IMG/VR virus record: IMGVR_UViG_3300045988_154477 | Length of the DNA stretch: 64,000 nt | From: a virus | Taxonomy: Duplodnaviria > Heunggongvirae > Uroviricota > Caudoviricetes | Reading direction: 5' to 3' (one strand) | In this document: in pieces, positions 1 to 64,000 of the stretch | How positions within the stretch are numbered: the first letter of the stretch is position 1 | Layout of the letters: each line of letters opens with the position of its first letter | Position numbers and translations under genes: made by a program | Notes under the pieces: model-generated | What the model was told of the DNA's origin: nothing | What the model saw: the letters and a program-made list of their open reading frames with translations, nothing else | The model's database searches: none

Positions 1-11125: not shown

Positions 11126-11443
11126 TCACTCATTAATCGGTTTAAACTCACTAATTAATTCACCAAGACTATTTGGGTATGCTTTATAAATAACATACTC
11201 CGAAGAGCCATCTGAATATTGGTAAACCCCATAACAGACCAGTTTATTTATTCCTTTCTGAATAGTTTTTTGATTATAAGAATCAACCACTGTTATTCCA
11301 TATGACGATAATATTTCGTTATATTCTTCAATAAGAGCTTTTCTTGTTTCCACTGAATTACAATCTACCTTCGAAAAGTCAACTTCATCAGCAAAAACAT
11401 TAAATGTTAAAAAGGAAAGCACTAAAAACAAACGAATCAGCAT
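11126..11443 (-). CDS. small secreted protein
   Basis: MLIRLFLVLSFLTFNVFA signal peptide; AGGAGTGG SD 6 nt before ATG 11443. Confidence 0.4.
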   Translation of the reverse strand: MLIRLFLVLSFLTFNVFADEVDFSKVDCNSVETRKALIEEYNEILSSYGITVVDSYNQKTIQKGINKLVCYGVYQYSDGSSEYVIYKAYPNSLGELISEFKPINE

Positions 11444-11464
11444 AAATCCACTCCTACGCATGGA

Positions 11465-11596
11465 TTAATAGTCATTGATCGCAAAGGCGTAAACTTGCCA
11501 AAGGTATTTCGTATAATCGGTACAAATCTCCTTTACGCTTGATGCTGCATTAACAGTCCCAGCCATAAATAATAACGATAGTAATAGTTTTCTCAT
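11465..11596 (-). CDS. 43-aa secreted peptide (candidate)
   Basis: MRKLLLSLLFMAGTVNA-ASSVKEICTDYTKYLWQVYAFAINDY; below track size cutoff. Confidence 0.25.
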   Translation of the reverse strand: MRKLLLSLLFMAGTVNAASSVKEICTDYTKYLWQVYAFAINDY

Positions 11597-11692
11597 TATA
11601 ACCTCACCTGCCTTATAACCCATTTAGGGTACATATTTTCGCCTTTAAAAAAAAGAGGTTATTAGATCCAACTGTGTATTTATTAAGCAGAT

Positions 11693-11709
11693 AATGCTCT
11701 AATAAATTT
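11693..11709 (+). promoter_or_regulatory. C1 repressor operator (Op51-like)
   Basis: AATGCTCTAATAAATTT, 16/17 to consensus, upstream of c4-icd-ant. Confidence 0.6.
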
Positions 11710-11894
11710 GTATTTTTAAGTCACGAATGCTATCTTTTCGCATCATATTGACCTTTTAATCGTTCAGGCTTATAGTTCCGCCGTCGTAGCAAATTCTGCG
11801 ACCGGGTTTAGCAGCCTGAATACTTACGCGGACAACCGCAGATTTCCGATATTGCGGTATTTTTGTGTCCGTAAACCACGTTACGCCCGAATTA

Positions 11895-11968
11895 TGGTGG
11901 GGCGTGATGGGGAGGCTTCGGCCTGCTGGTTTCGTAAGTGCCAGTCTGCTAACCCCGTCACGTCCTGC
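11895..11968 (+). ncRNA. c4-like antisense immunity RNA (approximate bounds)
   Basis: Structured segment between operator and icd; CGGCCU (11919) and CUGCUAA (11946) complementary to AGGCCG (12011, icd SD) and UUAGCAG (11976). Confidence 0.4.
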
Positions 11969-12021
11969 CACCTGTTTAGCAGCGGGTCGCAGGTTGTTTA
12001 TCAACTTACGAGGCCGTAACT

Positions 12022-12243
12022 ATGGTTAATGCCAATCCTTGCGCACGCCAAGAATTCATCTGGCGTTTCTATTCCTGTAAAAAACACCACTATCACTTCG
12101 TTATCGCAGCAACTGAAGACGAAGCACGCTCTCAATTGCCTGATGGCCCCTGCATTTTTACTGCCCGTTTTTCAACTAACTCGCGCAATTCACTTAGTTA
12201 CTGGAGCCTCCCCTTCTCTGCCGACGTTCAGGGGGGTTTATGA
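12022..12243 (+). CDS. icd: Icd-like protein, 73 aa
   Basis: 73-aa ORF after c4-like region, stop overlapping ant start. Confidence 0.55.
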   Translation: MVNANPCARQEFIWRFYSCKKHHYHFVIAATEDEARSQLPDGPCIFTARFSTNSRNSLSYWSLPFSADVQGGL

Positions 12244-13277
12244 AAAAACCTCTCGTCACCCGTAATGACATAGCCGAAGCGATCGCCCTGCATACTGCCT
12301 GTATACCGACACGGGAGATCCCCGGCGCAATTGCCAACTATTTCATGATAACCAGGCGTTTTTATACCCGAACAGATAAGGCTGTGATCAACAGGCTACT
12401 GATAGCCGAGATCAGGGATTATTTGATTGAACAAGGACGTCTACGTTACGCAACAGTGGCAGCAGAAATGAGAAAGGAGGCACATAGAATGACCGGTAAT
12501 AATTTGAATGTTGAAAAACCAGCACCTGTTGCTTCAGCTACGCCATCACCAGCAGTGAATGTTATCTCCAACACCGGAGACACAATCGACAGCCTGACAC
12601 TGTTAAAGATGGTCAATGAAGCGCGTAAGTTATGTGGGGAACCAGAGGTTCGGAACAACAAATTCATCGAAAAAATACTCGATGAGCTTGATGGTGAGCA
12701 CTACACAAAAAGTGTAGTGGAAAAAATGAACAAAACATCAATGCTTGTCATAACCATGACTTTCAAACAAGCCCTGCGAGTCGCCGCGCGCGAGTCAAAA
12801 GCGGTCCGCCGTTCGCTGATCGACAAACTGGAAGAATTGCAACAGGCAAACTCCCCTGCCCCATCGATCCCCCAAACATTACCAGAAGCTCTACGCCTGG
12901 CTGCCGAGTTGGCAGAACAGAAAATGCAGCTGGAACAACAGCTGGTGGCCGCAGCCCCTAAAGTCGATTTTGCCGACCGGGTATCAGTGGCTAATGGAAT
13001 CCTGATCGGGAACTTTGCAAAGGTCGTTGGACTTAAGCAAAACGCCCTTTTCTCATGGTTGCGCCAGAACGGCATTCTCATGGCTTTTGGTGCGCGCAAA
13101 AACGTACCGCGCCAACAGTACATCAACGCCGGGTATTTCACGGTGAAAGAAGTGGTGCTGGATGATGAAAATGGCTACCAGATACGGCTGACGCCCCAAT
13201 TAACGGGTAAAGGCCAGCAGTGGTTAACTCGCAAGCTACTTGATGCTGGTTTGTTAAAACCAGTAGCAATAGGTTAA
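12240..13277 (+). CDS. ant: antirepressor Ant, 345 aa
   Basis: ATG overlaps icd stop; C-terminal about 130 aa shared with KilA. Confidence 0.6.
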   Translation: MKKPLVTRNDIAEAIALHTACIPTREIPGAIANYFMITRRFYTRTDKAVINRLLIAEIRDYLIEQGRLRYATVAAEMRKEAHRMTGNNLNVEKPAPVASATPSPAVNVISNTGDTIDSLTLLKMVNEARKLCGEPEVRNNKFIEKILDELDGEHYTKSVVEKMNKTSMLVITMTFKQALRVAARESKAVRRSLIDKLEELQQANSPAPSIPQTLPEALRLAAELAEQKMQLEQQLVAAAPKVDFADRVSVANGILIGNFAKVVGLKQNALFSWLRQNGILMAFGARKNVPRQQYINAGYFTVKEVVLDDENGYQIRLTPQLTGKGQQWLTRKLLDAGLLKPVAIG

Positions 13278-13290
13278 CAAAAGAAAAAAA

Positions 13291-13316
13291 CCTGCCAGCA
13301 AACTGGCAGGTTTCTG
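13291..13316 (+). terminator. intrinsic terminator after ant
   Basis: Hairpin CCTGCCAG-CAAA-CTGGCAGG followed by TTTCTG. Confidence 0.4.
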
Positions 13317-13355
13317 AGCAGATCGTCCAACCCGATCTGGATCGAGTCAGAAAAA

Positions 13356-13372
13356 TTTGCTCTAATAAATTT
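13356..13372 (+). promoter_or_regulatory. C1 operator (Op53-like) before kilA-repL
   Basis: TTTGCTCTAATAAATTT, 16/17. Confidence 0.6.
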
Positions 13373-13441
13373 CGTTTTCTAAGTGCAAAGAATCACCATT
13401 TCGAGCTGGTGATTGAAGGTTGATGCAAATTTGGAGAAAAA

Positions 13442-14242
13442 ATGCAACAAACATTCAATGCGGATATGAATATATCAAACCTTCATCAAAATGTCGATCC
13501 TTCAACCACTCTGCCCGTTATTTGTGGTGTTGAAATTACGACCGACCGCGCTGGCCGTTACAACCTTAATGCTCTACACAGAGCGAGCGGACTCGGTGCC
13601 CATAAAGCGCCAGCTCAATGGCTAAGAACGCTGTCAGCAAAACAGCTCATCGAAGAGCTTGAAAAAGAAACTATGCAGAATTGCATAGTTTCGTTCGAAG
13701 GCCGTGGCGGCGGCACTTTTGCCCATGAATTGCTCGCTGTGGAGTACGCAGGCTGGATTTCTCCCGCGTTTCGGCTGAAGGTAAACCAGACATTTATCGA
13801 CTATCGAGCCGGAAGATTACAACCTGCTATTCCGCAGAGTCTCCCTGAAGCTCTCCGTTTGGCTGCCGACCTGGCAGAGCAAAAGCAACGGCTGGAGCAA
13901 AAAATGCTTATGGATGCACCTAAAGTCGAATTCGCCGAACGCGTTGCTACCGCCAGCGGGGTTCTAATCGGCAACTATGCCAAAGTGCTCGGCCTGGGCC
14001 AAAACTATCTCTTCACCTGGTTGCGTGATAACGGAATTCTGATCGCAACCGGTGAACGCAGGAACGTCCCCAAACAAGAATACATATCCCGTGGGTATTT
14101 CACCCTTAAAGAAACCGTGATCGATACAAGCAATGGAAGCAGGATTTCTTTCACGACTCGTATAACCGGCAAAGGTCAGCAGTGGCTGATGAAGCGATTG
14201 CTTGATGCTGGTGTGCTGGTACCTGTCGCGGCAACGCGCTAA
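13442..14242 (+). CDS. kilA: KilA (KilA-N domain plus antirepressor-like C-terminal domain), 266 aa
   Basis: GGAG SD; position before repL; C-terminus paralogous to Ant. Confidence 0.6.
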   Translation: MQQTFNADMNISNLHQNVDPSTTLPVICGVEITTDRAGRYNLNALHRASGLGAHKAPAQWLRTLSAKQLIEELEKETMQNCIVSFEGRGGGTFAHELLAVEYAGWISPAFRLKVNQTFIDYRAGRLQPAIPQSLPEALRLAADLAEQKQRLEQKMLMDAPKVEFAERVATASGVLIGNYAKVLGLGQNYLFTWLRDNGILIATGERRNVPKQEYISRGYFTLKETVIDTSNGSRISFTTRITGKGQQWLMKRLLDAGVLVPVAATR

Positions 14243-14271
14243 CAGACGTAGTAAGAACCACCAGCATTGTA

Positions 14272-15117
14272 ATGCTGGCTAAAGTCACTTTCCTGAGCTG
14301 TATAACGATGAGCGATTTTACTTTTTCTGGCTATGAATTGGCCTGCTTTGTAACACACTCCGGTCTATCCCGTAGCGCCGGGCATATCCTGTCGCAATGT
14401 GCAAATCTAGCGGCAACAACCAGTGAATACTTCATTCACAAGCCTCACCGCCTGATCGCGGCAGAAACTGGTTATAGCCAATCAACCGTCGTTCGTGCAT
14501 TCCGTGAAGCTGTAAACAAAGGAATTCTGTCTGTAGAGATTGTTATCGGCGATCACCATGAACGTCGCGCTAACCTGTACCGGTTTACACCATCCTTTTT
14601 GGCCTTCGCACAACAAGCCAAAAATGCGCTGATTGAAAGCAAATTAAAGATCTCTTCAGCGGCAACCAAGGTTAAAGCTGTTCTCGCTAAGACATTGGCT
14701 TTATTTAATTTTTTATCCACACCCCCATGTCAAAATGATACCCCCTCCCCCTGTCAGGATGACGTGGCAATAAAGAATAAGAAGTCACAAGTTAAAAAAA
14801 CAAAAAGATCAGTTTCCGGCGGTGCCGGAACGACCAGACTCAAAAAATTGACTTCATGGATCGCTGAGGCAAAAGCAAAGGCTGACAATCTGCGGTTATC
14901 CAAAAAACGCGCTCAAAAACATGAGTTCAAGCAGAAAGTAGAGGCGGCAGCGCGGAAATATGCTTACCTGAAGAACAAGCGTTCTCCTGATATTGGCGGG
15001 GTATCAAACTTCGATAATTTGCCGCATTGCATGACGGTAAACGAAGCTCTTAATGCGATTTTAGCCAAAAATAAAGATAACGAAAAATGGGGTATACCGG
15101 CAGGATTCAGGGGGTGA
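14272..15117 (+). CDS. repL: lytic replication initiator RepL
   Basis: 281-aa ORF after kilA; alternative ATG at 14308. Confidence 0.5.
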   Translation: MLAKVTFLSCITMSDFTFSGYELACFVTHSGLSRSAGHILSQCANLAATTSEYFIHKPHRLIAAETGYSQSTVVRAFREAVNKGILSVEIVIGDHHERRANLYRFTPSFLAFAQQAKNALIESKLKISSAATKVKAVLAKTLALFNFLSTPPCQNDTPSPCQDDVAIKNKKSQVKKTKRSVSGGAGTTRLKKLTSWIAEAKAKADNLRLSKKRAQKHEFKQKVEAAARKYAYLKNKRSPDIGGVSNFDNLPHCMTVNEALNAILAKNKDNEKWGIPAGFRG

Positions 15118-15167
15118 TAGATTGCTCTAATCTGGAGTCACCTGGCGTTTTCAGTTTGAGGTCGGAG

Positions 15168-15413
15168 ATGCAATCTGATTTTTTACAGTTAGCGATCGCT
15201 TTTGCAGGATATGTTTGTATTGGCTTCTGTGTATACATGATCAGCCGAAAAATGCTTGTCGATATCGACCGCAAAGAACGAGCAGAGGAGATCTTAGTAT
15301 GGATTTTCTTTGGCGCGGTCTGGCCATTAGGGATCATGTTTGCTGCAACATTTCTTCTGATGTGGATATTCACCCTTCCAGGTGATTTCTATAGAAAAAA
15401 AGCCAGACATTGA
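15168..15413 (+). CDS. small membrane protein
   Basis: MQSDFLQLAIAFAGYVCIGFCVYMISRK...; two hydrophobic helices; GAGG SD; track ORF starts earlier at 15087. Confidence 0.3.
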   Translation: MQSDFLQLAIAFAGYVCIGFCVYMISRKMLVDIDRKERAEEILVWIFFGAVWPLGIMFAATFLLMWIFTLPGDFYRKKARH

Positions 15414-15536
15414 TACAATCGTTGCGGGTGCTTGAGGCTATCTGCTTCAGGCATTACCCGAAAAGCAGATAGAAGAAAGCCCCAGATAACATTACGCGTC
15501 CTGCAAGACGCTTAACATTAATCTGAGGCCATATCT

Positions 15537-15743
15537 ATGCTTAGCATACGTAGATTAGCCTCTTACCGACCAAAAGGTCAAGGAGAAGCAGGCTATGAAG
15601 CAGCAAAAAGCGATGTTAATCGCTCTGATCGTCATCTGTTTAACCGTCATTGTGACGGCACTGGTAACGAGGAAAGACCTCTGCGAGGTACGAATCCGAA
15701 CCGGCCAGACGGAGGTCACTGTCTTCACAGCCTACGAATCTGA
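15537..15743 (+). CDS. Mok-like overlapping reading frame
   Basis: 68-aa ORF in another frame covering the hok-like gene, as in hok/mok loci. Confidence 0.3.
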   Translation: MLSIRRLASYRPKGQGEAGYEAAKSDVNRSDRHLFNRHCDGTGNEERPLRGTNPNRPDGGHCLHSLRI

Positions 15744-15750
15744 AAGGTAA
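15595..15750 (+). CDS. hok: Hok/Gef-family type I toxin, 51 aa
   Basis: MKQQKAMLIALIVICLTVIVTALVTRKDLCEVRIRTGQTEVTVFTAYESER; single TM helix plus conserved Hok/Gef C-terminus. Confidence 0.7.
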   Translation: MKQQKAMLIALIVICLTVIVTALVTRKDLCEVRIRTGQTEVTVFTAYESER

Positions 15751-15823
15751 GAGACCTGGCGGGGAGAGATCCTCGCCACTCTTCGTGTGTCAGGTATCCT
15801 CAATGCACCCTTTCCTCTCCAAA

Positions 15824-15852
15824 TAAAAAAGCTCCCGAAGGAGCTTTAAAAT
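15824..15852. terminator. bidirectional intrinsic terminator
   Basis: AAAAAAGCTCC-CGAA-GGAGCTTTAAAA between convergent hok and tail genes. Confidence 0.5.
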
Positions 15853-15866
15853 ACAAGTGATGACTC

Positions 15867-16376
15867 TTAATCCCACTCAATCCAGTTGTAGACGATACGA
15901 AGTGACGGGCGCACAGCGGCAGTCACATCTTCGGTACTAAAGTCGATTGCATCACTGTAGATTTTGCAGTCCAACATTTCAATTGTTGTAGCAGCTTTTG
16001 TCACAGCGTTAACCCCGGAAGATTTGGATTCAGGGGTAGCAGCCATCGTGATATCAACATAGTCCTTCGCCGCAATGCGATCCTTGATGAACTGAAGAAT
16101 ATCGCCTTCGATAGTCTCCACGCACTGGACCTGGATTTCCCCAGAGTTTCGAATTGGTCCGTGCTGGTTGAACTTCACACCATTCGGACCATAGTCCTCC
16201 ACATCCTCGCGGGTCATTTCAGGAATTTGCGACGTGCGAACCAGTACGCTGATATCTTCATGGCCTGCAAAAGTGAGCTGGAATTCAGAAGATACCAGTC
16301 GTTCGCCTTTGGCCGCGTTGGCAGTATAGCGGCCCTTAATAAATTTACGGTTTCCCTTAGTGTTATTGTGCCCCAT
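15867..16376 (-). CDS. tail tube-like protein, 169 aa
   Basis: Size and composition of contractile-tail tube proteins; last gene of late operon. Confidence 0.3.
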   Translation of the reverse strand: MGHNNTKGNRKFIKGRYTANAAKGERLVSSEFQLTFAGHEDISVLVRTSQIPEMTREDVEDYGPNGVKFNQHGPIRNSGEIQVQCVETIEGDILQFIKDRIAAKDYVDITMAATPESKSSGVNAVTKAATTIEMLDCKIYSDAIDFSTEDVTAAVRPSLRIVYNWIEWD

Positions 16377-16387
16377 ATAAAATCCTT

Positions 16388-16969
16388 TTACTGGAACGCC
16401 CGAACAATATCGGAGCTGTTATATATCGAAGAACCGGTCAACTGGAGGTTGACGGTGTTTTTCAGGAAATGCCCATTGCTGTCCCTGGGCGCATCGAGAT
16501 CGAAACTTATGTCCTGGATAGCGACATCAATGATGTTGATCCGGCGACCAATGTTTAGCGTCACGCGCTCCGGGATTCGACCACCAATACTGGCATCTTT
16601 AAGTTCCGGGCTAATCATCGCTGACAATGCGGCGATAGCTCCTGAAACCTCCGTGAATGGGTCAAACAAAGCGATGAAAGTTACTGGCAGCGTGAAAGTC
16701 GGCGGTGTTCCCCCTTCCCAAACCATTAAGCTGTTCCAACGGGCAACCGACGTTGTTTCAGTACCAACCTGCGCAAAACCACTGAAGGCACCAGCAACAG
16801 ATCCCATGGACATACCGGTAAACGGCGCTTCCCAATTCTGGGCCATGTTCATTGCCGCCCCCTGGCTGATATATCCGGTAACCTGGTACTGAGAGTTCGT
16901 TAAAGTAACTTTCAGAAATGGCGATACACCGTCAGCCTGGCTGTAAACCCCATAAGGAATAGGTGCCAT
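16388..16969 (-). CDS. tail tube/baseplate-initiator-like protein, 193 aa
   Basis: Adjacent to tube-like gene in late operon. Confidence 0.3.
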   Translation of the reverse strand: MAPIPYGVYSQADGVSPFLKVTLTNSQYQVTGYISQGAAMNMAQNWEAPFTGMSMGSVAGAFSGFAQVGTETTSVARWNSLMVWEGGTPPTFTLPVTFIALFDPFTEVSGAIAALSAMISPELKDASIGGRIPERVTLNIGRRINIIDVAIQDISFDLDAPRDSNGHFLKNTVNLQLTGSSIYNSSDIVRAFQ

Positions 16970-17004
16970 TCAAGTTAAAGGCCGGAGTTCTCCGGCCTCC
17001 TCCT

Positions 17005-17820
17005 TTAGCCAAGGCGCTTACGGCGCAGTTTCATTGACTTTTTGCGGGCAAGTTTTGCCGCGCCGGTCTGGGCTTTTCGACGCGCTTTTTTCAGCGCCGA
17101 TTTTTGAGCCGCAGTCAGACGTTTTTTACGCAGGCGTTTACGGATGAGTTTGATCTCACCGTTACGAACAACCTTCTTAAATGCTTCAGTCAGCATTTCA
17201 TCAGAAGTGCCAGCAACAACAAACGCCGCTTCCAGTTCGTCGCGGTCGTCGCTATCTAAACCAGCGATAGAGGCACCAACATCAGCAGCTGCGTCGTCGT
17301 CTTCATCGTCAGCCAGTGCTTCGATCAGGTCATCATCTACACCGCATGCTGCGAGGAAGTCAGCAACATTTGCCCATGCTTCGTTATAGGCATCGTCCTG
17401 TTCTTCTGTAACTTCGGAGTCGTCGTCATCAGAGATACCAGCGATAGCCTGAACGAAACCATCAAGGGAGTCGAAAGTCAGATCACCGCTATCAGCCCAG
17501 GCGAAAACGGCGTCGGCCGCATCACTCAACGCATTCTGCATAGCACTTCGATTTGCAGCTTCCAGAATCATCTGGTGCGCCTGTTCGACGGTCCATTCTT
17601 TACCGTCTTTCCCTTCCAGGATTTGCTCAGGAGCCGGGGCAGATGGAATGTTATCGTTAGTCTGTGCCGCCGGTTCCGGATTATTATTAATAACCGGATC
17701 TGTTGGCGGTTCGGCGCTTGCTCGGGCAGACTCCATCAGCTGCACAGGATCAGAGTTCAAAGCGAAACGAGACAGTCCATTCCCCAAAAATGCCCCGGAT
17801 TGAAAAAAGTTTTTGCTCAT
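17005..17820 (-). CDS. acidic structural/assembly protein with basic C-terminal tail
   Basis: Asp/Glu-rich centre, C-terminal RKRLRKKR...KLRRKRLG. Confidence 0.35.
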   Translation of the reverse strand: MSKNFFQSGAFLGNGLSRFALNSDPVQLMESARASAEPPTDPVINNNPEPAAQTNDNIPSAPAPEQILEGKDGKEWTVEQAHQMILEAANRSAMQNALSDAADAVFAWADSGDLTFDSLDGFVQAIAGISDDDDSEVTEEQDDAYNEAWANVADFLAACGVDDDLIEALADDEDDDAAADVGASIAGLDSDDRDELEAAFVVAGTSDEMLTEAFKKVVRNGEIKLIRKRLRKKRLTAAQKSALKKARRKAQTGAAKLARKKSMKLRRKRLG

Positions 17821-17829
17821 TGTATTCCC

Positions 17830-19419
17830 TTACTTAATAAGCAGCGGTACGCCCTGGATACGACGGGCTACGCCAGTCGGGCAGCAGGCCCAGACTACTT
17901 CCCATTTATCGAATTCCGCCTGCGTAACTTTCAGCACATACGGTTCTGTACCGTCAGCATCAGGATCACGAGGAGCCACCAGAGCGCCGGAGGCGACAAA
18001 GCGATCTAAAAGTTTGGTCATCCCTTTAGTCAGGCCAGCCGCAGTAATACCGTCCGGGCTATGCTTCATCTGTCGGGCTAACTGGACAAAGAAACGGCTG
18101 ATTGCATTCATCAGGGATGGGACGTGCTGGAAGTGCAGATAGTTATCCTGCGTGCAGCAAGTTAAAGCATCGTCAATGATCATCTGGCCAGAGGTGCCAA
18201 CAGATACTTTATTGAGACGGCCCTTGACCATTGCTTCTTCGTCCGGGGTATCTTCCGGATACAGCGGTTGAATTGACGCACGAGCAATGACGGCACGTTC
18301 TTCACCAGCCGGTGAGTAATGCCAACCGCCGACATCAGAGTTTTTCTTGACGCCACGAGCTTTCGCCGCATACGCCACGCCAGACAGACCAAAGACCACA
18401 CGGGATTGGGTCCATTTGTCTTTGCAGGAGAACGGGTAGTGATAGACAGCACAGCTTACATAATCGGTACCAAGTAAACCGGTATCTTCAACAGCAGAGA
18501 TCGCTTCCGTGTACGTCAATGTCGGTTTGACATCAAAGAAGCCATCAATCAGGCGATCTGCACAGATTTTACCTAATGCGGTGATAGCCGCATTGTCATA
18601 GCAGCCCAAGCCAAGAACAGCGGTGTACATGTACGGCGCATTATTCAGCACTTTAACCGCACGCAGGTACGCAGCGGTTGAGATTTTCGACTGATCGCCG
18701 TTGGTACCGCCAGTGAACGCCAACGATTTTTTGTTTGTTACTTTCGCTGTCGAAATCAGCTCTTCATTAACAACCGCGCGCAGATATTTAGAACGGGCTT
18801 CCAGAGCCGTAGGCAGATAACACAAGCGGCCCATGTCATCTTTCGCTTCTTCCGCCAAAGACACAGTGTGTGTCTCCAGGGTCGTTACCACGCCGAGCGA
18901 AGTCGTCTGGGTCAGTTTTAAGAGGAAGCGTTCATTACCCGCGCTGTCCGCTGTTGCCGTTTCGATGGTTAACTCACGGGTAGGTGAAATACACGGATCA
19001 CCATCATCAACGTAGATAGCAAAGGCTTCGCCACTATCAAGTTCAATTTCAGAACCGTATGGCAACGCACTGTAAGCCGGTTCGCCTGATTCATCGAACA
19101 TAATAATCGGGAACTTCGCATCATCCGGAACAGCGCGAACAACATAACCAGACGTTTGCTGAATAGCTTCGTATACATGGCGAATTGGTTCGAACTGTGA
19201 GCCGGAAGACGGCTTCAGCGGTTCGCCGAGAACATCTTCGTAATTGGACTCAGTAACCGCAAGAACAGTAAACGGCTTGCCACGCGCAAATACGCCAATA
19301 CCAGCCCATAAGCTGCTATTTAATGCAACACCGGTAGATAACGTCGCATCGGCATTGATCGGGCTAACCGCGACGCCGGATGCATTACCTAATGACTGTT
19401 GAATTGAATATTGAGACAT
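17830..19419 (-). CDS. tail sheath-like protein, 529 aa
   Basis: Size fits contractile sheath; AGGGAAAG SD; follows capsid-like gene. Confidence 0.35.
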   Translation of the reverse strand: MSQYSIQQSLGNASGVAVSPINADATLSTGVALNSSLWAGIGVFARGKPFTVLAVTESNYEDVLGEPLKPSSGSQFEPIRHVYEAIQQTSGYVVRAVPDDAKFPIIMFDESGEPAYSALPYGSEIELDSGEAFAIYVDDGDPCISPTRELTIETATADSAGNERFLLKLTQTTSLGVVTTLETHTVSLAEEAKDDMGRLCYLPTALEARSKYLRAVVNEELISTAKVTNKKSLAFTGGTNGDQSKISTAAYLRAVKVLNNAPYMYTAVLGLGCYDNAAITALGKICADRLIDGFFDVKPTLTYTEAISAVEDTGLLGTDYVSCAVYHYPFSCKDKWTQSRVVFGLSGVAYAAKARGVKKNSDVGGWHYSPAGEERAVIARASIQPLYPEDTPDEEAMVKGRLNKVSVGTSGQMIIDDALTCCTQDNYLHFQHVPSLMNAISRFFVQLARQMKHSPDGITAAGLTKGMTKLLDRFVASGALVAPRDPDADGTEPYVLKVTQAEFDKWEVVWACCPTGVARRIQGVPLLIK

Positions 19420-19479
19420 AACTTTCCCTGTTATGCGCCCCGCACGGGGGCGCTATGTTAAACGGAGAACTTCCCCTGA

Positions 19480-41899: not shown

Positions 41900-42097
41900 G
41901 TGTTCTTTGATACAGCGCACATTAACATCGGGAGAATAATCGTGTCATCCAAGGCTAATTATGAATCGCTGGCATCGATCATGCCGCGTAATGAACAGGA
42001 AGCAGATGCTGTAGTGGACCCGGTAATCGCTGAAATGAATGCTCGCCTGGAGGCTGAATTTGCAGCTGAGAATGAACATACCACCCAGGGCGACTAG
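41900..42097 (+). CDS. small hypothetical protein
   Basis: 65-aa track ORF; real start may be internal. Confidence 0.25.
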   Translation: MFFDTAHINIGRIIVSSKANYESLASIMPRNEQEADAVVDPVIAEMNARLEAEFAAENEHTTQGD

Positions 42098-42701
42098 GAC
42101 TGTTTTTTGTGTCGGTAGCGGTCCGTCACTCACTCGTGAGGACTGTGCTGCTATAGAAAAAACTGGCTGTTCAATCATCGCGGTTAACAATTCCTGGCAG
42201 ATGTTCGATGACATTTATGCCTTATACGCCGGTGATTTGTCATGGTGGAAGCAATACGGATCCACCATACCGGGAGGGAGATTCCGCAAAGTGACAGCCA
42301 ACCTGGCGGCGGCGAAATCATTTTCGTTGGAGTACAGGCGATATTGTGGACCGGCGGAAGGGGTAAATAGCGGCGCGCAGGCTATCAGTCTGGCTGCTGA
42401 ATCAGGGGCTGAAGTAGTGGTATTAGTCGGCTATGACTGTTCTCTGCAAAACGGCCTTCATTGGCATGGCGCGCACCCTCAAGCCCTACGGAATCCAACG
42501 CAGGTGTCTATTTCAAAATGGCAACAGCAGTTCCTGGATACCCGCAAAAAACACGCAGATTTACATATTTTGAATGCAAGTAGGAGCAGTGCAATTCAAT
42601 GTTTCCCAAGAATAAATTTAGAGGCAGTGATCGCGTTATTATCGTCGGCAGTGGCCCAAGCGCCGCAAACTTTGTTGCGCCGCGCGGAGTGCCGATTATA
42701 G
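42072..42701 (+). CDS. GT42/DUF115 (MptE-like) fold protein, paralog 1
   Basis: N-terminal VFCVGSGPSL then IIAVN, later VVLVGYDCS; resembles Cst-II-type GNGPSL...SGIDFY. Confidence 0.45.
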   Translation: MNIPPRATRTVFCVGSGPSLTREDCAAIEKTGCSIIAVNNSWQMFDDIYALYAGDLSWWKQYGSTIPGGRFRKVTANLAAAKSFSLEYRRYCGPAEGVNSGAQAISLAAESGAEVVVLVGYDCSLQNGLHWHGAHPQALRNPTQVSISKWQQQFLDTRKKHADLHILNASRSSAIQCFPRINLEAVIALLSSAVAQAPQTLLRRAECRL

Positions 42702-43225
42702 CGGTCAATGGGGCCATCGACTGGCTGAACCGCGCTTCTTATTTTTTCACACTTGATCCATCGCCAGACAATATGCGGCGCGTTGGTCGTGGCCGCCGTC
42801 GCCGTGGTGTTTGTTATTGCATGGCACTACCCGATGTTAAAGAACGTGAAGTCAGAGATGGCGTTCTGTGCTTCCGTCGTGTGGCTGAACGCGGCATGGA
42901 GCCAAACAATACGAATTCTCCCGAGTGGTGGGCGTGGCGCTGGTCCGCACATTTCGGACTTTGCGAAGATGAGAATGAAATTGCCAGCGGCAATAGTGCA
43001 TATGGTGCTCTGAACCTGGCTTTCCATATCGGATTCAAACATGTCGCCCTGGTGGGCGTTGACGCTACACAAGAACCACGCGTTCACTCCGGCGGCACGC
43101 CAAAAAATCTAAGTCACCTGCCTTTGTTATTCCAGTCTGCGCGTGAACGGATTGACGTTGTTTCATGCGGGAAAATGGGAGGTATTCCGCAGATGACTCT
43201 TAAAGAATGGCTGAAGAATACATGA
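42599..43225 (+). CDS. GT42/DUF115 (MptE-like) fold protein, paralog 2
   Basis: [11 protein letters not shown]...IIAVNGA...ALVGVDAT; same architecture as paralog 1. Confidence 0.45.
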
Positions 43226-43899
43226 TGGCACCCACAATTTATCACCGTATCGACGGTACCAAATACAGGAATGTCTGGGTTGTTGGTGATCTGCATGGTT
43301 GCTACACCAGACTGATGTCCGAACTCCATCGTGTGGATTTTGACCCGGCGCAGGATTTACTGATATCGGTCGGCGACCTTATCGATCGCGGTACTGAAAA
43401 TGTCGAATGTCTGGAACTATTGCAGATGCCCTGGTTCAGGGCAGTGATGGGGAACCATGAGCGGCTGATGATTGATGCGTTAAGTCCAGATGGCAACGTG
43501 AATAACTGGCTAATGAATGGCGGACAATGGTTCTTCATGCTGGACACTGATCAGGAAATATTAGCCTGGGCGCTGGTGGAGCTGGTAAAGCGTCTGCCCT
43601 ATATCATTGAGTTGAACACCGGGCAAGAAACTATCGTTATAGCCCATGCCGACTATCCGGATAATGAATACCAATTCGGTAAGGAGGTACCGCTTTTCAA
43701 CGTTGTCTGGGCGCGCGAGCGTATCAGTGATTCGATGGATGATATTGGTGGCGAAATTTCGGGCGCAGATCGTTTTATCTTTGGCCACACTCCGGTGAAA
43801 AGCCCGAAGACATTCTGGAATCAGCAGTATATCGACACTGGTGCCGTATTTTGCGGAAACCTGACATTGATGAAAGTGAAAGGTGATGGTGCAGCATGA
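43225..43899 (+). CDS. lambda-type Ser/Thr protein phosphatase
   Basis: GDLHG, GDLIDRG, GNHE motifs; start aligned to lambda PPase (track starts 43207). Confidence 0.75.
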
Positions 43900-44597
43900 A
43901 GATTGCTTTAGTTTTTCGCTCTGGTGGTGACTATAACGCTTCCGATGTGCAGTGGCTGGTTAATCAACTGCCAAAAGGCTATGAAATTATTTGCCTGACA
44001 GACCTGAAGCGTTTACATGTACCTGGCGTCAAAGTTGTCCCATTGATCAACCAGTGGCAAAAGTGCCGTGGCTGGTGGGCGAAAATCGAGTTGTTCCGAC
44101 CGGATATAACCGATGATCTGTTCTATCTGGATTTGGACACGGTTATTGCCGGTGATATACGCCCAATCCTAGAGCATCCACCAACCAGCTTCACCATGCT
44201 TAGGGATTTTTACCATCCACAATATCGTGGCAGCGGTGCCCTGTGGATACCAAATAGTGTTAAAGCGCATATCTGGAGTTCATTCTGGCAAGATCCGGAA
44301 GGTTGGATTTCTCGTTGTGTCACTACTGAGTGCTGGGGTGACCAGGGGTTCTTACGAAAGGTTATGGGCGATGATACACCAGCATTTCAGGATCTGTATC
44401 CAGGATGGTTTGTAAGTTACAAGGCCGATGTTGTGGAACCTGGTTCAAAATATGCGAGCGCGCGTTACTCCAGGGGGAATGGGGCATTACCAAAAGACTG
44501 CCGAATAATCTTTTTCCACGGCAAACCGCGACCTCGCGAAGTGTCAGAGGATTGGCTTCCCCTTATCAGCTCATTTTTTGAGCGAGAATCAGAATAA
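43896..44597 (+). CDS. nucleotide-sugar transferase-like protein (DxD motif), 233 aa
   Basis: [12 protein letters not shown] after a Rossmann-like N-terminus; ATG overlaps PPase stop. Confidence 0.4.
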
Positions 44598-44598
44598 T

Positions 44599-44664
44599 AT
44601 TGCTCTAATAATTCCATATTTTTAAAACGTGATGTACACTCATCACGTTTTTTATTAGAGCAAT
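44599..44664. promoter_or_regulatory. two inverted C1 operator copies flanking a terminator hairpin
   Basis: ATTGCTCTAATAATTCC (44599, +), hairpin ACGTGATG-TACACT-CATCACGT plus T6, ATTGCTCTAATAAAAAA (44648-44664, -). Confidence 0.5.
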
Positions 44665-44678
44665 CTACAAGGTGCACT

Positions 44679-44897
44679 ATGTGGCCATTCCGACGGAAAT
44701 ATCACTACTGGCTGATCGCCTTTGTTACGCCGACCGGCGGTATCAGGCATGTCATCACCAGGTATCGCAACAAGAGACTCACCTTAGCCAGAATTTTACA
44801 GGCTGCCATAGGTGAGGGACTGGATACAAATTGCGTAGTCCTTCCTCCTTCATACTTAGGAAAAATGACCGAAGCACAAGCTAATACGGAACTTTGA
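44679..44897 (+). CDS. small hypothetical protein, 72 aa
   Basis: First ORF after the operator/terminator module. Confidence 0.3.
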   Translation: MWPFRRKYHYWLIAFVTPTGGIRHVITRYRNKRLTLARILQAAIGEGLDTNCVVLPPSYLGKMTEAQANTEL

Positions 44898-44898
44898 A

Positions 44899-46161
44899 AT
44901 GAGCACTTCAGCACAAAACCAATCAATCGAAAATGTATCTATCCCTGACGTCCTGAATGCCGGTATCCCGGCCATTATCCAGAACATCCGGGCCGCGCAA
45001 CGCCGCGTTAGTTGTGATGACCTCACAGCGCGTTTTTTTGATAATGCGGTTCAGTCAGCGGAGATGCTTCACGCACAGCTTATTGATGTTTATAACGCAG
45101 AAGCTGATAGCCATAACTCCCTGGTAGATGCAGCTGAAAATATGCAGTTGGATCTCGGTCTGAAGGGTAAAGAAATTGAAGAGCTTCAGCTGGAAATTGA
45201 ACATTTGAAACGCCAGCAACAGGACGCGATCGACGATGCGACGCATGACGCCAACCAGCGTGCTGATAATGCCGAACGTATAAGCATTGAGCTGGAAACA
45301 AAACTCAATGAAATGACCGCGATGGTTGAACTGCGGAACTCACAGATTTCAACGCTAAAATCTCAATATAAAGAGATCATGAAACTTGATCCTTTTAACC
45401 TTGAGAAACGCTATAACAAAGCTAAAAGCGAGCGACAGGAACTGCGTAAGCAGGTCGCCGACCTTAACCAACAGCTCAAAAAAACTATTAAAGATGCAAG
45501 CGAGGCGCGCGTGGCATTTGCTAATAAAAAAGCAGAGGTTACCGCGCTGGTTAATGAGAATGCCAAATTTGCGACGCTCAAGAAGGAAATGTATGGCATT
45601 ACTGAGCGCCGTTTCCCTGCAAGCAAACTTCATCCGACGTTAGGGCAAATCTCCTTCTTCCCGCGCCTCCTGGCTTATGGGATCTCATCGCCTAAAGAGT
45701 TCAATAACGAGCGTCCTTATATCGTTTCTAAGCTGGACTTTGCTTATCAGTTCTGCTGCGACATGGGCTATGCCATTGATATCCGGATCAACGAATGGTT
45801 GATGCCAAACTTCCAGCCGTTGGCCATTTTCCGCGAGTTCCAGCCGGAAGGTTGGGTAGAGTTCTTCCATGAATTGATCTGTAAAGAGATGGAAAGCCGC
45901 CGCCCGGAACTGGTCCGTCGAGTTGAGTGGGCGCAAGAGGTTATGTTGGCAGAGGCAGAGCTGCCGTTCGAACCGGAATTTATTGATGATCTGGCAGCTA
46001 AAGGGCTGCATACCCTGTTTGATGTGGTTACCCGCCGTCATGAGCAGTTGGTTGTCGAATTGGGTTTAGAGGAAACAGCGGCAAGAAGACTTCTCGATGT
46101 TTGCTATGCACGTAGCGATGCATGGGAAAAAGAGAACGGCGGCACTATTTACGTTCGCTGA
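44899..46161 (+). CDS. coiled-coil protein with C-terminal globular domain, 420 aa
   Basis: Heptad-rich residues about 80-230. Confidence 0.4.
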   Translation: MSTSAQNQSIENVSIPDVLNAGIPAIIQNIRAAQRRVSCDDLTARFFDNAVQSAEMLHAQLIDVYNAEADSHNSLVDAAENMQLDLGLKGKEIEELQLEIEHLKRQQQDAIDDATHDANQRADNAERISIELETKLNEMTAMVELRNSQISTLKSQYKEIMKLDPFNLEKRYNKAKSERQELRKQVADLNQQLKKTIKDASEARVAFANKKAEVTALVNENAKFATLKKEMYGITERRFPASKLHPTLGQISFFPRLLAYGISSPKEFNNERPYIVSKLDFAYQFCCDMGYAIDIRINEWLMPNFQPLAIFREFQPEGWVEFFHELICKEMESRRPELVRRVEWAQEVMLAEAELPFEPEFIDDLAAKGLHTLFDVVTRRHEQLVVELGLEETAARRLLDVCYARSDAWEKENGGTIYVR

Positions 46162-46233
46162 CAGTTACAGTGTCACTTTTAATGCTGGTGGAGTGCGCCC
46201 ACCAGCATTTTTTTCGTCCAATGAGGAGGGCAT

Positions 46234-46740
46234 TTGAGTATTTTCAATAAACACGCACACCAGGAACGTCCGTATATCGTCATAGTTGATATTGATGGAA
46301 CAATATCAGAGGCAACTGAAGACAGACTGCATTTGCTTCCGCCACCAGGTAAAGGTGCATTAACAAAGGACTGGAACGAGTTTAATCTCGCCTGTGACAC
46401 TGATACTCCCATAACTCCAGTTATTGATATTGTGCGCCAGTTATTTAACGTTTACACGGTCTGGTTTGTAACCGGGCGCTGTGAGATCGCAAGGGATAAA
46501 ACACGAGCCTGGCTGCGGAAGTACGTAACAAACGGGGCTGAGCCTTTGCTATCTATGCGTCCTGCCACCGATGACAGAAATGACGGCCCAGCAAAGATTG
46601 ATCTCCTTAAGAAAATTGCTCTAAGTAAAATCGCGTTCGCGCTGGAAGATAAGATTGAAGTGGCGCGTGTTTTCAGGAGGCACGGCGTGCTTACGTTAAT
46701 GGTCAGGGAGTATGAAAACGCGCTTTTCCATCAACAATAA
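46234..46740 (+). CDS. HAD-superfamily phosphatase-like protein, 168 aa
   Basis: Motif I VIVDIDGTIS; TTG start with GAGGAGGG SD. Confidence 0.5.
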   Translation: MSIFNKHAHQERPYIVIVDIDGTISEATEDRLHLLPPPGKGALTKDWNEFNLACDTDTPITPVIDIVRQLFNVYTVWFVTGRCEIARDKTRAWLRKYVTNGAEPLLSMRPATDDRNDGPAKIDLLKKIALSKIAFALEDKIEVARVFRRHGVLTLMVREYENALFHQQ

Positions 46741-46756
46741 TTGCTCTAATAAATAT
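46740..46756 (+). promoter_or_regulatory. C1 operator
   Basis: ATTGCTCTAATAAATAT, 16/17, followed by TGATTTTTAAAAC. Confidence 0.55.
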
Positions 46757-46838
46757 TGATTTTTAAAACAGAGAAAGTGAAAATAAAAACATGCCGCAAG
46801 GCGCGGCATGTATCCAATCAATCACAGGAGCTGAAAAT

Positions 46839-46925
46839 ATGAACACGGCATTCAAAATCATTATGGCCGCGATCTATTTCTGGCTGTTCTCTATCACTTT
46901 TGGCGGCATCGTCGCACATGGGTAA
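46839..46925 (+). CDS. 28-aa hydrophobic peptide (candidate)
   Basis: MNTAFKIIMAAIYFWLFSITFGGIVAHG; AGGAG SD; after hairpin CATGCCGC-AAGGC-GCGGCATG. Confidence 0.25.
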   Translation: MNTAFKIIMAAIYFWLFSITFGGIVAHG

Positions 46926-46934
46926 GGGGGATGC

Positions 46935-47675
46935 ATGAAAGGCGAAGTGAAAGAGCGCGGCATGATTTTCAACGATGAGATGGTCCGGGCCATCCTCGAA
47001 GGAAGGAAAACGCAGACGCGGCGGATAATGAAAAATCAGCCTGCGGAAGTTGGTCCAGAAGCACCAGTGATGGTTAGAAAAATTGGTGCAGGTTTTCAGT
47101 GGTACGGGGCTGATGGTGTAAGCAGTGTTTTCAATTGCCCCTTTGGTATCGTCGGCGATCGAATTTGGGTTCGTGAAACATGGGCGATATTAGGCAATGA
47201 GGATGGTTGCAGTGTGGACTGGAACGACAACCTTTGTCGTGGCGATGAGAAGAACGCAGCAAGGATTTATCGGGCCAGTTGCGAGCAAAAACCTGGTGAT
47301 TACGGCTTATGGTCGATACCCGATGATGCCGACTGGAAACCTCACACTGTGAATGAAAAGTTTGATGGTGGGTGGCGTCCATCAATTCACATGCCGCGAT
47401 GGGCATCACGCATTCTGTTGGAAATTACCAACGTGCGCGTTGAGCGGTTGAACGATATCAGCGAATGCGATGCAAGGGATGAGGGCGTTCAGCCTGCTGG
47501 AAGTTTGCTTCCTGATCACCCGGGAACATTCCTAACTCCCAAGGGAGATTTCGCAATGGCCAAGGTTGCGTTCCAGCGCCTGTGGGAATCCATCTATGGT
47601 GAAGAAAGCTGGAACGCTAATCCCTGGGTGTGGGTAATCGAGTTTGAGCGTATTCAGGGGGCAACCAGTGAGTGA
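46935..47675 (+). CDS. conserved prophage protein, 246 aa
   Basis: AAGGGGG SD; motifs MIFNDEMVRAILEGRKTQTRR, RIWVRETW. Confidence 0.45.
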   Translation: MKGEVKERGMIFNDEMVRAILEGRKTQTRRIMKNQPAEVGPEAPVMVRKIGAGFQWYGADGVSSVFNCPFGIVGDRIWVRETWAILGNEDGCSVDWNDNLCRGDEKNAARIYRASCEQKPGDYGLWSIPDDADWKPHTVNEKFDGGWRPSIHMPRWASRILLEITNVRVERLNDISECDARDEGVQPAGSLLPDHPGTFLTPKGDFAMAKVAFQRLWESIYGEESWNANPWVWVIEFERIQGATSE

Positions 47676-47928
47676 GTCAAAATGCCAAATTAATGGCAAC
47701 AAGATAGAACCGTGCGCGGCGTTGGCACAATCCCTGGAGCATGACGCTGAATACACGACGCGAAAAGGTCTGCTGAAATACAAAATCTATAACCATGAAT
47801 TAATTCATTCACAAGACCTGATCATGCTGCGGTCTGGTGAATTTTCTAAATCGCCTATTCGAGTTTCATTTTGCCCGTTCTGTGGTGAAAGTCTGAAAAC
47901 GTGGGAAGCGGAGGCAACCAGTGAATAA
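47668..47928 (+). CDS. small zinc-finger protein, 86 aa
   Basis: GTG start overlapping upstream stop; C-terminal CPFCGESLK. Confidence 0.35.
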   Translation: MSESKCQINGNKIEPCAALAQSLEHDAEYTTRKGLLKYKIYNHELIHSQDLIMLRSGEFSKSPIRVSFCPFCGESLKTWEAEATSE

Positions 47929-48565
47929 CCGCTTTTACATGATGTGCTTGCGTGAAACTGTGGGTAATAACGCCTCATTCCATTGCCATAACGGCAATGG
48001 TTACAGTTCTGATATCGATCGCGCTCATGTTTACACGCTGGAAGAAGCCCAAAAAGCCTGGAGTTGTGGGCGAGATATCGATCAGCCTGTTTGTGCCGAT
48101 AGTGTGGATGCAATGGCTGTGTGGCACGTTGATTGCCAGTACATCCCTACAGAAAGCCTGATTGAGTCAGATTGCACTGCGTATGTGGCCTACAAAAAAG
48201 GTAGCTGGAACGGCAACGATGTTTACTGGCTTCAACACGGTGGATTGCCAACAGATGACTTCAGTAAAGCGACCATCTTTAGCGTCGCCAACAAAAACGA
48301 ACCAGGAATAGTTTGGTTGCCATTTTCCATTGCTGATGCAGCAAAGCGCCGGACGTTCAATATCAATAACTTTAACCGCAGAACAATGGTTCAGGGCGCA
48401 GGTTTGGTCATGCCTGACTGGTTGAAAAAGCAAAACAGAAGAAAGAAGTCGCGAAGCGGGAAGGTGCGTTGGAATTGTCCGCATTGCGGAAAAATAACCT
48501 GGCAGTACAGCCCATATGATTTTGAAGGCTGTAGTGATTACAACTGTGAAGGATGGCGAGAATGA
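47921..48565 (+). CDS. hypothetical Cys-rich protein, 214 aa
   Basis: C-terminal CPHCGKITWQYSPYDFEGCSDYNCEGW. Confidence 0.4.
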   Translation: MNNRFYMMCLRETVGNNASFHCHNGNGYSSDIDRAHVYTLEEAQKAWSCGRDIDQPVCADSVDAMAVWHVDCQYIPTESLIESDCTAYVAYKKGSWNGNDVYWLQHGGLPTDDFSKATIFSVANKNEPGIVWLPFSIADAAKRRTFNINNFNRRTMVQGAGLVMPDWLKKQNRRKKSRSGKVRWNCPHCGKITWQYSPYDFEGCSDYNCEGWRE

Positions 48566-49215
48566 CAATTGACTATCAGGTACTGCGTGAGGCGGCAGAA
48601 AAGGCAACACCAGACGAATGGGTCGCATTTATTTCGACGGATACTGGTACTTATGCGGTGCACACGCCCGGTGATGAACGATGTGAAGACGTTATCAAAT
48701 GGACCGGCTTTGATGGACAGAAAAATGCAGAGAACAACGCTCGTCATGTTGCCGCGTTCAACCCAAAGGTTGCACTGGAGCTGCTTGGTGAAATTAAGTG
48801 CTTGGAGGACACAAATATTGATGCCACGTGCCGAATTTCAGAGCTTGAGACTAATCTCGCTGCGCTGGTGGCAGAGAACGCTGGGCTGAAACACGCAATG
48901 GCCGTAACTCTTGAGCATGTGTCGGTCACGGATGCAGGGCAGGCCGGAGTTGCTGCAATGATTATCAACGATGCCCTGCACCACAGCGAAACTCCAGCTA
49001 CCGATGCTTTCCTGTCTGAAGTGCGGGCGCAGGGGGTGGATGCTGCTATAGAAGCTGCAAAAAATCTGGTGGCCCAAGAATATGAGTATAAGGATTTCAA
49101 AGCGGCGCAGAGTGATTGCTGTATGCACCCTGGTTCAGACCTGGTAGGGAAGGTTGAAATGACTGAGTGGTTAGTTGACTTTGCTGCCCAGCTTCGCAAA
49201 GGAGGCAACCAGTGA
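48553..49215 (+). CDS. Ea22-like prophage protein, copy 1
   Basis: N-terminus DYQVLREAAEKATPDEW. Confidence 0.4.
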   Translation: MARMTIDYQVLREAAEKATPDEWVAFISTDTGTYAVHTPGDERCEDVIKWTGFDGQKNAENNARHVAAFNPKVALELLGEIKCLEDTNIDATCRISELETNLAALVAENAGLKHAMAVTLEHVSVTDAGQAGVAAMIINDALHHSETPATDAFLSEVRAQGVDAAIEAAKNLVAQEYEYKDFKAAQSDCCMHPGSDLVGKVEMTEWLVDFAAQLRKGGNQ

Positions 49216-49964
49216 GCGAAATTAATTACCAGGCACTGCGTGAGGCGGCGGAACGTGCAATTCCAGCAATGGAACGCCTGTTAATGTTGCCAGCTGATGA
49301 TGATTTGTTAAGTGAACAGGAACTTAAAGATTACGGTGTGGATATTGATGCGCTCAACGCCTTCAAATTTCTGACCGGACCAGAAACCGTGCTGGCGCTG
49401 CTGGATGAACGGGAAAGAAACCAGCAATACATAAAACGCCGCGATCAGGAGAACGAGGATATTGCGCTAACGGTAGGGAAGCTGAGAGTTGAGCTTGAGG
49501 AAGTAAAACAACACGCTGAAGAATTATCCGAAACCAAGGCTGTTCGTAACCAATGGCGGCCAGATATTTGCCCAATAACCGGACGTGCATTTTTCATGTG
49601 GATTGAGCATCCAACATTGGGAAATGTGCCGACATATGGTGGCCCATTAGATAGTTACACCATTCCAACAAAGGACGGTGACGGTGAGTTTTCATGTGAG
49701 CGTTACGATCATGATTTTGGCGGTTGGGTAGAAAGCGAATGTCTTGGGTTATATCTGATTGATGATAGAGAACAATGCAGGGTCTACGAACTGGAGGAAC
49801 GCGTTAAGGAACTGGATGCTCGGGAAATATCGCTCCCGGAACGTAGCAGCATGCTTCATCGAACAGATTTTCACGATGATTACCAAACGGTAATGGCATA
49901 CAAAGTTTCTGAAGTCATCGCTGCAATCCGCGCCGCAGGCATTCGCATCAAAGGAGGTGAGTAA
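49212..49964 (+). CDS. Ea22-like prophage protein, copy 2
   Basis: N-terminus EINYQALREAAERAIPAMERL; coiled-coil centre. Confidence 0.4.
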   Translation: MSEINYQALREAAERAIPAMERLLMLPADDDLLSEQELKDYGVDIDALNAFKFLTGPETVLALLDERERNQQYIKRRDQENEDIALTVGKLRVELEEVKQHAEELSETKAVRNQWRPDICPITGRAFFMWIEHPTLGNVPTYGGPLDSYTIPTKDGDGEFSCERYDHDFGGWVESECLGLYLIDDREQCRVYELEERVKELDAREISLPERSSMLHRTDFHDDYQTVMAYKVSEVIAAIRAAGIRIKGGE

Positions 49965-50140
49965 TGCGTGTGGCATGTATCGGCTTGTTACCGTACCCGA
50001 CTCGTTTTTGGGCTTCTGCGCTAATTGCAAAGCCACATGTCCTGATGGCTGACAACATCATCCCGGCACCAAAGCGCCGCCATACCGGTATTGCAGCGGC
50101 ACGACGAGCAGCAAAGAGACGCAGGAGAGCAAAGCGATGA
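49964..50140 (+). CDS. 58-aa very basic small protein (candidate)
   Basis: ATG overlaps upstream stop (TAATG); C-terminal AARRAAKRRRRAKR. Confidence 0.25.
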   Translation: MRVACIGLLPYPTRFWASALIAKPHVLMADNIIPAPKRRHTGIAAARRAAKRRRRAKR

Positions 50141-50331
50141 AAAACCGTAAAGCAAAGATTCTGTTAGTTCGTAGAAACGCTCCTGGCGTCTGGCAGTGGG
50201 TGAGACTCAGCAACCGACGGATGGGGTTGATGAAATATTACGGGATGATGGATTGTGGTTTTTGCAAAAAGCCCAGCGCGGCGCAAAACCGCTGGAAAAA
50301 CCACTGTTATCTGCGCACTAAAGGAGAGTGA
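50137..50331 (+). CDS. 64-aa basic Cys-containing small protein
   Basis: ATG overlaps previous stop (ATGA); MKNRKAKILLVRRN...CGFCKK. Confidence 0.3.
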   Translation: MKNRKAKILLVRRNAPGVWQWVRLSNRRMGLMKYYGMMDCGFCKKPSAAQNRWKNHCYLRTKGE

Positions 50332-50332
50332 G

Positions 50333-50848
50333 ATGGCGTTAACACACCGCGAACTCTGTCAGATTGCGTACAAGTTCCTTAAGCGCAACGGGTTCAAGGT
50401 TTGCTTTCATGACCGCTTTATAGCTGTAACCAGCACCGGAGAACAGCCAGATGCTATGGGATTCAGAAGTTCAGCATCATGCTTGATAGAGGCGAAGTGT
50501 TCTCGTGCTGACTTGTTGGCAGATAGAAAAAAGCGTTTCCGTAAAAATCCGTCTCTTGGAATGGGCGACTGGCGATTCTTTATTAGTGAGCCGGGAATTA
50601 TTTCAATTGAGGATTTACCACCTGGCTGGGGATTACTTCACGTTGTTAACGGAAGAGTACGGAAAGTACATGGGTGGCCCAAGGGTAATTGCTGTTGGGG
50701 TAATCCTGACGATAAGCCATTTACTGGAAATAAGCAGGTTGAATGCGATTACATGTTATCTGCATTAAGGCGCATGGAGTTGAGAGGGCACCTTAATGAA
50801 ATATATGACGGTGTAATTGTTAATAAGAAAGAAGGAAACGCGGCATGA
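50333..50848 (+). CDS. PD-(D/E)XK-like nuclease-fold protein (tentative), 171 aa
   Basis: AAGGAG SD; PDAMGF...CLIEAKCS resembles D...E-x-K core. Confidence 0.35.
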   Translation: MALTHRELCQIAYKFLKRNGFKVCFHDRFIAVTSTGEQPDAMGFRSSASCLIEAKCSRADLLADRKKRFRKNPSLGMGDWRFFISEPGIISIEDLPPGWGLLHVVNGRVRKVHGWPKGNCCWGNPDDKPFTGNKQVECDYMLSALRRMELRGHLNEIYDGVIVNKKEGNAA

Positions 50849-51714
50849 TCACTATTACCAATAAGAAACAGTATCCCAGCGAGCAATATCTTAATGAGCT
50901 GATCACCAACATAGAGTTTGCTGCAAGGGCACCAGTTGAAGTCGTGAGAGCAATGGCAGCAGAGCTACAGAAGCGGCGCGAAGCTGATAGTGCAGAACCA
51001 GTTGCTTATATTTTCAAACATCCGGCCGGGAAATTATTCTGGGCTTTAACGGATGAAAGCAATAAAGAGCAAGCGGACGTTATTCCTGTTTATGCTGCCG
51101 CGCCTGCGTCGGTTGTGCCGGATAATGCATCAGAGCCTCTTGCTTATGCTTACAAAGAGCTTACGCCTGAGATTATGCGCAACCATTTAGCTGTATTCGA
51201 GCGATATGGAATAGCCCCAAACGATAGCTCTACCACAATTCATGCACTGCGAATCGCGCTGGATGGCATAGAGCGGAGCGACGCCATGCTTCATGGTGCC
51301 GAACCTGTAAGCCAAACTTACAAGTTGCCAGTTAATACACCTTGCAAAGATGCGCCAGCCCATATCTGGCTGCAAACGGCTGGAGTATGGCCAGAAGATG
51401 GCGAGTTAAGCGAATTAACGTGGTGCAGCCACAATCAGCACCATGATGACACGCTATATGTTCGAGCTGACTTGGTAAATGGCAATTCTCCGGTAACTCT
51501 GGATGATTGGATAAGCTGTAGTGAGCGAATGCCGGATAGCAAAACAGCTGTTCTTGTTGCCAGGGAGTTTGACGGGAAAGGTGACTGGCGAATGAAGTGG
51601 GCGACTTACATACCGGGACATCCTGACGCTAATGATGGTTGGATAATTCCTGGTGCGTCGTGGATTCCATCACACTGGATGCCGCTACCAGAACCGCCGC
51701 AGGAGGCGAAATGA
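50845..51714 (+). CDS. DUF551-like prophage protein, 289 aa
   Basis: C-terminal WISCSERMPDSK...WIPSHWMPLPEPP. Confidence 0.4.
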   Translation: MITITNKKQYPSEQYLNELITNIEFAARAPVEVVRAMAAELQKRREADSAEPVAYIFKHPAGKLFWALTDESNKEQADVIPVYAAAPASVVPDNASEPLAYAYKELTPEIMRNHLAVFERYGIAPNDSSTTIHALRIALDGIERSDAMLHGAEPVSQTYKLPVNTPCKDAPAHIWLQTAGVWPEDGELSELTWCSHNQHHDDTLYVRADLVNGNSPVTLDDWISCSERMPDSKTAVLVAREFDGKGDWRMKWATYIPGHPDANDGWIIPGASWIPSHWMPLPEPPQEAK

Positions 51715-51971
51715 TGGATGTAAAAGAGAAGGTTTTGCAGGTGATGCGTTCCCGTGCTGCCCTACAAGAGAAAGCTCTCGGCGGTGAATATCCATTCACG
51801 ATAGCAACCTGGAATCTGCGGTTGGCAATGGAGAAGGAATTTCCTGATGAAGAATGGCGCTCGGCAGATTTGCGCAAAATTCTTATGGAGCTGGCTAAAG
51901 ACGGAACAGTATCCAAAGATACCCATGCCAGCCGGATTGGTCAGGCGGTATGGAGACTTGAGGTGCGGTAA
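51711..51971 (+). CDS. hypothetical protein, 86 aa
   Basis: GGAGG SD; ATG overlaps upstream stop. Confidence 0.4.
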   Translation: MMDVKEKVLQVMRSRAALQEKALGGEYPFTIATWNLRLAMEKEFPDEEWRSADLRKILMELAKDGTVSKDTHASRIGQAVWRLEVR

Positions 51972-52045
51972 TGAGCTGGCCTGAAGCATTTGCGATTGTA
52001 GGCGTAGCTATGGCGATTGCCGCTATTTTTATCTTCTGGGGGTAA
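51971..52045 (+). CDS. 24-aa hydrophobic peptide (candidate)
   Basis: MSWPEAFAIVGVAMAIAAIFIFWG; TAATG coupling. Confidence 0.2.
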   Translation: MSWPEAFAIVGVAMAIAAIFIFWG

Positions 52046-52047
52046 CG

Positions 52048-52281
52048 ATGGGAAAATTAACTTTTGTTGTCGAATTTGAGGATGGCAAAGAGCCACCTGT
52101 TAGCGCCAATCTTGATGTTGCTGGTGGCAGGCTGGTTTCGGTTCTATTTGGTGATTACCGCGACGACTTCTTTCAGCCTGAAGAAGTTGATGTAGTGCGA
52201 GAGGCATTAAACGAGTTAAGTGTTGATAACGATGATGCTCATGCGGAAATCATCCAAAAAATGGAACTGCTAACTCACTAA
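52048..52281 (+). CDS. small acidic protein, 77 aa
   Basis: ORF immediately after micro-ORF. Confidence 0.4.
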   Translation: MGKLTFVVEFEDGKEPPVSANLDVAGGRLVSVLFGDYRDDFFQPEEVDVVREALNELSVDNDDAHAEIIQKMELLTH

Positions 52282-52329
52282 ATTATCAATTATGGTGCTA
52301 TCACCTACGACACCGAGAGAAAATTTATA

Positions 52330-52452
52330 ATGTCAAAAGTAAATGTTTTGATTTTTTCAGCAATTGTTGGCTTTGGTTTTACTGCCGGAGTGCAGATTTA
52401 TATTACGTGGGAAAAAATCATCAACTACGCATGGAGTTGTTTTATTAAGTGA
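52330..52452 (+). CDS. 40-aa membrane peptide (candidate)
   Basis: MSKVNVLIFSAIVGFGFTAGVQIYITWEKIINYAWSCFIK; AT-rich. Confidence 0.25.
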   Translation: MSKVNVLIFSAIVGFGFTAGVQIYITWEKIINYAWSCFIK

Positions 52453-52459
52453 GGTAAGT

Positions 52460-52753
52460 ATGTGGAGAGGTAATAGTCATGGCAAAAGCCAGATGATACT
52501 TACCGAATATCAGTTTGACCATAAAACCAATAAATCACGTTCAGTATATTTGCTTCGGCACAATAGCCGCGTAAGGAATACCGTGCTGGAGCAAAATCTG
52601 ACAGTTGAAATGGATAATTACGGGGGCTTCAAGCCAACAATTTCGCTTGATGATTTTCCTCGTGGTTTAAGCGAAAGAGAAGCAATGCTGAAATTAGCAG
52701 AATGGCTACAAAGATTAAGCATTGCTATTGAAGATAACTGGTCTGAACCTTAA
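52460..52753 (+). CDS. hypothetical protein, 97 aa
   Basis: TGAGGT SD before ATG 52460; track ORF from 52364 has implausible N-terminus. Confidence 0.35.
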   Translation: MWRGNSHGKSQMILTEYQFDHKTNKSRSVYLLRHNSRVRNTVLEQNLTVEMDNYGGFKPTISLDDFPRGLSEREAMLKLAEWLQRLSIAIEDNWSEP

Positions 52754-52759
52754 ATTTAT

Positions 52760-53134
52760 ATGATGACACTAAAACATTTTCTTGACCGCCCATTATGGGC
52801 GGCAGCCGCAGGCTATGACTTTAATTATATGGATTGCATGTCTTATACTGCCAATGCATACGACCATGCGTTCAGCCTACTGTTTAATTCTTTAAGAATA
52901 TTGCCGGAAACAGAAGTTGGAGAGCTTCATTTATGGATATTGAGCTTTATCGCGGCAGTCGTTGGTATTGCTGTATGGCCTTTTATTTTCTGGCTGGTGG
53001 CTGTTGTAGTGTGGTTTAAGTGCAAGACATACCGGAGAAAGTATTTCTTAGGTGATGGAATGACCGATATTGCCAAAATGAACATTGAAAAATGGACTAA
53101 GGAATGTGAAAAGAAATGGCGCAAAAAGAAATGA
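52760..53134 (+). CDS. membrane protein with basic C-terminus, 124 aa
   Basis: TM segment LHLWILSFIAAVVGIAVWPFIFWLVAVVVWF. Confidence 0.4.
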   Translation: MMTLKHFLDRPLWAAAAGYDFNYMDCMSYTANAYDHAFSLLFNSLRILPETEVGELHLWILSFIAAVVGIAVWPFIFWLVAVVVWFKCKTYRRKYFLGDGMTDIAKMNIEKWTKECEKKWRKKK

Positions 53135-54048
53135 CCAGAATCACTGAAGAGCGTATATCAGAGATTATTTCCCGTATCGAAATGTATGGTCACGGTGCTG
53201 GATATACGGCAGATGAAGTATTGGCACTTGCCCAAATGGCTTTGGCGGCTTGCAAAGATGATAAAAAAATGAAGCTTATCGACTTGTTAGTGAAGGAGCT
53301 GCCTAAGTGCGGCGGGTGGCCTGATGGAATGAGTTATTGTTACCTACCCAGTGTCAATTTAATGGCACCATGCGCGACTTTTGCTTTTGGCTCAGACCAC
53401 AAAAAAGACACTTTCTTTGGGCGCAATTTTTGTTGTGAGATTGAGCTTCCAATTGGTGACCTTGATAGCGATGAATACCAGTCAGTTGTCACTCGCGAAC
53501 AATACGAATCAGCTCTCATAGCGTCGCAGAAAGTCGAGTTCAATGGTGATGAACTTGAAAGTAAGACTTACAGGTTGGATTTTGGGCAATGGCTGGAACA
53601 GCAACGCGGGAAAATCGATGTGGACTGTGGTTGTGTGTCCACTGAAACATTCATGCACTGGCTGCGGGTAGCTTACGAGGCTGGCAACTATCCGGATATT
53701 CCGGATAGTTCGGTGCCAGCGCCAGGAAAGGGCGTCACCGGTGAACGTATCCGAATTAAGCCGCATGTTTATCGCGAACTGGTTAACCGCCTCCACGATA
53801 CAGCGGTCAAGTGTGCTGGCACCCAGCAATTACGAGAAAGAATTAGCCGTGTTTTGGGCGACGTTATTACGCCAGATCATCATAAACAAGCCGAGAAAAG
53901 TGACCTGGAAAGGTGTCACCTTGAGGCGGCATTAAACATTAAGCCGGGGCATACGCTTGGCATTATTGATGCACTGTTGGTTCATAAGATGGCCAGGGCT
54001 TTATTGTCGTTGGTGGACGCTGGTGATACAAGCGAGGGTGAAGTATGA
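53116..54048 (+). CDS. hypothetical protein, 310 aa
   Basis: Long ORF with normal composition. Confidence 0.45.
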   Translation: MAQKEMTRITEERISEIISRIEMYGHGAGYTADEVLALAQMALAACKDDKKMKLIDLLVKELPKCGGWPDGMSYCYLPSVNLMAPCATFAFGSDHKKDTFFGRNFCCEIELPIGDLDSDEYQSVVTREQYESALIASQKVEFNGDELESKTYRLDFGQWLEQQRGKIDVDCGCVSTETFMHWLRVAYEAGNYPDIPDSSVPAPGKGVTGERIRIKPHVYRELVNRLHDTAVKCAGTQQLRERISRVLGDVITPDHHKQAEKSDLERCHLEAALNIKPGHTLGIIDALLVHKMARALLSLVDAGDTSEGEV

Positions 54049-54407
54049 GAGTTGCAGATCACATCAAACACCTTGAAAGAATTATCGAAAACGGTGAACT
54101 CTTAAGAGATCAGATGAGACGCACGGCAGAAGCCAGGGAGGCGATAATCCGCAGTCAGGCTGGTAAATTAAAGCAATTGTCAGAGATTAACACGCTATAC
54201 AAGAACAGACGTAACCGGGCGGTGATGCGGCTTCAGAAAGCACGTAATGAAATTAAATTGGTGGAGGCAAAACTGAAAAAACAGATCCAGCGTTACGATC
54301 AGCAAGATGCTTTTTATGCCGCCATCAAGGCGGCTGCTAATGAAATAGGCATCTGGAAGTTGCTGGTGGAGAAAGCAAAGACGAAGTTAAATGCCAACGA
54401 AAGCTGA
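54045..54407 (+). CDS. coiled-coil protein, 120 aa
   Basis: Heptad-rich; last gene of rightward block. Confidence 0.4.
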   Translation: MRVADHIKHLERIIENGELLRDQMRRTAEAREAIIRSQAGKLKQLSEINTLYKNRRNRAVMRLQKARNEIKLVEAKLKKQIQRYDQQDAFYAAIKAAANEIGIWKLLVEKAKTKLNANES

Positions 54408-54482
54408 ACTACAGGTGCCCACCAGCACATACAGAAAATGATTGTTTCCACATCAAGGAGATTTTAATGTTTCACTGAAACA

Positions 54483-54620
54483 TTAAGTAAGCCAGTGCAT
54501 AATTCCATTTTTTACTGACCTTAAAAGCAAAATCAAAACGATGATGAGGATAATAGCCAGAATCTGGCTAATAATAGGCGCATCTAAAAATGCACTCAGG
54601 AACTGAAAAAAAGCGTTCAT
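54483..54620 (-). CDS. 45-aa hydrophobic peptide (type I toxin-like candidate)
   Basis: AAGGAACCACCTGA then ATG; MNAFFQFLSAFLDAPIISQILAIILIIVLILLLRSVKNGIMHWLT. Confidence 0.25.
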   Translation of the reverse strand: MNAFFQFLSAFLDAPIISQILAIILIIVLILLLRSVKNGIMHWLT

Positions 54621-55482
54621 TCAGGTGGTTCCTTGTCAAATGTAAAGGTGCACTTGCTCACGTTGACGTAGAAACCCAACCCCTATATAGTTGGATTCGG
54701 TGAATGAAAGTCGTTAACGTGAGCTTACGGCACATGTTTTCGGAAAAACATCAGGGAACGGCTAATTCCTTGATGCGGGTGGGGTCTGTAATGCAGACCC
54801 TATCTATTAACGTCATGATTGCATCTCAAATTTTCTCCTTATCTTCAATTAATCTACATTCATTTCATCTGTTAGCCACCACAATATGTAGAAAATGGCC
54901 CTCTTGCAAGTGCATAACTTTGTGGATAACTCAGGAAGGAAAAAGTGGCTTTCGCGCACCTTCGGTCAGACAAGGTGTCCGGGAAAGTCAACGCAAAGAA
55001 AAAAATTGTTAAAAATAACGTTTGTTGGAATTGTATATTTTTATCCCCTTCAATGGTTAGCATTCTATTAACATCTTTTTTTAGAGACAGAAAAACATAT
55101 CGTAACAACATATATACAGTGTTAAGAGGCGAGTATTATCCTGCGGTGGGAATTCTGGGCGCTGTTAGATTCGACTTTCTCAGCAGGATTACATCGTCAA
55201 CTTGCGACGTTGCCGTATGACTTTCGTGTGATAGGTGACAATGATGCGGCTAGTGAGTTACTTGTGAAGTTTTTCGGAAAAGGTTTTGTGGCCTCGGATC
55301 TTGATGAGCTACAGCAACATGAAGTGTCTAATTTGATTTTTAGCCATAGCCAATAAGCCTCCCTCCTCCATCAAGGCCACAATTTGTGACCTTAAACAAT
55401 TTGTTTTCTGCTTTTTCTTATTTGAGAAAATAACGTTGTTGACAGCTAATAGGCTCGTTGTTGTTATACATGCCTGTATAGA

Positions 55483-55839
55483 TTATGACCGTAAATTATT
55501 AGCGGATTTTAAGCCATATTCACCGTTGTAGAAATTACTTATGTTCCACTCATTAGGAAGTTCTTTTCTGTCCAATGTATAGTGGCGCACGATATAACGA
55601 TCTTCATCTTCTTCGATGGACAGGCGGACATAGCCAATGTGAATCACCGATACGGGCGGTGTTCGTATTGCATAGATGTCGCGGAGATATACCGGCAGCT
55701 CGACAAATGCATCAGGTGCATCTGTGATGCTCGTTTTTTCACAGTATTCATATAACGCATCGTTGATATCGTTAAGAGATTCATGATCGTATATTTCCAG
55801 GTAATTACCGCGATAGCGATGGTACTCGACTTTAGCCAT
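55483..55839 (-). CDS. hypothetical protein, 118 aa
   Basis: ORF coupled to upstream gene. Confidence 0.4.
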   Translation of the reverse strand: MAKVEYHRYRGNYLEIYDHESLNDINDALYEYCEKTSITDAPDAFVELPVYLRDIYAIRTPPVSVIHIGYVRLSIEEDEDRYIVRHYTLDRKELPNEWNISNFYNGEYGLKSANNLRS

Positions 55840-56154
55840 TCAAAATCCCCTGTTATCGTTTTGCATTTCTCTAATCCGGTTCAGAACTACTTCGTGCTGG
55901 ACTTGGATAGCGGCTTTTTCGTTTTCAAGCCGGGCAATAGACATCTCTAATTCTTTGCTGTACCAGGCGAGCCGGGCCAGGTTCATCCGGTTGTGGTCGA
56001 GAGTTGGAGACACTTCGACGCGATCCCTTTCTTCCTGCTTTAATGAGAAGAGATTCATCTCATCCCTTGAGGAAAATTCAGCAACAATTTCTTGTTGATG
56101 ATCCGGTCGCTGCGGCATCCTCGCCAGTATAAATGGCGGTTCTTTTGAAAACAT
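55840..56154 (-). CDS. hypothetical protein, 104 aa (possible pol III theta homolog)
   Basis: Position matches P1 hot; weak resemblance to HolE only. Confidence 0.3.
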   Translation of the reverse strand: MFSKEPPFILARMPQRPDHQQEIVAEFSSRDEMNLFSLKQEERDRVEVSPTLDHNRMNLARLAWYSKELEMSIARLENEKAAIQVQHEVVLNRIREMQNDNRGF

Positions 56155-56208
56155 GAATGTCGGTTCAGACCGTGTTTTTACCCAGCTTGCCTGCTGTCTT
56201 TCGGCAAG

Positions 56209-56424
56209 TTAACAGGCTTCATCATAGTTATCTGCCAAACAAAGCACGGATGGACGGTCCCACGCCCCACCATTCAGACAATAAACTACAATTTTCCCGT
56301 CAGGTTGTGTAACCCCATATGGATGGTCCCACCAGGCGTCCAGCTGAGTTTTAGAGCGTTTCTCGTTAGGAGTGCAGTCAAAATTTTTGGGCAATACAGG
56401 ATCGAGAGGAATGCGATTAGGCAT
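56209..56424 (-). CDS. small hypothetical protein, 71 aa
   Basis: Divergent from humD. Confidence 0.35.
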   Translation of the reverse strand: MPNRIPLDPVLPKNFDCTPNEKRSKTQLDAWWDHPYGVTQPDGKIVVYCLNGGAWDRPSVLCLADNYDEAC

Positions 56425-56559
56425 AGCTAATTCCTTATTAACTGATTGGCAACGAGGTTACGCTGATCCGTTGGTGATGAATAGTAGCAAAGAGCACAAA
56501 ATCATCAGCGGTGGTTGATGTACGTAACGCGTTTGCACCAAAGGTGTCTCTTTAATGTA

Positions 56560-56579
56560 TACTGTATAAATGAACAGTA
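56560..56579. promoter_or_regulatory. LexA (SOS) box
   Basis: TACTGTATAAATGAACAGTA matches CTGT-N8-ACAG, 20 nt upstream of humD. Confidence 0.6.
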
Positions 56580-56598
56580 TTATTGGGGTGAAAACGCT

Positions 56599-56988
56599 AT
56601 GGGCTTCCCTTCTCCTGCGGCGGATTATGTTGAAAGCCGAATTTCTCTTGATCAGCAACTAATCAGGCATCCATCAGCAACCTACTTCATGCGGGCAGCT
56701 GATAGCCATCACCGTGAGGGAATATTGCAGGGTGCTTTGCTGGTGGTTGATTCCTCGCTTACTCCGGTTGATGGTTCTCTGCTTGTGTGCGCTATGGAGG
56801 GTGAATATCGCATAAAGAGATACAGGAAGTATCCGCGCCAGCACCTGGAGGATTTAAGCACCGGGAAGAAAGAGGCGTTACCAGTAGATGACGATGGATG
56901 CACGGGCAGTAATGCTGTTTTTGGTGTGATCACTCATGTCATCAATGATGCCCGAAGTGGGGAGTTTGATGATTGTCCGGTTATTTAA
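56599..56988 (+). CDS. humD: UmuD'-like protein HumD
   Basis: Family-like MGFPSPAADYVE...; starts without UmuD N-terminal arm. Confidence 0.65.
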   Translation: MGFPSPAADYVESRISLDQQLIRHPSATYFMRAADSHHREGILQGALLVVDSSLTPVDGSLLVCAMEGEYRIKRYRKYPRQHLEDLSTGKKEALPVDDDGCTGSNAVFGVITHVINDARSGEFDDCPVI

Positions 56989-57028
56989 GCTGCAAAGGGC
57001 TGGTGCTTTATGCCTGTGAGGTTTATGA

Positions 57029-57054
57029 TTGTGTACACATAACGAGTACACGAG
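57029..57054 (+). promoter_or_regulatory. phd-doc promoter/operator palindromes
   Basis: TTGTGTACACATAACGAGTACACGAG before phd. Confidence 0.45.
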
Positions 57055-57060
57055 GTGTTT

Positions 57061-57282
57061 ATGCAATCCATTAACTTCCGTACCGCGCGCGGCAACCTTT
57101 CTGAAGTGCTCAACAATGTTGAAGCCGGGGAAGAGGTTGAAATCACCCGCAGAGGCCGTGAGCCAGCAGTAATTGTCAGCAAGGCTACTTTCGAAGCCTA
57201 CAAAAAAGCGGCGCTGGATGCTGAATTTGCATCCCTGTTTGACACCCTGGACTCCACCAACAAGGAACTGGTTAACCGATAA
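57061..57282 (+). CDS. phd: antitoxin Phd, 73 aa
   Basis: [39 protein letters not shown]... matches recalled P1 Phd. Confidence 0.9.
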
Positions 57283-57662
57283 TGAGGCATATATCACCGG
57301 AAGAACTTATTGCGCTTCATGATGCGAATATAAACCGCTACGGCGGCCTGCCTGGCATGTCAGATCCGGGCAGGGCAGAGGCCATTATCGGGAGAGTCCA
57401 GGCCAGAGTTGTGTACGAAGAGATTACCGACCTTTTCGAAGTCTCCGCAACCTACCTGGTGGCTACTGCGAGAGGGCATATATTCAATGATGCCAATAAG
57501 CGTACCGCGCTAAACAGTGCGCTGTTATTTCTACGCCGTAACGGGGTGCAGGTATTTGATTCACCTGAACTGGCAGACCTTACCGTAGGGGCTGCGACCG
57601 GAGAGATATCTGTATCTTCTGTCGCCGACACGTTACGTAGATTGTATGGTTCCGCAGAGTAG
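57282..57662 (+). CDS. doc: toxin Doc (Fic-fold kinase), 126 aa
   Basis: Overlapping start (TAATG); Fic-like [11 protein letters not shown] motif. Confidence 0.9.
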
Positions 57663-57666
57663 ATTA

Positions 57667-57846
57667 ATGGCACGTAAATACAACAAATTGTCCCGTGAAG
57701 CGTTAAAGATGCTTCTTGATGGCGTGAGTCGCCGCGAGGTAAAGCAATACCTGGTTGGTAAGCAAATTGGTGCCAGGACCGCTATTGCTGTGTTATGCCG
57801 TCAGGAAATGGTTGTGCTTAAACAGAGAATGCCGGGCAGCAGATAA
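57667..57846 (+). CDS. small protein downstream of doc (pdcA position)
   Basis: 59-aa ORF from ATG 57667. Confidence 0.3.
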   Translation: MARKYNKLSREALKMLLDGVSRREVKQYLVGKQIGARTAIAVLCRQEMVVLKQRMPGSR

Positions 57847-57873
57847 AGCCCAATCAGTGATGAAAGGTGTGAT

Positions 57874-58917
57874 GTGAAAGCCGTAATTACTCCCTTTGTA
57901 CAAAAAGAGCTTGGCGTCGCCACATTCAAAGTGGATCAGGAAGTCAGAAAGCTGGTGGAGGCTGGCCGTAAATTTATTATGGAGCCGGTGCCGCGTGAGT
58001 TAATCGAGCACATGGACGACGGCCTCGTTGTTTCCGAGCAGACTATGGCAACAAATGAGGCGTTGCAGCCGTTTTTTAACAGCGATGAACTGTTTCGCCG
58101 TATTGGTGGAATTGACGCGCTGGTGGCGTGGTTGCGTAGGAAAGAGGGTCAATGCCAGGCCGCAGATCGTAGTTGGTGTGACAACCATATTGTCCACGCT
58201 GAACGAGACAATAGCGCGGTGTTGTTGTGCTGGCATCACGATAACCATTACCGGATGCGTGGTTTTAATGAGCTGAAAGAAACGCTGCATAATAATCGCG
58301 TTAACTGGATACTGGATGTCGCCCGTCAGGAAATGGGGCTTTCAGATGGCCATGATTTAAGTATTCAGGAACTGTGCTGGTGGGCTTTCATGCGCAACAT
58401 GATGCACCTGATGCCGGAAGAAGTTTGCCGTATATCAATAAATAAGATGAAAGCCGCAACGCAGGATAGCGGACCTCTGAAAGAGGCGGATATTCGCCCG
58501 TATGACGATCGCGCTACAGCATATGTTCAGATGATGGAAGAACGCGCCGCGCCGATGCGTGCAAAAGTATGCCCTGTGGATGTTGACTCCGACCCTGGCA
58601 TGGCGCATTTTAAAATACCAAAACTTCAATCGCTAAAATTGCCCGAGTACATGGATTTTGTGGCTTCCCGTCCATGCTGTGGCTGTGGAGCTGCGGGAGC
58701 TGGCGCTCACATTACGCCTTATATCGTTCGTCATAGTCGATTATGCGCGCATGACATTTATGCTATTCCTCTGTGCCAGTCATGCCAGCGTGATATTGAG
58801 CGTGACCGCGATAATTGGGAGAAGACGCACGGTAGGCTGGCGATGCATCAACGATTGTTCTTTGATTACGCGCTTGGAGTCGGCGCTATCACAAGTCATT
58901 CGTCGAGCGTTAGATAA
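57874..58917 (+). CDS. Cys-rich protein downstream of doc (pdcB position), 347 aa
   Basis: [31 protein letters not shown]. Confidence 0.4.
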
Positions 58918-58918
58918 A

Positions 58919-58935
58919 ATTGCTCTAATGTATTG
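58919..58935 (+). promoter_or_regulatory. C1 operator-like site before lpa
   Basis: ATTGCTCTAATGTATTG, 14/17. Confidence 0.4.
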
Positions 58936-59005
58936 CTATTTCTTTAATCGAGGGTATTATATTCGACGTTGATTAGTTGACATGGGCTAATCAGTAGGTG
59001 ACAGG

Positions 59006-59458
59006 ATGTTACTTAACTGGCAGGGACGCCACTTCATGGAAATAAATCACTCACGAATAACATCGTACGAGATTGCGGATTACATGATCCGCACTAAATC
59101 TCTTCTATCAGCGAAAGAACTCGCAGCAATTCTTGAAAAGGAATACCCGCATCTGGATGTCGATAAGCGCGATGTTTATCTGCGCTTAAAGGCTATCGCT
59201 GTGTCTAAGTATTCGTCTGTTTTGATTGATGACAGTACACGCCCACGTAGATTTCAGATCCACTCTCTGAATCCTGAATTCTTTCGCCGCAGCCGCGCTC
59301 CGCGCCGGTTTGATGAAAAACTCCAGAACGAACTCTATATGACGCAGGACGAAAAGGAACGCCGGGAGCACCAGCCTTGGGTGATGGCGCGTCAACTTTT
59401 CAATAAGGTGGTCCGTCAGCACCGTCATTACGGTAATGCCACATCCGCACGTATCTGA
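59006..59458 (+). CDS. lpa: late promoter activator Lpa (gene 10 position), 150 aa
   Basis: ORF between operator and pacA; alternative ATG 59036. Confidence 0.45.
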   Translation: MLLNWQGRHFMEINHSRITSYEIADYMIRTKSLLSAKELAAILEKEYPHLDVDKRDVYLRLKAIAVSKYSSVLIDDSTRPRRFQIHSLNPEFFRRSRAPRRFDEKLQNELYMTQDEKERREHQPWVMARQLFNKVVRQHRHYGNATSARI

Positions 59459-59487
59459 TTGATTGCTTGCCCGTTCCGGGCCTTTTG

Positions 59488-59508
59488 ACATGTGACTTTC
59501 GTTACCCT
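59488..59508 (+). promoter_or_regulatory. weaker candidate late promoter before pacA
   Basis: ACATGTGACTTTCGTTACCCT: half-palindrome GTGACTT, 4 nt, TACCCT. Confidence 0.3.
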
Positions 59509-59544
59509 CGCGTCAAAAAGAGTTTTATACGAAAGGAAGCATAA

Positions 59545-60738
59545 GTGACCTGGGACGATCACAAGAAGAATTTTGCTCGCCTGGCGCGAGATGGTGGTTA
59601 CACCATCGCACAGTATGCCGCCGAGTTTAATCTTAACCCTAATACCGCACGTCGTTATCTCCGTGCCTTCAAAGAAGACACCAGGACAGCGGACAGCCGC
59701 AAGCCAAATAAGCCAGTCAGGAAGCCTCTAAAAAGCATGATCATTGATCACGCTAATGATCAACGTGCAGGTGATCACATTGTGGCTGAAATGGCTGAAA
59801 AACAAAGAGTTAATGCTGTTGTCAGTGCCGCAGTCGAGAACGCTAAGCGCCAAAATAAGCGCATAAATGATCGTTCTGATGATCATGACGTGATCACCCG
59901 CGCCCACCGTACCTTACGTGATCGCCTGGAACGCGACACCCTGGATGATGATGGTGAACGCTTTGAATTCGAAGCTGGCGATTACCTGATAGATAACGTT
60001 GAAGCGCGGAAGGCCGCGCGCGCTATGTTGCGTCGGTCCGGGGCCGATGTTCTGGAAACCACTCTTCTGGAAAAGTCTCTTTCTCATCTCCTTATGCTGG
60101 AGAACGCCAGGGATACGTGTATTCGTCTGGTGCAGGAAATGCGCGATCAGCAAAAAGACGATGATGAAGGTACTCCGCCTGAATACCGTATCGCGAGCAT
60201 GCTAAACAGCTGTTCCGCGCAGATAAGCAGCCTGATCAACACCATTTACAGCATCCGGAATAACTATCGAAAAGAAAGCCGGGAGGCGGAAAAGCACGCT
60301 TTGTCTATGGGGCAAGCTGGCATTGTTAAGCTGGCATACGAACGAAAGCGTGAAAATAACTGGTCAGTGCTGGAAGCAGCTGAATTCATCGAGGCGCATG
60401 GCGGGAAAGTGCCGCCCCTGATGCTGGAGCAAATCAAAGCCGATCTGCGTGCTCCGAAGACCAATACCGATGATGAGGAAAGGCAAACAGCCGTCGGTGG
60501 CCCTTCTCTTGAAGATCTGGACAAAGTTGCGCGAGAACGGGCCGCCAACCGCCGCGCCGATGCCGCATTGTGGATTGAGCAGCGTAGGGAAGAAATCGCC
60601 GATATCGTTGATACAGGCGGTTATGGAGATGTTGATACTGAAGGTGTATCAAACGAACCATGGCTGGAACAAGACCTGGACGAAGACGAGGAGGAAGACG
60701 AAGAAGTTACCCGCAAGCTATACGGGGATGATGATTAA
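59545..60738 (+). CDS. pacA: terminase small subunit PacA
   Basis: GTG start; N-terminus [19 protein letters not shown]; contains pac hexamers; acidic C-terminus. Confidence 0.75.
59738..59896. other. pac packaging site
   Basis: Four TGATCA (59738-59777) and three TGATC(A/G) (59868-59896) flanking about 90 bp. Confidence 0.65.
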
Positions 60739-62222
60739 TGGCCAGAAGTTGCGTAACGGATCCACGTTGGCGCGAGCTGGTGGCGCTATATCGTTATGAC
60801 TGGATTGCGGCCGCTGATGTTTTGTTCGGCAAAACACCTACCTGGCAGCAGGATCTGATTATTGAGTCTGTGCAGGAACAGGGTAGCAAGACATCTGTTT
60901 CGTCTGGCCACGGTACCGGGAAATCAGACATGACTTCTATCATGATCATGTTGTTCATAATCATGTATCCCGGTGCCCGAGCCATTATCGTTGCGAACAA
61001 AATTCAGCAGGTAATGACCGGTATATTCAAGTACATCAAGATAAACTGGGCTACTGCCACCAGCCGTTTTCCATGGCTTGCTGATTATTTTGTTCTGACA
61101 GAAACCGCTTTCTATGAGGTTACTGGTAAAGGTGTATGGACTGTAGTACCGAAGGGCTTTCGTCTGGGAAGTGAAGAAGCTCTCGCCGGTGAACACGCAG
61201 ATCATCTTCTGTATATTATCGATGAAGCCTCCGGTGTCAGTGATAGAGCTTTCGGTATCATCACCGGTGCTCTTACCGGACAGGATAACCGCATCTTATT
61301 GCTGTCACAGCCTACACGCCCAAGCGGCTATTTCTACGATACACACCATAAACTGGCCAAGCGTCCTGGTAACCCTGATGGCGTTTATACGGCGATCACG
61401 CTTAACAGTGAGGAATCACCGCTGGTAACGCCAGCATTTATCAAAATGAAGCTGGCGGAGTACGGCGGGCGCGATAACCCTATGTACATGATTAAGGTAC
61501 GCGGCCTATTCCCTAAATCACAGGATGGCTTCCTTCTTGGACGTGATGAGGTTGAACGTGCAACGCGGCGGAAAGTCAAGATTGCCAAAGGATGGGGCTG
61601 GCTTGCATGTGTGGACGTTGCTGGTGGTACGGGAAGGGATAAGTCCGTTATCAATATCATGATGGTGTCCGGCCAGCGAAACAAACGCCGTGTAATCAAC
61701 TATCGAATGCTGGAATACACAGACGTTACAGAAACGCAGCTTGCCGCCAAAATTTTCGCAGAATGTAATCCTGAGCGATTCCCAAATATCACCATAGCGA
61801 TAGACGGTGATGGGCTGGGTAAAGCAACGGCGGATCTGATGTACGAGTATTATGGTATTACCGTACAGCGTATACGCTGGGGTAAAAAGATGCATAGCCG
61901 TGAAGATAAGAGCCTGTACTTTGATAAACGTGCTTATGCCAACGTTCAAGCCGCAGAGGCCGTAAAATCTGGTCGTATGAGACTGGATAAGGGTAATGAA
62001 ACTATTGAGGAAGCGTCGAAAATCCCTGTAGGGATTAACTCCGCAGGTCAATGGAAGGTGATGAGTAAGGAGGATATGAAGAAAAAACTCAACCTGCACT
62101 CACCAGACCATTGGGATACATATTGTTTCGCTATGCTGGCGGATTATGTTCCCCAGGATGAAGTGCTTAGCGTCGAAGACGAAGCGCAGGTTGATGAAGC
62201 TCTGGCATGGCTTAATGAATAA
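60738..62222 (+). CDS. pacB: terminase large subunit PacB
   Basis: Walker [10 protein letters not shown], Walker [11 protein letters not shown]; coupled to pacA. Confidence 0.8.
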
Positions 62223-62246
62223 CTCATTGACCATGCCGGATAGAAA

Positions 62247-63098
62247 CTATTGCGCGCTTTCGGGGTTGTCGTTTACTGGCTGCCCCTTCTTAGTTTTACG
62301 GCTGCGCGTAACTGATGCGGCTGATTTGACCTTTTTCTCTTCGCGAGTGATGGCAATTTGTTTTTTTACATTTTCAATATCTGCCAGGCGATATATTTTT
62401 GCCTGCGGCCAGCGGTCGCAGATGATCGGTTCTATAGAGTCATAAAGGCTAAATTTTGCTTTCTCGAATTCACCGTTGATGATGATTCCATCACGGAGAG
62501 TTTCATCGCAGATAAACACACCACACAGCGGCACATGGTAACTAACTGATTTACCATCATTGTAGTTAGGGCTACTGGAAATGTAATGGACGCGCAGCAT
62601 TGTTTCGCTAAAGCCGTGTACACGCATACGGAATTTTTCATCCTCCGGGTACTGCTTCATTAGCTCTTTTGTTGCTTCCAGGTTCTCTATGTATTTCGCA
62701 CTGTGCTCATTGATCCCCGCGCTTTTCTGGATGCGAATGTCCTTATCAATCAGGTGAATAATGCGGCCAGCGGTCATGTTGACGCTGTTCACAGCTTCTG
62801 TCTGATAAGTTGTAACCTTACGCACACCGCGAAGGATGTTAGGCACTGGATATAAAATAGTCTTTGGGATATTGAGGTCTGGGTACTGTTCCAGTTCTCG
62901 CGCCATTAAAGTCCATTTATCAATTTCAGCCTGAATGCTGTCCGTTTCTTTGAACGGCAGGACGACAACCGGGCGAACAGGACGACCGTCGCTGGCGGCA
63001 TCAACGTGTTGGGCGCGTGCAACAGCTTTTTTTAGAAAGAGATCCCTGAAGCTGACGAACTCCTGGTACAGTTGTTCGCCGTAGACATAATTTATCAT
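62247..63098 (-). CDS. c1: primary repressor C1, 283 aa
   Basis: N-terminus MINYVYGEQLYQEF; GGAGGAGGA SD; many cognate operators in window. Confidence 0.75.
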   Translation of the reverse strand: MINYVYGEQLYQEFVSFRDLFLKKAVARAQHVDAASDGRPVRPVVVLPFKETDSIQAEIDKWTLMARELEQYPDLNIPKTILYPVPNILRGVRKVTTYQTEAVNSVNMTAGRIIHLIDKDIRIQKSAGINEHSAKYIENLEATKELMKQYPEDEKFRMRVHGFSETMLRVHYISSSPNYNDGKSVSYHVPLCGVFICDETLRDGIIINGEFEKAKFSLYDSIEPIICDRWPQAKIYRLADIENVKKQIAITREEKKVKSAASVTRSRKTKKGQPVNDNPESAQ

Positions 63099-63192
63099 TG
63101 ATCCTCCTCCAGAATTGACATGGCCAACAACTCACAGCGGATTACACTGGGAGTTGTTGGCCACCATTATAGAAGGATCCAACGAAAATAAT

Positions 63193-63209
63193 AGATTTAT
63201 TAGTGCATT
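63193..63209 (-). promoter_or_regulatory. C1 operator-like site between coi and c1
   Basis: Minus-sense AATGCACTAATAAATCT, 14/17. Confidence 0.4.
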
Positions 63210-63418
63210 TATTGTGAGTCTGGCTGGTTAGTGGCCATGAGATATTCGATTGTGTCAGTGAGATCATCCAGGTCGTCTTGGGTGATGCGGTACTCCTGAT
63301 TGGATATCTTTGAGTAGTGTTCAGCAATGGCGCGGGCAGCGTCGGTTTCGGCGGGGTCTACAGATAAAGCGTTAGAGCAATGTCTAACGTCGTCGATGGT
63401 TGGTGGAATGAAAGCCAT
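63209..63418 (-). CDS. coi: C1 inactivator Coi, 69 aa
   Basis: 69-aa acidic ORF directly upstream of c1. Confidence 0.5.
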   Translation of the reverse strand: MAFIPPTIDDVRHCSNALSVDPAETDAARAIAEHYSKISNQEYRITQDDLDDLTDTIEYLMATNQPDSQ

Positions 63419-63656
63419 AATTATGCCTCACTGTATTGACAACACAGAGCCTGAAGCTCTGACCTACTGTTTCACCCATGATCCATGCTGGGGTAATCTA
63501 ACAACATTGCGCTGTGTGTAAGATGAGCAATGCATAGCTGTAATGCCGTTGTATAAGGTTTCCCTGTTTGCTCATTTCCTTCTGAGCCGCTCTACAACGC
63601 TGAAGACACATTAAATAGTGAATCCAAAGTCGTATTACGAAACGGCGGCAAAACTA

Positions 63657-63673
63657 TAATTTATTAGAGCAAT
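63657..63673 (-). promoter_or_regulatory. C1 operator
   Basis: Minus-sense ATTGCTCTAATAAATTA, 16/17. Confidence 0.55.
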
Positions 63674-63739
63674 TGTCAAACAACTATGAAAAACAATCCA
63701 GTTTTTGGCTGGTGGAGTGGGATTTTTCTCTCAAAATTT

Positions 63740-63756
63740 ATTGCTCTAATAATTCT
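63740..63756 (+). promoter_or_regulatory. C1 operator
   Basis: ATTGCTCTAATAATTCT, 15/17. Confidence 0.5.
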
Positions 63757-63799
63757 TGATTTTTATGCGCAGCTGGACGTAAACTCCTCTTCAGACCTA

Positions 63800-63833
63800 A
63801 TAACTTCGTATAGCATACATTATACGAAGTTAT
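63800..63833. other. loxP recombination site
   Basis: Exact 34-bp ATAACTTCGTATA-GCATACAT-TATACGAAGTTAT. Confidence 0.95.
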
Positions 63834-64000
63834 CTTAAGGGTTATTGAACATGATCAATTTACCTGTAAATCCATACAGTTCAATACCTTATCAGGTCAA
63901 ATAGTGATCACTTGATCATTTGATCAAGGTTGCGCTACGTAAAATCTGTGAAATGTTGGCAGTGTTAGTGCTCCAGATTTCGCGTAGCGCACTTAGCACC

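What the first reader, a model, noticed from the sequence alone, without database searches (positions are those of the whole stretch)
15414..15860. Hok/Mok-like type I toxin locus between repL and the late structural operon
A 51-aa ORF has the hallmark Hok/Gef TM helix and C-terminus, with an overlapping Mok-like frame. On the opposite strand a candidate Sok-like promoter (TTGACC at 15576-15581, TAATCT at 15552-15557) points into the mok start region, and a 10-bp inverted repeat (CTATCTGCTT...AAGCAGATAG, 15445-15480) lies upstream. This would be a second addiction system besides phd-doc; I do not recall a hok homologue in reference P1.
Basis: partly seen in the sequence, partly recalled or inferred. 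Interest (0 to 1): 0.5.

Follow-up and report, generated by a model that had tools for sequence, protein, structure and literature searches.

The report
Intact hok/sok toxin-antitoxin cassette in P1-like plasmid
This is a complete, ordinary hok/mok/sok "host-killing" toxin–antisense RNA module. It is absent from textbook phage P1 but present, and already annotated, in about four of five sequenced P1-like plasmids.

Summary
A 51-aa Hok toxin ORF (15595-15750) passes the Pfam HOK_GEF cut-off (2.4e-22). The hok leader matches Rfam RF01794 at 114.9 bits against a cut-off of 59. It is the 5' hairpin of the hok mRNA. All sequence elements of the plasmid R1 model are present: tac, fbi, a metastable 5' hairpin, ucb/anti-SD, dcb and a 3' protective stem-loop. 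In a 30-locus alignment 37 of these base pairs change on both sides.

The cassette (15414-15810) is 86.5% identical to hokW-sokW of phage 933W, the locus shown experimentally to work in the related prophage Sp5. Together with a small unknown ORF it replaces rlfA-rlfB-pmgF of reference P1 and P7.

It is not new. Identical loci are annotated "hokD" or "MokW" in public records. About 419 of about 515 repL-bearing PLSDB plasmids carry the arrangement, and roughly half of those appear interrupted in the 3' UTR (an IS186-family insertion in the one example examined). The most likely role is post-segregational killing alongside phd-doc (57061-57659). A role in lysis is a live alternative. Interest is low.

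The parts
15392..15419 (+). hok/mok mRNA promoter: -35-like TAGAAA (15392-15397), 16-bp spacer, extended -10 TG (15411-15412) plus TACAAT (15414-15419). The predicted +1 is near 15426.
   Evidence: Promoter scan gives 9 of 12 matches with TG before the -10. The -10 aligns with TAGAAT of 933W. Homology with other hok loci starts at 15414-15426. Transcription was not tested.
15426..15437 (+). tac (translational activator) element, GGGUGCUUGAGG, at the 5' end of the hok mRNA.
   Evidence: It pairs with fbi at 15798-15810 in the full-length MFE structure. A 5'-3' duplex of about 10-13 bp (12 bp in most) is found in 29 of 30 related loci, with compensatory changes. It can alternatively pair with 15477-15483.
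15438..15472 (+).
   Evidence: This is helix 2: 90.7% of cells are paired and 2 pairs change on both sides.
15430..15459 (+). Metastable co-transcriptional hairpin: GCUUGAGGC (15430-15438) pairs with GCUUCAGGC (15444-15452), extended by GGGU/ACCC. It would sequester tac in the nascent transcript.
   Evidence: It is the MFE structure of nascent prefixes ending at 15455-15540 (-17 to -19.9 kcal/mol for the hairpin). The substitutions in 933W keep both this hairpin and the alternative one. In silico only.
15477..15487 (+). ucb / anti-SD box (AAGCCCCAGAU). It pairs with the mok SD region in the closed form and with tac in the open form.
   Evidence: Closed form: 15479-15487 pairs with 15521-15529. 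This is helix 5, with 91.8% of cells paired and 6 pairs changed on both sides. Open form: 15477-15483 pairs with 15426-15433.
15475..15545 (-). Predicted Sok antisense RNA (about 71 nt), complementary to the mok SD and start codon. It has a long terminal stem-loop followed by GGGGCUUUCUU.
   Evidence: Coordinates were mapped from the annotated sokW of 933W. Folding of the candidate as window 15470-15546 (-), 77 nt, gives -32 kcal/mol, z -5.06. Expression was not tested here. sokW has been shown to be expressed and antitoxic (PMC8621323).
15552..15581 (-). Sok promoter: -35 TTGACC (15581-15576), 18-bp spacer, -10 TAATCT (15557-15552).
   Evidence: Read directly. The position is homologous to 933W TTGCCT...TAACCT. 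The strict consensus scan did not call it.
15525..15743 (+). mok: SD GAGG (15525-15528), ATG at 15537, 68-codon ORF ending at 15743. It overlaps hok out of frame.
   Evidence: The GAGG and ATG are conserved across the 30-locus alignment. Translational coupling is inferred from plasmid R1 (PMC9841398).
15558..15567 (+). dcb box (GCCUCUUACC). It pairs with the mok SD (15525-15529 / 15558-15562) in the open form and with the hok stop region (15746-15753) in the full-length fold.
   Evidence: (repeat I7).
15581..15750 (+). hok: SD AGGAG (15581-15585), ATG at 15595, 51 codons, stop TAA at 15748-15750.
   Evidence: It shares 48 of 51 residues with K-12 HokD and 47 of 51 with HokW.
15757..15778 (+). 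3'-UTR stem-loop UGGCGGGGA-GAGA-UCCUCGCCA. It is the likely 3' end protector of the processed (truncated) mRNA and the target of IS186-family insertion in related plasmids.
   Evidence: This is helix 17 (86.6% of cells paired). In pMCR-1-P3 an IS is inserted here, with duplication of 15762-15772.
15798..15810 (+). fbi (fold-back inhibition) element, CCUCAAUGCACCC.
   Evidence: This is the last block shared with 933W, K-12 hokD and 40-odd other loci.
15828..15847 (.). Bidirectional hairpin terminator of the P1 backbone, downstream of bplB. It is strong on the - strand (tail TTTTATTT) and has only a UUU tail on the + strand, so it is a possible 3' end of the full-length hok mRNA.
   Evidence: P1 homology resumes at 15825. 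The true 3' end is unknown.
15132..15824 (.). A 693-bp segment (ORF81 plus the hok/sok cassette) that replaces 1826 bp of reference P1 (part of operator Orlf, rlfA, rlfB and pmgF).
   Evidence: blastn breakpoints. P1 annotation.
15168..15413 (+). ORF81, a small hydrophobic protein of unknown function that travels with the cassette in P1-like plasmids. It is not part of the hok/sok homology.
   Evidence: PHROG 3772 at 6e-54, function unknown. PGAP calls it hypothetical protein WP_001426344.1.

Best explanation
The locus is an intact hok/mok/sok type I toxin-antitoxin cassette of the hokD/hokW subgroup, carried by a P1-like plasmid prophage. It most likely works as described for plasmid R1.

Shown here, from the sequence:
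- A promoter with an extended -10 (TACAAT at 15414-15419) would start a roughly 385-425-nt mRNA at about 15426.
- The 5' tac element of that mRNA (15426-15437) is complementary to the 3' fbi element (15798-15810).
- The mok Shine-Dalgarno sequence (15525-15528) is paired with an anti-SD box (15479-15487).
- A convergent promoter (15581-15552, - strand) would make a roughly 71-nt Sok RNA (15545 to 15475) complementary to the mok translation start.

Inferred from the R1 model and from hokW-sokW:
- The full-length mRNA is stable and silent.
- Slow 3' trimming back to the 15757-15778 stem-loop removes fbi. tac then pairs with 15477-15483, which frees the mok SD and the Sok target.
- In plasmid-bearing cells the unstable Sok binds the trimmed mRNA and the duplex is destroyed.
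- In cells that lose the plasmid, Sok decays. mok is then translated, hok is translated by coupling, and Hok (a 51-aa inner-membrane peptide) kills the cell.

The module would therefore be a second post-segregational killing system next to phd-doc. Confidence that it is a hok/sok locus is about 0.97. The figure given here is the confidence that it is active and that plasmid stabilisation is its main role.
For: Identity:
- Pfam HOK_GEF at 2.4e-22.
- Rfam RF01794 at 114.9 bits against a cut-off of 59.
- 86.5% nucleotide identity over 15414-15810 to 933W hokW-sokW.
- Hok shares 47 of 51 residues with HokW and 48 of 51 with HokD.

Integrity:
- The promoter has an extended -10.
- mok has an SD and an ATG.
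- The Sok hexamers are at the position homologous to sokW.
- The Sok fold has z = -5.1.

RNA switch:
- The full-length fold is -165.7 kcal/mol with z = -7.97 and shows tac/fbi pairing.
- A metastable 5' hairpin forms in nascent prefixes.
- The open tac/ucb plus SD/dcb form is 12.9-14.1 kcal/mol above the MFE in the full-length RNA. It is only 2.6 kcal/mol above the MFE once the RNA ends at 15779.

Conservation across 30 loci from Escherichia, Kluyvera, Citrobacter, Photorhabdus and Erwinia:
- 86.6% of cells are paired, against about 41% when partners are slid.
- 37 pairs change on both sides, and 0 of 500 shuffles reach this.
- A tac/fbi duplex is found in 29 of 30 loci. U-A changes to C-G in 7 Photorhabdus loci.

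Function of relatives:
- HokW is toxic, sokW is antitoxic, and HokW localises to the inner membrane (PMC8621323).
- The R1 mechanism and its post-segregational killing are described in PMC9841398.

Context:
- The element is a low-copy plasmid prophage that already relies on an addiction module (phd-doc).
- Uninterrupted copies persist in at least 217 PLSDB plasmids.
Against: - No expression, toxicity or plasmid-loss data exist for this locus.
- The Sok -10 (TAATCT) is weak by consensus and the scan did not call it.
- The unconstrained MFE of the truncated RNA returns to the metastable hairpin rather than the open form.
- The 3' end of the full-length mRNA is undefined. The cassette has no terminator of its own, and the nearest hairpin has only a UUU tail on this strand.
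- About half of the hok-type P1-like plasmids lack an uninterrupted 3' UTR-fbi junction (an IS186-family insertion in the one example examined), so the module is dispensable.
- The closest studied relative, hokW-sokW, was reported to aid phage release. Stabilisation was not addressed (PMC8621323).
- Most E. coli genomes (4748 of 5426) carry related hok/sok loci that might cross-protect.
Confidence: 0.55

Rival explanations
1. It is the same intact hok/sok module, but its main role is in the lytic cycle, as reported for hokW-sokW of prophage Sp5. On induction Sok disappears, Hok is made and damages the inner membrane early. This speeds lysis and raises phage release. A specific version is possible here. 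When C1 repression is lifted, transcription from the kilA-repL lytic operon runs through ORF81 into the cassette. That transcription opposes the convergent Sok promoter.
For: - The cassette is 86.5% identical to hokW-sokW.
- For hokW-sokW, sokW is lost after induction, HokW production depends on RecA, and progeny release drops about 2-fold in the deletion (PMC8621323).
- The cassette lies directly downstream of repL, in the same orientation.
- Only a weak terminator-like site (15370-15385; 5-bp stem) lies in between.
- The C1 operator Orlf at the junction is truncated.
Against: - P1 has its own holin and endolysin system and lyses well without hok: reference P1 lacks the cassette.
- Read-through and interference were not measured.
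- The hokW effect was modest (2-fold).
- The element spends its lysogenic life as a low-copy plasmid, where post-segregational killing has an obvious pay-off.
Confidence: 0.2
2. The module acts mainly as an abortive-infection or exclusion device against other phages. A superinfecting lytic phage shuts off host transcription, Sok decays, and Hok kills the cell before the invader completes its cycle.
For: R1 hok/sok on a high-copy plasmid reduced T4 plating efficiency by 42% and plaque size by about 85%, as summarised in PMC8621323. P1-like variable regions often hold defence or cargo genes (PMC9603915).
Against: The R1 effect is weak and needed high copy number. No such test exists for the hokD/hokW subgroup. 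Nothing in the anatomy here is specific to this role.
Confidence: 0.08
3. The module is a silent or neutralised passenger. It is structurally intact but gives no phenotype in its usual hosts. This could be because of weak promoters or because of cross-protection by chromosomal or prophage Sok homologues. It persists only because it is linked to the P1 backbone.
For: - Roughly half of the hok-type P1-like plasmids appear interrupted in the 3' UTR. The one example examined has an IS186-family insertion.
- One variant keeps only the leader.
- K-12 gef/hokC has the same kind of IS186 insertion downstream of the coding region (PMC3562002).
- Related loci are present in 4748 of 5426 E. coli genomes.
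Against: - All regulatory elements and the ORF are intact in this window, and at least 217 plasmids are 98-100% identical over the 3' junction.
- The region corresponding to the Sok 5' tail (15529-15546) is the most diverged part of the leader between subgroups, which argues against general cross-protection.
- For R1 hok, chromosomal Sok RNAs did not protect (PMC9841398).
Confidence: 0.15

Closest known systems
hokW-mokW-sokW of Stx2 phages 933W / Sakai prophage 5
   Same: The two share 86.5% nucleotide identity over the whole transcription unit (window 15414-15810). Hok is identical at 47 of 51 residues. tac, the 5' hairpin, ucb, the Sok stem-loop with its 18-nt insertion, dcb, the 3' stem-loop and fbi are the same. 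Both are carried by a temperate phage. hokW-sokW has been shown experimentally to be a type I TA system (PMC8621323).
   Different: In 933W the annotated mokW is in frame with hokW (57-nt offset). Here one extra T (15578) gives a 58-nt offset and an out-of-frame mok, and it improves the Sok -35 to TTGACC. The region of the Sok 5' tail differs at about 6 of 18 positions, read by eye. The hosts differ too: an integrated lambdoid prophage versus a plasmid prophage.
hok/mok/sok (parB) of plasmid R1
   Same: The architecture and predicted RNA switch are the same: tac/fbi, metastable hairpin, ucb/anti-SD, dcb, mok coupling, and Sok against the mok start (model in PMC9841398). Both sit on a low-copy plasmid alongside other stability systems. 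From my memory of the R1 sequence, the mok-hok offset is also 58 nt.
   Different: The proteins are distant. HokW, which is close to this Hok, shares 44% identity with R1 Hok (PMC8621323). blastn does not align the nucleotide sequences (no R1-type hit). The Sok stem-loop is longer here.
hokD (relF) of E. coli K-12, Qin prophage
   Same: The protein is the closest match, at 48 of 51 residues. There is 91% nucleotide identity from the hok SD to fbi (window 15581-15810). This is why PGAP names the plasmid gene hokD.
   Different: K-12 hokD lacks everything upstream of the hok SD: promoter, tac, ucb, the mok start and sok. It sits behind relBE. The window locus is complete.
gef/hokC-sokC and other chromosomal hok loci of Escherichia
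   Same: They belong to the same mRNA family. They align from +1 to fbi at about 74% identity, with conserved structure. They are also prone to IS186 insertion downstream of the ORF (PMC3562002; compare).
   Different: The Sok target hairpin is shorter (no 18-nt insert) and the location is chromosomal. From my own knowledge (Pedersen & Gerdes 1999, not checked here), the K-12 copies are considered inactivated.

Membership tests
hok/sok type I toxin-antitoxin family (Pfam PF01848, Rfam RF01794) | A toxin of about 50 aa with an N-terminal transmembrane helix and the conserved Hok/Gef C-terminal region | tested here: met
   Pfam HOK_GEF at 78.7 bits against a cut-off of 22, model positions 1-42/42. 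PHROG 251 at 4.9e-32. 48 of 51 residues match HokD.
hok/sok type I toxin-antitoxin family (Pfam PF01848, Rfam RF01794) | An overlapping upstream leader ORF (mok) with its own SD, starting about 58 nt before hok | tested here: met
   ORF 15537-15743, with SD GAGG at 15525-15528. The SD and ATG are conserved in the 30-locus alignment. Translational coupling itself cannot be tested here.
hok/sok type I toxin-antitoxin family (Pfam PF01848, Rfam RF01794) | A cis-encoded antisense RNA gene (sok) complementary to the mok translation initiation region | tested here: met
   The leader matches RF01794 at 114.9 bits. The region aligns with the annotated sokW, giving window 15545-15475. The stem-loop is stable, z -5.06. 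The stem has 6 pairs changed on both sides (helix 5).
hok/sok type I toxin-antitoxin family (Pfam PF01848, Rfam RF01794) | A strong constitutive Sok promoter and a short-lived Sok RNA | tested here: inconclusive
   TTGACC, 18 bp, TAATCT is present at the homologous position. The -10 matches the consensus at only 3 of 6 positions and the scan did not report it. RNA level and half-life cannot be tested here.
hok/sok type I toxin-antitoxin family (Pfam PF01848, Rfam RF01794) | Long-range pairing of the mRNA 5' end (tac) with the 3' end (fbi) | tested here: met
   A 12-bp duplex with one bulge forms between 15426-15437 and 15798-15810, at -21 kcal/mol against -10.8 for shuffles. It is present in 29 of 30 loci, with compensatory U-A to C-G changes.
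hok/sok type I toxin-antitoxin family (Pfam PF01848, Rfam RF01794) | A metastable 5' hairpin in the nascent transcript, and a closed-to-open switch (tac/ucb, SD/dcb) after 3' trimming | tested here: inconclusive
   The metastable hairpin is the MFE of nascent prefixes. The penalty for the open form falls from 12.9-14.1 to 2.6 kcal/mol after truncation at 15779. The open form is never the unconstrained MFE of the truncated RNA. Thermodynamic prediction only.
hok/sok type I toxin-antitoxin family (Pfam PF01848, Rfam RF01794) | Toxicity of Hok, neutralisation by Sok, and post-segregational killing | not testable with these tools
   Shown only for relatives: hokW-sokW (PMC8621323) and R1 (PMC9841398).
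NCBIfam Hok models (NF007279 subfamily; NF007290 HokA equivalog) | A score at or above the curated cut-off | tested here: not met
   49.5 bits against 73 for the subfamily model, and 38.1 against 89 for the HokA equivalog. The PGAP name 'hokD' in public records therefore cannot come from either of these two models. I presume it rests on direct protein similarity (48 of 51 residues).
K-12-type hokD (relF) locus | A leaderless hok copy at the 3' end of the relBE operon, with no mok start and no sok | tested here: not met
   The window has the full leader from 15414 to 15580, which K-12 lacks. No relBE is adjacent. It is HokD-like in protein sequence only.
Reference P1/P7 gene content | Presence of the locus in NC_005856 / AF234172 (P1) or AF503408 (P7) | tested here: not met
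   P1 and P7 align only to 13400-15131 and 15825-17900. They carry rlfA-rlfB-pmgF (P7: rapA etc.) in between. Neither appears among the rows listed for the cassette search (40 of 89 records shown).

The most novel reading that the evidence does not exclude
In P1-like plasmids the hok/sok cassette has been placed immediately downstream of the C1-repressed kilA-repL lytic operon, in the same orientation. It displaces the C1-controlled rlfA/rlfB genes and cuts their operator. On this reading the cassette works as an induction-coupled switch. Read-through from the lytic operon collides with the convergent Sok promoter, Sok falls, and Hok contributes to killing or lysis during lytic growth. It could also punish abortive induction. 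That would give a concrete mechanism for the unexplained loss of sokW on prophage induction. Frequent IS186 insertion would then reflect selection against this coupling.
Probability: 0.12. Interest if true: 0.45.

Novelty: already known. Interest (0 to 1): 0.15.

Why it matters
The result corrects a bias that comes from the reference genome. Laboratory P1 and P7 are the minority type at this spot. About 80% of sequenced P1-like plasmids carry hok/sok here instead of rlfA-rlfB-pmgF. These plasmids include mcr-1 and blaCTX-M carriers. A second killing module next to phd-doc could make these resistance-carrying phage-plasmids harder to lose. Its frequent interruption also offers a natural series of variants (intact, interrupted, leader-only) for testing what hok/sok does for a phage-plasmid. 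As a discovery, however, it is ordinary: a well-understood family, already annotated in hundreds of records.

Tried and rejected
1. I checked whether the inverted repeat could be a Sok terminator or an operator. I rejected this. It lies inside the hok mRNA 5' region, outside the mapped Sok (15545-15475), has no T-run on either strand, and co-varies as an mRNA hairpin.

2. I first labelled 15560-15567/15746-15753 as ucb/dcb. After reading PMC9841398 I corrected this: ucb is the anti-SD at 15477-15487, and dcb is at 15558-15567.

3. In one search the 'SD/dcb forced' energies used pairs shifted by one base and are invalid. One search replaces them.

4. The unconstrained MFE of 3'-truncated RNAs did not give the open conformation. 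Only constrained folding showed that it becomes nearly iso-energetic.

5. Seven literature searches looked for an explicit description of hok/sok in P1-like elements. They found only 'antibacterial toxin' ORFs replacing rlfA-rlfB-pmgF (PMC6906374) and 'variable region 5' (PMC9603915). The hits on 'hok' in papers about P1-like plasmids referred to other plasmids.

6. NCBIfam did not reach its cut-offs.

7. Pfam and NCBIfam gave nothing for ORF81.

8. The count of 262 plasmids (at least 80% of 15087-15900) does not fit simply with the 419 and 217. I did not resolve why, so the variant fractions are approximate.

9. I did not use structure prediction or the large protein searches. The family assignment did not need them.
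Full report
**What is there**

Between repL (14272-15117, +) and bplB (15867-16376, -) the window holds a 51-codon ORF at 15595-15750. Its sequence is MKQQKAMLIALIVICLTVIVTALVTRKDLCEVRIRTGQTEVTVFTAYESER.
- It matches Pfam HOK_GEF over the whole model, at E 2.4e-22 and 78.7 bits against a cut-off of 22.
- It matches PHROG 251 'MokW-like host killing'.
- A 68-codon ORF (15537-15743) starts 58 nt upstream in another frame. This is the mok position.
- The leader at 15426-15600 matches Rfam RF01794 'sok' at 114.9 bits against a gathering score of 59. The match is on the + strand and ends on the hok AUG, so the model as built represents the hok-mRNA leader.
- The 10-bp inverted repeat is real but lies at 15438-15447/15463-15472.

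**Anatomy**

A promoter with an extended -10 (TG at 15411-15412, TACAAT at 15414-15419) is called by the scan. It puts +1 near 15426, which is also where homology with other hok loci begins.

Full-length RNA:
- The 427-nt RNA from 15426 to 15852 folds to -165.7 kcal/mol, z = -7.97.
- In that fold the 5' GGGUGCUUGAGG (15426-15437, tac) pairs with CCUCAA(U)GCACCC (15798-15810, fbi).
- The mok SD (GAGG, 15525-15528) is buried against 15479-15487, the ucb/anti-SD box.
- A GC-rich stem-loop sits at 15757-15778.

Nascent and truncated RNA:
- Nascent prefixes fold tac into a local hairpin (15430-15438 / 15444-15452). This is the expected metastable structure.
- Forcing the alternative tac/ucb stem (15426-15433 / 15477-15483) makes the SD/dcb stem (15525-15529 / 15558-15562) appear on its own.
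- This open form costs 12.9-14.1 kcal/mol in the full-length RNA. It costs only 2.6 kcal/mol once the RNA ends at 15779.
- This agrees qualitatively with the R1 model of activation by 3' trimming (PMC9841398).

Sok:
- The annotated sokW of 933W maps to window 15545 to 15475 on the - strand. That places its start 7 nt downstream of TAATCT.
- The RNA folds into a long stem-loop (-32 kcal/mol, z -5.06).
- It covers the mok SD and start codon.

**Comparative support**

A scan of one genome per species returned 47 related loci. Homology to the window runs from about 15423-15426 to about 15810 and no further. The conserved unit is therefore the transcript.

I aligned 30 non-identical loci from Escherichia, Kluyvera, Citrobacter, Photorhabdus and Erwinia relatives and projected the window's full-length structure onto the alignment.
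- 86.6% of cells are paired, against about 41% when partners are slid.
- 37 pairs change on both sides.
- No shuffle out of 500 reaches the observed covariation.

A tac/fbi duplex of about 10-13 bp (12 bp in most) is found in 29 of 30 loci. In 7 Photorhabdus loci U4-A has become C-G, and in Photorhabdus loci generally G12-C has become A-U.

**Where it came from**

Against reference P1 (NC_005856), the window matches at 13400-15131 and at 15825-17900. The 693 bp in between replace 1826 bp of P1 that carry part of the C1 operator Orlf, rlfA, rlfB and pmgF. P7 has the P1-type arrangement.

Within the 693 bp:
- 15414-15810 is 86.5% identical to hokW-sokW of phage 933W.
- 15168-15413 is a separate small ORF of unknown function, PHROG 3772.

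K-12 hokD matches only from the hok SD to fbi (15581-15810, 91%) and lacks the whole leader. The label 'hokD' therefore reflects protein similarity only (48 of 51 residues).

**How common it is**

- Six 'P1' phage records carry the identical arrangement. One of them annotates the ORF as MokW.
- In PLSDB, 507-515 plasmids carry this repL.
- 99-101 of them carry the P1-type rlfA-rlfB-pmgF.
- 419 carry ORF81 plus the hok leader and ORF. That is about four in five.
- Only 217 have an uninterrupted 15700-15860.
- In pMCR-1-P3 a 1338-bp IS186/IS421 element sits in the loop of the 15757-15778 hairpin and separates fbi from the mRNA. This is the same kind of insertion known at K-12 gef/hokC (PMC3562002).
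- A third variant, pF1140-3, keeps only the leader up to 15560.
- 235 of 5426 complete E. coli genomes hold the window-type arrangement. RefSeq names the gene hokD.
- Venturini et al. noted that rlfA-rlfB-pmgF are replaced by ORFs 'including antibacterial toxin' (PMC6906374).
- A later survey of P1-like plasmids lists this spot as variable region 5 (PMC9603915).
- I found no paper in the searchable library that studies hok/sok function in a P1-like element.

**Function**

Identity as a hok/mok/sok locus is close to certain. In this window the copy is intact in every element I could check.

The most likely role is post-segregational killing that supplements phd-doc, which is present at 57061-57659. 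This rests on the R1 paradigm and on the plasmid lifestyle.

The best rival comes from the nearest studied relative. For hokW-sokW of Sp5, HokW is toxic and sokW is antitoxic. sokW also vanishes on induction, and the locus doubles phage release (PMC8621323). Here the cassette lies directly downstream of the C1-controlled kilA-repL operon, in the same orientation, with only a weak terminator-like site between them. Read-through against the Sok promoter is therefore conceivable but untested.

Phage exclusion and a silent-passenger status are weaker alternatives. The apparent interruption of about half of the copies (by an IS186-family element in the example examined) shows that the module is dispensable.

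**Verdict**

The finding is a known, routinely annotated member of a textbook family. Its only mildly noteworthy aspects are these:
- Reference P1 is atypical at this locus.
- Natural intact, IS-interrupted and leader-only alleles exist side by side.

Noticed in passing
window 15168-15413 (+): An 81-aa hydrophobic ORF lies just upstream of the hok promoter. The ORF listing extends it to 108 aa from 15087. It matches PHROG 3772 (6e-54, unknown function) and has no Pfam or NCBIfam match. PGAP calls it hypothetical protein WP_001426344.1. It accompanies the hok cassette in P1-like plasmids but is not part of the hok homology found elsewhere. Its stop codon TGA (15411-15413) supplies the TG of the extended -10 of the hok promoter.
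   Followed up: partly
window 15121-15131: The left breakpoint relative to P1 falls inside the C1 operator Orlf (Op55). Only ATTGCTCTAAT of the 17-bp operator is kept. C1 control of whatever follows repL is therefore probably lost.
   Followed up: partly
window 15762-15772; L005 3360-4697: This is an insertion site for IS186/IS421-family elements, in the loop of the hok 3'-UTR hairpin. In pMCR-1-P3 a 1338-bp IS (terminal repeat CATAAGCGCTAACTTAAGGGT) separates the hok ORF from fbi. About 200 of 419 hok-type PLSDB plasmids lack an uninterrupted 15700-15860. pSvP1 has IS186B with direct repeat GGATCTCTCC at the same place (PMC6906374).
   Followed up: partly
L006 (pF1140-3) 3001-3147, corresponding to window 15414-15560: This P1-like plasmid keeps only the hok leader with the Sok coding region and -10. 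It has lost the Sok -35, the hok ORF and fbi. A 761-bp segment with a 597-bp ORF on the - strand takes their place.
   Followed up: partly
window 15426-15600: Rfam RF01794, named 'sok antitoxin', matches the sense strand of the hok mRNA leader and ends on the hok AUG. The - strand scores only 21 bits, at a shifted position. Strand calls from this family should not be read as the Sok strand.
   Followed up: yes
window 15578; L003 1616-1828: In 933W the annotated mokW is in frame with hokW (57-nt offset). The window has one extra T, giving a 58-nt offset and an out-of-frame mok. The same T turns the Sok -35 from TTGCCT into TTGACC.
   Followed up: partly
L016 (275 bp), L028 (431 bp), H8: Hok sequences 100% identical to the window's over the aligned residues (5-51 and 1-41) occur on very short contigs labelled Acinetobacter idrijaensis and Xanthomonas pisi. 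An 89%-identical locus occurs in an 'Actinobacillus phage' record. These are most likely Escherichia-derived contamination or mis-assignment.
   Followed up: no
window 11770-11975, 31599-31749, 33380-33452, 57061-57659: Other P1 landmarks are present in the window. They are the C4 antisense RNA and its a1/b1 targets (immI region), three tRNA genes, and phd-doc (Phd 100% and Doc 97.6% identical to sequences recalled from memory).
   Followed up: no
L014 (E. coli ECMA0423 chromosome) 533-926: This chromosomal hok locus has a mutated 5' end (GACUGCAUGUGG) that no longer pairs with its intact fbi. It is the only one of 30 loci without the tac/fbi duplex and is probably a decaying copy.
   Followed up: no

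Follow-up and report, generated by a model that had tools for sequence, protein, structure and literature searches.

What is the AT-rich kilobase that lies ahead of the humD block in a P7-type phage-plasmid, and does it carry a unit of its own? The question arises for positions 54410-55480 of the window, meaning the whole 64,000-nt stretch analysed here (record IMGVR_UViG_3300045988_154477), which represents a P7-type member of the P1 family. As the initial annotation had noted, the composition of this island drops: its GC content is 39.4%, compared with 47.7% for the whole window, which places it in the lowest 2.5% among windows of equal size. The region is 99.6% identical to that of P7; the alignment to P1 ends at about 54960, with no match beyond. 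It is already known to vary among P1-like plasmids, as one of their eight variable regions (PMC9603915).

The comparisons suggest that the island is mosaic, with two unrelated parts: an antisense-gated small-membrane-peptide cassette (54417-54930, between pmgV and the humD block) and a scar (about 54930-55482); we give this reading roughly even chances of being correct. The joint between the two falls within nrdA-like sequence common to both parents, and in P1 and in a related lineage, B, the place of the right half is taken by the gene hot. Of the observations made in the initial annotation, some were confirmed and others were not, and its interpretation received partial support: the proposed "moron or regulatory region" fits the left half, a self-contained, low-GC, promoter-bearing cassette, but not the right half, which consists of relics. 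It also overlooked the most constrained element of the region, the stretch 54655-54842 with its plus-strand promoter and predicted RNA structure.

Relics in the right half

Alignment to other phage-plasmids accounts for the features of the right half as follows.

54905-55139, plus strand: upstream relic of an S24-peptidase (umuD/humD-like) gene, recognised by alignment to phage Cyrano
55113-55120, plus strand: half LexA box TATACAGT, left by an 11-bp deletion
55124-55129, plus strand: Shine-Dalgarno (SD) sequence AAGAGG of the lost umuD/humD-like gene
55138-55139, plus strand: the "AT" of the lost ATG, the gene having been cut exactly at this codon
55140-55356, plus strand: primase/toprim 3' relic, the last ~66 codons, in frame with the relic SD and devoid of a start codon
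55373-55400, plus strand: dead primase terminator hairpin AAGGCCACAATTTGTGACCTT with a T-rich tail and one stem mismatch
55439-55469, plus strand: TTGACA and TTATAC separated by a 19-nt spacer

The upstream relic comes from a gene of SSU5-like phage-plasmids and comprises the nrdA-like segment, an AT-rich spacer, the half LexA box and the SD. Cyrano continues as TACTGTATGTGTATACAGTA..AAGAGGCGAGTATT-ATG-GGCTTCCC, encoding MGFP.., the start of an S24 peptidase, and the features of a LexA-regulated umuD/humD start are absent from the island: the CTGT-N8-ACAG box is incomplete, the ATG now reads AT|C, and there is no peptidase ORF. The adjoining frame corresponds to the end (residues 109-174) of a toprim protein with 174 aa (85% identity over 66 aa, E = 3e-38; about 90% identity in the DNA alignment) and matches PHROG 17952, "DNA primase", at 6e-39. 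No full-length toprim gene is present, as the frame has no ATG, GTG or TTG before 55210 and no Pfam domain. The hairpin behind it is homologous to a perfect hairpin located 3' of the toprim gene in L005, and the terminator scan misses the relic copy.

These alignments bear on two earlier proposals. For the ORF at 55135-55356, the AAGAGG and the lack of a conventional start codon were described correctly; the suggested AUU-start gene is instead a chimeric relic. The promoter-like TTGACA-N17-TTATAC reported at 55439-55467 does not exist in that form, since TTGACA occupies 55439-55444 and TTATAC 55464-55469. At a spacing of 17 nt the -10 would read TGTTAT, the consensus scan calls no promoter, and the combination of a 16-18-nt spacer with A2 and T6 in the -10, typical of sigma-70 promoters, is not found. 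The element sits at the junction (about 55441) where the homology downstream of the primase ends and runs into the 3' end of upf93.6, a convergent gene. The match probably arose by chance.

Taken literally, the initial annotation would give the island an independent toxin-like peptide, a free DnaA site, a promoter at 55439 and an AUU-start ORF at 55135-55356. All the named sequence strings do exist near the places given, and the ancestral ATG, now ATC (55138-55140), follows a genuine SD and shares the reading frame of the primase fragment, so that trace translation may occur. The frame nevertheless retains only the end of the toprim protein, without its catalytic part, its SD derives from the truncated S24-peptidase gene, and in P7 an IS903 is inserted within it; the 55439 element combines its long spacer with a poor -10, and the DnaA box, as described below, belongs to a copied promoter. 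We consider this reading highly improbable. Judged from the alignments, the segment from about 54930 to 55482 is a scar of recombination, for which no function is evident, and it makes a useful negative example, in which a strong SD and a startless open frame have arisen purely by illegitimate recombination.

The conserved cassette and its nrdA-derived promoter

The left half is defined by its homology to lineage B, which begins 10 nt past the pmgV stop codon. The minus-strand promoter at its right-hand end overlaps a segment resembling the region upstream of the chromosomal nrdA gene.

54417-54930, no strand assigned: whole conserved cassette, homologous to the ~78%-identical lineage B
54891-55019, no strand assigned: nrdA-upstream-like segment of 129 bp
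54881-54929, minus strand: nrdA-derived promoter with a -35 and two DnaA boxes, predicted to fire leftward
54929-54921, minus strand: DnaA box 1, TTATCCACA, perfect consensus
54917-54909, minus strand: DnaA box 2, TTATGCACT, abutting the -35
54909-54904, minus strand: -35 TTGCAA, followed by a 17-nt spacer
54886-54881, minus strand: -10 TATTGT, replaced but usable

Carriers of the cassette include 229 PLSDB plasmids and 216 of 5426 complete E. coli genomes (~4%), and 222 of the 223 sites in these genomes are on plasmids, the remaining one being chromosomal. Two DNA pattern scans of viral contigs converged on the same ~54 loci; a pattern scan of genome contigs gave chance matches only, because it covered species representatives without P1. 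Only two deep lineages, A and B, entered the comparisons, and P1 and P7 differ by about 4% in the cassette. The plus-strand ORFs of the existing annotation, upfM and upf91.4, are not conserved between A and B. The second of these corresponds to the ORF at 54704-55012, which the initial annotation had rightly judged non-coding: it equals P7 Upf91.4, has no family match and lacks its ATG in P1 and in lineage B, where a 1-nt indel at 54746 also breaks the frame. By its sequence the cassette is a strongly conserved unit that has never been annotated as such.

The nrdA-like segment and the E. coli chromosome at the ypaB locus share 91-95% identity, and the match was found in all 5426 complete E. 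coli genomes. The homology ends about 5 nt before the E. coli -10, and the sequence downstream is unrelated, so that the phage copy is missing the NrdR-box region, the nrdA leader, the native -10 and nrdA itself. It shares with the E. coli nrdAB promoter the -35 and two high-affinity DnaA boxes at their native spacing, but has TATTGT as its -10 and faces the peptide ORF described below. The -10 retains T1, A2 and T6 everywhere, as TATTGT in A and P1, TACTGT in B and TATCTT in E. coli and Cyrano, and the boxes with the -35 are identical at 40 of 42 positions between A and B, compared with 50-70% in the flanks. The predicted minus-strand start at about 54874 would place a leader of ~254 nt ahead of the peptide ORF.

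The DnaA box TGTGGATAA at 54921-54929 is present as first reported, but it is neither new nor free-standing, since it is already annotated, as part of an nrdA-like promoter, in GenBank M95666 and the P1 genome record. The bare 9-mer is not unusual, with four occurrences in the window against 2.5 expected, and it gains meaning because of its location within the nrdA-like segment. The parental nrdAB promoter is regulated by DnaA (PMC8203912), and by analogy the phage promoter may be under DnaA control as well, in which case peptide expression would be tied to DnaA status, that is, to replication-initiation potential or replication stress.

One could propose that the boxes act simply as DNA, titrating DnaA or aiding plasmid or lytic replication, with the AT-rich sequence as an unwinding region. 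Two adjacent, strongly conserved boxes, one of perfect consensus, beside AT-rich DNA are what such a site would look like. Their native promoter geometry with the -35, and a usable -10 at 17 nt in every lineage, speak for a promoter instead; two boxes would make a weak titration site, and the P1 origins oriR and oriL are located elsewhere. This proposal appears extremely improbable, the least probable of those considered.

The minus-strand peptide ORF and the predicted RNA core

Leftward of the nrdA-derived promoter, the minus strand carries a small ORF with the following elements.

54483-54620, minus strand: 45-aa hydrophobic ORF MNAFFQFLSAFLDAPIISQILAIILIIVLILLLRSVKNGIMHWLT, a candidate small membrane peptide or toxin, conserved in A, P1 and B
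54630-54634, minus strand: SD of this ORF, AAGGA, 9 nt ahead of the ATG
54463-54485, minus strand: hairpin HT (UUAAUGUUUC-AGU-GAAACAUUAA), overlapping and following the stop codon

The ORF is present and hydrophobic, as had been proposed from the window alone; the SD, described then as strong, is only fair. In lineage B it is GAGGA, 8 nt ahead of the ATG. The peptide has a GRAVY of 1.56 and one transmembrane stretch, with 19-residue windows reaching 2.95, and is in this respect a small (<60 aa), hydrophobic, membrane-spanning ORF of the kind that type I toxins have. Start, stop and length are identical in P1 and lineage B, the substitutions between A and B are conservative (I/V, L/F, R/K, D/N), and the ORF is free of indels, compared with three events in 109 nt of flanking sequence (rough Poisson P ~0.02). 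With a dN/dS of 0.41 between A and B and 12, 8 and 13 differences at the three codon positions (random-placement test, P ~0.04-0.1), the constraint at the protein level appears only moderate. Among ~80 copies surveyed the ORF is intact in nearly all, and by these sequence comparisons it does behave like a conserved gene, one that was never called by gene callers run on lineage A. HT is preserved in lineage B through a compensatory double change (U-A to C-G) and the replacement of a G-C by a G-U pair, and there it folds on the minus strand only (-5.5 kcal/mol), the plus strand having no equivalent fold.

Searches for relatives of the peptide in Pfam, PHROGs, NCBIfam and PADLOC yielded nothing meaningful and no toxin family, the best matches being weak ones to PHROG 1184 (E = 0.058) and ASFV_J13L (E = 0.25). 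A word search of 5.8 billion clusters and a full phmmer scan of 1.84 billion representatives each returned solely frameshifted or truncated copies from lineages A and B, and a scan of metagenomes with the back-translated peptide returned these two lineages alone.

Within the predicted leader of this ORF lies a promoter of opposite orientation, followed by a region predicted to be structured in RNA.

54663-54691, plus strand: predicted sigma-70 promoter TTGACG-N17-TATAGT ("PupfN" in the P1 record), matching 10 of 12 consensus positions
54698-54843, plus strand: predicted structured RNA core, three hairpins and a conserved tail
54711-54743, plus strand: hairpin H1, predicted fold
54750-54774, plus strand: hairpin H2, predicted fold
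54777-54805, plus strand: hairpin H3, predicted fold
54822-54843, plus strand: conserved tail CAUCUCAAAUUUUCUCCUUAUC, downstream of H3
54672-54698, minus strand: hairpin H0 of the minus-strand leader, spanning the PupfN spacer
54751-54843, minus strand: leader start, with a strong SD, UAAGGAG, and an AUG (54824-54822) in an invariant block, and a mini-ORF

PupfN opposes the nrdA-like promoter and has a predicted start at about 54695-54699. Both of its hexamers are invariant between A and B in a block identical at 43 of 46 positions, and it was found in every complete copy surveyed. A second candidate plus-strand promoter (54475-54503, "P1upfM") was rejected, its -10 being lost in lineage B.

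The folding results favour the plus strand as the structured one: the z-score of the core is -4.27 for the plus strand versus -2.11 for the minus strand, and the consensus fold has an energy of -40 versus -30 kcal/mol. G-U pairs make up 7 of the 32 pairs in the core hairpins. A and B differ in the core RNA at 13 positions, of which ten are unpaired and three fall in stems with pairing kept (Fisher P = 0.007), one of these three being compensatory, two compatible and none disruptive. The hairpin shuffle control was not significant (64/500 shuffles), and the covariation support consists of single events because just two deep lineages are known. An Rfam search with the core RNA up to E 10 returned noise only, scanning the window and Cyrano-type loci with a covariance model built on the plus-strand RNA revealed no further copy, and the terminator scan detected no canonical terminator after either predicted RNA and none after H3.

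Could the kilobase as a whole be drifting, non-functional sequence whose apparent conservation stems from a recent common ancestor? That the right half is debris can be shown, and the region belongs to the variable parts of P1-like plasmids. Deletion or knockdown of upfM, upfN and upfO in P1 left lytic growth unaffected (PMC10695390), so the region is dispensable there; the absent phenotype is compatible with the cassette model, without being support for it. However, the non-coding core (54655-54842) differs between A and B at 19 of 189 sites, or 10%, compared with 0.36 for neutral sites (P ~3e-16), the benchmark being the neighbouring gene hot (pS = 0.37) and flanking non-coding DNA that differs at ~36-37% of sites, and its substitutions respect the hairpins. 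Because of this contrast in rate, drift is disfavoured, and we judge it improbable for the island as a whole.

The minus-strand leader has features of its own. H0 folds at -10.4 kcal/mol on the minus strand versus -5.1 kcal/mol on the plus strand, and its differences among A, P1 and B are confined to the loop. The mini-ORF reads AUG-CAA-UCA-UGA in lineage A and AUG-UAA in B. An AUGA overlap links it to a 21-codon ORF (54816-54751) that is open in both lineages and is probably not under constraint as a protein, its changes between A and B being almost all non-synonymous. Two further structures were considered for the minus-strand mRNA and set aside: a long-range 5'-3' pairing of CAUCAAGGA with UCCUUGAUG, present in the fold predicted for the window, is not consistently kept in P1 and lineage B, and sequestration of the SD, predicted in every variant, involves differing partners and is not a robust feature.

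The position of the core leaves room for another function, in which it serves hot, a theta-subunit homologue, as lysogenic promoter and structured 5' leader, and the 45-aa ORF and minus-strand features are incidental; in the P7-type window the leader would then be an orphan left after hot was replaced. In P1 and lineage B, hot invariably follows the cassette directly, in two different plasmid backbones, with PupfN aimed at the gene and no detectable terminator past H3. Such a leader would hardly explain why the 45-aa ORF, its SD and HT, all upstream of PupfN, have been kept free of indels and with structure-preserving changes, whereas non-ORF sequence adjoining the ORF has drifted to neutral levels, nor why the opposing nrdA-like promoter retains its -35, boxes and a usable -10 in all lineages. 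In addition, a late promoter of hot itself, LPhot, has been mapped. Plasmids of the hot-less P7 form are common, accounting for 93 of the 229 in PLSDB at ≥99% identity, but the low divergence between P1 and P7 does not allow this retention to prove selection. Altogether, we regard a hot leader as unlikely.

A possible antisense-gated membrane peptide

Under the preferred reading, a peptide cassette gated by antisense RNA, the nrdA-derived promoter would drive a leftward mRNA consisting of the ~254-nt leader followed by the ORF for a peptide with a single transmembrane helix. PupfN, located within the leader, would produce a structured RNA of ~110-150 nt from the opposite strand. This RNA could act as a cis-antisense regulator by pairing with the leader, including the SD and AUG at 54843-54822, and/or the two promoters, placed face to face 190 bp apart, could interfere by collision; either way the peptide mRNA would be kept silent. 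By analogy, the predicted layout resembles a type I toxin-antitoxin locus or an antisense-gated small membrane protein, and the toxicity of the peptide is suggested by its size and hydrophobicity only.

The ldr/rdl and hok/sok systems share with the cassette a small hydrophobic single-helix ORF located towards the 3' end of its mRNA, behind a long structured leader, a strong opposing promoter in that leader which gives rise to a structured antisense RNA (here predicted), and location on plasmids or prophages. A further likeness to hok/sok is the strong SD and AUG mini-ORF at the start of the leader, which the antisense RNA would mask much as Sok masks the start of mok. Unlike mok, however, no frame here overlaps the peptide ORF, the leader ORF ending at 54751, about 130 nt before it. 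In sequence or covariance-model comparisons the cassette shows no similarity to Hok, Ldr, Fst, TisB, Ibs or their sRNAs. For hok/sok, no Pfam match and no Rfam match at E up to 10 was obtained; for ldr/rdl and Fst there was likewise no Pfam or Rfam match, and homology to rdlD and RNAI/RNAII is absent. BLASTP of the peptide against LdrA gave nothing at E up to 100, and the "D..AP-I" look common to the peptide and Ldr/Fst is no more than a resemblance.

With tisB/istR-1 and dinQ/agrB the cassette would share the idea of coupling a membrane peptide, through its promoter, to a regulator of DNA status and of holding it back with an sRNA. In place of LexA, the regulator would here be DnaA acting through a captured nrdA promoter; the sRNA would be encoded in cis-antisense instead of divergently, and the peptides are non-homologous. 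Like phage morons, the cassette is a low-GC autonomous unit between phage gene blocks, dispensable for lytic growth and variable among relatives; morons typically comprise an ordinary protein gene with a promoter and a terminator, whereas opposed promoters, an RNA core and a peptide are predicted here. The GenBank annotation of P1 (upfM, upfN, upfO and PupfN; M95666) already predicts the DnaA box and both the nrdA-like and the plus-strand promoters, but it lists plus-strand ORFs only, without the minus-strand 45-aa ORF, the RNA or any product for the nrdA-like promoter. In the literature searched, the P1 genome paper lying outside it, the peptide, the sRNA and the nrdA-like promoter of P1 are not mentioned.

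Tentatively, the cassette could represent an unrecognised family of type I toxin-antitoxin systems in phage-plasmids of the P1 and SSU5 families, with a toxin driven by an nrdA promoter, reading out DnaA and initiation and not SOS, and silenced by a cis-antisense RNA; we see this as a possibility with the chances against it. P1 is among the most studied phages, and P1-like phage-plasmids often carry resistance genes. If the proposal is true, a growth-arrest or addiction switch triggered by replication stress has gone unannotated in a classic model phage, and, if the cassette is expressed as we infer, the present annotation (upfM, upfN, upfO and upf91.x) is on the wrong strand and lacks the peptide and the sRNA. 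It would also clearly exemplify how a mobile element takes a host cell-cycle promoter, that of the DnaA-controlled nrdA, for its own timing, and would provide a testable link between the replication status of the host and the behaviour of the prophage-plasmid.

Composition, relatives and annotation of the AT-rich island

Most of the features listed for this island (54410-55480) in the initial annotation are present, but they differ in standing. The dip in GC content is real (39.4% versus 47.7% window-wide, within the lowest 2.5% of equal-sized windows), and the 45-aa minus-strand ORF with its AAGGA Shine–Dalgarno (SD) sequence, the DnaA box and the open frame 55135-55356 were found as described. 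The element read as a TTGACA-N17-TTATAC promoter has a 19-nt spacer (TTGACA at 55439, TTATAC at 55464) and was not called by the consensus scan; it is regarded as a chance match.

Phage P7 and many P1-like plasmids from E. coli and Salmonella share 99.6-99.8% identity with the 1.3 kb around the island, while the match to phage P1 is confined to 54300-54960 (96%), beyond which P1 diverges. Neighbouring ORFs encode Phd, Doc and HumD, and the island is directly flanked by two genes:

54045-54407, plus strand, pmgV homologue (left)
55483-55839, minus strand, P7 upf93.6 homologue (right)

The P1 annotation comprises plus-strand ORFs only (upfM, upfN, upfO), after which come the late promoter LPhot and hot, and that of P7 lists upf91.3-91.7. 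The DnaA box and the nrdA-like promoter were already known, as the old P1 record M95666 marks a minus-strand "nrdA-like promoter" and "dnaA box" at this position. Further to the right, the lxr-like gene (P7 upf94.2, 194 aa; 55840-56424, minus strand), intact in P7, is split in the window into 71-aa and 104-aa ORFs by an in-frame nonsense change, E72 to TAA (56209-56211).

The right half of the island

Judging from alignments, the right half (about 54930-55482) is a recombination scar. The segment 54905-55139 aligns at 87% with DNA that immediately precedes an S24-peptidase (umuD/humD-like) gene in Cyrano and other SSU5-like phage-plasmids. In Cyrano, a LexA box TACTGTATGTGTATACAGTA and the SD AAGAGG precede ATG-GGC-TTC-CC (MGFP...). 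The window retains half of the LexA box (55113-55120), the rest having gone with an 11-bp deletion, and the peptidase gene breaks off at 55139|55140, two letters ("AT") into its ATG, which now reads ATC. The frame from 55140 to 55356 is a primase/toprim C-terminus (66 aa aligned at 85% identity with residues 109-174 of a homologue 174 aa long, E = 3e-38; PHROG 17952 "DNA primase", 6e-39), followed by one further homologous feature:

55373-55393, terminator hairpin of the primase gene

Homology to the primase-downstream DNA ends at about 55441, right before the TTGACA mentioned above. Therefore, the supposed gene that has a good SD but lacks a start codon is a fusion of two dead genes, the SD of one being joined in frame to the tail of the other. 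In the reference P7, which tolerates the insertion, IS903 (AF503408 92007-93063) lies inside the primase relic at about window position 55229; the window is free of it. The joint with the P1-type left half is placed by the alignments within nrdA-like sequence common to both parents (54905-54960), and hot fills the place of the scar in P1 and in the second lineage described below.

A conserved cassette in the left half

Searches of PLSDB, IMG/VR and metagenomes revealed two deep lineages only of the left half (about 54417-54930): lineage A, comprising the P1 and P7 types (95-100% identical), and lineage B, about 78% identical to it. Lineage B is placed between a type I restriction-modification (R-M) system and hot on IncFIB SSU5-like and IncY P1-like plasmids, and its homology to lineage A starts at 54417, 10 nt past the pmgV stop. 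The R-M genes (hsdS, hsdM) lie on the left of cassette and hot in both backbones (lineage-B loci L006, L007 and L009, positions 1-2022), which suggests that a larger block moves between phage-plasmid families.

Identity between the lineages varies along the cassette.

Nucleotide identity of lineages A and B
54408-54482, 3' flank: 64%
54483-54620, 45-aa ORF: 76%
54621-54654, SD-proximal leader: 65%
54655-54700, plus-strand promoter block: 93%
54655-54842, core: about 90%
54891-54932, -35 and DnaA boxes: 95%
54933-54960, further upstream: 50%

With the neighbouring gene hot as the neutral benchmark (pS = 0.37, dN/dS = 0.11), the core has 19 differences in 189 sites against a neutral rate of 0.36 (P ~3e-16); the left half is a conserved cassette.

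Around its right end, every one of the 5426 complete E. coli genomes has a chromosomal match (91-95%) to 54891-55019, at the ypaB locus immediately upstream of nrdA; in window orientation, nrdA is found leftward of it, on the minus strand. In the alignment with E. coli, the homology covers the -35 (TTGCAA) together with the two DnaA boxes (TTATCCACA, TTATGCACT) and ends about 5 nt short of the E. coli -10, leaving out the NrdR-box region and the nrdA leader. Every lineage has a -10 judged usable 17 nt further downstream: in the window and in P1 it is TATTGT, in lineage B TACTGT, while Cyrano keeps the native TATCTT. The DnaA 9-mer alone is unremarkable (four in the window, about 2.5 expected); this alignment identifies it as part of a captured host promoter, predicted to point leftward to the 45-aa ORF. 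At the parental nrdA promoter, DnaA acts as activator or repressor, depending on its level and bound nucleotide (PMC8203912).

P7 Upf91.6 (54895-55071, plus strand) and P1 UpfO (P1 locus L001, 3095-3235) owe their homology to E. coli YpaB solely to the captured DNA on which these ORFs sit; reading the DnaA-box and -35 sequence in frame gives their common N-terminus (LQVHNFVDNS), while the C-termini diverge and the Cyrano frame is truncated. In SSU5-like phage-plasmids, as represented by Cyrano (OV696614, locus L067; 2460-3010, minus strand), the corresponding position upstream of the umuD-like gene carries an nrdA-like promoter with a genuine -10, TATCTT, which would drive a predicted RNA of about 82 nt ending at a bidirectional terminator. 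Further left, a hydrophobic ORF of 27 aa, MVNLLFKIVPPMFAIIKAIIEYVNQRP, is accompanied by an SD and a strong terminator; present in 94 PLSDB plasmids and never annotated, with Citrobacter, Klebsiella and Enterobacter variants 60-89% identical, it is a second small-peptide candidate at this locus, non-homologous to the 45-aa ORF.

A functional minus-strand transcript is suggested by several features. The 45-aa ORF has identical start, stop and length in the window, P1 and lineage B, its SD is kept, and substitutions are conservative (MNAFFQFLSAFLDAPIISQILAIILIIVLILLLRSVKNGIMHWLT versus MIVFFQFLSAFLNAPVLSQVLAIVFIVVLIWFFKSVINRGVRWLI). It contains no indels, versus three events in 109 nt of adjacent non-ORF sequence (rough Poisson P ~0.02). 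Since its dN/dS is 0.41 and in about 4% of trials that placed the 33 substitutions at random the frame stayed open and the BLOSUM score was at least as good, the ORF is likely, but not proven, to be coding. The lineage-A peptide was never reported by gene callers, and the lineage-B version is a "hypothetical protein" in a few genomes. In the few database entries (P0001-P0004), C-termini are frameshifted or truncated past residues ~31-37 in both lineages, as would be expected if constraint on the tail is relaxed or if the ORF is occasionally inactivated.

The predicted minus-strand leader opens with an invariant strong SD and AUG (54843-54822), starting a mini-ORF (AUG-CAA-UCA-UGA in lineage A, AUG-UAA in lineage B) that overlaps a 21-codon ORF open in both; the alignment of the lineages revealed no protein-level constraint on the latter. 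Just past pmgV, 54457-54478 (plus strand) carries a perfect SD, AAGGAG, 6 nt before a three-codon ORF (ATG-TTT-CAC-TGA); being unconserved in lineage B, it is probably a chance match or a piece of the minus-strand 3' region.

Predicted promoter and hairpins
54663-54691, plus strand, near-consensus sigma-70 promoter TTGACG-N17-TATAGT (10 of 12 consensus positions)
54711-54743, plus strand, hairpin H1, downstream of this promoter
54750-54774, plus strand, hairpin H2
54777-54805, plus strand, hairpin H3
54672-54698, minus strand, hairpin H0, folding well on this strand only (-10.4 kcal/mol versus -5.1 on the plus strand)
54463-54485, minus strand, hairpin HT, directly past the 45-aa ORF stop, folding well on this strand only

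HT is preserved in lineage B via a compensatory change and a G-U wobble. The predicted plus-strand promoter is invariant in all complete copies surveyed of both lineages. The H1-H3 segment folds better on the plus strand (z-score -4.27 versus -2.11 for the complementary strand; consensus fold -40 versus -30 kcal/mol), and seven of its 32 pairs are G-U, where the opposite strand would have A·C mismatches. Ten of the 13 differences between the lineages in the structured part are unpaired; the three in stems leave pairing intact, being a double change from U-A to C-G and two G-U pairs turned into A-U or U-A. Substitutions avoid stems (binomial P = 0.01, Fisher P = 0.007), while a shuffle control of pair counts, with two lineages only, was not significant (64 of 500 shuffles). 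The RNA matched no Rfam family, and its covariance model found no second copy. The annotated plus-strand ORFs are unconserved: the upf91.4 ATG is confined to the P7 type, and in lineage B upfM and upf91.4 are broken by indels of 1 nt (54629 and 54746).

Possible function of the cassette

Two predicted promoters thus stand face to face about 190 bp apart. The structured segment they enclose is highly constrained, and downstream of the nrdA-derived promoter lies a conserved small, putatively transmembrane ORF. In the proposed mechanism, the plus-strand RNA would repress the peptide mRNA as a cis-antisense RNA, through pairing with the leader translation start and/or transcriptional interference. 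The main rival reading, a promoter and RNA serving as leader for hot, accounts for the cassette adjoining hot in P1 and lineage B; however, it leaves unexplained the retained 45-aa ORF, the minus-strand hairpins and the opposing nrdA-derived promoter. The dispensability of P1 upfM/N/O for lytic growth (PMC10695390) is compatible with both.

The proposed layout, a peptide under antisense control, is that of type I toxin-antitoxin loci such as ldr/rdl and hok/sok, and the putative wiring to a regulator of DNA status is reminiscent of tisB and dinQ. By sequence the cassette belongs to none of these families, and the peptide is a candidate toxin only. Its DnaA-box promoter would tie peptide expression to DnaA status. 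The 45-aa ORF, as part of what appears to be a conserved, unannotated peptide-and-RNA cassette, is worth transcript mapping and toxicity testing.
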